Below are positions 1 through 64,000 of a stretch of 64,000 nt of DNA, one piece after another; the stretch's first letter is position 1, and every line of letters begins with the position of its first letter. Source of the stretch: Macrostomum hystrix (taxonomy: Eukaryota; Animalia; Platyhelminthes); the NCBI GenBank assembly GCA_950097015.1, contig CATNEN010000007.1:3038001-3102000 (forward strand), read 5' to 3'. A program made the translations under genes and the position numbers. The notes beneath the pieces were generated by a model. The model was not told the origin of the DNA and ran no database searches. It was given only the letters and a program-made list of their open reading frames with translations.

Positions 1-459
1 CTGGTCGCGCAGTCTTTCGTCCAGAGTGGTCCCGAATTCGCAGCGCTCTGATGCCGCTTTCAGGCCAGCGATGAAGTCAGCGAGGCTCTCACCGGGCTTC
101 TGCACGCGCTGTTGAAATCGAAATCTGGCGGAGAGCATTGACGTCTTGGGCGCATAATACGCCTTTAGGGTATCAGCTAGCTCAGTGTAGGACTTGGAGA
201 TCGCTGGTTTCGGCAGGCATAGATTCCGTAGAACCTTGTAGGCATCCTCTCCGATAGCGGTTACCAGCGTGGCGACCTTTGCCTCGTCTTGGACTTCTTT
301 GCAGATGAAATACTGTTCGAGCCTCTCTAAGTAGATATCAATGTCAGAGTTAGCAGAGAGTTCTGGAATTCTTCCAGTTGTATCCCATCCTCGTCGCCAA
401 TGTGAAATTATGAGTTCTGAGACGAGTAAGTTAGGAGTAGAAAACAAGCACGCGTTCAT
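1..459 (-). CDS. gag: Ty3/gypsy (K02A2.6-like) Gag, N-terminal part, runs off the window edge
   Basis: Manual translation, open from ATG 459 to base 1: ...DTTGRIPEL..IDIYLERLEQYFICKEV..KVATLVTAIGEDAYKVLRNLCLP..KSYTELADTLKAYYAPK...ARFRFQQRVQKPGESLADFIAGLKAASERCEFGTTLDERLRDQ. This is a typical retrotransposon Gag pattern. It is absent from the ORF track because it is truncated. Confidence 0.9.
   Translation of the reverse strand, partial: MNACLFSTPNLLVSELIISHWRRGWDTTGRIPELSANSDIDIYLERLEQYFICKEVQDEAKVATLVTAIGEDAYKVLRNLCLPKPAISKSYTELADTLKAYYAPKTSMLSARFRFQQRVQKPGESLADFIAGLKAASERCEFGTTLDERLRDQ
382..399 (-). promoter_or_regulatory. Primer-binding site complementary to the 3' end of tRNA-Ser(GCU)
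   Basis: Minus strand TGGCGACGAGGATGGGAT starts 1 nt after the LTR-terminal CA. The plus strand reads ATCCCATCCTCGTCGCCA, which I recall as the 3' end of metazoan tRNA-Ser(GCU). Confidence 0.8.
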
Positions 460-663
460 TAGCGTCCGCGCAGTCATGTTTATTGTACTCGTACGACTCA
501 ATGGCTGACTCAGCATTGTTAGGAGATTAGGGGTGGGTGCTACAGCGCCTTGCATCAGTGAGAGAAAGTAAGCATTGGAAATCTAAAGACAGCACAGTGG
601 GGTGACATGGGTGCACGTGAACTATAGCCATGCAGATAGTTAATAGCGAGTATTGAAATGACA
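401..663 (-). mobile_element. 5' LTR of the gypsy element (~263 bp)
   Basis: TGT...ACA termini and an internal AATAAA on the minus strand near 480, directly followed by the PBS and gag. The outer end at 663 is inferred, because the second LTR is outside the window. Confidence 0.7.
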
Positions 664-827
664 ATAAACTAGCTGTTATAGAGTGGCGCGCAAATAGTAC
701 TTTTGCTAAGCTATCCGACAGTATTAAAATACAATGAAACGTTTAATCTCTTTCTATTTCGATCGGCCAAAATTATTTTCAACTTCGTCGACGCTTTCGC
801 GGATAAAATTAGATACCGAATAAAGAC

Positions 828-1778
828 TTACCCGAGCAGTCCATCAAGGGAGAGGGCTCTCCCCTTCGAAGCGGGAGAAATTTCTGGATCAAGCTCCTGA
901 GCTAGCTCAGTGTAGCCAAGTTGCCGACAAATATCAGCAGCTTTAAGCCTCTGAATGTCGGTCACTTTATTTCGAAGGAGGAGAGCCGTTGAGCGGCGAT
1001 CATAGGCGCAGCATTGAGCCAGTGGGCAGACCGCCTGAGCGTCGAACTGGGCGTCAATCTCAAGGTCCACAACCGCAACCGCGCCCGCTTTTAGCAGCAA
1101 TGAAACCACCTGATCGTGGCCATTGGCAGCTGTGAGAGATAGAGCCGTCTGGCCATCCCTGCAGCGCGTGTTGATTTTCGCATCGCGCTGGATCAGCCTT
1201 TCAACGATTTTAAAAAATCCACCTTCGGAAGCCGCCATAAGAGGAGTGTGTCCATCCTCGCGAGCCAGCTCTAGGTCAGCGTTGCTCTCCGGTAAGAGAA
1301 GAATGTCCACAACTTCTAGAAAGTTCAACTTACACGCCACCCAGAGGCAGGATTCACCATTGTTCCTGGTCTTTTTGCAATCGCAATTCACGCCGTCACT
1401 GAGCAACAGTTTCACAATCTGATGAAATCCGTAGGAAGCTGCGGTCCACAATGGCGTCACGCCTCGCGAGTCGGCGATGTTCGGATCAGCACCGCCCTTT
1501 AGAAGTGTCTGAATCACCTCAATGTGGCCGTTAGCTGCCGCGATCCAGAGCCCAGTAACTCCGCCGTTATTCAGTCGAGCGTCAAGATTAGCCTTGAATT
1601 CAATCAGAACAAGTAGACTATCCAGGCTAACGTTTCTAGAGGCGAACCAAACTGCCGTTTCACCGTTCTTGTTTGAATAGTTTTTGTCTGCACCATTCTT
1701 CAGCAGTTTTCGTAGCTCCGTGGCGTCGTTATTCAAAGCGCATTTTAGCAGCCTCTCGCCTTCGTCTGATGATGCCAT
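828..1778 (-). CDS. Ankyrin-repeat protein/exon, paralog 1 (~7 repeats)
   Basis: Repeated G.T[PAG]L..A...GH..VV..LL..GA motifs, collinear with 5392-6372. The first in-frame ATG is 1778 (the track start is GTG). It ends in GG|GTAAGT, so it is probably the first exon of a longer gene. Confidence 0.92.
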   Translation of the reverse strand: MASSDEGERLLKCALNNDATELRKLLKNGADKNYSNKNGETAVWFASRNVSLDSLLVLIEFKANLDARLNNGGVTGLWIAAANGHIEVIQTLLKGGADPNIADSRGVTPLWTAASYGFHQIVKLLLSDGVNCDCKKTRNNGESCLWVACKLNFLEVVDILLLPESNADLELAREDGHTPLMAASEGGFFKIVERLIQRDAKINTRCRDGQTALSLTAANGHDQVVSLLLKAGAVAVVDLEIDAQFDAQAVCPLAQCCAYDRRSTALLLRNKVTDIQRLKAADICRQLGYTELAQELDPEISPASKGRALSLDGLLG

Positions 1779-3402
1779 GTCAGGCAGACATGTTGAACTT
1801 AAACTGGACAGCTTATTCGTCACTACCTATGTAGTGCGGCTTGATAAAGCAATACTGGCTTAAACTGGGCTTAATAGACACTTATCATGATATCAGCACT
1901 ACTTTTAGTGTGTCTTAAAATTATTAGAAAATGGAATTATGTATACAGCTGGCTTGTACATTCAGGAACAATAGAGAATGGAGAGTGTACAGACAGCTCC
2001 TCGCTGGCTAAACTGAATAAGCAAACAATGCCCAAAGTGTGTACACCATATGGGTGCGCGAAAAATAAGGAACTTTGTCACCCAGCCCTAAAAGCCTCTG
2101 CTACTAATGCAGTTTGACATTAAATAGTTAGATGTTCTATTTAAAGCTGTCCAGTCATACTTCATATTCATTCCAGTGGATCACTTTGAGACGAATAAAC
2201 ATGCCCAATGCCCGAAATGTATACATTAAATGATATTACACTGTGGAAGCTGTGGAACCTTCATAGAAGAAGCAAAGAGTCCTAAATATAGAAACTGAAG
2301 CCGGTCCCAATTTACGGACCAGTTTTAGACTGACTGGCAACGAATACACTGGACAGATTCTGGTGCACGGCTTGTAGGATAACACTGATAACTTCATTTC
2401 ATCAGTTTTCAAAAAACTTGTTTAATTCGAAAGCTAGATTAATTCTCTTTATTTTCGATGCAGTTCACAGACAGTCAGACAGTCGGACTGTTTCTTCGGT
2501 AAATGAAAACAAAGCAACCAATGTTTTTCAAGATTGGTTAAATTAAACATAAGTTATCCGAGTAATTTTCACCAGTGTTGGCCGCGTTACCAAAAAGTTA
2601 CGGGGGATGGCGGTAACGGTTGTTACTGACCATTTGGTTACGAAAAAATAGGAACGGTTGTTGCTTTTAATCGTTACTTCGTGCTTTTTGACTCATTTAC
2701 AAAAAATCTGCTCTTTATTTCGTAAGTAGTTTATAAATACTCGTATGTGTAGCTTTGTTTATCGGTCATGACTCATATCATGCTGTCCATTCCAACATCG
2801 TCCACTTTTTTAGACTCCTTTATCATTGTCACTCTCACTGATCTTGACCAATTTGGTTTTTGGGATTAGTAGCCATGAGATCACATGAAGATTTTTATTA
2901 GATTGATAATATTGATGATTGATGATAGTATAATATTGTCTACAGAGTAAAGTACCAGACTATAGTCAGTCTATGAATTGACAAATGAAAATTTCGCAAA
3001 CTTGCAGTTCGGAACAACAGCAAAATACCTCAAATCAAAATGAATGCAAAACGTTATCAAGGTAAAACAAAGAAATCGAAAGATAGTTGCTAATTATATA
3101 AATTTGACTATGTTTTATACTATTAGATATTATATAATATAATGGAACGTCAGTATCAAAATTACTGAGTAAACGTGCTGGTTTATCTATGTATAGATAG
3201 ATTTCGATAAAGCTTAAAAGACGAGCGTATCAATATGAATTCTTTTCAGTTAAAAATGAAGCCACTTAGCGAACTCAAAACTTGCAACCAAGCTCATGTT
3301 TCATGAAAAAAATAGTCGTAACAAAAATAGTCATGGCAAATTATTTTTTGTCGGCAAATCCAGCGCAGTCATGGGTATAGAATATAATACAGTAGAAAAT
3401 AT

Positions 3403-5317
3403 TTAAGAATCGAACAGGTTCAGAAAACAAGCTTCTGAACAAGAGTTATGCAGCACGACTCGGCCGACGACTTGCAGATCTGTGTCGCCCAGGATGTCAT
3501 TGATGATGACGTCAGTCTTCTCATGACGCCATTGAAAGAGTCGGCGCATCGCCTTCAAAGCCGAGCGCTTTATGGAGATGTCCGATGAAAGCAGAGCTGC
3601 GGCGTACAGCTCTTCAAAGTCCGCATTGCTGTTGCTGTTCTCCATCACGCTCTGGGACCAGGCCGCCATGCTATCATGCCATTCGCTTCGTTTCAGCAGG
3701 CGAAGCTTCAGCAATTGCAGCAATACATCGAAGTTTAGGTAGAGTCTTCTCTCGTGGTTAGGCATTCGACTTGGAAAGCATTCAGGACAGACCATGGCAG
3801 TTGAATCTGGGCTGCCCAGGGAATCAATGCGGCAGCACATCCGCCAAGTGGAGTCGCTGTCTTTTAGCTGTTCCAAAATGTCTCGTTTTATTTTTTCGCT
3901 GCTTTCTTCCTCCTTCACGTGCAAGTGACGGCGAAGGGTAGACTTGTCATTGTCGATGAGTACAGAACGTGCTTTGTCGTATTTTTGAAATCTAAGGTGC
4001 GTTAGAACCTCGAGGCAGAGCTTTGCGGTCTTGACCATACCTGGGAGGCGCTCGATGTCACTCAGAGTTTCGTCATGGAGAGGCGGCTCCTTTGAGTTCA
4101 GAATGCGCTGCACATACCGTTTGATTCGGACGTAGGCGCTGTGAAGCTCGTTATCTGACTCGTTCGAGTCGTCAAAAAGTGAGAATCCAAAGGGAAACAG
4201 CGAGAATATATGCAGCGAATAGTATTCCGCGGTGTTCAGTGGTTTCAGTTGGTCTCTGAATCGGCACAGATGCACATCAATTTCCAGAATGACTTGTCTA
4301 ACGTGGTTTAAAATGTCCCACTTTGGCGAATGGTCTCGCTTCAAATAAAGAACTGTTTCAGCAAGGAAAAAGTGCGGCATGCAGTAATCCTCATCATTCG
4401 AGCCCCCCATGAAATTATTCAGCATTTGAAGCGCTGAGATCAGCAACTGACGAAGATTTTCGCCGGACCAGTTCTCTTTAGGTGTTTGTTTTAGCATAAA
4501 GAAGAGAAGTGACTTTGCGTGGTAAGATTTCAGGCCCATGCTTTGATGTTGTTGGTTGCTGACTCCGAGCACTTTCTTTATAATGAACTTTAGTAAAATG
4601 TAGAACTGGCCTTGATCAGTAGACAGTGAGCGCATAATGCCCTGCTCTAGAATCGATGTGCTCACTCTTAGCTGCGTCCCTTCTTTCGCAGGCGTTCCTG
4701 CTCGAATCAAGTGAAATGGGTGGCCACAAGATGCGACCTCGTTTCTCAGTTGTTCTACAATTTCAGTTGGAAAATGAGCCAAAGTGTCTGAGCTTTCATC
4801 GGTGATTAGTCGCGGATAGCAGCACATTGAGTAGGCATAAACAACATCCATACTGGGCGTCGTCGGAGAAGCTTCCGTAGTCATGGCAGGTCGAGAACCT
4901 AAAAATATATGCACAAAAGCCAATTCAGAAGAACAAGCTACGCCTAGATATATAAAAATGGCTAGTTAAGCATTTTTGTTAAACTTACCAACCCCTGCTG
5001 TTCTGCTGAGCTTGACATGGCCATGCTTGTAAGTAACCTTTTCTTCTTCTTTGATATCTGGGCATTTGCAAAAATCCCTCAAATGAAACTTTTGTCTTGA
5101 CATGATTTCTGCAAAATCAATATCAGATTCTGGGCCTATCGACCCGTCCGCCGTGCTGAGGTTGCAACCCCAGCCGTCCCCATAGCTGCCAAGCACAAAG
5201 AGAGTGTTCCTGTGAAAGTAGCATCGCAAAAAATCCTGTACAATGTCTGCTGCAGCCACTTGAACCCGAGATCGTTCCTTTGTGAAGCCCGCTTGCGTCA
5301 TCTTCCGACAAAGGTCA
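3403..5317 (-). CDS. Mab-21/cGAS-like nucleotidyltransferase (cGLR); exons 5317(or ATG 5301)-4989 and 4898-3403
   Basis: GSYGDGWG...ESDID motif and a third acidic residue in MDVVYA. The Mab-21 C-lobe signature reads LRVSTSILEQ..FYILLK..LKSYHAKSLLFF..W..CMPHFF. A 90-nt phase-1 intron (G|GTAAGT...TTTTTAG|GT) joins the two track ORFs in frame. Confidence 0.9.
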
Positions 5318-5391
5318 CTAAAAAGATGATGAGGGAGGTTTTTAAAATAAATTCTGAAGCTTCCCAGAAGCGGCTCAAATCAGAGTGAAGA

Positions 5392-6372
5392 TCAGTACCT
5401 TATGAAAAAGTCGGAGGTGTTCAGTGGCCTGTACGAGGACACCTGCCCTGAATAGGCTGATCCAAAAGAACTTAGCCGCTCAGCCAGTGTACAATACCCA
5501 AGCTTTTGACAAATCTCGATAGCGCGACGCCTCTGCATCCCGGACACCCGGTCCCAGAGAAGACCTGCGGTTGAGTGTTGTTCGTAAGCGCAGCATTGCG
5601 CTAGAGGGCAGACGCTAAGATCTAAGACACACGGCATGTCTTTAGAAATGGCGATGAAAGGATTGGCGCCGGCATTTAGAAGCAGCGAAACCACTGCATC
5701 GTGACCGTTACAAGCTGCAAGCGTCAGCGCCGTGTGTCCATTGGAGCTTCGTCTGTTAATTCTTACTCGCTGCTCGATAAGAATATTCACAATGTCTGTG
5801 AAGCCACCTTCTGCAGCCGCCATTAAAGGTGTGTGCCCATCATCCCTGGCCAATTCCAGGTCCGCACCATGCGTGATTAGGATTCCGACAATTCGTCGAA
5901 AGTTCAGCTGACATGCCATCCAGAAGCTGGTCTCGCCACTGTGCTTGGCCGAATCGCAATCAGCTCCGTATCTGAGCAGTAGCTCGACTATCTCGTGGAA
6001 GCCATAGGATGCAGACGTCCAAAGGGCCGTGACTCCACGAGAGTCGGGAATGTTTGGGTCAGCGTGGCCATCCAATAGTAGCTGGATTACTTCAAAGTGG
6101 CCATTAGCGGCAGCAATCCACAGACCTGTCACCCCGGTTTTTAGCCTCGCGTTTAAATTTGCGTCATGCTCTTTAAGGATACCAAGGCATTCGAGACAAA
6201 CGTTTCGGGAGGCGAACCAAACTGCTGTTTCGCCGTTTTGGTTGGCGTAGTTCACGGGCGCGCCGTTTTCAAGCAGCTCTTTTAACTTCTCGTGAGAGTT
6301 TTTCTCCGCCGCCTCAAGAAGAGCCTCTCCTTGCTGTTGTTCCTTCTTCGGGGGCATTGGATTGCAGCTCAT
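5392..6372 (-). CDS. Ankyrin-repeat protein/exon, paralog 2; probably spliced to the cGLR exons
   Basis: About 7 ankyrin repeats. The likely start is ATG 6372, downstream of an acceptor-like TTTATATACAG. It ends in AG|GTACTG (phase 2) overlapping the final codons. Confidence 0.92.
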   Translation of the reverse strand: MSCNPMPPKKEQQQGEALLEAAEKNSHEKLKELLENGAPVNYANQNGETAVWFASRNVCLECLGILKEHDANLNARLKTGVTGLWIAAANGHFEVIQLLLDGHADPNIPDSRGVTALWTSASYGFHEIVELLLRYGADCDSAKHSGETSFWMACQLNFRRIVGILITHGADLELARDDGHTPLMAAAEGGFTDIVNILIEQRVRINRRSSNGHTALTLAACNGHDAVVSLLLNAGANPFIAISKDMPCVLDLSVCPLAQCCAYEQHSTAGLLWDRVSGMQRRRAIEICQKLGYCTLAERLSSFGSAYSGQVSSYRPLNTSDFFIRY

Positions 6373-7579
6373 GTTGAATACTTCGCCCAGTGTTACGAGC
6401 CTGCTGTATATAAACATTTTTGCAGCTAGCTCACATAGCTGCTGCACTATTCAATGTGCATGTCTGCTCGTGAGGGAAAACCAGGAACTTCTTCCCCCCC
6501 CACAAGCTCAGGATTGCACACGCTGCGAACATTTGTCTGTAGCTCTAGCTTGTACAAAGCCTGATAGGAAGGCAAGAAAGAAGTTCTGCCAGAGGCTGAA
6601 CATTAGAGCACAATTTTAATCAGTGGAAGGACTGCTCCAGACTGTACGACCCGATTCATATTGCTGTCACTAAGCTGGTCATAGATTCATGTAGCCTATG
6701 AATCAACACAGTAGATTTGCGTTGCTTTCAATTTGACTCCAGCTCACTGCACATAAAACTTCCATTTGGCTCAGCTAATGTTTGATTATGCAAATATCTG
6801 CCTTATAGCGCGACATAGGCCAAAATTTAGTGCATAATTTCTTCGTTAATAAGCAAAGACGGGGGCAAAGCATAGAAGAATAGCCAAGACAGGACCCCAG
6901 TGCTTTGGCAATGCTTTGAACTTTTACTGATTCCTTTTAAAAAGAGGGAAGTCAGACCACCCAGAGAGAGTGGGCTGTGCTCCCGGGCCCCATTCCCCAT
7001 TGGCTGAAAGAATCTGAAATCGTCGACTGCTGAGCCCATGTGGCCTCAGAAATCGCTCAGCAGTGCGAAGAAGTGGATTTGAGAAGGAATGAAGCTGCAG
7101 ATAGCTGCGTGGGACCTGCAAGTCCTTCCAGGCACACGTTTCCACTCGGCCTGTCCGAGCAGGGCCGAGGAAGTGCGTGACATAATTAGTGGCTCGCTTT
7201 CGTGTTGGCGTTGGGCCGTTGGCAAAAACGCCAAAGAAAATGTTTCCATCTCGTCAACTTTCGGAGGTCTCCACTTGTATTGCCCTTTAGTGGAAAGGAG
7301 TCACTAATTACGAGATCAGGCAGAAAGTTAACGCCAATTCATTTTACACGCTTATTTCCGAACTTTTGACTTCCTTTCAAAAACGTGTTCTCAAAACCGT
7401 TATTTCGTGGTCCGAATGAGTCATAAGCTCACATATTTGCCTTATTTGGTCATCGGTGGCAACAGCATTTAAGAGTACCTTAACGGTCTGAAAACGCGAG
7501 CGTAGTACCTAAATAAGCCGACTGAACTCTAAGCTAAAAATAAACTTGCAGCCCACCCCAATTTGTCACCGCATTTCAG

Positions 7580-10500
7580 GTGGACGCATGTGGTTTTACG
7601 GAAGCGCAGAGACATCCTGGATTGAAGTGACTCGATCCGACGGTCCGGAAACAATATCTGGTCATCAGATCTTCTTTCAGACGTGCTGCAAGCTGTTCGG
7701 CAAGGGTCAGTGATGCACGATTCGATCCACTTTTTAGACAAAACAAGATGCATAGACGGGGATTTCTTCAATGAAAAGTACTTGAATTTTGGCAGCAAAA
7801 ACACTGCCAAGCTTAAATTAGATACATGCGCTGGCGAATTATTTAGTAATAGTTTGGATTGTGTTACCAGGCCGGTGGAAGGCCTCTTCAGGCGCTGGTC
7901 TCGATGAGCATCTTTTGTGCCTGAGAAGATCCTTCGTTTCTTTCTCGCCAAATTGCTGAGTGGTCCATTTTTACATCTGCTCTGTGTTTTTAAGTGACAT
8001 GTTAATCGATTAATCTTGCGAACCTGGTCCCGACAGCTGTCTCTAATTCTCTCTATCCCTCAGTGTCCTGTCCGAGGATCTATTTGCTGTTCCTGAGCAC
8101 GAGAGGCAAGAAATGAGTCGTTTAGATTTGAAAGAGAACGCGAGTGAAGATGGGAGAGAAAGTTTCCAATTTATATAGAGACATAAACAGCCTAAGAGAA
8201 GCTGAAAATCAATACCAGACAGATAGATAGTATAATGCCACGCACGCAGGGAGCGACAGTGATGTTGTAGAAGTAAAACCAGCTCCTGCCAGCGTACTAT
8301 TGTTAACTAAGTAACTATTCAATGCTTTTCGATTTTTATTGAGACATTCAATCATTATCTAGTTAACTAGTTCAGCAGACAAGAATTTCGAAGAAGTTTT
8401 GCGGCATGCAGATAGAGGCCTCGGATGTCATAGTTAACCATATTTTGCTTTCGTTTGTTGTACTATCACAGATTTCGATGAAAGCAACGACGGACCCAGC
8501 TACACAATAAGCCCAGGCTTCCACCAATTTCCCTTCCAATTTCAACTGCCCGAAAGCCTGCCTTCCTCGTTTGAATATTACTCGGAAACAGGACGAATCA
8601 AGGCTCGCATCACGTTCAACGTCAAGGCTGAAGTTCAAAATGCAAAGCGCACTGCCAGTCACAATAGGGAGCGGACGATACTAATTGTTAACTACTACGA
8701 TTTGAATGCTCATCGGCACCTGATTGTGAGTGCTGCTAATCTTGCTTTCGAGTTTTTCTTACTGTTATATTTTGAAGAAAATCTGAAGAAAAAATACTTG
8801 GAGTTACCAGCGCCCAGTTTTCTTATGGCATCAGCAATGCTTCTACTTTCGAAACTTAAATTAGGATCGAGTGTGCTTGAAGAAGGAGATATCCCTAGCC
8901 TACTGCTGCGTTAGCAAGGGTCGCATCATCTGCGAATTATCACTGGCAAAGACTGGCTACGTCCCAGGTGAAACAATGGACATTAGTGTGCACCTGTTTA
9001 ACAGTTCATCAGCCTGTGTGCGCAGTACACACATCACCTTCCAACAGAGGGTGTTCCTCACAGCTGGTTGTCATCGCAAAGTGGCTTCTGCGTTGATATT
9101 TAGCATCTCTGGCCAGCGCGTGAAACCTGGCGCATCGGGCTATTATCATGACGTCATCCACATCCCACCGCTGCCGCCAACTGGCATGCCGCACTGCGAA
9201 ATTATCGACCTCGAATATTTGGTTCAGGTGAGTGGCTAGTTTATAGCTTTTAGGGATGAGAACAATAGAAATAAATTGTGAAGCGATTCAATAAAATAAT
9301 AAACGCGATGAAATATTCAATTCAAATCAAAAAGATCTAATCAGGTTAGAATAACCTTCTCATGTTGTTAAATTATTTTAGAAGAACAATCTTCCTCTCG
9401 ATGAAGATGATGATAAAAATGCGCCCTTTAGATCATAGGTAAACAGTCGTGTTAGAAGCTTGTCTCAGGTCAAAATAAATCGAATTCGTCAATATTTAGT
9501 CAACCACTGGGCCCAATGCAATAAGGAGGCCGCTCTCAAGCTGGCATTGATTCGATCAATGAAGAAGTCAGAGCAGGAGAATGAACTTAATTAACCCCCT
9601 GCTAAGGAACTAATTCCGATTTCGATTCAGTCTTGAGAAGGCACTGCCGCTGTGGACCCCCTGGCGCAAATGTGTGAGTTTGTGGCTGTAGGCAGTGCGG
9701 CTTTCTCCAAGGAACTGGAGCCTAGTCAGCATTTAACATTACCATTATTGATTTGCAGTGCCAATGAGCACACTTTGAGACCAGAAGAAATTCAACTCGG
9801 AAGGGAGTTTCATTCTGTATAGCAAGTTTTAGATCCAGAAGAGATCGGGACTAGCTTAAGTCTGTCGCTTGGGGCATTTTGTGCTGCTTGTCCTCTTGGG
9901 AAGAGCTGAAAAGTTATACCAAATTTACCCCAACTAGTTGAATAAGGGGCCTTTGAATAAATAACACACCCTTCGCCGGTTGCTGAATTTTTCTATGGGA
10001 CTTAAGAAAAGTATTTTCACCTGACAGCTTATGGTAGAAGGGAAGAAAACTGAAAAACGGAAACTACTACACTTTTTCATTCGATGACATCAACACAGAA
10101 GATTACCAAAGCTGTGCTAATGCGACACACCTGTCAGTAAATTCAATGGCATTCTCAAAATAATTCCGCCTCTCCAATAGATTCAGATCGAAGCCTCCGG
10201 AGCATTCGGGCAAACACAGGTGCTAGAGCTCAGCCTGCCCGTGATTATTGGCAACGTGCCCCTCCGAGAGTCATTCATGGACAACAAGCAGGGTGAGACA
10301 TCCACTCTCGTGTAATTGCAATCTCACAAAGCTCATGCATTAACTACCATTGCAAAATTGCCCAGTGGTCCCCTGCTATGCTCACTTCGATTTCGGCACC
10401 GGCGACATAATTGAGCACAGTCCGAGCGAGCTGTCCTCAGAAGCTCCTAGGCCTGTCTACACCTATTACAAAACCGAGCGCCGGGCCCTTGCTGGTGCCG

Positions 10501-10781
10501 ACTTCGGAGATGGCGGCGGCTCCGTTGGAGTCGGTGGGGGCGGCAGCAGCAGTCAAGTCAGTCTGGACAGGGGCCGTCAGCAGCAGCAGCAAAACCAGAT
10601 GAGGCCGATTCGTGCAGGTTCGTCAATGGATACAACAGCGTCGTCTAGCTTGCTCGCCGTGGCTGGCGGGGCCGGTCATGGCAGCAGTGGAGGTGGTGGC
10701 GGTGGAGGTGGAGGCACCGGCGGCAGGTGCTCAAGCCAGTCTGGCTACGGTGGTAGAAACGGCACCATCACTGCCATCTGA
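7580..10781 (+). CDS. Alpha-arrestin (ARRDC-like); exons 7580-7705, 8472-8725, 8865-9227, 10187-10292, 10366-10781; first exon unresolved (perhaps from ATG 7089)
   Basis: Motifs FYGSAETSWIE, PGFHQFPFQFQLPESLPSSFE, KTGYVPGE, IPPLPPT..CEIIDLEYLVQ and LPVIIGNVP. All GT-AG junctions are phase-compatible (1,0,0,1). Confidence 0.88.
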
Positions 10782-11934
10782 CTGTCTTTGTTTTCCTTCC
10801 GTTTCAATGCGAAGCTGCAGTTTTTGTCAAATATAATCAACAGCTCACAATGCGTTTTCCTAGCTCTGCCTTGCTGTTAACGCTTCTTCGTTCATCTGCC
10901 CTGCTTGTGGCAGACGTCACTTTCCTCATATTGCGGCACTCGCTAGTCAATTTCTGTTTATGAAACGTCTTTCTTGATCTATCCTAACCACTGATTACTG
11001 TCTGCTTCCAGTTGAATCGTTTCTCTGCAGTGTTAAACTGTTCTGAAGCTTTTTTTATGCCCTTCACTCTTCTAAAGTATAAACAAACAAATAAGAAATT
11101 ATGCTCAATAAAAAGCCATTGTGAGTGAAGTTTATCGAAATCAGTGCTGCGTGGAAAAATAATGTTGATGAAATTGTATTTAACTGCATTCGCTTTCTTG
11201 ACATTATTGTACATGTGCGATCTGGCCTAGTTATTATTTGTTATAACTCATAGCTTATTGATTGAATATGGCAATCAACATTTGAGTAGCGAAATACGCA
11301 GCATTTTGTGTTTTACTATTTCATAATATAGTAAGTAATTTTAATGCTATTTTATATAATACTGCGGCATCTTATACTCTGAAACCGATCGAAGTATCTT
11401 TTTGAAACGTAATAAACTGCAATGAAACTGGAAATCCCAAAACAGTCACGTATATTATTTCCCTAGTTTACCGCCAAATAAAAAATGGCTTACTCTAGTT
11501 GCACACAATGCGACCCTTTAAATTATTAAAATGAATTCTCAAGCGAGCGTCTTCAATGTGATTCGACTCATGCTACTAATATTATTTTTTTGCGATTAGT
11601 AGTATAAAGCGAATTGGAAAAGGCAAGAAATTAACTTGGAGTTATGGAGAATTATGCGACATTTTTCTGAAATGAAGTTTGTTAATTATTTTTTGTGTAT
11701 CGACTGTCCGTCTATCTGTCCGTCTGTCATTCTGTCTCTCTGTTCACCAATCTACTCGTGAACAAGGACTACAGAGCAATTAATTAGTTCATTCCTGCGG
11801 ATCAGCAAGATGTCTTTACCATAGACATAGACCAATGGCTCATAGTTTTGTTATGCTCACTATTTAAAAATAGATTTTGTTCATAACGGGATGTCTATGG
11901 CACAGCATTCTGTCACTGTAATAGTAGCATTTTG

Positions 11935-14900
11935 ATGATAAGAGTCTCCAAATCTCTGCGTGGAATTCCGACGCTGGCAGCCATGCGTTCCAGTCGAAAG
12001 TTGCAGTCGAAAGTAGCAGACGGGGTGGCGCGGCTGTCCACCATTGAACGCAACGCCGGCGAGAATCGCAGCAGAGAAATGATTGACGAACTTTTGCGAG
12101 CCAGAAAAAATAACAAAATCAAGAACGCACAGCAATCGCAGTTGCCAGGGCCAAAAAGCATTGGCGATGATTATCGATTGCAATGGATCGAGATGTCAGA
12201 GAGCAGTGAAGATGAGGATCTGTACGCTGTCAGGATGAAATACCTCAGACAAAGTCGGCGACCGGGCCAGAATAGGTAAAATGAGTTGTTCAAGTAAGCG
12301 TTTTGACATTAGGAATCTGACATGAGTGTGGTATGGTTATCTTTCGTTCTAGATTTATATTTTGTTCTATCATTTGTATTCGATAGAAGAAGACCAATAA
12401 AATTCAAATGACTGTGGTCTGGGCAGTGACGTTATGAAATAATAAATCTTATAATTTAGTTTTAGGTCTATGAAGCTCATAGGTTCCAAGTCAAAGCATC
12501 GAAAACAAATTGCAGGGAGCATCGCCGACCACCCATGCCAGAGAAGAACGGCCTTACCAATGCCAATTTCGCTGACGCCGAGCTGGAAGAGGAGCAGCCT
12601 CTAGTTGGGCAAAAGAGAATCGTTAGCTACGAAAAAGAAAAGCAGCAGCCCACGCAAAATCTAAAGATGCTGGTGCTGGCTCTAGTTCGTCAGCAGATTC
12701 GTCAGCAAGTTATGAAAATGAGCGAAATTGCTATCGAACAGAATCCGTTTGAAATGGAAAACGTTCGGCTCAATAGCTTCATTGCCAATACTCCGGACCT
12801 CATGGAAAACTGGAAGGTTTGCGAATTATTATTGCATTGCATTGCATTGCATGCACGTGATCACATTGGTCTGTCTGCCTCAGGTCAAGAACTCTCCCAG
12901 TGGTCTGTCTGTGAGGTCAAGAACTCTCCCAGTGGTCTGTCTGCCTCAGGTCAAGAACTCTCCCAGTGGTCTGTCTCAGGTCAAGAACTCTCCCAGTGGT
13001 CTGTCTGTCTGCCTCAGGTCAAGAACTCTCCCAGTGGTCTGTCTTTGAGGTCAAGAACTCTCCCAGTGGTCTGTCTTTGAGGTCAAGAACTCTCCCAGTG
13101 GTCTGTCTGTGAGGTCAAGAACTCTCCCAGTGGTCTGTCTGCCTCAGGTCAAGAACTCTCCCAGTGGTCTGTCTGTGAGGTCAAGAACTCTCCTAGTGGT
13201 CTGTCTTTGAGGTCAAGAACTCTCCCAGTGGTCTGTCTTTGAGGTCAAGAACTCTCCCAGTGGTCTGTCTTTGAGGTCAAGAACTCTCCCAGTGGTCTGT
13301 CTGCCTCAGGTCAAGAACTCTCCCAGTGGTCTGTCTGTGAGGTCAAGAACTCTCCCATTGGTCTGTCTGCCTCAGGTCAAGAACTCTCCCAGTGGTCTGT
13401 CTGTGAGGTCAAGAACTCTCCTAGTGGTCTGTCTTTGAGGTCAAGAACTCTCCCAGTGGTCTGTCTTTGAGGTCAAGAACTCTCCCAGTGGTCTGTCTTT
13501 GAGGTCAAGAACTCTCCCAGTGGTCTGTCTGCCTCAGGTCAAGAACTCTCCCAGTGGTCTGTCTGCCTCAGGTCAAGAACTCTCCCAGTGGTCTGTCTGC
13601 CTCAGGTCAAGAACTCTCCCAGTGGTCTGTCTGCCTCAGGTCAAGAACTCTCCCAGTGGTCTGTCTTTGAGGTCAAGAACTCTCCCAGTGGTCTGTCTTT
13701 GAGGTCAAGAACTCTCCCAGTGGTCTGTCTTTGAGGTCAAGAACTCTCCCAGTGGTCTGTCTTTGAGGTCAAGAACTCTCCCAGTGGTCTGTCTTTGAGG
13801 TCAAGAACTCTCCCAGTGGTCTGTCTGCCTCAGGTCAAGAACTCTCCCAGTGGTCTGTCTGTCTGCCTCAGGTCAAGAACTCTCCCAGTGGTCTGTCTCA
13901 GGTCAAGAACTCTCCCAGTGGTCTGTCTGTCTGCCTCAGGTCAAGAACTCTCCCAGTGGTCTGTCTGTCTCAGGTCAAGAACTCTCCCAGTGGTCTGTCT
14001 GTCTGCCTCAGGTCAAGAACTCTCCCAGTGGTCTGTCTGTCTCAGGTCAAGAACTCTCCCAGTGGTCTGTCTGTCTCAGGTCAAGAACTCTCCCAGTGGT
14101 CTGTCTGTGAGGTCAAGAACTCTCGCAGTGGTTTTTTCTGTCAGAGTTTACGGGCTCGTCAACTTTTCTCCCTGGTGTCAAAAGCTCTTCAATCGATCTG
14201 AGGTCATGTCTAACTCTCAGTGATGCGAATCCAGGTGATGATGCTGGAGGAGAGCATGCGCATAATCGATGAAAGCATCGAGACTGACAATCTGGCTTGG
14301 GTGGCGCCTGGCAACGGCAATAGCAGCTGGACTGACTGGGGCAAGCGGCTCCCGATGGCCATCGACGAGGTGACGCTGGTGTCGCTGCCGCCAGACAAAC
14401 CAGAGATCAGCCGGTCTCAGGTGGCCACTGAGTACATTCAGGTAGGTTTGGACCTGCGTTTTTGCTTCACTATTTCATCCTGATACCTAACTCATTGGAC
14501 ACTGTCCATTTTCCGATTGCAATACTTCATACTAGCACCCGAACTTGCATGAATTTCCTTACTTGAAACGCCCCAGCAAACAATTTAAGGCACAACGCCG
14601 TCGCCATGGTCAGGAATCAGATGAGACAGCGCAGTTATACCAGAGCGATCTGCTGAAAATCGATATCGCAGCCGCTGCGCCCACAGAAACATTCGAGCGG
14701 GTCTGCAACAGCTACAAGGCCATCGTGCAGAAGATCATTGAGATTGAGTACATTGAGAACAACTCTGAAACCTGCATAGCTGTTTCGAGGTACGTTGATC
14801 AGCTGAAAATTTCTCCAGATCAGGTAGTGTCAGACGCACTAGCCAGCGATATCAAGGACACGGAGAAGTACGGCTCTGTCTTCGTGCAAAGCATCGTAGG

Positions 14901-14988
14901 CAAAATCATGGACGATCTGCACGGCTTTCACGCTAAGCGAAACTTTGAGCCCATGCAGCTTTCCATGACCGTTTACAGGCGTGACTGA
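11935..14988 (+). CDS. Hypothetical 4-exon protein (~444 aa); exons 11935-12275, 12483-12816, 14235-14441, 14536-14988
   Basis: Four non-repetitive ORF segments joined by phase-compatible GT-AG junctions (2,0,0). No domain recognised. Confidence 0.6.
12870..14130 (+). repeat. Intronic minisatellite, core GGTCAAGAACTCTCCCAGTGGTCTGTCT with variable GCCTCA/TTGA/GTGA linker
   Basis: About 35-40 tandem units visible directly. Confidence 0.97.
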
Positions 14989-15459
14989 CACTCGCGAAAT
15001 ATTTGACTCATTCAAAAATTCCTTCGTGACTTTTCTGGAAAAACTTATTGCGAAGTCGATTTTAATTTTCAACTGTAGAAAAACACCTGCTGGTCCGTAA
15101 AAGTCTATGTTTGGCGGCATTGAACAGAAAGTTAAATCTTGAAAGATGATAAAATACTTTAATGAAGGGGGTTTCATTTTTAACAGAGTCAGGGAGGAGA
15201 AATAACAGACTAGTCTGCTTGTCTCGGGGCTATGGATATTGCTTTTGTCGTCTTTCATTTGTGATTCAGTCAATCATTTTTTATTCGCTGTGATGCAGCC
15301 TTTTTCGACATATTTCATTCTTTTGCTGAAAAAGTGTATGCTCAAGAAAACTAATTTTTTAAAACTTTGTCTACGTTATTCGTTCACTAACTCATTTTTT
15401 ACTGAATTTAATTACAAAAATTTCTGAAATAACTAAATTGTATTCGTCGAAATATTACG

Positions 15460-17160
15460 CAGACTCTCGAAACCCCAACCTCACACACACAGACCCTCGA
15501 AACACCGACATCACACACACAGACCCTCGAAACACCGACATCACACACACAGACTCTCGAAACACCGACATCACACACACAGACTCTCGAAACACCGACA
15601 TCACACACACAGACTCTCGAAACACCGACCTCACACACACAGACTCTCGAAACACCGACATCACACACACAGACTCTCGAAACACCGACATCACACACAC
15701 AGACTCTCGAAACACCGACATCACACACACAGACTCTCGAAACACCGACATCACACACACAGACTCTCGAAACACCGACATCACACACACAGACTCTCGA
15801 AACACCGACATCACACACACAGACTCTCGAAACACCGACCTCACACACACAGACTCTCGAAACACCGACATCACACACACAGACTCTCGAAACACCGACA
15901 TCACACACACAGACTCTCGAAACCCCAACCTCACACACACAGACCCTCGAAACACCGACCTCACACACACAGACTCTCGAAACACCGACATCACACACAC
16001 AGACTCTCGAAACACCGACATCACACACACAGACTCTCGAAACACCGACATCACACACACAGACTCTCGAAACCCCAACCTCACACACACAGACCCTCGA
16101 AACACCGACATCACACACACAGACCCTCGAAACACCGACATCACACACACAGACTCTCGAAACACCGACATCACACACACAGACTCTCGAAACACCGACA
16201 TCACACACACAGACTCTCGAAACACCGACATCACACACACAGACTCTCGAAACCCCAACCTCACACACACAGACCCTCGAAACACCGACATCACACACAC
16301 AGACCCTCGAAACACCGACCTCACACACACAGACCCTCGAAACACCGACCTCACACACACAGACTCTCGAAACACCGACATCACACACACAGACTCTCGA
16401 AACACCGACATCACACACACAGACTCTCGAAACACCGACATCACACACACAGACTCTCGAAACACCGACATCACACACACAGACTCTCGAAACACCGACA
16501 TCACACACACAGACTCTCGAAACACCGACCTCACACACACAGACCCTCGAAACACCGACATCACACACACAGACTCTCGAAACACCGACCTCACACACAC
16601 AGACCCTCGAAACACCGACATCACACACACAGACTCTCGAAACACCGACCTCACACACACAGACCCTCGAAACACCGACCTCACACACACAGACTCTCGA
16701 AACACCGACCTCACACACACAGACTCTCGAAACACCGATCTCACACACACAGACCCTCGAAACACCGACATCACACACACAGACTCTCGAAACACCGACC
16801 TCACACACACAGACCCTCGAAACACCGACCTCACACACACAGACTCTCGAAACACCGACATCACACACACAGACTCTCGAAACACCGACCTCACACACAC
16901 AGACTCTCGAAACACCGACCTCACACACACAGACTCTCGAAGCCCCGACCTCACACACAGACTCTCGAAACACCGACCTCACACACACAGACTCTCGAAA
17001 CACCGACCTCACACACACAGACCCTCGAAACACCGACATCACACACACAGACTCTCGAAACACCGACATCACACACAGACTCTCGAAACACCGACCTCAC
17101 ACACACAGACTCTCGAAACACCGACCTCACACACACAGACTCTCGAAACCCCAATCTTAC
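15460..17160 (+). repeat. 30-bp minisatellite (TCACACACACAGACTCTCGAAACACCGACA)n
   Basis: About 56 near-identical units. It accounts for the 499-677 aa periodic ORFs. Confidence 0.98.
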
Positions 17161-17446
17161 AGACTCTCGAAGCCCCGAACCTCAAAAACACGTACATTTT
17201 AAGGGTTTACACACCTGTCCATCACTCTTGCAGGAAGGTTTCACGCGGTAATCTAGGCTCCGAACAAACAATCCCGCGCGCACTGCAGTTGAGATATATT
17301 TTTTCACGGGTAGCCGCTTACTGCCATGACTCTGAGGCTGCAGGCCGAGTGTCTTTGTTATATTATTATTTTACAGACGAGTTTTTAAGTGCTCTAGACG
17401 AGTCAAGAGGCCTCGGGGGCAAGCAGCGTCTGAAAGATGACATATC

Positions 17447-17460
17447 GTTGCCATGGCAAC
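17447..17460. promoter_or_regulatory. Perfect RFX X-box palindrome GTTGCCATGGCAAC
   Basis: Exact 14-bp palindrome matching the RFX consensus, ~0.9 kb upstream of the GPCR ATG. Function untested. Confidence 0.4.
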
Positions 17461-18372
17461 AGTGCACTTAAGATGCGCTCGCGCGATACGAGCAGGCGAA
17501 TGAGAGATTGAAATTGGCAAAGCGGATAAAAGTAGGGATTTCGCTCTCTATAGAAGAATCCCACCGTTATCCCATGCTGGCCTGGGGAGGCCGGTGCATC
17601 TCTCTGGAGGTGGACGCTCAGGGATTTGAGGGCTTACGCCGCGGGAATTCATAATGGGATTGGGATGCTGCTGAGCAGGGAATCGATGCAGGTCTTGCCT
17701 TCCTTTTTGCCAAGGGGATGCACTTCTGTACCGCCTCTTTCATAATCCCTGGACGCGGCATCCGTCTCTCTATTCTCCTCTTCCTCCCTCATTTTTCCTT
17801 GGGATTTTAATCCCCACCCGCTGTCCGCCGCTTGCTTGCTTAGCGCGTCTCACGTTTCCCCTCCTACCATCCCCCCCCCTTCAAAATCCCCGGCCTTCCA
17901 ATAAAAATGCCTCCCCAGCTCTCCCGTTCCGACTTGTGCTCATGCAGGTGCACCCAGAGTGGCAGCAGCCCTAGCCCAGATCCCACTGCAAAGTTGGAGG
18001 GGAGGAAGTAGGGAAAAGAATGAAATTGCCATGAATGGAGATGAATAGCTGGTCTGTTGCCCAGAGAAAAAATGAAGAGTAGAAAAGTTTCTGTATTAGC
18101 AACTCGGCCCGACCAATGGTAGCAGGCTAGGAAAGACAATTTAGCCAAGCAGCCACCCCCACCCTGCCCAACCAGCCAGACAACCTCCGCCCCCACCAAA
18201 TGCGCAGAAGGGCATTTAGACTCGCAACTGGGCGAACAGTTGAAGCCCGGGTCGGCAAAGAAGAGACGCGGAGGAAGGGGAAGCACTCCGTTAGCGAGGC
18301 ACCGGCCGCTAACGCTCGCTTTGATGCATTAGAACTCAGAAAAGCTTAGAAAACGCGCACGGCCGCTGAGCA

Positions 18373-19383
18373 ATGCAGCGCCTGGAGGCCGCCTGCCTGC
18401 TGGTCATTGTGCCAGTGTGCTCGCTGGCCGGCATCGTCGGCTCCGCGCTGACTGTCCGGGTGACGCTGCACAAGTCCATGCGCGGCCACCTCATCAACCG
18501 CTGCATCCTGGCTCTGTCCAGCGTCGACCTGCTGTACCTGGCCTCTGCGCTGGCCCACTCGGCCCTGTGCGCAGAGTCAATCTGGGTCGGCAAGCACAAC
18601 GACGACGACGGGATGGCCGTAGCAACAGGGATGCGACGGTTTCTCCTGCCATCGCTGGCACGCGCCTCCCTGCTGATCATCGTGGTGATCAGCGCCGAGC
18701 GGTTCTGCGCTGTGCGCAAGCCGCGCCACCTGCAGGCAGGCAACTCGCGCAAATCCACAGTGCACGCCGCTCTGAGCGTCGCCTCCGTTGCGCCGTTCGT
18801 CTTGTACGGCCTGGAGTTCGCCTGCAACCAACCGACAGCAGCCGCAGAGGCCGGCTTCGTGAACGCCTCAACTGCAGTCGAGCTGACTTCGACTGCCGTC
18901 GCTTTCGCCACCTTGGACGCCTGTCTTCGGGGCCTGCCGCTGCTGAGCATCCTGCTGCTGAACCTGGGCATCGTCCGGCTTCTGCGCGAGTCCTTCCGTC
19001 AGCGGGAGCGCCTGCTCTCCGGCTTTCTTGGAATCCAGCGCGCCCTGCTTCGCCCCGGACACCTGCCGCCAAACGCTCAGAACGTGTTGCAGCGCCAGCG
19101 CAAGACCACCTGCATGCTCGTGTACATGTCCACCTTTCACCTGCTGCTGCTGGTGCCGGCAATCTTGCTCAGCACCCTTGCCAGGGTCCGGCTCCTGCTG
19201 CCCAACGCGCTGGCCGAGTTCGTACCCGCGGCCGGTCCGCGCGAACTCGGCAGCCTCGTGGTGGCCCTGGAGGCCGCCAGCTGCTCCTTCAACTTTGCCG
19301 TCTACATTCGACAGAGCGAAAAGTTTCGCAACGTATTCCTGGGACTGTTCACGTGCGGCTGTGCCGGGCGACCTGCGGGCTGA
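18373..19383 (+). CDS. Single-exon rhodopsin-family (peptide-receptor-like) GPCR
   Basis: Seven hydrophobic segments with LSSVD (TM2), SAERFCAV (ERY-type) and SFNFAVY..QSEKFR (NPxxY variant plus helix 8). Confidence 0.88.
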   Translation: MQRLEAACLLVIVPVCSLAGIVGSALTVRVTLHKSMRGHLINRCILALSSVDLLYLASALAHSALCAESIWVGKHNDDDGMAVATGMRRFLLPSLARASLLIIVVISAERFCAVRKPRHLQAGNSRKSTVHAALSVASVAPFVLYGLEFACNQPTAAAEAGFVNASTAVELTSTAVAFATLDACLRGLPLLSILLLNLGIVRLLRESFRQRERLLSGFLGIQRALLRPGHLPPNAQNVLQRQRKTTCMLVYMSTFHLLLLVPAILLSTLARVRLLLPNALAEFVPAAGPRELGSLVVALEAASCSFNFAVYIRQSEKFRNVFLGLFTCGCAGRPAG

Positions 19384-19553
19384 GCGCCTAGGTTCGGGAG
19401 AACATCTATTTTTTGATAATTCTGTATTTTAGTTCGTGTATTGCATGAAATGCATTATCTGTGAAATACTTGTTTTTTGGTCGCCAATGTGTCGTCGTGG
19501 GATTCCACAATGCTCCTTACCGGCTGCACATAAAGAGGGATTACAACTTACCT

Positions 19554-19890
19554 GGGGGAGCGGGTCGGTGGCAGAGCGGTTGACGCGTTTGCCTCTCGCA
19601 CTAAGGTCTCTGAGCTCGATTCCGCGGCGAGGCCACATTCGTTTGGGGCGCAGGCTTGGGGGCTTGTCGTACAATTTACGTCCTTGAGGGCCAACCTCCA
19701 AGGCTCAGTGAGCGTGTACACTGCCTGACGATGAGAAAGCGTGTGTGAGCGTATGCCTGCGTACAGTATCTGTGTGCGTGTGTGCTTAGGAGTCAGCGGA
19801 ATGGGCAGAATTGCCTCCTCGCTGGCTGCGGGTCTAGTGTCACCAAAATGATGTGCCATTGTCGGCAACCCTCCTGTAAAAATATTTTTT
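19554..19890 (+). mobile_element. tRNA-derived SINE, copy 1
   Basis: A-box TGGCAGAGCGG and B-box-like GAGCTCGATTCC. Collinear with 25321-25660 over ~330 bp, with an AT-rich tail. Confidence 0.75.
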
Positions 19891-20964
19891 ATTATACATA
19901 TTACCTTACCTGGCTTTCTCGTCGCCGTGTAGTGTACTGCACAATCATTTGGGTATTTGTTTCTGGCGTCAATGCCCCACGACTTCAAGATTGAAGCCAT
20001 CTGGTTCACAGACAAGCCGCTGAGGGGGGACTTGTTCCGCACTCAACTATCCTGCGTCAAAACTAAGCGCCGTTTTGGTGCAAAGTTCAAAATCGATGCA
20101 AATTTTTAGTCAGCTCTGATTCTGGATTCAAACCGCGTCCCTATTATCAGCCATTCCTTACGCGACCGATTTTATAATAGAAAAGGCATCTTCCCGACTC
20201 GAGGTCCCTGGGCTCAGTCTATTAATGCTGTGGGTTGCGGGCCCCTGCAAAAATAAAAGTGCAAATGAAACAAATTAATTTTCATAACACAGAGTGTTCC
20301 AGAACATATCAACATAGATGAGCCTGCTGTTGTACAAATGTATCTTTATATATGGCTGAAATTCCAATCTCTATCAAATATTGCTTCGCAAAGCAATCTG
20401 ACACAAACACCTGACCTATTTATTATCTTATTAATTTTCTAAACTACGCCATTTTTGTTCTTTCATTCAGCAACCAAGCGGCATTCATTGGTGCGGTTTC
20501 CATATTAATAACATTTTCTTCAATTGAATTCGTAGAAAATGGAGAGCCCTGTTTTTTAGCGGTAATTTAGCCCCAAGTCAGTAGCTGTATGGCTGAATTT
20601 CGTTTGTGAAATAAATATTTCATTCAGAAACAGACTGACAGCCACTGTGAGAGGCGCAGTGGCGCAATAGACTGCTGTCTTGTCGTGTGCACTTGTGTTT
20701 CAGATCGATGCTTAAAAAATAAAGTCTTGCAGATAAAAACTGTTTGGAGATGCAAAAACTAGGGGGGGGGGAACGCGGAGGGAGGAGAGGCCTGAGACCT
20801 GGGTCGGTACAGTACTCAGTCTAAGGATGGAAACCATGTTTTAGCGGACAACAGAGAAACATGGCTGGGATGACACTGCATGGACGCCAGCTAGCCTCGA
20901 CTGGATTTCGATCCCGCGACAGTCTCCAAGCCCCCGCTTTCACCTATGCTATGCCTTATCTATC

Positions 20965-22025
20965 TCTTTTCTCACCCATTCTCTCACCCATTCTCTCACC
21001 CATTCTCTCACCCATTCCCTCACCCATTTCCTCACCCATTCTCTCACTCATTCTCTCACCCATTCTCTCACCCATTCTCTCACCCATTCTCTCCCATTCT
21101 CTCACCCATTCCCTCACCCATTTCCTCACCCATTCTCTCACTCATTCTCTCACCCATTCTCTCACCCATTCTCTCACCCATTCTCTCCCATTCTCTCACC
21201 CATTCTCTCACCCATTCTCTCACCCATTCTCTCCCATTCTCTCACCCATTCCCTCACCCATTTCCTCACCCATTCTCTCACTCATTCTCTCACCCATTCT
21301 CTCACCCATTCTCTCACCCATTCTCTCCCATTCTCTCACCCATTCTCTCACCCATTCTCTCACCCATTCTCTCCCATTCTCTCACCCATTCTCTCACCCA
21401 TTCTCTCACCCATTCCCTCACCCATTCTCTCACCCATTCTATCACCATTCTATCGCCCATTCTATCACCAATTCCCTCACCCATTTTATCACCATTCTTT
21501 CACCCATTTGATCACCCATTCTATCACCCATTCTATCACCCATTCTCTCACCCATTCTCCCACCCATTCCCTCACCCATTCCCTCACCCATTCTCTCACC
21601 CATTCTCTCACCCATTCTCTCACCCATTCTCTCACCCATTCTCTCACCCATTCTCTCACCCATTCTCTCACCCATTCTCTCACCCATTCTCTCACCCATT
21701 CTCTCACCCATTCCCTCACCCATTCTCTCACCCATTCTATCACCATTCTATCGCCCATTCTATCACCAATTCCCTCACCCATTTTATCACCATTCTTTCA
21801 CCCATTTGATCACCCATTCTATCACCCATTCTATCACCCATTCTCTCACCCATTCTCTCACCCATTCCCTCACCCATTCTCTCACCCATTCTCTCACCCA
21901 TTCTATCACCATTCTATCGCCCATTCTATCACCAATTCCCTCACCCATTTTATCACCATTCTATCCCCCATTTTATCACCATTCTTTTACCCATTTGATC
22001 ACCATTTGATCACCCATTTTCTCAC
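20965..22025 (+). repeat. 12-bp pyrimidine-rich repeat (CCCATTCTCTCA)n with variants
   Basis: Direct inspection; includes larger duplicated blocks. Confidence 0.97.
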
Positions 22026-22059
22026 CCACTCGATCCGACAGCACAGTCGCAGCTATGGC

Positions 22060-22240
22060 GTGGCGCTTCTGAAAGCTGCGTACAGCTGTTCAGTCCATGG
22101 ACTGGGGTGGGACGCCACACCCACCCTCAATTATCCCAGCTGATGATTGTACCCATTTAACAGCTGGGTGAACTGAAGCAACACAGAGCTATGTATCTTG
22201 CTAAGGACACAATTTGTTTCCGTGGATCGAACCCCTAACA
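22060..22240 (-). mobile_element. SINE remnant with B-box and a CORE/V/Meta-type central domain
   Basis: Minus strand GGTTCGATCC...TGTGTCCTTAGCAAGATAC...CACCCAGCTGTTAAATGGGTAC resembles the conserved central domains of metazoan SINE superfamilies (recognised from memory). Confidence 0.6.
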
Positions 22241-22584
22241 TTCTAACGCCAAGCAGTTGAATCGAAAGAGTTTTGGGACACCAAAAATGAGATAGTGCCG
22301 AAATTCACAGACTGTAGCCAAATGGCCAACAATTGATTCTAAACTTATTACACTCATTGCTACACTCGTTAAAGAATTGCAGCCTTGGTTAAAATGCACG
22401 CCTGGCAATTAGCTAGAAGACGCCGTACAGCCAATTCTATACCACAAATTGTGTACAATGTTTGACTGAGTACAACCCGCGGCAAAAACCCAAAATAGAA
22501 TATACTTTTCATAGTTTATTCGTGTGGCATTGTTAAATCTGACAATTCATTTGACAATTTATTTTAGCAATTTCGTAAAATTCT

Positions 22585-24115
22585 CAGATTCTCATAAGAT
22601 TCTCAACGATTCTCATAAGATTCTCAACGATTCTCATAAGATTCTCAACGATTCTCATAAGATTCTCAACGATTCTCATAAGATTCTCAACGATTCTCAT
22701 AAGATTCTCAACGATTCTCATTATATTCTCAACGATTCTCATTATATTCTCAACGATTCTCATAAGATTCTCAACGATTGTCATTATATTCTCAACGATT
22801 CTCATAAGATTCTCAACGATTCTCATTATATTCTCAACGATTCTCATTATATTCTCAACGATTCTCATTTTATTCTCAACGATTCTCATTATATTCTAAA
22901 CGATTCTCATTATATTCTAAACGATTCTCATTATATTCTAAACGATTCTAATTATATTCTAAACGATTCTAATTATATTCTAAACGATTCTCATTATATT
23001 CTAAACGATTCTCATTATATTCTCAACGATTCTCATTATATTCTCAATGATTCCCTAGGAATTCTCGACAATTCTCATAGAATTCTCAATGGTTCTCATA
23101 GAATTCTCAATGGTTCTCATAGAATTCTCAATGGTTCTAGTGGAATTCTCAATGGTTCTCATAGAATTCTCAATGGTTCTCATGGAATTCTCAATGGTTC
23201 TCATGGAATTGTCAATGGTTCTCATAGAATTCTCAATGGTTCTCGTGGAATTCTCAATGGTTCTCATAGAATTCTCAATGGTTCTCGTGGAATTCTCAAT
23301 GGTTCTCATAGAATTCTCAATGGTTCTCATGGAATTCTCAATGGTTCTCATAGAATTCTCAATGGTTCTCATGGAATTCTCAATGGTTCTCATAGAATTC
23401 TCAATGGTTCTCATGGAATTCTCAATGTTTCTCATAGAATTCTCAATGGTTCTCATAGAATTCTCAATGGTTCTCATAGAATTGTCAATGGTTCTCATAG
23501 AATTCTCAATGGTTCTCATGGAATTCTAAATGGTTCTCATAGAATTGTCAATGGTTCTCATGGAATTCTCAATGGTTCTCATAGAATTCTCAATGGTTCT
23601 CATAGAATTCTCAATGGTTCTCATAGAATTCTCAATGGTTCTCTAGAATTCTCAATGTTTCTCATAGAATTGTCAATGGTTCTCATAGAATTCTCAATGG
23701 TTCTCATAGAATTCTCAATGGTTCTCATAGAATTCTCAATGGTTCTCATGGAATTCTCAATGGTTCTCATAGAATTCTCAATGGTTCTCATAGAATTGTC
23801 AATGGTTCTCATGGAATTCTCAATGGTTCTCATAGAATTCTCAATGGTTCTCATAGAATTCTCAATGGTTCTCATAGAATTCTCAATGGTTCTCATAGAA
23901 TTCTCAATGGTTCTCATGGAATTCTCAATGGTTCTCATAGAATTCTCAATGGTTCTCATAGAATTCTCAATGGTTCTCATAGAATTCTCAATGTTTCTCA
24001 TAGAATTCTCAATGGTTCTCATAGAATTCTCAATGGTTCTCATAGAATTCTCAATGGTTCTCATAGAATTCTCAATGGTTCTCATGGAATTCTCAATGGT
24101 TCTCATAGAATTGTC
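22585..24115 (+). repeat. 21-bp minisatellite (CTCATAGAATTCTCAATGGTT and related variants)
   Basis: About 72 units with block-wise variant domains. Confidence 0.98.
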
Positions 24116-24595
24116 AAGTGAACGATTCTTTTACGAATTGAGAAGCGTTGAAGAGATTTCAATAACTGCATCTGCAATCGTTTATTGGTGAGTAGTTCAT
24201 CCTGGTATAAGGACTAGTACATGCCGTAAGTATATTTTTAAATTTACGGTGTACTTTTATTAGATTTCGCTGTCATAAAAAAAAGAATTGAAGCGTTCAA
24301 CACAATGTAACACTTCCCTTCCTAATAAAATATGCGTTCACCCGTGCATTGCATTTTCCTAAATTTTCCAATCAATTTTTTACCAATACGACTAGGGGGG
24401 GCCCAAAATAAAAGTGCACGCAAATATATTTCTCCACCTCGTAACACTCTTGATTGCTAGAAAATATTTTAATGCTGAACATGGAAAATGGTTAGGAATT
24501 CATTGAAACTGGCACTTCTTTCACGTGTTCGCTTCACCGTAAAACTTTACCGCTATGCATCGATTTGATTTAGCTAGTCAAACTTAAATTTTCAA

Positions 24596-24686
24596 CTTAC
24601 TGGATAAGATGTGAGGTGTACAGTTTGAGCTTACTGGATAAGATGTGAGGTGTGCAGTTTGAGCTTACTGGATAAGATGTGAGGTG
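24596..24686 (+). repeat. 34-bp tandem repeat, 2.7 copies
   Basis: CTTACTGGATAAGATGTGAGGTGTRCAGTTTGAG starts at 24596, 24630 and 24664. Confidence 0.9.
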
Positions 24687-25320
24687 CTCTGTTTTAATCT
24701 TTAGTCGCTAAGCACTGACGCCTAATTTCAAGTAGTACTCCAGGATTAGTACAAACAATTTCCAAAGCGTCAGCTGATGTGATAAATGATATTTCGGCCT
24801 ATGAAAGCAGCACAGCCCTGCTTTGGTGTGTTGTGAAACTGTGCTTGGAGCAACAGTACAGACTGGTTCCCCGTTTATCCCAGTGTTCCAAGGTAGGACT
24901 GCCTGATCCACAGAATTTAGTTCATCCAGTGCGGTGCTAATTGGATCCGGTCCGGTCAGTTTCTGGTCCTTCAACCTCTAAGCTGTCCGTCGCGGACTGA
25001 TAAATCGATCCCAAATTTGTCCCTGCAAGCTGAGAATCGAATCAAGGCTGGCTTAGAGATCAAAGCGCATGAAAATTCGACGCCTAGCCGGCCCTGGCAG
25101 GGCGCAAGGAATCCCTGGGAAATTTCTGCGAATCGGGTGGAGCGGGGGGAGTAAATTCCTCTCGAACCAAATGCCTCTCTCTAAGTCCTTTCTCTCTTCC
25201 CTATCGATGGACTAAAAACTATGATGAAGACATCGCGATGCACATTTGCACTTTTAGTGTGCAAGGAGTTTGCACTGTTCGCGCGGGAAATTTAAACAAA
25301 AATCATTCGCAAGAATTCGT

Positions 25321-25660
25321 GGGGTGAGTGGCAGAGCGGTTCAACGCGGTTGCCTCTCGCGCCAAGGTCCCTGAGCTCGATTCCGCGGCCAGGCCACATT
25401 CGTTTGGGGCGCAGCCGCGGAGAGAAGGCTTGGGGGCTCGTCGTGCTATTTACGCCCTTGAGGGCCAACCTCCAAGGTACAGTGAGAGTGTACACTGCCT
25501 GACGATGAGAAAGTCATCGGTATCTGTGTACGGTGCAGTATCTGTGTGCGTGTGTTCTCAGGAGTCAGCGAAATGGGCAGAATTGCCTCCTCGCTGGCTG
25601 CGTGTCTAGTGTCACTAAGTAATGTGCCACTGCCCGCAGTCCTCCGGCAATTATTATTTT
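25321..25660 (+). mobile_element. tRNA-derived SINE, copy 2
   Basis: Same A/B boxes and body as 19554-19890, with scattered substitutions and indels. Confidence 0.75.
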
Positions 25661-26269
25661 TGCTACTATTTGCCAGAATTCAACATTCCGCATGGGACGG
25701 AATGGGCGAGTATTGCTAACTGAATTCAGCCTCCATTTAAGTCATATTTTAAACGAACTCGTGGCATGGTTGAACCTGAGAATTCAAAAAGTGTTCTCTC
25801 TCTTACAAGCGTATTTCAGTAAAAAAAAGTAACTCTCGTTTGCGCACACAATGCTTGCATACAGTAAGAACAGTTTGTTAGATTTCCTAACCCGAAGCAA
25901 GTGGAAGAAGATTGCCCCGAGAACTGAAAAGTAGCTAGTAAAGCAAGCAAGTGGTCACTTATGGCCGCCCAGTTGACTGACAGCCAATCAGATCCCTGGC
26001 CGTCTCCAGGGACGCAAACAGGGAAAAGTGCAAGTTTGAACAAGCCAGTGCCAGAGCCTCCTCTAGCAGAAATTATTTTGCATTCCGCATAAACAGAATA
26101 CTTGTCTCTGTGAACTTTCTCGTTCCGTTTCGATCGCCGAGTTTTTCTGAGTGAAAAGAAAGGAATTGCTTTCAAGGAATAGAAGCACCCGTAGAAACTC
26201 AAAAACACTAAAATGAAATCTAAAAGTTAAACTTTTCAACTCTCCTTAAACTACATGACAGATCTTCAT

Positions 26270-27305
26270 CTGTCTCTCTCTCCTGTCTCTCTTTTCTCTC
26301 TCTCCTGTCTCTCTCTTTTCTCTCTCTCTCCTGTCTCTCTCTTTTCTCTCTCTCTCCTGTCTCTCTTTTTTTTCTCTCCTGTCTCTCTTTTCTCTCTCTC
26401 TCCTGTCTCTCTCTTTTCTCTCTCTCCTGTCTCTCTCTTTTCTCTCTCTCTCCTGTCTCTCTCTCCTGTCTCTCTCTCTCCTGTCTCTCTCTCCTGTCTC
26501 TCTCTTTTCTCTCTCTCCTGTCTCTCTCTCCTGTCTCTCTCTCCTGTCTCTCTCTTTTCTCTCTCTCCTGTCTCTCTCTTTTCTCTCTCTCTCCTGTCTC
26601 TCTCTCCTGTCTCTCTCTCTCCTGTCTCCATGGACGCAGCGGGGAGGCGAGGATCGCCCATACCGCTACTCTCCTGTCTCTCTCTTTTCTCTCTCTCTCC
26701 TGTCTCTCTCTTTTCTCTCTCTCTCCTGTCTCTCTTTTTTTTCTCTCCTGTCTCTCTTTTCTCTCTCTCCTGTCTCTCTCTTTTCTCTCTCTCCTGTCTC
26801 TCTCTTTTCTCTCTCTCCTGTCTCTCTCTCCTGTCTCTCTCTCCTGTCTCTCTCTCCTGTCTCTCTCTTTTCTCTCTCTCCTGTCTCTCTCTCCTGTCTC
26901 TCTCTCCTGTCTCTCTCTTTTCTCTCTCTCTCCTGTCTCTCTCTCCTGTCTCTCTCTCTCCTGTCTCCATGGACGCAGCGGGGAGGCGAGGATCGCCCAT
27001 ACCGCTACTCTCCTGTCTCTCTCTTTTCTCTCTCTCTCCTGTCTCTCTCTCCTATTTCTCTCTCCTGTCTCTCTCTCCTGTCTCTCTCTCCTATTTCTCT
27101 CTCCTGTCTCTCTCTCTCCTGTCTCTCTCTCCTATTTCTCTCTCCCGTCTCTCTCCTGTCTCTCTCTCCTGTCTCTCTCTCTCTCCTGTCTCTCTTTCCT
27201 CTCTTTCCCGTCTCTATCTTCTCTCTGCTGTCTCTCTCTCTTCTCTCTCCTGTCTCTCTTCTCGACCTCTCATGTCCCTCTCATGTCCCTCTCCTGTCTC
27301 CCTCT
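26270..27305 (+). repeat. CT-rich microsatellite (CTCTCCTGT-type) with a 339-bp internal duplication
   Basis: Direct inspection. Confidence 0.97.
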
Positions 27306-27694
27306 CAGATATGAGAATTGAATTTGCAAAGCTTCATAAGGACAGTCGATGTCGTGGCTGAAAGAAATTAGATTTATTGCACTTCAGACACGCTTGACAA
27401 AGAAGCGCTTGACTTGTCTCGGCTTGAAAATCAAAGTACAGCAGATCCATTCGACTGGCATTTCTATGCAGCATTCAAATTTGTGTAGCCTTGATTCTTT
27501 ATTAACCCCTACGCGGGCAGGCTATTGGGGAAGGGACGCCCAGATGGCATTGATCAGTCAGCTTCCCAGGTCTCCGAATCCCCGTGTCCCACCTGTCTGT
27601 TTCAACTGCGCTGTTCAGGTGACCTTTCTAAAGCTGTTTATGGGCCGATAAGCCGTTGCGAAGTTGCTTGGGAGGTGCCTGGAGTGCGCGCGGG

Positions 27695-28618
27695 TGTGTG
27701 TGTGAGTGTGTGTGAGTGTGAGTGTGAGTGTGAGTGTGTGTGAGTGTGTGAGTGTGTGAGTGTGAGTGTGTGAGTGTGTGAGTGTGTGAGTGTGTGAGTG
27801 TGAGTGTGAGTGTGTGTGTGTGTGTGAGTGTGTGAGTGTGTGAGTGTGAGTGTGAGTGTGTGTGTGTGTGTGAGTGTGTGAGTGTGTGTGAGTGTGTGAG
27901 TGTGTGAGTGTGTGTGAGTGTGTGTGTGTGAGTGTGAGTGTGAGTGTGAGTGTGAGTGTGTGAGTGTGTGTGAGTGTGTGAGTGTGTGAGTGTGTGAGTG
28001 TGTGAGTGTGTGAGTGTGAGTGTGTGAGTGTGAGTGTGAGTGTGTGAGTGTGAGTGTGTGTGTGTGAGTGTGAGTGTGAGTGTGTGAGTGTGTGAGTGTG
28101 TGAGTGTGTGAGTGTGTGAGTGTGTGAGTGTGAGTGTGTGAGTGTGAGTGTGAGTGTGTGAGTGTGAGTGTGTGTGTGTGAGTGTGAGTGTGAGTGTGAG
28201 TGTGTGAGTGTGAGTGAGTGTGTGTGTGTGTGAGTGTGAGTGTGAGTGTGAGTGTGTGTGTGTGTGTGTGAGTGTGTGAGTGTGTGTGAGTGTGTGTGAG
28301 TGTGTGTGAGTGTGTGAGTGTGAGTGTGAGTGTGAGTGTGAGTGTGTGAGTGTGAGTGTGAGTGTGTGAGTGTGAGTGTGTGTGTGTGAGTGTGAGTGTG
28401 AGTGTGAGTGTGTGAGTGTGAGTGTGAGTGTGTGAGTGTGAGTGTGTGTGTGTGAGTGTGAGTGTGAGTGTGAGTGTGTGAGTGTGAGTGAGTGTGAGTG
28501 TGTGAGTGTGAGTGTGTGTGTGTGAGTGTGAGTGTGAGTGTGAGTGTGTGAGTGTGAGTGTGTGAGTGAGTGTGTGAGTGTGTGAGTGTGTGAGTGAGTG
28601 TGTGAGTGTGTGTGAGTG
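27695..28618 (+). repeat. (GTGA/GTGTGA)n microsatellite
   Basis: About 0.9 kb composed only of GT/GA dinucleotides. Confidence 0.98.
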
Positions 28619-29398
28619 CCAGTCGTCACTCTTGGCTCTGTTAGGCCAGAAGTGTATCTTCATAGAAAATGTGTATCATGCATTATCGCGGTCGCTGTTG
28701 TGCGCTAACTACTTGCTGAGAAGAAGATAAAAGTTCGAATCATAGATTTCAATATTGTTTCGAAAAAATACTTGCACAAATAATTATCTTCTTATTATCT
28801 TCGGAGCCTTAACTGTAGTTCTGTAGCTTTAACTACAGAATACTGTATTGTGTGTTGTATATTATACTACAAAAATATAATATTCTATTGTATTGTATTC
28901 TGTAATATTCTCTGGCTTTAACTGAAGTTCAGAGGACCAATAATTGCCAGTTTAAATCACTTCGACGCGACAAAATTAGGGTAATCAAGAGACTAAAAAA
29001 ATTAACTTCTTGCTTTTTTCTTTAAGTGATGACCTACTAAAAGTAGTTGGACAAGCAAACCATGTTCAGAAAAAAAGTAAATTAAAAACACTTATGTTGA
29101 AAGGCCGTTAAATGTGCTTTTTTCTTAATTTGTCCATGCAAAAATGCCGACAATAAAAGCACTGGAAATGAACTCTGCTCGCGTTGCCTCTGCCGTAGGC
29201 GACAGCTCAAAGTGAGCAGACACAATAGGAATGAATTATGAATAGGCAAAAAGCTGAAATAATAGAAATTACTAAAGAAATAACTGGCTCAAGCCAATGC
29301 GCATACCTGGAGTCCGGAAATTGTGCCAAGTTGGATACTAGCTCGCAGATAAGATGAGGCAGCGCAGACCACACTGACGAAAGCCATTCTCTGCTTCT

Positions 29399-30430
29399 AT
29401 GGAGACAAGTTTCGCAATGTTTGCCGCAGCCCGGCGGCTGCTGCTGCTGCTGCTGCTGTTGCTTGTGTTTGCGTCAGAAGCGAGAGCGGCCAAACTCGAC
29501 ATGACGGAGCTGGACAGTTACCTGGCTAGAAAGCTAGACATTGTGTCCAACCTGACCGGCTGGAAGGCGCAGTCAATTTCTGCCACCGGCAGTCTTCAAA
29601 GTGGCGCTGCTCGCGTCGTCTATTTTGGCGATTTCGATTCAGCCGAAGCTTCGACATTCCAGAGCAGTCTGAACCTGCTGGCACTGCTGCCTCGATACGC
29701 CATCGCGTCGGCAGTTGGCAGCGTGGGCTTCGTTGACACGTCGACTACGGCGGGAGAGCGACTTCAGCGTCAACTCGGTGTTCGAATGAAGCACTCGATT
29801 GTCGGATGGCGCGGTGGAGTCCAGCAGGAGTTCCACGGCTACAGAAATGTGCAGCTGCTGCTTGATTTCGTTGATCGCCTTCGATCAGCGGAGCCTCAAC
29901 GGATTGACGGCCCCGATGGCAGGACCACGTTGACGTCGCTGAAAGAGCAACGAAGTCGCGAGGCGGTTGTGCTGCTGCTGAAGGACGGGGCAGAAGACCC
30001 GGCAATCGGCGCTTGGAGAACGGAACTGGCCGCCCTGTCGGTGCAGCTGCCGGCATACTTCGGGGCTGGTCGTCGAGTTGCCAACGCTTTTGGCGCTGTG
30101 CCGGGCTCCGTGGCTTACCGCAGCCCAGTCACCGGGTCGTTCGTTTCAGCGCGACTGCCCGACTTCAGCGGCAGGAGGCTGAGCGATCTGCTGCGCTATC
30201 TTCGCTCGGCCGAGTCGGTGATTCCGCTCAGCGCTGCCAATATCTACTTGCCCGCGGCGGAGGCGGATTTCTGGGACGAAGAGGCTGGGGTCAGTAGCGG
30301 AAGTGGCTGCGGACTCAACAGAAAACTGCGAGACAGGCCACTTCTAGTTTTACTTGTGGATCCGGAGGCTCAAGCGACTGCTATCGCTGCCATGTCGCTG
30401 ATGAAGCGACTGCTCAGCATCCGCCGGCAT

Positions 30431-30461
<31 letters not shown>

Positions 30462-30775
30462 TAGAATGCTGGCTGGCAGCCTCGCTGAATCCCTGGCGCA
30501 AAGTTGCCGGGGAACCGGTAGTTGACTGGCGAGGCATTCTTGGCGGAGCGCCACTGGACCGCGGGCCCAGCTTCCTGCTCACCAGCAACCGTCGCTTCGG
30601 CGGAGGCGACATCCTCGATCCCGACGATGTCTTCGACCTGGACAGCTGGCAGCTTAAAGAGTACGACTCGGTGGGGTTCGAGGCTGCCCTGGCAGAGCTG
30701 CTGGCGTGGCTGAGGCGCAGGATCAGCAGCGCGGGGGAGAGAGATGACCGACTGCGGACTGCTGACGAACTGTGA
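29399..30775 (+). CDS. Single-exon ER-luminal protein, thioredoxin/PDI-like fold without CxxC, C-terminal ADEL
   Basis: Hydrophobic signal peptide (LLLLLLLLVFASEARA), a segment resembling EFHGYR...LLDFV and a KDEL-like ADEL terminus. Contains a Q9 tract. The fold assignment is tentative. Confidence 0.7.
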
Positions 30776-31079
30776 TGAAATCCTGCTTTTAACGAATTCA
30801 ATAGTATATTTTTGTAAGATGTAAATGAAAGTACAAACTAAATTTACGAGTATGGATCCTGTACAATTTATTTTTTTACACCAAGAGTGTTAGAAGTAAG
30901 CGGTCTTATTAAATTATTATGAATTTAAAGTTTGCATTTTAGTGAAAGTATTAAATAAAAAAATCACCTATCCATACTGCCGCTAGTAATCCAAGGGCGG
31001 TAGTCCAAAAAGCTTTGTAATCATAGTTAATGTCGTCTGAATAGTACAAATTATATAATTTTAGATTCTCTACAATCCA

Positions 31080-32050
31080 GCATTCTATGGATTCTCTCAG
31101 TCTGTAGTCTATAGATTCTCTCAGTCTGTAGTCTATAGATTCTCTCAGTCTGTAGTCTATGGATTCTCTTAGTCTGTAGTCTATGGATTCTCTCACTCTG
31201 TAGTCTATGGATTCTCTCAGTCTGTAGTCTATGGATTCTCTCAGTCTGTAGTCTTTAGATTCTCTCAGTCTGTAGTCTATGTACTCTACAGTCTATAGAT
31301 TATCTATAGTCTGTAGTCTATATATTCTCTCAGTCTGTAGTCCATGGATTCTCTCACTCTCTAGTCTATGGATTCTCTCAGTCTGTAGTCTATAGATTCT
31401 CTCAGTCTGTAGTCTATAGATTCTCTATAGTCTGTAGTCTATGGATTCTCTCAGTCTGTAGTCTATGGATTCTCTCAGTCTGTAGTCTATGGATTCTCTC
31501 AGTCTGTAGTCTATGGATTCTCTCAGTCTGTAGTCTATGGATTCTCTCAGTCTGTAGTCTATGGATTCTCTCAGTCTGTAGTCTATGGATTCTCTCAGTC
31601 TGTAGTCTATGGATTCTCTCAGTCTGTAGTCTATGGATTCTCTCAGTCTGTAGTCTATGGATTCTCTCAGTCTGTAGTCTATGTATTCTCTCAGTCTGTA
31701 GTCTATGGATTCTCTCAGTCTGTAGTCTATGGATTCTCTCAGTCTGTAGTCTATGGATTCTCTCAGTCTGTAGTCTATAGATTCTCTCAGTCTGTAGTCT
31801 ATGGATTCTCTCAGTCTGTAGTCTATGGATTCTCTCAGTCTGTAGTCTATGGATTCTCTCAGTCTGTAGTCTATGGATTCTCTCAGTCTGTAGTCTATAG
31901 ATTCTCTATAGTCTGTAGTCTATGGATTCTCTCAGTCTGTAGTCTATGGATTCTCTCAGTCTGTAGTCTATGGATTCTCTCAGTCTGTAGTCTATGGATT
32001 CTCTCAGTCTGTAGTCTATGGATTCTCTCAGTCTGTAGTCTATGGATTCT
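31080..32050 (+). repeat. 24-bp minisatellite (GGATTCTCTCAGTCTGTAGTCTAT)n
   Basis: About 40 units. Confidence 0.98.
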
Positions 32051-33077
32051 CTGCAGTCTAATCTAAGGTTTGTTTACAGGCTAATTAAATTTAAACCCAA
32101 TCAAATTAGAATTCGGAATTTCGCATGCTCAAATATCTGAATTTGCCACATTGTCTCCAGGCCGGGTCAGCACCGCAAATTCCAGTGTTAATGAATAAAA
32201 ATGAGAACAAAAATTTCAAATGGAAATCGCACATCAAACAGCTCAACGCAGATGGTGAGCAGGAGAAAGCAGGCTTATGGATTATTCAAGCCAAATGGCT
32301 GTCTAATAAGTGCCAAGAAACAAGACAAATGGCTGATCATGCCTAGTGTTGCTTCAGTCCGTTTAAAAGGCTGATTTAGCTGTGGCTGATGTAGAATTCA
32401 ATTGGTCACCAAGACAGCCCAGCAGAGCGCCTGCGTCGTATGCTTTTGATCAATAAAGCTATTGATGACGTTAGGAAGCACATAGGAAACAATTGCTTTT
32501 TATGTTGTCTGTTAAAGAAAGCAATAAAATTTCGTTTTAAAAGAGATTTGAAAAAGTGAAAGCGAGAGAGAGGGAGGGATAAGGGGTGGAAGATAGAGGG
32601 AGAGAGAAAGAGTAGAATATTGAATGAGGGAGATAGGGAGTAGAATATAGAAGGAGAGAGATAGGGAGTAGAATATAGAAGGAGGGAGATAGGGAGTAGA
32701 ATATAGAGTAGAATATCGTAAATTGAAAAATGCACTTTCTCAAATTAATTCCTAAACTAAATGTCCGTATAACTCTATATAAAATTGACTTGTTCTTTTC
32801 CACAAAGAGTCCAAAATCCATAACAGTCTGACTGTCCTGATCCACCCCTCAGCCGAGTCGAATGCTGATTGGAATTCCGCTGCCACCATCGAGTTGTTGA
32901 ATTAGCGCGGGGAAGACGAAGGAGTTGGACCAGCCAGAGGAAAGCTCGCGCTCAGTTCCCGCTACCCAGACAGAGCCTGAGAACTGTTCTTTCTGATTGG
33001 TTGGAACGCTTCTAGGCTTCGGATAATACTACGCGTGTTTATGAGAAGTCCGCTTTTGAGCCGCTCTGTGCTGGGAC

Positions 33078-35021
33078 ATGGCTTCCGCAGCTCTGGTGGT
33101 TTTGCTGCTGCTACTGCACGCCATCTCGTCGATTCGGGCCATCAGCTCGGAGGAGGTCGACATCTCGAATCCTGGTGGTCACAGCTGGTCCAGGGAGCAC
33201 TCGCGGCTGCCGCCAGACCTCGAGATCGAGGGCAGCTCGCGCCGGTTTCCAAACGTCAGTGTGTTTCGCGTCCTACGTCACGGATGCTTCGACCTGGACG
33301 TCACGCAGTTCTGTGCCAACCGGCTGACCGGCTTCGCCTGCCTGTTTTGGATCGACACCCACGCCACCGACAAGGCGGCCAGCGTCAACGACGCCTCCAA
33401 GCTGGAGGACAACCTCAGACAGGCCGGTCTTGATGCCGACTTCTTCGAGACGCTGGATTGTGAGGACGATTAGCGAATTCGTTGGTCATTCCAGTTTAAA
33501 TTACAGTGCATTCATATCTAGAAAGACCAAAGTTTTCCGCCCTTTACCATCTGATTGACTTGATTTCCGTGATTTCCATCCCCAGTCTCTAGAGGCGTCG
33601 GCGCGATCTCTCAGCCGAAGCAGAACGGAGATTCATCGAAGACGTTCAGCCAAAATATTGACTTCTCCGAAGACAGGAACGGCACAGTTTCCAGCGACAT
33701 TCGAACGGCCTTCGGTGGCCTCCCGCCGCTTGTGCCGGAGTCAGCCGCTGACGAGGACCAGCACCCACCGCTGTCGAATAGTCAACAGCCTCGGCAGGAG
33801 CGGACACAGCAGCATGACTCAGCATCGAAGATGGATGAGCCGCAGCCGGACTGTACCATCTATCGGGGTCGGGTCGACATTCCGACCAGCTGGCGAGGGC
33901 TATTCGCAGTCGGCCTTCCGCTAGTCATCGCCATTGGCGGCATCGGCTGCGCCGCCACCGCCGTCGTATTCGCCCGTCTAGGACGTCGCCAGCTGCCAGT
34001 CTGCTGCTATCTGACCGTCGTGTCCTGCGTCGACGTGCTGGAACTGGTCATCCGAGCCGGTGACCTCTGGCTGCGAGCGATCTCCAGTGCCGACGTCACC
34101 TTCATGCTGTTATTCGCCTGCCAGACCTGCTGCCAGGTCTACCCGATGGTGTACAGCTTTGCGCACCACCTGCGCCAGTTCTGCTGCGTAGCGGCCGCGG
34201 CGGACACGCTGGCGCTCTACAGACGGCCGGCGCAGGCCTACCGACAGCTCACTCGCGATCGCGTCTTCAACAGCTGCACCCTGTTCTGCGCCATCCTGCT
34301 TAGCATCAACTGCCAGTTCCTCTGGACGTTTAGCCTCTCACGCACCGACGGCCACAGCCCAGCTGGGAACCGCGGCTACCACTGCGGCTTCTCGGACAAG
34401 TGGGTCGCCATCGCCTACCGCTCGCTGGTCTGGCCCGGGATCGACTTCTTCCTCGGCGACCTGCTGCCAACTCTGGCTGCCGTCTGGTGCGGCCTCGGAG
34501 CTCTGCGCTGCCTGAGGCTTGGGCGAACCGAATCGGATCGGCGCTCTGGCGGTGACGTTCGGGACGGACTCCGGGCCGCAGCCTTGCTGGCCTCAGCTGG
34601 CTGGCTGCCGCTCGGCCTTCCAGAGATCTGCTTTCACGCCTACCGACTGTGCGCCAGCGCAGACCACGCTCTCCGGCATCACATCCTGCCGCGGCAAAGC
34701 ATCCGGCGCCTGCTGGACAATCGACACGCTCAGCTTGGCTGGGCGGATCGGAGCAGCCACCAGGATCAGCTCTTCAACGTCGAAACCGCCTGCTGGGCCG
34801 CCCACTTCGCCTGGCTGTGCTCGCGGGCTCCGCTCCTGGCAGCCGTTTCGCCGCCGTTTCGAAGCGAAATCCGCGTCCGCTTTTTTCGACCGGCGCAGCT
34901 GCTGGCGCTGCGACTCGCGCCGCTCGTGCCGTCGCTGCGCTTTTGGCGCGGGAACTGCGTGAACAAGCCGACTTATGACGATCGTGTGGAGAGCGTCGAA
35001 ATGGTAGTTGATGAGGTGTGA
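33078..35021 (+). CDS. Divergent class A-like GPCR with signal peptide and long ectodomain; exons 33078-33459 and 33586-35021 (605 aa)
   Basis: The phase-1 donor T|GTGAGG at 33460 matches the acceptor TTTCCATCCCCAG|TC at 33585, and the frame stays open from 33586 into the 7TM ORF. It has TM2 VSCVD, a TM3-entry Cys, an ECL2 Cys and helix 8 PPFRSEI. Confidence 0.8.
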
Positions 35022-35209
35022 CTGAGGACCCAATTGTTATTCAAAAATACACCTGATAGTACTTGAATGAGATACATTTTTTGGATTTCCTGGACAGCTC
35101 CATGCTTTGACTATTGCAAGTGAATCTTCTTTCCTCATTGTAGAAATTAATCGGATGTCAGCTAATCGTACAGTACATGCAATTAGCGATCTTTGCCTTC
35201 TGTCCTGCA

Positions 35210-35500
35210 GTCGCCGCCACAGCTGCCTCACTGGTCATTCAGTGCATCAAAGCTATATTACTGGTCATTCAGAGCATCACAGCTACCTTACTGGTCATTC
35301 AGAGCATCACAGCTACCTCACTGGTCATTCAGAGCATCACAGCTACCTCACTGGTCATTCAGAGCATCACAGCTACCTCACTGGTCATTCAGTGCATCAC
35401 AGCTACCTCACTGGTCATTCAGAGCATCACAGCTACCTCACTGGTCATTCAGTGCATCACAGCTACCTCACTGGTCATTCAGAGCATCACAGCTACCTGA
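35210..35500 (+). repeat. 30-bp minisatellite (CACAGCTACCTCACTGGTCATTCAGAGCAT)n
   Basis: About 9-10 units. Confidence 0.96.
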
Positions 35501-35944
35501 ATAGTCAAAGAATCCTGTGCATTAGGACTCGAATGACATGAAAGTTACAAGTTCATGAATAACTTCTGCTTAAATTAAAAAAGCGCTATTCTATGATCTG
35601 CTGAATACTGATAGTAGTATCATTCCGTAACACAAAAGTCGTGTGGAACATATATGTTTATAAAGAACACAACGCGATCTAGAAACGTTTTTTTATTTGA
35701 AATTTGTGACCTAAATTTAAACAATCTACTAACAAAAGTAGTGCATATAGTTGCTTTCTTATCTAAAAAATTGTAAATTTAAGAAAATGTAACTAAAATT
35801 CGGCGTAACAAATTAAACAGTAACTAGCTATTTGCGACATTGAATTGAATAAAACAATATACATATATGTTAGAAGCAATGGAATTAGTTTTGTTTAGTT
35901 CAGTAGATAGACCATGCTATTTTCCCCGTGGGGAAGACCACGTG

Positions 35945-36960
35945 GGTATTTCAAATACCCACTGCCTACTTCACAATAGCTCCTAAACCGAATGACCGAT
36001 TTTTTGTGAAAGTCACAAACCATACGGATCAAAGCTTTCCGCCCTTTACGATGAACTAACTTTCAAAGCCATCCGACGTCAGAATCGTCAAGATATTCAG
36101 CGATTCTTGTCGAAGACCCTGGTGACAAGGACACTAGCATTGGTTTGGTCTGTATATATTGGTTGCAAAGCTGGAACTATGCTGGTTCGGTGATTGACTG
36201 AGGCGAGGAATTTGGTCTCGCCTGGTATTGGTAAATTGGTATTTTACCAATTGGAATTGGTAAAATGGCCGGAGATCCGAGTCTGAAAGTCATAGAGCAT
36301 ATGAGTCGAATTGAGCCAAGTGGTGTCCTTACTTGCCAACGCCTAGTAAGCTCCCCTGTGGAGTGCCCAAAGCGGAGTCAAACTCTATGAGTCTCTGCCC
36401 GCTTTACCAGAAGCCAAATACTGCCAATATGCCCTAACGGGCGGCGGTCGGCGACTGGGTTTGAGGCTGCGTAAAGCAAGGAACGAGGGAGTCTGGCGTA
36501 GAGGTTGACCTGTAAGTGTGTGTGCTCTCCGGGTGCGAAAGCCCCGGGGCGTTCTGGCGAAGGCCGGGACGCTTGTGCCTCCTACTGGGACATTAGAGCA
36601 GCTGTCCTAAGATGGCGCACCTGGGTCCTCCTCCCTCCATTTGCGTCCAGACACAAGGGTCGTCCGGCCCGTCCTTCCGACGTGCACCGGTCCTACGTTG
36701 GGGGCGGAGTCCGCGCCCCCCAAACCCCCCGCGGAACTGTATGGCGAATCGACACTGGTTCAATAAATAATAACTAACAATATAATCGATGCAATAATCA
36801 ATGATAGCCGGCATGGTTACATTATGAAATTTTGTGAGCACAAAAACCTTACCTTTATTGGTGGTTTTTTCCACCAGACACGTCGACGATAATCGTTGAA
36901 TACCTCGACGATGCCGAAGTTTTGATTGTGAAAGTTGTTTTATTGAAATAAGCCGTGGTC
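35945..36960 (+). mobile_element. Unclassified interspersed repeat related to 43190-43470, carrying an extra ~0.6-kb GC-rich segment
   Basis: Shared blocks TTCAAATACCCACTGCCTACTT, AAACCGAATGACCGATTTT, TCCGCCCTTTA, TGACAAGGACA, TAACAATATAATC and CTCGACGATGCC occur in the same order in both copies. Confidence 0.7.
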
Positions 36961-37114
36961 TATCTACGGTTAATTACGATCAGTGTGCCTATCTTATTAT
37001 TAGGTAACGTTGCGCACATCCAGCGTTGCTTCTCACGAAGTTATTGAGAAGTCTAACCAGCAAGCTAGACTGAATAAATTCAAGGAATAGGCATGCGCAA
37101 ATCGGATGTACAGG

Positions 37115-38218
37115 TCAGGCCTCGTCCCGGCCGTGGATGTTGTCGTAGATCACTCCGTCGACGCCCCAGTCGCGCTGCAGTATTCGGTAAGCAGAGCTGT
37201 TATTGGCCGGGCCCCAGGTCAGGCAGCGAATGCCGAGGCGTTTGCAATCGAGAACGAACTCGCGACCTAGCTCTTCTTGTCCGTTGGTGCCTGGTGCTGC
37301 AACAATTTTCTGGCTAGAAGAGTTGGCCTCATGCGCCAGCAGCTCCTCGGAATGAATGGCCACACCTTGCAGGCCGGCGGAGGTCGCGAACTCGAGCCCA
37401 GTTTGTCTGTTGAGTCCGTGCAGTTCAGTGTACTTGTGGCTCTCCTTGTGGTTCATGAGGAACACCGTGGGGCATTCCGGGTGCAGCCTGCGCAGCACCA
37501 AGCAAACTTCCGACACGAAGCACGAGTAGAAGATCGGTCGGCGGCTGCCGTCGCTTAGCAACCGCACGGCGTCAACAATGGTGGTTACGTAGTCCTCCAG
37601 GTCCCAGTGGAACTCAGGACAGAGGCTTGAGCCGTCCTGAATGATGCGGGCGAGAAGACCAATTTTCTGAGTTCTCCTATGTCAATTTTAAAAGAGAGTG
37701 CAAGAGTCGTAATTCACGGGATCATGAGATTAGACAGCGACAGCTTAAAACAACTCCTAACAAAATTAGAAACCGTAAAAAGGACTCACAACAAACTTTC
37801 TCGGATACTTGATCTCAACATCGAATCCCAGCTCCTCGGGAAGCTGGCGAAAGAACGACTCCATGGTGGCGTACTGATGCTCATCCGGCCCGAAGCTGTC
37901 GCACTCCCGGTTGATCGCCTGCAATTCGGCCAGCGTCAGGTCGCCAACAAATCTGCCATCGTCAGTGTAGAAGTTGTGGTGCACAATGGGCACGCGGTCC
38001 CGGCTCAACTGGATGTCGAATTCCACAAAGTGGCCACCAGCAGAGTGTGTGGCCAGCATTGAGCGCAGGGTGTTCTCGCGAATCCGGGGCGGTGGCGGCT
38101 GGCCCAGCTGAGCGCATCGCTGCCTGTGCAGCTCCTGCTCTTGACAGGTGCCGACTCCGCGATGGCCCATCAGCAACATCTGCGTGCCATCAGCTGGCGG
38201 GCCCAGCGGGTCTGGCAT
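37115..38218 (-). CDS. Glycerophosphodiester phosphodiesterase (GDE5/GPCPD1-like catalytic domain only); exons 38218-37790 and 37636-37115
   Basis: Motifs MGHRGVG, RENT, VEFDIQLSRD, FDVEIKYP, IFYSCF and GVDGVIYD. Phase-0 intron GTT|GTGAGT...ATTCAG|GAC. Confidence 0.9.
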
Positions 38219-38819
38219 GATCACTCAGATTAGATGATTAAATATCTAGCTGCTTAGTTCCAGCAGATCTTTCTCGCTCTGCTCGGGCCTAGCTAGCTAG
38301 CTCTCTTCATTTTACAGAAGGGTCGTCTTGTCCTCGCTTCACTTGAGGGAGGGGTAGGGAGGGGGTAGGGAGGGGGTAGGGAGGCATAGGCAGGGGTTTT
38401 CCAAATAGAATAGGGGACAGAAGGGAATGTACATTCCCAATGTACTCTGACGCTTGCAAAAGGCAACACATACACCCCACAAACTTGCCTCCTTGGCTAG
38501 AGTTTTCTTCGCACTTCTAACCCACGAGTCTATCTATAGATAATGTACATTTGTGTGCAAAGAAACTGAAAGGCAGGAACAAAATTTAGGTATTTTAATA
38601 AGCACAGCATAATTAATATTAACAGTACACTCGAAGAGTCAAAGTAAAAGTGTTGCAACTTGAAGTCGAAAGTACGTGCGTAAAACTGGTGGGCAAAACT
38701 GTATTTAAGATTTTTTTTACTTTTAGGACAGAGGTTTTTGTAAAACCCGCAGAAAAAAACTGGGCCTGTTTTAACATGCTAAGAATCTTCCTTCACTGTC
38801 CGTCCTTTCTTCTCAATTG

Positions 38820-39352
38820 TTAACACGAAGCTGAACTTCAGTCCTGTCTCTCTCTCACACGAATCTGAACTTCAGTCCTGTCTCTCTCTCACACGAAGCT
38901 GAACTTCAGTCCTGTCTCTCTCTCACACGAAGCTGAACTTCAGTCCTGTCTCTCTGTCACACGAATCTGAACTTCAGTCCTGTCTCTCTCACACGAAGCT
39001 GAACTTCAGTCCTGTCTCTCTCTCACACGAATCTGAACTTCAGTCCTGTCTCTCTCTCACACGAATCTGAACTTCAGTCCTGTCTCTCTCTCACACGAAT
39101 CTGAACTTCAGTCCTGTCTCTCTCTCACACGAAGCTGAACTTCAGTCCTGTCTCTCTCTCACACGAAACTGAACTTCAGTCCTGTCTCTCTGTCACACGA
39201 ATCTGAACTTCAGTCCTGTCTCTCTCTCTCTCTCACGAATCTGAACTTCAGTCCTGTCTCTCTCTCACACGAATCTGAACTTCAGTCCTGTCTCTCTCTC
39301 ACACGAAGCTGAACTTCAGTCCTGTCTCTCTCTCACACGAAGCTAAACTTCG
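38820..39352 (+). repeat. ~34-bp minisatellite (CACGAAGCTGAACTTCAGTCCTGTCTCTCTCTCA)n
   Basis: About 15 units, abutting and including the lectin gene's stop codon. Confidence 0.97.
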
Positions 39353-40070
39353 CCCAGTCCTCGCTGTTCTCGATCTCAGATTCGACCTGAGCGTCAGTGA
39401 ACAGCAGCAGGCGGCACAGCTGCGACTTCCTGTTGTACAGTGCGCGTCTGCAATTCGTATCTCGACCAGCCGCAGCCACGCAGCTGACAGCGCTCGGCAT
39501 GCTGTGCAGGTCTTTGTAGCAGTACTCGGAGCTCGGGTTTTAGCTGGTCCTGTTGAATGCCACTCGCTTCCAGGCTGCCAGCTGCAGGCCTCGAACAGGC
39601 GGACTAGATTTTTTGAACTCACACAGGTAGCCAATTTGGTTAGAGCATTTATAATTGGTCAAGCTTCCCGGATGGCTTAGGTGATAAATCCTCAAGCAGT
39701 CCTGACTTACATCGTTAGGATTCTCTTTGTACCAAATTGAATCATCCGATGGAAGCAACCCGTTGTCAAAGATTCGCTGCCAACCTGACCTGGAAGCGAT
39801 TTGCTCATCGGCAAGATCAGACACTCCGATCCACAAAAACTCATTGTTGCTGGACGCCTGTCTCCTGATGGAGCTGAAGTTGTTGGCCAGCTCGCCTCCC
39901 ATCGATGCGCATTCCAAATTGGCCTCGCACCACGAATAGTTCTGATTGAGGTTCGTGTACAGGCACAAACCAGAGGACTCGGTGAAGGTATTTGGGCACA
40001 GTGCCTGAGCCTGCACTGAACTCACCAGTAGCAGTACAGTCATAAACGAGTGTGGGCCGATGCGGGACAT
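39333..40070 (-). pseudogene. Secreted C-type lectin + PAN/Apple-like protein with an in-frame TAA at 39542-39540
   Basis: Signal peptide and CTLD (CPNTF..LC..SWCEANLEC..GGELA..LWIGVSD..W..ENPN..DC..C..YLCE). The same frame continues after TAA as ...SAVSCV..NCRRALYNRKSQLCRLL...WAKFSFV*. Confidence 0.75.
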
Positions 40071-40934
40071 TCGCTAGCTTTTGGTTGCTGTTGGAGGTTG
40101 CCAATCAAACTTCAGCAATCCGTGTCTTGTGGTCCGAGATGTGGCTTTTAGTTTATTTTTATGCTGATCTAGGCTCGTAGTTTACCTGTCTGTTCTTCAG
40201 GGCTGCTCAATATTACCTCCATTTAGCAAAAACTCATGTTTAATGCTATCAGTGACGGCTTTTAGACTTGCGTGTTACCACCGACACTCCGATCGGCTCC
40301 ATAAAGGGTGTCAGAAAGCAGTTCGCTTTTCCTTTATCGGTAAAAGCGAGATAAAAAGGCTCCTGTTTCTAGTTTCCAAAAACCTGATTGCACCGCTACT
40401 TTCTGTTGCGTTGTTTACATTTAGCCAAGAAAAATCCCCAGAAACTGTTCCGAGCGGTTCAAACAAAACTGCTTTCGCAGTTGGTGATGCTGTCTGAGAA
40501 GAGAATAATTTCCAATCCCCCTGACTTTTTGGTTTAGCAACTCAGTGGCAAGAAATTTGCCTTGGAAAGCGGTACAGATTAGTGCATGCAGGTGTAAAGG
40601 AAGAAGATTTCTAAGCTACCATCGAGACAAAAACTTGATTTGGGATCTGTTGGTGAAGCAGTAGATTTCACAGAATTTCCCGTGATCAAGCACCTGCGTG
40701 GACTGAATGCTGCCTGAGAGGATCAGCAGTCCCTTCTAGGCGCTTAGAAAGTTTACCCAGCAAAGTTTTTTTGTCTTTTACGTACGTAAGTCGTTTAAAA
40801 TTGATCGGGCTAATTAAATGAGTATAGAAAACGCGTGGGGAAAATCAATGGTTTTCGCGTTTCGAAGATGTTCTTCTGTATTTATTTGCTTTCAATGTCA
40901 ATCGAACAATCCATAGCTTGGAATGCGGGGCGAC

Positions 40935-41259
40935 TCATCGATTCAACCCGGGCAGCTGAGGCACCCGGATCTGCGCCTTCTCTTCGCCGCCGCTGCCTCC
41001 TCTGTCACCTGCCTGCGGCTGTCCGCCGTTGCCTCGGGGGCCGCCGTCGCCGGCACCTCCGGCGGGTCCGGCGCCGTCACCGCCCGGAGCGGCGGAGTTC
41101 AGCTGCAGCATCGCGGCTGGTGGAAATGGTCAAAGGTTTTAGCAGGCGCTTATTGAACATTCTTTGCTTGGCAAGATGAACCCCATGGTTGAACTTCATA
41201 ACACGAATTATGCATTTACCTGCGAGGACTAGAACGAGCATTACCTTGGCTAGCGTCAT
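40935..41259 (-). CDS. Small secreted Gly-rich peptide (73 aa); exons 41259-41220 and 41116-40935
   Basis: Phase-1 intron G|GTAAAT...TTTCCACCAG|CC. The product MTLAKVMLVLVLAAAMLQLNSA-APGGDGAGPAGG...IRVPQLPGLNR has a clean signal peptide. Confidence 0.6.
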
Positions 41260-41647
41260 CTCAGTAACTCAGAAAGAAGGCAGAGAGGTGAGAACAGTTG
41301 CTTGTATTTTTCCTTACTTGAGACGCTAAAGCTTGGTTCAGCTTTTATTGTGTCCGTGAAAATTGATTATCGCTTTTTCATGCTTTAATGGATGCAATCA
41401 GAAAAACGGTGACCCTGTGCGATTTTTAATGGGGATATTTATTACATATTGTACTCCAACGCCAAGCTTTCCAAAGCGTTTCCAATCAGCTGTGAAAACT
41501 GATAAAAAAAATTTCTAGATAAAATCTTTTCCAGGAAGAGCAATCGACTGATTGATTTAAACATCGAGTTGAGCAGTCGACTGGGTAGCTTAGGAGGAAA
41601 AATGCACAAAAGCAATTTGTTGGCAGACCGTCTGGAGATTTTCTTAA

Positions 41648-42215
41648 TCGCATCAAGAACTGTAGCTAGAATCGCATCAAGAACTGTAGCTAGAATCGCA
41701 TCAAGAACTGTAGCTAGAATCGCATCAAGAACTGTAGCTAGAATCGCATCAAGAACTGTAGCTAGAATCGCATCAAGAACTATAGCTAGAATCGCATCAA
41801 GAACTGTAGCTAGAATCGCATCAAGAACTGTAGCTAGAATCGCATCAAGAACTGTAGCTAGAATCGCATCAAGAACTGTAGCTAGAATCGCATCAAGAGC
41901 TGTAGCTAGAATCGCATCAAGAGCTGTAGCTAGAATCGCATCAAGAACTGTAGCTAGAATCGCATCAAGAACTGTAGCTAGAATCGCATCAAGAACTGTA
42001 GCTAGAATCGCATCAAGAACTGTAGCTAGAATCGCATCAAGAGCTGTAGCTAGAATCGCATCAAGAACTGTAGCTAGAATCGCATCAAGAACTGTAGCTA
42101 GAATCGCATCAAGAACTGTAGCTAGAATCGCATCAAGAACTGTAGCTAGAATCGCATCAAGAACTGTAGCTAGAATCGCATCAAGAACTGTAGCTAGAAT
42201 CGCATCAAGAGCAGT
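41648..42215 (+). repeat. 24-bp minisatellite (GAATCGCATCAAGAACTGTAGCTA)n
   Basis: About 23-24 units. Confidence 0.98.
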
Positions 42216-42682
42216 AGCTAAAACCACACTGTAGTGATTAATAACACAGTTTACACCATCCAGGTAGCAGAGTTACAGGTGGCTCGCTGGATGTTTGTCT
42301 GACCTCTCAGTTACTCTCAGGCCTCCCTCCATATTTTCCTTCTCATGCGCTGTTTTCCAGAGCTTTCGGGCAGGAAGAGGCAGCCAGGTATGAAGGGTTT
42401 GAGGGGCCGAACATTCATATTGCGCAGGTAGAATAGGCAGGAATGGGGACTGGCCGAGGCTCTGTGCTGAAGCAAGCACTAAATTTGCTGCGCCCGAAGC
42501 ACTGCAGGAATTTTCAACCTAAAATGGAAAGGACGCTGCTGCAACCACCTCAAAGAAGAGAAACCCGAGCCTAGATCTCAACTTGAAAGCAGAGGCACAG
42601 CACAAACTACATAATATAATTTTTCTACATCACTCTCATTCTATTTTTTTCAAACCCTCGCATGAGAAAATTTTATCAGCCG

Positions 42683-42788
42683 CAGATAGTAGCAGATAGC
42701 AGCGGATAGCAGCAGATAGCAGCAGATAGCAGCAGATAGCAGCAGATAGCAGCAGATAGCAGCGGATAGCAGCGGATAGCAGCAGATA
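42683..42788 (+). repeat. 10-bp repeat (GATAGCAGCA)n immediately upstream of the DOMON gene ATG
   Basis: About 10 units. Confidence 0.92.
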
Positions 42789-42807
42789 ATTCCGCTTGGC
42801 TTTCACA

Positions 42808-45244
42808 ATGCGGCATCGCTCGTGGCTGCTTCTGACACTCTGCCTCATCGCCAGGATGACTCGCTCTGCAGCCGCTCAGGCAGCAGCCGGCGGTGGCAGC
42901 TCAGATTCAGGCAGAGCTGGAACTCCCGTGTACCCCGTTCTGTGCGACTCGAGCACCCAGGGCTGCATCCGGCAGCCGCTGAACTGCCGCAGCGTGCACC
43001 GCAGCGGCGCTGGCAACCTCGGCTGCGACTACCTAGCAGCCTGGCAACGGGCGGGTGACGGCAGCGGCGACCTGGAGCTTGCAGTCGGCGGTCTCGTGGA
43101 TCTGGATGGCGGCTACATCGCTATCGGATTTCGGCCTAGCAGAGGCGGCAGTGGCGGACCAGGTACCTTAACAGCAGAAAGAGCAGAAAGCTGTTTTCAA
43201 ATACCCACTGCCTACTTCCCAAACCGAATGACCGATTTTCGTGAAAGTCCACCATACGGATTAAACTTCTCCGCCCTTTAAGACCCTGACAAGGACAACT
43301 AAGATTGCTCAGTATAAATATCTATATTTATATCCATATTGGTTCAAAAGTGTATAAATTAACAATATAATCAATACAATATGTTCAGCAATACTATCCG
43401 ACACCCGACGAGATCGTCGTCGAACATCTCGACGATGCCTATGTTTTGAGATTCTGGAAGTTGTCTGGATTTCCTTGGCGATTGGTTGCAATATTTTAGA
43501 AGATACAGAAAAAAAGATTTGGCCCTAAAGACTTCGGCTGATAAAGTGTTCAGCGTATTCACTGTCATACTGGATGGTAAAATGTGAATAGAGAAAACCT
43601 CATGCTCGCATGTTGATTTGCACCATCCCATTCACACCACACAGGCGTCATATTGGCCTGCTACAAATCACCGCTTGACTCCAATGTTCACTTGCGCCTG
43701 GTGTCCGCGGACAGGGCCCTGTACTTCCTGCAAGCCTCGGAGGCCAACGACGCCCGCCTGCTGACGGAGGCGGACAGCGCGCCGCTGTTCGGCGCTGACC
43801 GGCCCGAGATGGCCGGCTATTTCTGGCCGCTGGCCGGCATAGGCCACGCCACCCTCGAGTGCCGGGCACGGCTCCGGCTGCACCACCCGCTGCTGGACTG
43901 GCTGAGGAATCCGGATGTCCTCGTGCACCCCGTCGGATTGCGACGCCCCGGACGGCATCCGTTGAAGTCTGACGGGCTGGCCAAGCCGAAGTGGCGCTAC
44001 GCGGGTCCGGCTCGGTCGCTTGCCGAGAGCGGCAATTCGTTGGGACCGGCCAGCACCGGCGGCGCCAAGGCGCACGGCTGCCTGATGGTGCTGGCGTGGG
44101 TGCTGTGCGCCTCCGTCGGCATGCTGCTGGCCAGGTGAGTGCATTCGCAATTCCAGCATTCCAGCTACTCTAGTTGGATGCTCTCAGTTAGAGTAGATTA
44201 TCGCCTGCAGCACCTTTCTGGAGCGCTAACTGGGAGCTTGTATTAGCCCAGAGGCTAATTCGAGCCAAGAACTTCTCACTGAGATGTCGGGAGTTCGAAT
44301 CCCAGGGACTCACTTAATTGAGTCCTTAGCTCACCCAACTGGGAAATGTGTCGCAGGAATAAAGAGATAAAAAAATTTAGTTTCAGAAAAACCCTCGTGG
44401 TCTCTGTATTGTTACATGCAAATGTTTGATTTGAATGCGAGTTTCACCAAAAGTCTGTGTAAAATGCTATGGAAGTGCTGGAGTTGTAATAAAAACACGT
44501 TTTCTAAGTCATTGATCAGAGCAGGAAGAATCATGCAAGCACGTGTCGCATCCCAACAAACCCCAATTGAACAGGTACTACAAGCTGCAGTGGCCAGCCC
44601 GTCGGCTAGGCAAAGAGCTGGCCTGGTTCCAGGTGCACCGCGCCCTCATGGCCTCCTGCTGCATCCTGACCCTCATCTCCTTCATCGTCATCTTCGCCGA
44701 TGTAGCTGGCTACAGCGGGCTAGAAGAACTGCCGGACATTGTCCACCCAGTGCTGGGCATCATCGTCACAATCCTTACGCTGGCCAACCCGCTCATCTCT
44801 CTGTGCCGCTGCGAGCCGTCGGACAGGAAGCGGCCCTGGTTCAACTGGATCCACTGGCTGGTGGGCACCGTAGCCTACATCCTGGCCGTCATCAACCTGT
44901 TCCTGGGCCTCCGACTGGAGCGAGCAGGGGCTCTGCGCAGCATCGACTACCACATCTGGATACTCATCTTCTTCGTGCTGTTCCAGTTCGTGCTAGAGAT
45001 CTTCCTGGAGATCCACACCCTGTGCTACTGGAAGAAGAACAAGAGCCGCTGGCGCCAGTACCAGCAGGATGTGCAGGACTACCAGCGCGGCCTGAAGGAC
45101 GCCGGCACACTGCAGAAGCCGCAGGCGAGGCCGGTGGAGCCCAGACCTGTGGGCTATTGCCTGCGGACATTCCTGCTGACGTTGCACTTCATAATTGCCG
45201 CCACCGTGGCCGTCATTCTCATAGTGGTAATCATCGTATACTGA
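42808..45244 (+). CDS. DOMON + cytochrome b561 protein (ferric-chelate reductase FRRS1/SDR2-like); exons 42808-43162, 43645-44134, 44575-45244 (504 aa)
   Basis: Signal peptide, DOMON-like GYIAIGF, and cytochrome b561 His motifs (KAHGCLMVLAW, WFQVHRALM, HPVLGII, FNWIHWLVG). Intron phases 1 and 2 are compatible. Confidence 0.9.
43190..43470 (+). mobile_element. Short copy of the 35945-36960 interspersed repeat in intron 1 of the DOMON gene
   Basis: Collinear shared blocks without the GC-rich insert. Confidence 0.65.
44240..44345 (+). mobile_element. tRNA-like/SINE head remnant in intron 2
   Basis: A-box-like TAGCCCAGAGG and B-box GGAGTTCGAATCCC. No complete cloverleaf is evident. Confidence 0.5.
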
Positions 45245-45284
45245 TTGGACTACATGCCCATCCGCGTGGCAACTGCATGGCAAC

Positions 45285-45520
45285 AGTAAACAGTAAAGTG
45301 TAAACAGTAAAGTGTAAACAGTAAAATTTAAACTGTAAACTGTAAACAGTAAACTGTAGACAGTAAACTGTAAACAGTAAACTGTAGACAGTAAACTGTA
45401 GACAGTAAACTGTAAACAGTAAACTGTAAACAGTAAACTGTAAACAGTAAACTGTAAACTGTAAACAGTAAACTGTAAACAGTAAACTGTAAACAGAAAA
45501 GTGTAAACTATAAACAGTAA
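45285..45520 (+). repeat. (AAACTGTAAACAGT)n repeat 3' of the DOMON gene
   Basis: Direct inspection. Confidence 0.93.
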
Positions 45521-46654
45521 AGATTCGATGAATGAGCAGCTTACAAACTATGATAGATATTTCGCAAATTAATAGTAATTTTTATTCCACAAAAACGAGA
45601 CCGACTAACTGCCACGTTTTTTCTACTGATTTTTGCTTCTTATTTTAACAAACGTACGAGTACCTATGCAGTTTTTAATATTCTAAAAATGTTTTGTTAA
45701 TCGTGGCATTGTGTTAGTCATGCGCAAAACTTATTTTTGCCCTTTAAATGTAAGTGATCATCAGTAACCCTACGATGACTCGTATAACTCGGCTAATATT
45801 TAAGTAATAACATTATCGAACTATTGAATTCATAATCTGCATTCAACTAACGCCATGAAATAAAAAGCTATTTGAATTTTAACGAGTTTTTTTACGAAAA
45901 AAACTAACAAGCACAGAGATGATAGAAAACTGTTATTTAATGACCTAAATAGCTAAAGAGAAGGGGTCTGATTCCATTTTATATTTCCGATTTGATAGGG
46001 AAATTAAAACAAGCTAACGAACAATGCTAAATAGTAATTTTCATAAACCAGCTGCTTTACGACATCAACTGAAATAATACTCTACTCGAAAATGAAATCT
46101 GCTTGAGGAAACTCATGTTTTAGTCTAATGAACCTATGAGGACTACAAAAGCCAGACTACGAAGGACATAATATAACCATTGAGTTGTAACCGAAATGTT
46201 CGAATGACATAAAAATGGTGTTTAAATAATAATATCGCTCTCTCTCTTTCTCTATGCGGGGGGAAATGAAAGCTACAACAAAAAGCTAAGCGACTCCTAC
46301 AGACCTACTGTGAGTAGGCAGTTGAGGGCAGAAGTTTTTAGAAAAATACCAACTTGCGCAGCGGATATTATCAGAAAATTTGTAACAAGAAATCCGTCAG
46401 TTTCTAATGAGGGTCATCTTGCTGGGAGACTCACTAATCACTAGGTCGATTGATCTTTGTTGTTTTTAAATAAAGTAAAAAGGTCCGCTGGGTGTGAGAC
46501 GATAATAAAGTTTTTGGTCACCGCCTTGTCGTATTCGCAAAAGTTTACTTTTGTTAAAGCGACACTGGAGCGAAGCGATTTCTAGGAAAATGGTTCTACA
46601 TGAATCTTTCTAAGAAATCGTTCCGCTACAGCAGCTCAGCATTTAGTGCTCAAA

Positions 46655-49600
46655 CTAGTACTGGTGGTTCTTCACGAACAGGGAGCTCTGGCCGGCAGCT
46701 CCGGCGGCGCCGCCTTCGTACTTGCCCAGAGCGGCGTGCGAGTTGGCCTTGGCCCGCTTCAGCAGCTCGGCCTGGGCGGCCTTCACGTTCTCTTTCTTGC
46801 CGCCCCAGGCTGCCAGCACGGAGGCCTGCAGGGCGCGGCCGTAGCTGAAGGTCAGGGCCCACGGCTTCCTACCCGGGAAGCGGTTGATGGCGTCCAGGTG
46901 AATGGTGGCGTCCTCCTCGCTCTGGCCGCCACTCAGGAAGGTGATGCCGACCACGGCTGGCGGAACTCCGCGGCTCAGGGCGGTGACGGTGGCTTCGGCC
47001 ACCTGTTGGGGAGTGTTGCGCACAGGGCAGGCCTGGCCGCAGGTGACCATGTTGGGCTTGAGTAGGGTGCCCTCCAGGTAGACGTGATGATCGGCCAGGG
47101 CCTTGTAGGTGAAGGCCAGCACCTGCTCGGTGACCTTCTGGGCGACAGCCAGGTCGTGATCGCCGTCCTACAGGTGAGAATAAGCAGTTGCTATAATTAT
47201 CAATATTAATTACATGGGTGGCTAGAATATGCGATCTACTCACCTGCAGCACCTCCGGCTCCACAATGGGCACCAGGCCGTTCTGCTGGCAGATGGAGGC
47301 ATAGCGGGCCAGCACATTGGCATTCTCCAGCATAGCCTGGTAAGAGGGCGTATGCGGCCCGATTTTCAGCACGCAGCGCCACTTGGCGAACTGGGCGCCG
47401 TCCTTCTTGTACTGGGCGCAGCGCTCGGATAGGCCGTCCAGGCCCTGAAGTGCGACATGAACACTATTAGTAGTGTAGCATAGCTAGTAGGATAGGTTAG
47501 TTGAGTCTGGTGCACGCGAACCAACCCGTGAATCCGGTCAATTGGGCCCCGTGAATCTGGTTAATTGGGCCCCGTGAATCTGGTCAATCGGGCCCCGTGA
47601 ATCCGGTCAATTGGGCCCCGTGAATCTGGTCAATTGGGCCCCGCGAATCTGGTTAATTGGGCCCAGTGAATCTGGTCAATTGGGCCCCGTGAATCTGGTC
47701 AATTGGGCCCAGTGAATCTGGTCAATTGGGCCCCGTGAATTTGGTGAATTGCTACTCGTGGATATATAGAATTGTGACCCGTTAATCGGATGAATTGTGA
47801 CCCGTTAATCGGATGAATTGTGACCCGTTAATCGGATGAACTGTGACCCGTGAATCGCGAGAATCGTGACCCGTTAATCTGGTCGATTGTAACCCGTGAA
47901 TCAGGTGAATTGTGAATCGTGAATCTGGTGATTTGTGATCCGTGAATCAGGTGAATTGTGATCAGTGAATCTGGTGAACTATGTATGACTCGTGAATCCA
48001 GTGAATTTTAAATCGTGACTTTATCGATCGTGACCCGCGAATGCGGAGAACTGTATTTACCTGGGTGGTGCACTCATCGTGAGATCCGGCGAGCGGCACG
48101 ACGCCCTTGTCCACCTTGATGCCGGGGATGATGCCGCGCTTCTGCAGCAGCTGGGGAAACGGCGTGCCGCAGTCGGCCTTCTGGTAGAAGGTCTCGTGGA
48201 ACAGGATCACGCCCGAGATGTAGTTGGAGGCTTCGGCATCGGCGGTGAACAGCAGCTGGCGATACAGACGGCGATTCTCCTCCGTGTTCTCAACGTTGAT
48301 GCCCTGGAAGCGCTTAGCGCACGTGCCTTAGAACGATGAGGTTAGGGTGAAGCAGCTATTACTATAGTCGTTAGTCGTTACCCTACCTCTCTTTGGTCAG
48401 TCATTGTCCTACCTCACTCTTTGGTAAATCATTGTATACCTCACTCTTTGGTCAGTCATTGTATACCTCACTCTTTGGTCAGTCATTAGCCTACCTCACT
48501 CTTTGGTCAGTCATTAGCCTACCTCACTATTTGGTCAGTCATTGTCCTACCTCACTCTTTGGTCAGTCATTAGCCTACCTCACTCTTTGGTAAGTCATTA
48601 GCCTACCTCACTCTTTGGTCAGTCATTAGCCTACCTCACTCTTTGGTCAGTCATTAGCCTACCTCACTCTTTGGTCAGTCATTAGCCTACCTCACTATTT
48701 GGTCAGTCATTTGCCTACCTCACTCTTTGGTCAGTCATTACTCATTACCCTACCGGCCTACCCGACTCTTCGATATCCTAATCTAGAAAGAACATTTTAA
48801 GGTCCAAACTTGAAAAAAAAGCATCTACACAACTTAGTTAGGTTGGCTACAAGCAAGTATAAACACAGCATAAGTTTAAAGCTGCTGTATAAACATGTCA
48901 ATGTTAATATATACATGCCCCAGCAACTAAAGTAGAGGGGTCCCAGAAACTTTACTTCTGTCTTCCTTCCTGTATCTTTTGGCGTAAACACAGCTGTACG
49001 TGTTCTAATCTAAGCGACAAAAAAACAATTTGTGTACTTTTTGTGTGAAGGACTTACAAATTTACATGATTACTAAGAGTAGCAAGTCCTTTAACATAGA
49101 GCAGATTCGGAGCCAGTTCTAAGCTGCCAGTGCCGCAAAAAAGCAACGAAAGGCTCTAGGCGTAGCTAAGCAAGCAAGCACACAGAACACAGATTCTGTC
49201 TGTCTGACTTCACGCCCAAGATCAATAAATGTGGTCCGAGTGGAATGTACACTTTGCTAGTTTGTGTTTCGCTTGCCTCTCCCGCTCTCTCCCTCCAGAC
49301 TGTACAATACAGCTACACTGCTCTGTGCAGCCTTAGATAGTTCGCATGGCTTAAAGATGAGGGGCAGAGGAGACTGAAGAAAAGTACATTCCGAGATAGA
49401 GAAAGCCCGCCAGTGGGCAATAGCAGGCTGCTAGACTAGTGGAATAGAAATAGAATGGGTTCACTGGAAGGTTGCGGGTTGAATTAATTTTAAACAGAAT
49501 AACAACTATCAGTTAGCTAGCTGGCTAGTGGACATTTTGTGCGGGCCGGCTTGTGCTTAGGGATGCCAACCGGTTTTTAAACCGGTTTAAAAAAACCGGT

Positions 49601-51401
49601 TTTTTGCAGGAAAACCGGTTCTAAAAAACCCGGTTTTTTTGTCAGGTTTTTTGACGGTTTTTAATGGGTTTTTTATTTTAATTATGTCTCACAGAGTCAC
49701 AATTTTTGCACATTTAAGACAAAATAACTGGTAACAAAATTTGCTTCGTGGTGGCAGCGCTACTAAGTCCTTTCAAATTGAACATTAAACTTAAAGTTAA
49801 ATCTAAGTTGAACTTGAAGTATAAATCAAAATTGGGGCCTAATCTAAATAATAAAAACTGTAAATTCAGCTGCTAAAAAGTATTTCTGCTCCCCGAAGGG
49901 GGGCAAAACTTGCTAGTCTAAGTCTAAACCTAAACACATCAAGGGTTCGCCGTTTCTAATCTAACCATCCCAGGGTACCGCCATTTCGAGACTGTGACCA
50001 GTTTGCCTTGGCCAAAATCATCAAATTAATCAATCATTGCTACCAGTACATCATTAAGTTTAAAGTAATCTAATTATTCAGCAAAATTAAGAGTTCGCGA
50101 ATTAGTTACGAACTGATCCGAACTAAATCTCAATTTATATTAAGTTCGCATTGGGTCTTTATTTTAGTTCGCATTTAGTTCGCATTGGCTACGGAACGAT
50201 TCCGAAGAAAGTCCACGGAAAATTTGAATTGGCGCGATATTCAATTTCCGCGAAACCTAACTATAACAAATTTAAAATTAATAGTTCCAAGAAACTTTTA
50301 TTATTATTAATCGGCACGCACACCTTTAACAAATTCACGATTGTATATAAGTTCTATCTTCTATGCTTATTTAGTGCTTTTTAAAAACTTGGTACGCAAA
50401 CCGGTTTTTAAAGACCGGTTTTCTTATAAAAGGCGGTTTTCAAACCGGTTAACCGGTTCTCTAAAAGGGCCGGTTTTTGGCATCTCTACTTGTGCTGTAT
50501 TGGAATGCTATATAGCTTTCTGCGCTCGATTCAGAACCAATTCACGATTTACATATAGTAATTGCATTTAAATCAACAAAAATATCACCTAAAGTATTGG
50601 CGAGAGTTGACGAAAGCCGGTAAGGACTGGGGACGAGAAGAGAGGAAACTGTTGGATTGGACACAGCAATCCCTGAAGGATTGGACACAGCAATCCCTGA
50701 AGGATTGGAGACAGCAATCCCTGAAGGATTTGGGGACAGTAATCCCTGAAGGATTCGGGGACAGCAATCCCTGAAGGATTCGGGGACAGTAATCCCTGAA
50801 GGATTTGGGACAGCAATCCCTGAAGGATTCGGGGACAGTAATCCCTGAAGGATTTGGGGACAGTAATCCCTGAAGGATTCGGGGACAGCAATCCCTGAAG
50901 GATTCGGGGACAGTAATCCCTAAAGGATTCGGGGACAGTAATCCCTAAAGGATTCGGGGACAGCAATCGCTGAAGGATTCGGGGACAATAATCCCTGAAG
51001 GACTAAGGTACAGCAACCCCTGAAGGACTGAGGGACAGCAACCCCTGAAGGACTGAGGGACAGCAACCCCTGAAGGACTGAGGGACAGCAACCCCTGAAG
51101 GACTGGGAATAGCAAACCATAAAGGACCACCATAGTGGAGCAGGAATCACTGAAGGACTGGGGAAGAGATGCCCAAATACATAAAGGATGCTAGTAAATG
51201 ACAGTGAATTTTTATAATAAGGGATATGAATGCATCTTTTTTTCAGTCAAATCATAAAATAAATGCATAGAAAAGTTTGGAATACTTACCAGTGCTCTCA
51301 TCAGCAGCTAAAATGCCTTTGCCAGGAGCAGCAATGGCATTGGCAATGTCACGCAGTTCCTTCTGCTTCTCAGCACTTAGGTACTCAGCAAAGAGAGGCA
51401 T
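46655..51401 (-). CDS. ALDO: Fructose-bisphosphate aldolase class I; exons 51401-51290, 48326-48061, 47444-47244, 47167-46655 (363 aa)
   Basis: Motifs [51 protein letters not shown] (Schiff-base Lys), [10 protein letters not shown] and a C-terminal Tyr. All junctions are GT-AG and in phase. Confidence 0.98.
47525..47990 (+). repeat. ~23-bp minisatellite (AATTGGGCCCCGTGAATCTGGTC grading into AATTGTGACCCGTTAATCGGATG), aldolase intron 2
   Basis: Direct inspection. Confidence 0.93.
48383..48742 (+). repeat. ~28-29-bp minisatellite (CCTACCTCACTCTTTGGTCAGTCATTAG)n, aldolase intron 1
   Basis: About 12 units. Confidence 0.95.
49558..50488. mobile_element. Non-autonomous hAT-like MITE with 8-bp TSD CTTGTGCT, in aldolase intron 1
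   Basis: TIRs TAGGGATGCCAA / TTGGCATCTCTA. An identical 8-mer flanks it (49550-49557 and 50489-50496), and there are subterminal AACCGGTT arrays at both ends. Confidence 0.9.
50660..51170 (+). repeat. 24-25-bp minisatellite (GGGACAGCAATCCCTGAAGGATTC)n, aldolase intron 1
   Basis: About 19-20 units. Confidence 0.95.
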
Positions 51402-52204
51402 GATTTGTTATATTGAATTGTTTGCTTTGTTTTCTGAGAAATTCTAAACTTGAAGCTTCTGGCACAATGGCTTGAATAGAACAGAGAGAATTTTTTGAAA
51501 CTAAATTTCATGTTTTGAGACTTGATGTTATTGATTATTCAAACTTTAATCAACTATATTATATAGACCAATTGTTTCAATTGTATGTCAAATTTTTTAT
51601 ATTATAATATCAGAAAAAATTTATGTTGAAAAAAATAAAGATAAAATTCAACCTAACACTTTACATGTATGAATATATTTAAATTTTACAAAAAATGTAA
51701 CAAATTACTGAAAATTATCTGATAAAAGCACTTTAAAGCATTAGCAATAGTCCATAGTAAAGTTCATGCTAAATGTACACTGGAAGGAAAATTAGGTCTT
51801 TTGTAAACCAATGTACAGCAATTTTTTAAAGGAGTTTTATGGTTTTATGCAAACAAAATTTCATATTTAAATGACAAAACCAAGGCAGAAAACACAGCTT
51901 CGCCTTATAATTACATAGGGATACCATAATGGTACAAGGTTATTCATCTGAAACTTTGGCTGAGCCTGAGCTGCGAGGCTGAGCCTGAGACTTTTCAGAT
52001 TGTTTCTTGTCAACAACTTTGCTAAATAAATAATATATATCCGGATTTATAGGAAAATTTGCAATTTAAACATTGACAATCAGTAGGGGCCTATGTCACA
52101 TATATTGTAAATGTGAAGAAATCTAAAAGACTAAAGTAATTATTTTACATAATTAGTTAATAACTTGAAAGAGATAACTAACTTACACACAAAAACAATA
52201 ATAA

Positions 52205-52958
52205 TGTTGGCATTCTTTTCGAATCGTTCGTTAAATTGTTTTGCTGAAAAGTTTTAAGTTACTTTTATATATAATATATTATGTCGTTTTTTGAATGGCA
52301 GTTGTTATTTGTCCGGTTAACCGGACAAATTCAAGTTTTGAAGTTTTGAAGGGAATCAGATTCAAGGACCACTGTAGTTGTATAACTATTTATTTATTAA
52401 TTAAATATTTATTTACAATCTACTATTTATTAAATAAATAAATAAGTAGGCCTATATTAAGAGGCAATATATTAAGATATATATATATATAAACGAAGAC
52501 ATAGTTGTTCCTTGATCCAGGCATTGGTCTGTCGGCAACCTAAAATTATATATAGATAGCATATAGATCAATTGCCCTTTTAGTTAGATAGGTTAGCTTT
52601 TAGTTTCCTAATTTGCCAGGGACTCAGCTAACTCAACAATGCATTTATATGATAAACATTTCTAAGAAACGATGCCTACATGAATTTTACCACCACTTTG
52701 ACATCAGTGGTTGACAGCAAAGTCACTGTTAACCGGTTAACCGGACGAATAATCAAACGGCTATTTGTCCGGTTAACCGGACGAATAATCTAACCTTTTT
52801 GAATACTGCACATTAAAATCTACGTAATTGTGTTTTAAAGGTTTACATTGAAGATAGATTTACCGATTCACTAAAAATTGCACCTAGAATACTTTTTAAA
52901 GTAATTGAGTTGTTTTCCGTTTTTTGGCACTTTTTGTTCGTACGCAAGAACGCCAACA
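52205..52958. mobile_element. Degenerate TIR element with palindromic subterminal motifs
   Basis: Ends TGTTGGCATTCTT / AAGAACGCCAACA, with repeated palindromes TTTGTCCGGTTAACCGGAC near 52310 and 52730-52785. No TSD found. Confidence 0.4.
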
Positions 52959-53468
52959 GCGGCCAACTTAATCAATAAGTTAAGCATTTTTTTTCTAACG
53001 AGAGAAAAAGAGAGATATGATATAAATGTTCATTGAATATTCATAGGCCAAGTACCATTCTATGAATTCCAGTGTCGTTTTGAAGATTTAGCAACATGGC
53101 TAACAACAAGTGATAAACAAAAATCCAAATCAAGCCTGAATTATTAAAATAATTTTATTGCTTCATGCTTAAAACTGTGCCTAATCTGACATGTTTCGCA
53201 ATTCCCCGTAATTTGACGACATGTTTTTTTATTTTAGTTCTTAGCCTACTTTTTTAGCATAAGTATGTGCCTTTCAGTCCTTCCGATAAAGTATTCGTTT
53301 TACTGTGCTATCCAGCAAAAAGTCCGCACCCGTGTTGACAGAGATAGGGTCTAAGAAACGGTAATCGAACATGCGCGACGGTTGCCTAATGGGCAACTCC
53401 GAACATGTTCTTTGTTCCGAGAACATGTTCTTTTTAATTTATAAGGCTACGTAATGTAAAAATATATA

Positions 53469-55238
53469 CGAGGGGTGTCCAAAAAGTAGTGATACTTTTG
53501 CTCGTATAGCCTTACTGCATGCTTGAAAATCAGCAAGTTTGGTGTTGTTGGAAAGCGAAAAATATCAGCTTTAATTTGACTAAAAAATCATCCTCATATG
53601 TTGTTTTTTTAAAAAGTTATCACTGTCTATTTGAGCAAGGGTGGCTCATAGACTTACAAAAATACTGTATGGTTGACTTTGTTGAGTTTTTATCTGCCTC
53701 AAAGATTCATGAAGCTTTAGAGCTTAACAAATCAATAAATGTAAACCAATAAATACTGGGGTAGCATTTTACAAGCGTACGAGGGTTGCTTTTTTGTCTG
53801 TGGTAAATTGTGGCCAAGCCTTCTTTGCACTGCCAGCTTGCTTCTGCACTGCCAGCTCATTTTTCTTTCACAAGTGCTTGCTTTTTCAAGACCAGATTCT
53901 GTTCAACTGACAGTTATGGAGGTGCGCTCAAAGGAAGGACAGCGACACGCAATTCACACACTATGGAGTATTGGGAAAAGTGGACAGGAGATTTACCATC
54001 ATCTGTGCAGCATTCACGGAGCCGAAGCAGTAAATCGCATGACGGTGTACAGATGGGTCGAGCAATTTGAGTCAGGAAGAACAAATTTGGCTGACTTGCC
54101 AAGCCAGGAAGGCCATCTGCACCAAGCTCAAAGGCTTTGGCTGACCGGATTCTTGATCTGCTGGAAGAAGACTGCAGAATGACAATTCGTGAGATTGCTG
54201 ACAGACTCGACACCCCACGATCAACGGTTCATCTCTGCTTGACCAATATGAACTTCGTTAAGCTGAGCGCCCGCTGGGTCCCAAAGCTCCTCACTGCTGA
54301 TATGCGACTGCAGCGCCAGCAGACATGCCAAGGGAACCTGAATCTGGTAAGTCAACGCGGTGGCTGGAATCAGTTCCGCCAGTTGATTGTTACTGGCGAC
54401 GAGACGTGGGTTCCACATTTTGACCCGCCGACAAAGCAAGAGTCTAAAGTGTGGACACTGAAGGGTTCCGACCCACCACTCAAGGCTCGCCGTGAAACTC
54501 ACTGTAAGAAAATCATGCTGTCAGTTTTCTTTGACTGTAATGGCCCAATCACCATTGACTTCCTGGAGCCGAATACGATGATCAACGCAGACCGTTATTC
54601 GTCTCTCCTTGCAAGCCTGAAGGCAGACATCCAAAATAAGCGGCGCTCGGGAGTCAAGCCAGTCATCCTGCATCATGACAACGCCCGGCCACACACTGCC
54701 CACCAAACAATGGAGGCCATCAAAAAGCTAAAGTTTGACCTTCTGCCTCATCCGCCATATTCGCCAGATCTCGCGCCTGCGGATTTTGCCCTTTTCCCTC
54801 AATTGAAGCGCCACCTGAGGGGCCGTGTCCATGTCAGCCGTGATCACCTTGAACAGGAAGTCCGCAGAGTACTTTTGCACGTGATTCCGCGACAGATCTA
54901 CGCAGATGCGATTGATCGCTTGTTTCGTCGCTGGGAGAAGTGCGTGCAATCGGGGGGTAATTATGTCGAGAAAGCTTCCCTCCCTGATGATGATGAGTCG
55001 TACTAACTGTCGAAACTTCTTGACCTGTTACACAATGCATAAATTCATTGTAACTCTATGGCTGACCTTGTTGTGTGTTTCTATTCATAACTTTGTTATA
55101 GGTTGTGTTTTTGTTAAATGTTTGCAGTCAAATTGAAGCTGATATTTTTCGCTTTCCAACAACACCAAACTCGCTGATTTTCAAGCATGCAGTAAGGCTA
55201 TACGAGCAAAAGTATCACTACTTTTTGGACACCCCTCG
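53469..55238 (+). mobile_element. Mariner (DD34D) transposon, 1770 bp, 113-bp TIRs, TA TSD
   Basis: TA|CGAGGGGTGTCC... and its reverse complement. The TIRs 53469-53581 and 55126-55238 differ at 2 positions by eye. Confidence 0.95.
53916..55006 (+). pseudogene. Mariner transposase with a 1-nt frameshift near 54103
   Basis: The N-terminal HTH (QRHAI..EIYHHL..TVYRWVEQFESGR..DLP) is in one frame. (R)PGRP..ARWVPKLL..GDETW..HDNARPH..YSPDLAPADF is in another, with 34 residues between D2 and D3. Confidence 0.92.
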
Positions 55239-56347
55239 TATGTAGCTACGTGCTGAATGCACCGTTGAGAGAAAACTATATTGCTGGCTAATATGTACGT
55301 TAAGTGCTGGTGAACTAGGATATTACTAGACATAGTATGGTTTAACTCTGTCTTGTTTGTTGACCTCATGCCAAGGAAGGCATAGTTTTTTCGGCGATTG
55401 TGCAGTTTCCCGCTCTAAATTATTTTCACCCTTTTTTCGAGAGAGGGTTACTATAGCTATGATAAGGTGGATAGGTCTAGAGATACTATAGATGTACATA
55501 AAGAAAAAGCGATGGCCTTTACAGGCCAAAAAAGAAGACAATGGTAAAGATAACTGGGGCTTACAATGTCTGTAATTTACTGTAAAGTCTGTAAAATCTG
55601 CATACCAGCATTTAGCCTAAATATGAGCCACCAATGAATATCTTTTTTTTAACAGCGCATATTATCGTGTGTTCAGTACCTAGCGGTATTTAATATACAT
55701 TAAGTAGCCTTATTAATTTAAAAGAACATGTTCTCGGAACAAAGAACATGTTCGGAGTTGCCTATTAGGCGACCGTCGCGCATGTTCGATGTAGCCTAAG
55801 AGTCGTCAACACGGCTGAAAAAGTCTTAGGAACGCAAGGTCGACAAGCAGAACAGATTTTCTGACACGCGTGAGTCAAGGATACAATGAAGGACTCCAAC
55901 GAAAACATGAGATTTACTCCTAGACGTTTCTTGCGTGAGTGTTCACTCTCTACTCATGCACAATTTAAACTACCACTACGTACACAGTAAAAACGCACAT
56001 TTAACTCTTCCTTATAATCACACCAAAACGTTTTAACATACAAATAACGTGTCATTTTAGACGCGATTTAGACGTGCACCAAAACACGCATCTACACAAT
56101 GCAACATGAAGCCGTGAGCTCTATTGTGATCCCTTTTTAGTAGTTAGTAGTGCGTAAATGCCTTTAAATATATGGCATTAACTGGATTCGTACCGTCTCA
56201 CATCATCGGATTGTCGATCGTCGCTGGAAGTAGTGCTCTAAGTTTTAGAATACAACTAGCAAGTTTTGCCCCCCTTCGGGGAGCAGAAATACTTTTAATT
56301 CGTCTAGTATATACTTTTTAGCAGCTGAATTTACAGCTTTTTAAAGC

Positions 56348-57230
56348 TACAATGAACCCCCAGTTGACAATGATCCCCCAGTTAATGATGATCCCCTAGT
56401 TGACGATGATCCCCCAGTTGACAATGATCCCCCAGTTGACAATGATCCCCCAGTTGACAATGAACCCCCAGTTGACAATGAACCCCCAGTTGACAATGAT
56501 CCCCCAGTTGACAATGATCCCCCAGTTGAAAATGATCCCACAGTTGACAATGATCCCCCAGTTGACAAAGATCCCCCAGTTCACAATGAACCCCCAGTTC
56601 ACAATGTACCCCCAGTTGACAATGAACCCCCAGTTGACAATGAACCCCAGTTGACAATGATCCCCCAGTTGACAATGATCCCCCAGTTGACAATGATCCC
56701 ACAGTTGACAATGATCCCCCAGTTGACAAAAATCCCCCAGTTCACAATGAACCCCCAGTTGACAATGATCCCCCAGTTGACAATGATCCCCCAGTTGACA
56801 ATGATCCCCCAGTTGACAATGATCCCCCAGTTGACAATGAACCCCCAGTTGACAACGATCCCCCAGTTGACAATGATCCCCCAGTTGACAATGATCCCAC
56901 AGTTGACAAAGATCCCCCAGTTCACAATGATCCCCCAGTTGATGATGATCCCCCAGTTGATGATGATCCCCAGTTGATGATGATCACCCAGTTGACAATG
57001 ATCCCCAAGTTGACCATGATCCCCCATTTGATGATGATTCCCCAGTTGACAATTATCCCCCAGTTGACCAATACCCCCTAGTTGACAATGATCCCTCAGT
57101 TCACAATGATCCCCCAGTTGACAATGATCCCCCAGTTGACAATTATCCCCCCAGTTTACCAAGATCCTCCAGTTGATGATTATCCCCCAGTTTACCTTGA
57201 TCCCCATTTTGAGGATGACTCCACAGTTGA
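56348..57230 (+). repeat. 18-bp satellite (GTTGACAATGATCCCCCA)n, array 1
   Basis: Direct inspection. Confidence 0.97.
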
Positions 57231-57289
57231 CGTTGTTTTTCAAACACTGGGTTAGCCAAGATTCAAACTCAGGTTTCGCCATGTTTTAA

Positions 57290-60030
57290 ACCCTGCTGGG
57301 CTATGATTCAAACTCTCGTTTTACCATGATTCAGACTCTGGTTGACTATGATTCAAACCGTGGTTTGGCCATGATTCAAACTCTGGTTTAGCCATGATTC
57401 AAACGCTGTTTTTGCAATGATTCAAACTCTGGTTTAGCCATGATTCAGACTCTAGTTTAGCCATGATTCAGACTCTAGTTTAGCCATGATTCAAACTCTG
57501 GTTTAGCCATGATTCAAACTCTGGTTAGCTATGATTCAAACTCTGGATTCACCTTGATTTAAATTTAGCCATGATTCAGACTCTGGTTTAGCCATGATTC
57601 AAACGTTGGTTTAGCCATGATTCAAACCTTGGTTTAGCCATGATTCAAACTCTGGTTTAGCCATGATTTTAACTTTAGTTTAGCCATGATTCAGACGCTG
57701 TGATGATTCAAAGTCTGCTTTAGCCATGATTCAAACTCTGTTTTAGCCATGATTTAAACTCTGGTGTAGCCATGATTCAGACGCTGGTTTAGCCATGATT
57801 TAAACTCTGGTGTAGCCATGATTCAGACGCTGGTTTAGCCATGATTCAAACTCTGGTTAGCTATGATTCAAACTCTGGTTTCGCCTTGATTCAAACTCTG
57901 GTTTTGCCATGATTCATACTATGGTTTAGCCATGATTCAAACTCTGGTTTAGCCATGATTCAAACTCTGGTTAGCTATGATTTAAACTCTGGATTCGCCT
58001 TGATTTAAATTTAGCCATGATTCAGACTCTGGGTTAGCCATGATTCAAACGTTGGTTTAGCCATGATTCAAACCTTGGTTTAGCAATGATTTTGAATCAT
58101 CCTTCAAACTCTGGGTTAGCCATGATTCAAACGCTGGTTTAGCCATGATTCCAACTCTGGTTTAGCCATGATTTAAGCTCTGGTTTAGCCATGATTCAAG
58201 CTCTGGTTTAGCCATGATTCTAACGCTGGTTTAGCCATGATTCTAACGCTGGTTTTGCCATGATTCAAACTCTGGTTTTGCCATGATTCAAACTCTGGTT
58301 TAGCCATGATTCAAACTCTGGTTTAGCCATGATCCAAACTCTGGTTTAGCCATGATTCAAACTCTGGTTTAGCCATGATTCTAACGCTGGTTTAGCCATG
58401 ATTGAAACTCTGGTTAGCCATGATTCAAACTCTGGTTTAGCCATGATTCAGACTCCGGTTGACTATGATTTAGACTCCGGTTGACTATGATTCAAACTCT
58501 GGTTTAGCCATGATTCAAGCTCTGGTTTAGCCATGATTCAAACTCTGGTTTAGCCATGATTTAAACTCTGGTTTAGCCATGATTCATACTCTGGTTTAGC
58601 CATGATTTAAGCTCTGGTTTAGCCATGATTCAAGCTCTGGTTTAGCCATGATTCAAGCTCTGGTTTAGCCATGATTCAAACTCTAGTTTAGCCATGATTC
58701 AAACTCTGGTTTAGCCATGATTCAAACTCTGGTTTAGCCATGATTCAAGCTCTGGTTTAGCCATGATTCAAGCTCTGGTTTAGCCATGATTCAAACTCTG
58801 GTTTAGCCATGATTCAAACTCTGGTTAGCTATGATTCAAACTCTGGTTTAGCAATGATTCAAACTCTGGTTTAGCCATGATTCAGACTCTGGTTTAACCA
58901 TGATTCAAACTCTGGTTTGCCATGATTCAAGCTCTGGTTTAGCCATGATTCAAACTCTAGTTTAGCCATGATTTAAACTCTGGTTTAGCCATGATTCAAA
59001 CGCTGGTTTTGCCATGATTCAAACTCTGGTTTTGCCATGATTCAAACTCTGGTTTAGCCATGATTCAAACTCTGGTTTAGCAATGATTCAAACTCTGGTT
59101 TAGCCATGATTCAGACTCTGGTTTAACCATGATTCAAACTCTGGTTTGCCATGATTCAAGCTCTGGTTTAGCCATGATTCAAACTCTAGTTTAGCCATGA
59201 TTTAAACTCTGGTTTAGCCATGATTCAAACGCTGGTTTTGCCATGATTCAAACTCTGGTTTTGCCATGATTCAAACTCTGGTTTAGCCATGATTCAAACT
59301 CTGGTTTAGCCATGATCCAAACTCTGGTTTAGCCATGATTCAGACTGTGGTTTAGCCATGATTCAAACTCTGGTTTAGCCATGATTCAAACTCTGGTTTA
59401 GCCATGATTCAAACTCTGGTTTAGCCATGATTCAAACTCTGGTTTAGCCATGATTCAAACTCTTGTTTAGCCATGATTCAAACTCTGCATTAGCCATGAT
59501 TCAAACTCTGGTTTAGCCATGATTCAAACTCCGGTTTAGCCATGATTCAAGCTCTGGTTTAGCTTGAACTCTGGCTGGCTATGATTCAAGCCATAGTTTA
59601 GCCATGATTCAAACTCTGGTTTAGCCATGATTCAAACTCTGGTTTAGCCATGATTCAAACTCTTGTTTAGCCATGATTCAAACTCTGCATTAGCCATGAT
59701 TCAAACTCTGGTTTAGCCATGATTCAAACTCCGGTTTAGCCATGATTCAAGCTCTGGTTTAGCTTGAACTCTGGCTGGCTATGATTCAAGCCATAGTTTA
59801 GCCATGATTCAAACGCTGGTTTAGCCATGATTCAAACTCTTGTTTAGCCATGATTCAAACTCTGCATTAGCCATGATTCAAACTCTGGTTTAGCCATGAT
59901 TCAAACGCTGGTTTAGCCATGATTCAAACGCTGGGTTAGCCATGATTCAAACTCTGGTTTAGCCATGATTCAAACTCTGGTTTAGCCATGATTCAAACTC
60001 TGCTTTTGCCATGATTTAAACTCTGGTTTG
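57290..60030 (+). repeat. 23-bp satellite (GCCATGATTCAAACTCTGGTTTA)n
   Basis: More than 110 units with internal duplicated blocks. Confidence 0.98.
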
Positions 60031-60639
60031 CTTTGAAAGATGATATTTTATTTACGAAATGAAAAAAATAAATTTAAATAATCTTCAGTCACTACTGGCT
60101 GAAAATTAGTCTAAATTATTTGACGCAGTGCAGAATCGAACCCTAGCCTAGCCTAAACTATTCCTAGTGCCTACACATCGGCTATCGGCTATTCCGACTG
60201 TTGGTTAGTGGGTGCAAAAATCAGCCTTATAAAATGAATTCTTAAAGTTCTGGCTTTGTACAATGAAGTAAGAAAATAGAGTACACTCAGTCTCGCGGTT
60301 TGTTGTGTACATTTATTTCCAATTTGTCTCCAGAGTGCAGGCTTTTAACTCAGTCAGCTAGTGGGTGTTGTGCAAGTTGATGATGCAATTCTAACTCAGT
60401 GGCAGTCAGTGAATGAAATTCTCAATAGGCCAAGATAGTTTGACCTTTGAAATGGTCAAAAAACATGTTTTTCGAATATTTAATCCCCTTAGCAATAAAG
60501 TTAAGCTTAATAAAAATACGTGTATAATTGTCCCCATATTTAGCATCTTTTGGTGAAGAAATGGTGAAAATCGGTTGAGCCGTTCGGGAGAAAATCAATT
60601 ACAAGCAACCAACCAAGCATTTCATTTTTAGTATATTAG

Positions 60640-63600
60640 ACTAGCATGTTTTGCCCCCCTTCGGGGAGCAGAAATATTTTTAATTCGTCTTGTATATACT
60701 TTTTAGCAGCTGTATTTTCAGCTTTTTAATCCTACAATGATCCCCCAGTTGACAATGATCCCCCAGTTGAAAATGATCCCCCAGTCAACAATGATTCCCC
60801 AGTTGACAATGATCCCCCAGTTGATGATGACTCCCCATTGATGATGACCCCCCAGTTGACAATGTTCCCCCAGTTGACAATAATCCTCCAGTTGACAATG
60901 ATCCCCAGTTGACAATGTTCCGCAAGTTGACAATGATCCCCCAGTTGACAATGATCCCCCAGTTTACAATAATCCCCCAGTTGACAATAATCCTCCAGTT
61001 GACAATGATCCCCAGTTGACAATGTTCCCCAAGTTGACATTGATCCCCCAGTTAACAATGATCCCCCAGTTAACAATGATCCACCAGTTGGTGATGATCC
61101 CCCAGTTGACAATGATCCCCAAGTTTAAAATGATCCCCCAGTTGACAATGATCCACCAGTTGATTATGATCCCCCAGTTGACAATGATCCCCAGTTTAAA
61201 ATGATCCCACTGTTGAGAAAGATCCACCAGTTGATGATGATCCCCCAGTTGACGATGATCCCCCAGTTGACAATGATCCACCAGTCGACAATAATTCCCC
61301 AGTTGACAATGATCCCCCAGTTGATGATGACTCCCCATTGATGATGATCCCCCAGTTGACAATGATCGACCAGTCGACAATGATTCCCCAGTTGAGATTG
61401 ATCCCCCGATTGATGATGATCACCCAGTTGACAATGATCCCCCAGTTGATGATGACTCCCCATTGATGAGGATCCCCAGTTGAGAATGTTCCCCCAGTTG
61501 ACAATGATCCCCCAGTTGACAATAATTCCCCAGTTTACAATGATTCCCCTAGTTAATAATGATCACCCAGTTGACAATCATCCGCCAGTTGACAATGATC
61601 CCCTAGTTCAAATTGATCCCCCAGTTGACAATTATCCCCCAGTAGACAATTATCCCCCAGTTGACAATGATCCCCCAGTTGACAATGAACCCCCAGTTGA
61701 CAATGATCCCCCAGTTGACGATTATCCCCCAGTTTAACATGATCCCCTATTTGATGATGATTCCCCAGTTGACAATTATCCCCCAGTTGACAAATATCCC
61801 CCAGTTGACAATGATCCTCCAGTTGACAATGATCCTCCAGTTGACAATAATCCCCCAGTTAACCATGATCCCCCAGTTGACAATGATCCCCCAGTTGACA
61901 ATGATCACCCAGTTAACGATGATCCACCAGTTGACAATGATCCCCCAGTTGACAATGATCCGCCAGTTCACAATAATCCCCCAGTTGACAATGATCCCCC
62001 AGTTGAAAATGATCCCCCAGTTGACAATGATCCCCCAGATGACAATGATCCCCCAGTTGACAATGATACCCCAGTTGACAATGATCCCCCAGTTGGCCAT
62101 GATCCCCTAGTTGACAATGATCCCCCAGTTGACAATGATCCCCCAGTTGACAATGATCACCCAGTTGACAATGATACCCCAGTTGACAATGATCCCCCAG
62201 TTGACAATGATCACCCAGTTGACGATGATCCCCCAGTTGACAATGATCCCCCAGTTGACAATGATCCGCCAGTTGACAATGTTCCCAAAGTTGACAATGA
62301 TCCCCCAGTTGACATGATCCCGCAGTTCACAATGATCACCCAGTTGACAATGATCCCCCAGTTCATGATGATCACCCAGTTGACAATGATCCCACAGTTG
62401 ACAATGATACCCCAGTTGACAATGATCCCTCAGTTGACAATGATCCCCCAGTTGACAATGATCACCCAGTTGACAATGATCCCCCAGTTGACAATTTTCC
62501 CCCAGTTGACAACGATCCCCCAGATGACAATGATCCCCCAGTTGACAATGATACCCCAGTTGACAATGATCCCCCAGTTGGCCATGATCCCCTAGTTGAC
62601 AATGATCCCCCAGTTGACAATGATCCCCCAGTTGAAAATGATCACCCAGTTGATAACGATACGCCAGTTGACAATGATCCCCCAGTTGACAATGATCACC
62701 CAGTTGACGATGATCCCCCAGTTGACAATGATCCCCCAGTTGACAATGATCCGCCAGTTGACAATGTTCCCAAAGTTGACAATGATCCCCCAGTTGACAT
62801 GATCCCGCAGTTCACAATGATCACCCAGTTGACAATGATCCCCCAGTTCATGATGATCACCCAGTTGACAATGATCCCACAGTTGACAATGATCCCCCAG
62901 TTGACAATGATCCCTCAGTTGACAATGATCCCCCAGTTGACAATTTTCCACCAGTTGAAAATGGTCCCCCAGTTGACCATGATCCGCCAGTTGACAATGA
63001 TCACCCATTTGACGATGATCCACCAGTTGACAATGATCCCCCAGTTGACAATGATCCGCCAGTTGGCCATGATCCCCTAGTTGACAATGATCCACCAGTT
63101 GACAATGATCCCCCAGTTGACAATGATCACCCAGTTGACGATGATCCCCCAGTTGACAATGATCCACCAGTCGACAATAATTCCCCAGTTGACAATGATC
63201 CCCCAGTTGATGATGACTCCCCCTAGTTAATAATGATCACCCAGTTGACAATCATCCGCCAGTTGACAATGATCCCCTAGTTCAAATTGATCCCCCAGTT
63301 GACAATTATCCCCCAGTAGACAATTATCCCCCAGTTGACAATGATCCCCCAGTTGACAATGAACCCCCAGTTGACAATGATCCCCCAGTTGACGATTATC
63401 CCCCAGTTTAACATGATCCCCTATTTGATGATGATTCCCCAGTTGACAATTATCCCCCAGTTGACAAATATCCCCCAGTTGACAATGATCCTCCAGTTGA
63501 CAATGATCCTCCAGTTGACAATAATCCCCCAGTTAACCATGATCCCCCAGTTGACAATGATCCCCCAGTTGACAATGATCACCCAGTTAACGATGATCCA

Positions 63601-64000
63601 CCAGTTGACAATGATCCCCCAGTTGACAATGATCCGCCAGTTCACAATAATCCCCCAGTTGACAATGATCCCCCAGTTGAAAATGATCCCCCAGTTGACA
63701 ATGATCCCCCAGATGACAATGATCCCCCAGTTGACAATGATACCCCAGTTGACAATGATCCCCCAGTTGGCCATGATCCCCTAGTTGACAATGATCCCCC
63801 AGTTGACAATGATCCCCCAGTTGACAATGATCACCCAGTTGACAATGATACCCCAGTTGACAATGATCCCCCAGTTGACAATGATCACCCAGTTGACGAT
63901 GATCCCCCAGTTGACAATGATCCCCCAGTTGACAATGATCCGCCAGTTGACAATGTTCCCAAAGTTGACAATGATCCCCCAGTTGACATGATCCCGCAGT
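60640..64000 (+). mobile_element. Helentron/HINE-like unit 2, head-to-tail with unit 1, truncated by the window
   Basis: The same ~90-bp head as 56255 begins immediately after the unit-1 tail and is followed by the same 18-bp satellite. Confidence 0.55.
60732..64000 (+). repeat. 18-bp satellite, array 2, with higher-order repeats
   Basis: Same unit as 56348-57230, with duplicated blocks at offsets of 485 and 1674 bp. Confidence 0.98.

Follow-up and report, generated by a model that had tools for sequence, protein, structure and literature searches.

Flatworms are usually described as lacking signalling by cGAS-like receptors (cGLRs), and we know of no ankyrin (ANK)-fused cGLR, in any animal, for which a trigger or a product is known. 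According to a survey published in 2023, most platyhelminths are without cGLRs (Li et al. 2023, PMC9980059). The same survey counted ANK-fused and TPR-fused proteins as members of the cGLR family and cloned five members from Macrostomum lignano (numbers 89–93), among them PAA45980.1, which is listed as cGLR number 90 in its Table S3 with ankyrin domains given and was cloned for the screen (PMC9980059). The ANK–cGLR design and the Macrostomum family were thus already catalogued in 2023 (Li et al.), and the gene described here, found in a 64,000-nucleotide stretch of M. hystrix DNA (the window), is a further member.

The gene lies on the minus strand of the window, divided over three open reading frames that the original prediction had joined into a hidden fusion of three exons, 2799 nt and 932 amino acids. 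Direct reading of the sequence and a scripted join of the exons reproduced every coordinate of that model exactly. Exon 1 (5399–6372, 974 nt, supported by sequence reading and Pfam) starts at ATG 6372–6370, encodes seven ANK repeats and a degenerate capping unit followed by a linker, and ends in phase 2 with ATA AG at 5399, directly before GTACTG. Intron 1 (5318–5398, 81 nt, GTACTG...TTTTTAG, phase 2) is followed by exon 2 (4989–5317, 329 nt), which holds the N-terminal spine helix and the first strands of the nucleotidyltransferase core. Intron 2 (4899–4988, 90 nt, GTAAGT...TTTTTAG, phase 1) interrupts codon G435, and exon 3 (3403–4898, 1496 nt) supplies the remainder of the core, including the third catalytic Asp, the Mab-21_C helical lobe and a family-specific tail before the stop codon TAA 3405–3403. 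The joined frame (974 + 329 + 1496 = 2799 nt) comprises 932 codons and a single terminal stop, with no internal stops, and reads FFI-S-DLCRKMTQAGF across the first joint and TAGV-G-SRPAMTT across the second. A start at another in-frame ATG, at 6417, would lengthen the protein by 15 amino acids, and the closest upstream in-frame stop is at 6453–6451.

Contigs of three public runs from one study (X2, X3 and X4) were compared with positions 2500–7500 of the window. We read these runs as RNA because introns and flanks are absent from their contigs, which cover only 3180–6351 within the compared region. The contigs skip exactly 5318–5398 and 4899–4988, with ends CT..AC on the plus strand, that is, GT..AG on the minus strand. 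Intron 1 is skipped in all three runs and intron 2 in X2 and X3, and single contigs cross both joints: X2 record 2 (2351 nt) runs from 5814 to 3293 and X3 record 13 from 6344 to 4862. The junctions 5399/5317 and 4989/4898, which the original prediction had proposed as its check, are both present. The donor GTACTG, correctly described there as weak, is in use. Exon 3 is fully covered, and a 3′ untranslated region of at least 223 nt (3180–3402) is supported by X4 record 14, which spans 3180–3482, and by X2 record 2; neither AATAAA nor ATTAAA occurs in the 300 nt 3′ of the stop codon. The 5′ limit of the contigs, 6351, lies 21 nt inside the frame, so that ATG 6372–6370 is outside contig coverage. 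Expression is low, with a contig word depth of 4–8. Since both introns are skipped and single contigs run across both joints, we conclude that the ankyrin and cGAS-like parts are transcribed as one cis-spliced mRNA and not as an operon, and the three separate ORFs are to be annotated as one gene.

A rival to this model is that there are two genes, one for an ankyrin-only protein ending at TGA 5394–5392, where retention of intron 1 would end the frame, and one for a cGLR whose transcript starts independently or is trans-spliced at the 5318 acceptor. The GTACTG donor is below consensus strength, an in-frame stop lies directly past it, and ATG 5301–5299 inside exon 2 opens a 111-aa ORF; moreover, contigs lose rare variants, and minor isoforms could go unseen. 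Against this, the 5399/5317 joint occurs in three runs with 96–255 nt on its shorter side, and the open frame continues through it. Many M. lignano paralogs are annotated with this fused architecture too, and in a relative from that species the corresponding linker is interrupted by an intron of identical phase. We consider two separate genes extremely improbable. As for the specific version put forward with the original prediction, an operon resolved by trans-splicing at 5318, we rejected it on the contig joints, and none of the contigs was reported to end loosely at 5317.

All named relatives of the gene are ANK/Mab-21 proteins of M. lignano. Exon 3 matched 41 representative proteins below 1e-30. 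Source names were looked up for 20 representatives (E 2e-95 to 7e-11), and every one of them comes from M. lignano, as does the relative PAA61004.1 (P0001); ankyrin repeats were found in eight of the nine top matches scanned. In searches of protein collections, the exon 3 product as query recovered two M. lignano fragments and nothing else, and P0001 recovered M. lignano proteins only; the spliced protein of the window gene itself was not found with either query. The M. lignano gene BOX15_Mlig022265 (PAA61004.1, and PAA45980.1, or P0190) has the same architecture, with 936 residues compared with 932 in the window protein. P0001 and the window protein are ~51% identical overall (63% in the ANK array, 59% in the core and 42% in the tail). 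Their three-exon plan, the phases of their two introns (2 and 1) and their catalytic residues are the same; the second intron of the M. lignano gene model falls in phase 1 at codon 427, the equivalent of window codon G435. BOX15_Mlig022265 is likewise part of a tandem pair of paralogs, with an unannotated copy ~1.1 kb upstream on contig NIVC01000673.1 that carries a frame break in exon 2 in that assembly. In exon 3 the window gene is closer to this unannotated, frame-broken copy (57.7% identity) than to the annotated relative (47.9%) or to any other annotated protein. We accordingly rejected strict orthology with P0001, which belongs to another species and is a paralog of the window gene. The ankyrin exons are uninformative on this point, since 90% identity between the two copies in M. 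lignano leaves too little to tell them apart.

For the enzyme half, the original prediction had counted failure of the Mab-21 HMM match as a refutation, and the outcome was split between two profiles: PF20266 (Mab-21_C) matched the exon 3 product with 32.9 bits, above its gathering cut-off of 24.1, whereas PF03281 (Mab-21) gave no match on the exon 2 and exon 3 pieces, nor, even at E up to 10, on unsplit P0001 from M. lignano. Exon 2 gave weak Pfam matches to Polbeta and the MTPAP palm (E 0.1). The region without a PF03281 match nevertheless aligned to PF03281-bearing proteins: in hhalign, the family profile matched canonical PF03281 + PF20266 proteins with 99.9% probability (E 4e-35, 306 columns), placing GS, SDxD and the third Asp on invariant Mab-21 columns. 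A PDB search with the family profile put mouse cGAS (1e-6) and Sp-cGLR1 on top and also returned Mab21L1 and the Mab-21 domain-containing protein 7lt2. The fold was computed on the paralog P0001, ~50% identical to the window protein, whose sequence rows align along its profile. The AF2 model of P0001 residues 294–936 (pLDDT 84, pTM 0.87) matched cGAS in Foldseek (E 2.6e-7). In the structure comparison called for by the original prediction, it superposed on the whole catalytic domain of human cGAS (residues 161–521; VIA Z 13.8, rmsd 3.9 Å, 277 residues), and Cv-cGLR1, Sp-cGLR1, MB21D2 and MAB21L1 each reached Z ~13. The relative is thus predicted to have the bilobed cGAS/Mab-21 fold, a Pol-beta-type nucleotidyltransferase core with a helical C-lobe. 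Pfam, the PDB profile search, hhalign and the relative's model together support assignment of the enzyme half to the cGAS/cGLR/Mab-21 superfamily.

The 932-residue protein comprises seven ankyrin repeats and a cap, the cGAS-like nucleotidyltransferase core and a helical tail of ~285 residues. The ankyrin array occupies about residues 16–290 (5503–6327, minus strand; pI 5.8). Pfam matched exon 1 with Ank_2 (E 2.4e-42), Ank (E 7e-38) and Ank_3 in five stretches, within residues 68–240, so that the ankyrin assignment, like that of Mab-21_C, clears the Pfam cut-off. The register, and the count of seven 33-residue tandem units plus a capping unit, were read by eye from the translation, in agreement with the roughly seven repeats originally proposed. 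The catalytic domain covers about residues 335–650 (4252–5289, minus strand), spans intron 2 and has a pI of ~7.0, compared with 6.3 for the whole protein (both computed). Its limits come from the alignment of the relative's model (model residues 14–351) with human cGAS and from the 306 hhalign columns shared with Mab-21 proteins. The C-terminal tail (residues 645–932; 3406–4269, minus strand) is predicted to consist largely of helices plus a small sheet, in a loosely TPR-like arrangement, and its conservation is confined to the Macrostomum family. Its AF2 model (pLDDT 78, pTM 0.79) had no PDB match at E ≤ 0.001 in Foldseek (best E 0.024). The best Z in a wide VIA search was 7.7, inside the noise range for helical repeats, and ESM Atlas gave TPR-type matches throughout, with TM by query of at most 0.48. 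We therefore assign no specific fold to the tail, as every match was to a generic protein of TPR-like or helical-repeat type and fell inside the noise range.

The GS, E-S-D-I-D and MDVV motifs picked out in the original prediction correspond to G368-S369 (5190–5185, exon 2), E388-S-D390-I-D392 (exon 2, with D390 at 5124–5122 and D392 at 5118–5116) and M451-D452-V-V (exon 3, with the third catalytic Asp at 4848–4846). The protein therefore carries the [G/S]S activation-loop motif of the cGLR definition and the triad [E/D]h[E/D]...h[E/D]h, as D390-I-D392 and M-D452-V. The D392–D452 spacing of 60 falls within the 50–90 residues between triad parts set by the cGLR rule (Li et al. 2023). The catalytic columns are in register with G59, S60, D85, D87 and D195 of the canonical Mab-21 profile. 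Conservation in the family is high, with G368 kept in 28/28 members, S369 in 27/28, D390 in 26/28, D392 in 27/28 and D452 in 24/27. By sequence, all predicted catalytic residues are present and conserved across the Macrostomum family.

An intact site of this kind might also serve an active nucleotidyltransferase that is not a cyclic-dinucleotide immune sensor. Such an enzyme would have another product, for example linear 2′–5′ or 3′–5′ oligonucleotides, as in OAS, or would transfer nucleotides onto a protein or an RNA bound at the ankyrin array or tail. The motif G-S-x20-S-D-I-D with h-D-V-h-x-A is common to the wider Pol-beta/OAS superfamily, the spacer between GS and DxD is ~9 residues longer in the Macrostomum family than in canonical Mab-21 proteins, and two flanking protein-binding modules would suit the recruitment of a substrate as well. 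To our knowledge, no product has been reported for any enzyme of the family. The matches point the other way: cGAS and cGLRs rank first, and neither OAS chains nor poly(A) polymerases appear among the top matches listed in the profile and fold searches. There was no OAS Pfam match, the helical lobe being Mab-21_C and not OAS1_C. Furthermore, Li et al. placed these Macrostomum proteins inside the cGLR tree (2023, PMC9980059). We regard a product of this other kind as unlikely.

Loss of catalysis was weighed as a further alternative. The Mab-21 fold might be structural or nucleotide-binding, as proposed for Mab21L1/2, with the protein acting as a scaffold through the surfaces of its ankyrin array and tail. 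MAB21L1 matched the relative's model with Z 13.1, equal to the cGLRs, and M. lignano members are absent from the 15 active enzymes selected by Li et al., a set drawn from insects, anemones, molluscs, hydras and corals (2023, PMC9980059). The transcript contigs differ from the genome at six positions, five of which alter an amino acid, which could mean relaxed constraint; however, these five changes are conservative and all lie outside the motifs, and the sole difference inside a motif is synonymous (S389). The five catalytic positions are also kept in 24–28 of 27–28 paralogs that have diverged to 20–50% identity, a pattern that speaks for catalysis being under selection. A non-catalytic scaffold is improbable on this evidence.

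We favour, with a probability of roughly 60%, the reading that the gene encodes a soluble, cytosolic pattern-recognition enzyme of 932 residues, built from an ankyrin array, a cGLR core with a complete site and a TPR-like tail. For the window protein itself, catalysis, product, trigger, the part played by the repeats and an immune role are what we infer. At rest, the GS activation loop would hold the site in an unproductive state, and binding of the trigger would reorder it. With two metal ions coordinated by D390, D392 and D452, the enzyme would next link two NTPs to give a small nucleotide second messenger. This would probably be a cyclic dinucleotide, and a STING-type receptor would read it; literature searches for STING in Macrostomum gave nothing relevant. 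We consider naked dsDNA or dsRNA less likely as the trigger than a protein or some other ligand that is not a nucleic acid, captured by the ankyrin array, the tail or both, because the core is near neutral, not basic, and is flanked by two protein-binding repeat modules. These features are a hint of such a trigger; nucleic-acid-sensing cGLRs have a pI above 8.5 (Li et al., PMC9980059). A more specific version, to which we give a low probability, is a protein-sensing cGLR in which a pathogen or damage protein is bound through the repeats and the messenger acts on putative membrane-free double TIR–STING receptors. If true, this would amount to a fully soluble cGLR–STING–TIR pathway in animals whose phylum has long been regarded as having lost the axis.

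As a cleanly resolved, transcript-supported and intact member of the Macrostomum expansion, the locus provides a usable construct for asking what ANK–cGLR fusions sense, what they make and whether enzyme activity is switched on or held back by the repeats.

Counterparts by description are the ANK-fused cGLRs of other animals, for example in Stylophora pistillata, which combine an ankyrin module with a core predicted to have a complete active site (Li et al. 2023, Figs. 1C and 4C). The helical tail of the window protein was found only in the Macrostomum family. Vertebrate cGAS shares with the window protein the bilobed Mab-21 fold, the GS activation loop and the acidic triad, at only 13–18% identity. 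Its DNA-binding surface is basic, whereas the window core is near neutral, and the ankyrin array and the tail are additions of the window protein. In place of the zinc-thumb motif of cGAS, H(X5)CC(X6)C, and not aligned to it, the window protein has the family-conserved set H403, C408, C410, H425 and C460, located after the DxD strand and before the third Asp. Canonical Mab-21 + Mab-21_C proteins (~700 aa; P0077–P0139, ENA) have the motifs GS-x-x-EG, SDxD and D-x-V-x-A-x-x-C-x-x-P in common with the Macrostomum family, and some carry TPR tails, so that a repeat module follows the enzyme as in the window protein. They have no ankyrin array, and PF03281 matches their N-terminal half but not that of the Macrostomum family. 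Finally, Mab21L1 is an example of the fold existing without known catalysis; MAB21L1 and MB21D2 share the fold of the window family at Z ~13, and it is the window protein that has kept the complete predicted active site.

The window gene was reproduced to the base as the three-exon model of the original prediction, by reading the minus strand and joining the exons by script: exon 1 (6372-5399, 974 nt), intron 1 (5398-5318, 81 nt, GTACTG...TTTTTAG), exon 2 (5317-4989, 329 nt), intron 2 (4988-4899, 90 nt, GTAAGT...TTTTTAG) and exon 3 (4898-3403, 1496 nt, closed by TAA). Together the exons form an open frame of 2799 nt and 932 codons with zero internal stops, and a mechanical ORF list does break it, as had been noted, into pieces of 351, 111 and 506 amino acids. 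Searching public reads with 3300-6500 found four runs of one study, each with 73-81% of the sampled words; contigs from three of these, and from a small-share run of another study, were compared with 2500-7500, where their coverage was confined to 3180-6351. Intron 1 (5318-5398) was precisely absent from contigs of the runs X2, X3 and X4, and intron 2 (4899-4988) from those of X2 and X3. Both joints were crossed by record 2 of X2 (2351 nt, 5814 to 3293) and by record 13 of X3 (6344 to 4862). The runs carry no record of RNA, but we take them to be transcriptomic because introns and flanks are absent from the contigs, as in a transcriptome assembly; a DNA run would look different. The competing proposal, a two-gene operon resolved by trans-splicing at the 5318 acceptor, is contradicted by the finding of both joints within single contigs, with no loose contig end seen at 5317 over 2500-7500; one loose end was reported, in X4 at 4987, and it is the start of exon 3. 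Since the introns are skipped exactly and both joints lie in single contigs, we conclude that the window gene is expressed as one cis-spliced mRNA, in which the weak GTACTG donor joins the ankyrin exon to the enzyme exons as predicted; minor isoforms may exist that contigs do not show. The ATG at 6372 lies beyond the reach of the contigs, which end at 6351, and an alternative in-frame ATG is present at 6417. Alignment of an M. lignano relative's N-terminus from its first residues favours the start at 6372.

In Pfam searches, exon 1 matched ankyrin repeats (Ank_2, E = 2e-42), and by eye seven repeats of 33 residues and a degenerate cap could be counted, in keeping with the roughly seven proposed. 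Exon 2 gave weak Pol-beta-type palm matches and nothing more, and exon 3 matched Mab-21_C over its cut-off. PF03281, a defining Pfam Mab-21 model, had no match in the window pieces or in the unsplit M. lignano relative, even at E up to 10, so the expected domain matches were recovered for Ank and Mab-21_C and not for PF03281. Searched exhaustively with HMMER, the exon 3 product matched 181 representatives, 41 of them with E < 1e-30. Macrostomum lignano was the source of all 20 representatives looked up by name (E from 2e-95 to 7e-11), as well as of PAA61004.1 (P0001), and ankyrin repeats preceded the Mab-21_C region in 8 of the 9 top matches scanned. Weaker matches (E from 1e-9 to 1e-4) were proteins of about 700 amino acids with both Pfam Mab-21 halves and, in some, a TPR tail. 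P0001, the best annotated relative, has 936 amino acids and is about 51% identical to the window protein (63% in the ankyrin region, 59% in the core and 42% in the tail). The tail, comprising the last ~285 residues, is a domain conserved solely within the Macrostomum family; its model, built on the window sequence itself (pLDDT 78), was helical with a small sheet, and fold searches with it returned generic TPR-like matches alone, all within noise.

Searched against the PDB, the family profile found mouse cGAS (1e-6), Sp-cGLR1, MAB21L1 and the Mab-21 domain-containing protein 7lt2, and no others. Profile-profile comparison with canonical Mab-21 proteins gave a probability of 99.9% (E = 4e-35, 306 columns), with the family GS, SDxD and third Asp in register with the invariant G59/S60, D85/D87 and D195 of the canonical alignment. 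As a stand-in for the window's spliced protein, the enzyme half of P0001 was folded using the family alignment. The resulting model (pLDDT 84, pTM 0.87) had cGAS on top in Foldseek (E = 2.6e-7) and, by VIA-align, matched human cGAS residues 161-521 with Z 13.8 (rmsd 3.9 Å, 277 residues) and Cv-cGLR1, Sp-cGLR1, MB21D2 and MAB21L1 with Z ~13, bearing out on this relative the predicted likeness to cGAS and cGLRs. Profile and predicted fold thus place the enzyme region in the cGAS/cGLR superfamily despite the lack of a PF03281 match. Together with the spliced contigs and the Pfam matches, they uphold the identification of a hidden ANK-cGLR fusion gene.

The GS, acidic motif and third Asp were located in the window protein at G368-S369, D390, D392 and D452, the second and third Asp being 60 residues apart; these five positions are kept in 28, 27, 26, 27 and 24, respectively, of 27-28 diverged family rows. 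Contigs and genome differed at six single bases (3483, 3929, 4077, 5090, 5125 and 6169), too few for a selection test. Five are conservative replacements outside the motif (T907A, R758H, H709Y, K401R and E68D), and the sole difference inside it, at S389, is synonymous. Family-wide retention of the active-site residues and the synonymous S389 difference support, short of proof, a putative catalytically competent enzyme. The computed pI is 7.0 for the core, near neutral, and 6.3 for the whole, acidic protein; cGLRs that sense dsDNA and dsRNA have a pI > 8.5 (Li et al. 2023, PMC9980059). A neutral core with two repeat modules on its flanks suggests that the trigger is not nucleic acid. H403, C408, C410, H425 and C460 (4823-5085, minus strand), which lie between the DxD strand and the third Asp, occur in 85-96% of family rows and may form a family-specific metal site, placed elsewhere than the cGAS zinc thumb. 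Any role of the ankyrin repeats, product or immune function of the kind originally proposed is something that we infer for this protein.

The P0001 gene is likewise built of three exons (911, 368 and 1532 nt), separated by a phase 2 and a phase 1 intron; its second intron falls at the identical codon as in the window gene and its first in the same variable linker. A second M. lignano ANK-cGLR copy, which has no gene call (NIVC01000673.1, 1730-4739), is found about 1.1 kb upstream on that strand; its exon 1 is open for 323 amino acids and its exon 3 for 498. Its exon 2 has an in-frame stop and then a frame shift after ...FTKESR; this break may be genuine or may come from a sequencing indel in that assembly. 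In exon 3 the uncalled copy is nearer to the window gene than any annotated protein (57.7% identity, compared with 47.9% for P0001). The uncalled copy and its neighbour, the P0001 gene, share 90% identity in the ankyrin exon and only 49% in the exon 3 products, a contrast that looks like gene conversion restricted to the ankyrin exon. At a second M. lignano locus (NIVC01002079.1, 6647-8699), ~2 kb of sequence breaks up the match to the tail of the upstream copy, which suggests that exon 3 of that allele or homeolog carries an insertion. The window itself holds a second ankyrin exon (831-1802, minus strand; ATG at 1778-1776, GTAAGT donor near 831) that is 57-59% identical to exon 1. It is the tandem partner of the window gene, with any enzyme exons outside the window; a gag-like retroelement frame (1-440, minus strand) lies downstream of it and continues past the window edge. 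Given tandem pairs in both the window and M. lignano, the pair is older than the split between M. hystrix and M. lignano.

Elsewhere on the plus strand of the window, an ORF at 54137-55006 carries mariner/Tc1-type transposase domains (Transposase_1, DDE_3) and an N-terminal HTH, and a 336-amino-acid ORF at 18373-19383 matches a rhodopsin-family 7TM receptor with 31.1 bits, barely over the Pfam cut-off of 30.5. Long ORFs matching pentapeptide repeats (15408-17471, both strands) and an ice-binding beta-roll repeat (22524-24191, plus strand) are probably tandem short repeats, not genes.

Some cGLRs are known to carry ankyrin or TPR modules, and nematodes and most platyhelminths are reported to have no cGLRs besides Mab21-like proteins (Li et al. 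2023, PMC9980059). Table S2 of that study lists the M. lignano protein PAA45980.1, which shares a 90% cluster with P0001, with three Ank_2 matches, and Table S3 has it among the biochemically screened proteins, as clone 90, alongside four other M. lignano proteins. The 15 active enzymes selected there came from insects, anemones, molluscs, hydras and corals, so no product is reported for the Macrostomum family; we found no literature after Li et al. 2023 on flatworm or ankyrin-fused cGLRs. The window gene therefore adds one member to an already listed kind, ANK-cGLR, and its modest interest is as an intact, transcript-supported copy from an uncharacterised flatworm cGLR expansion.
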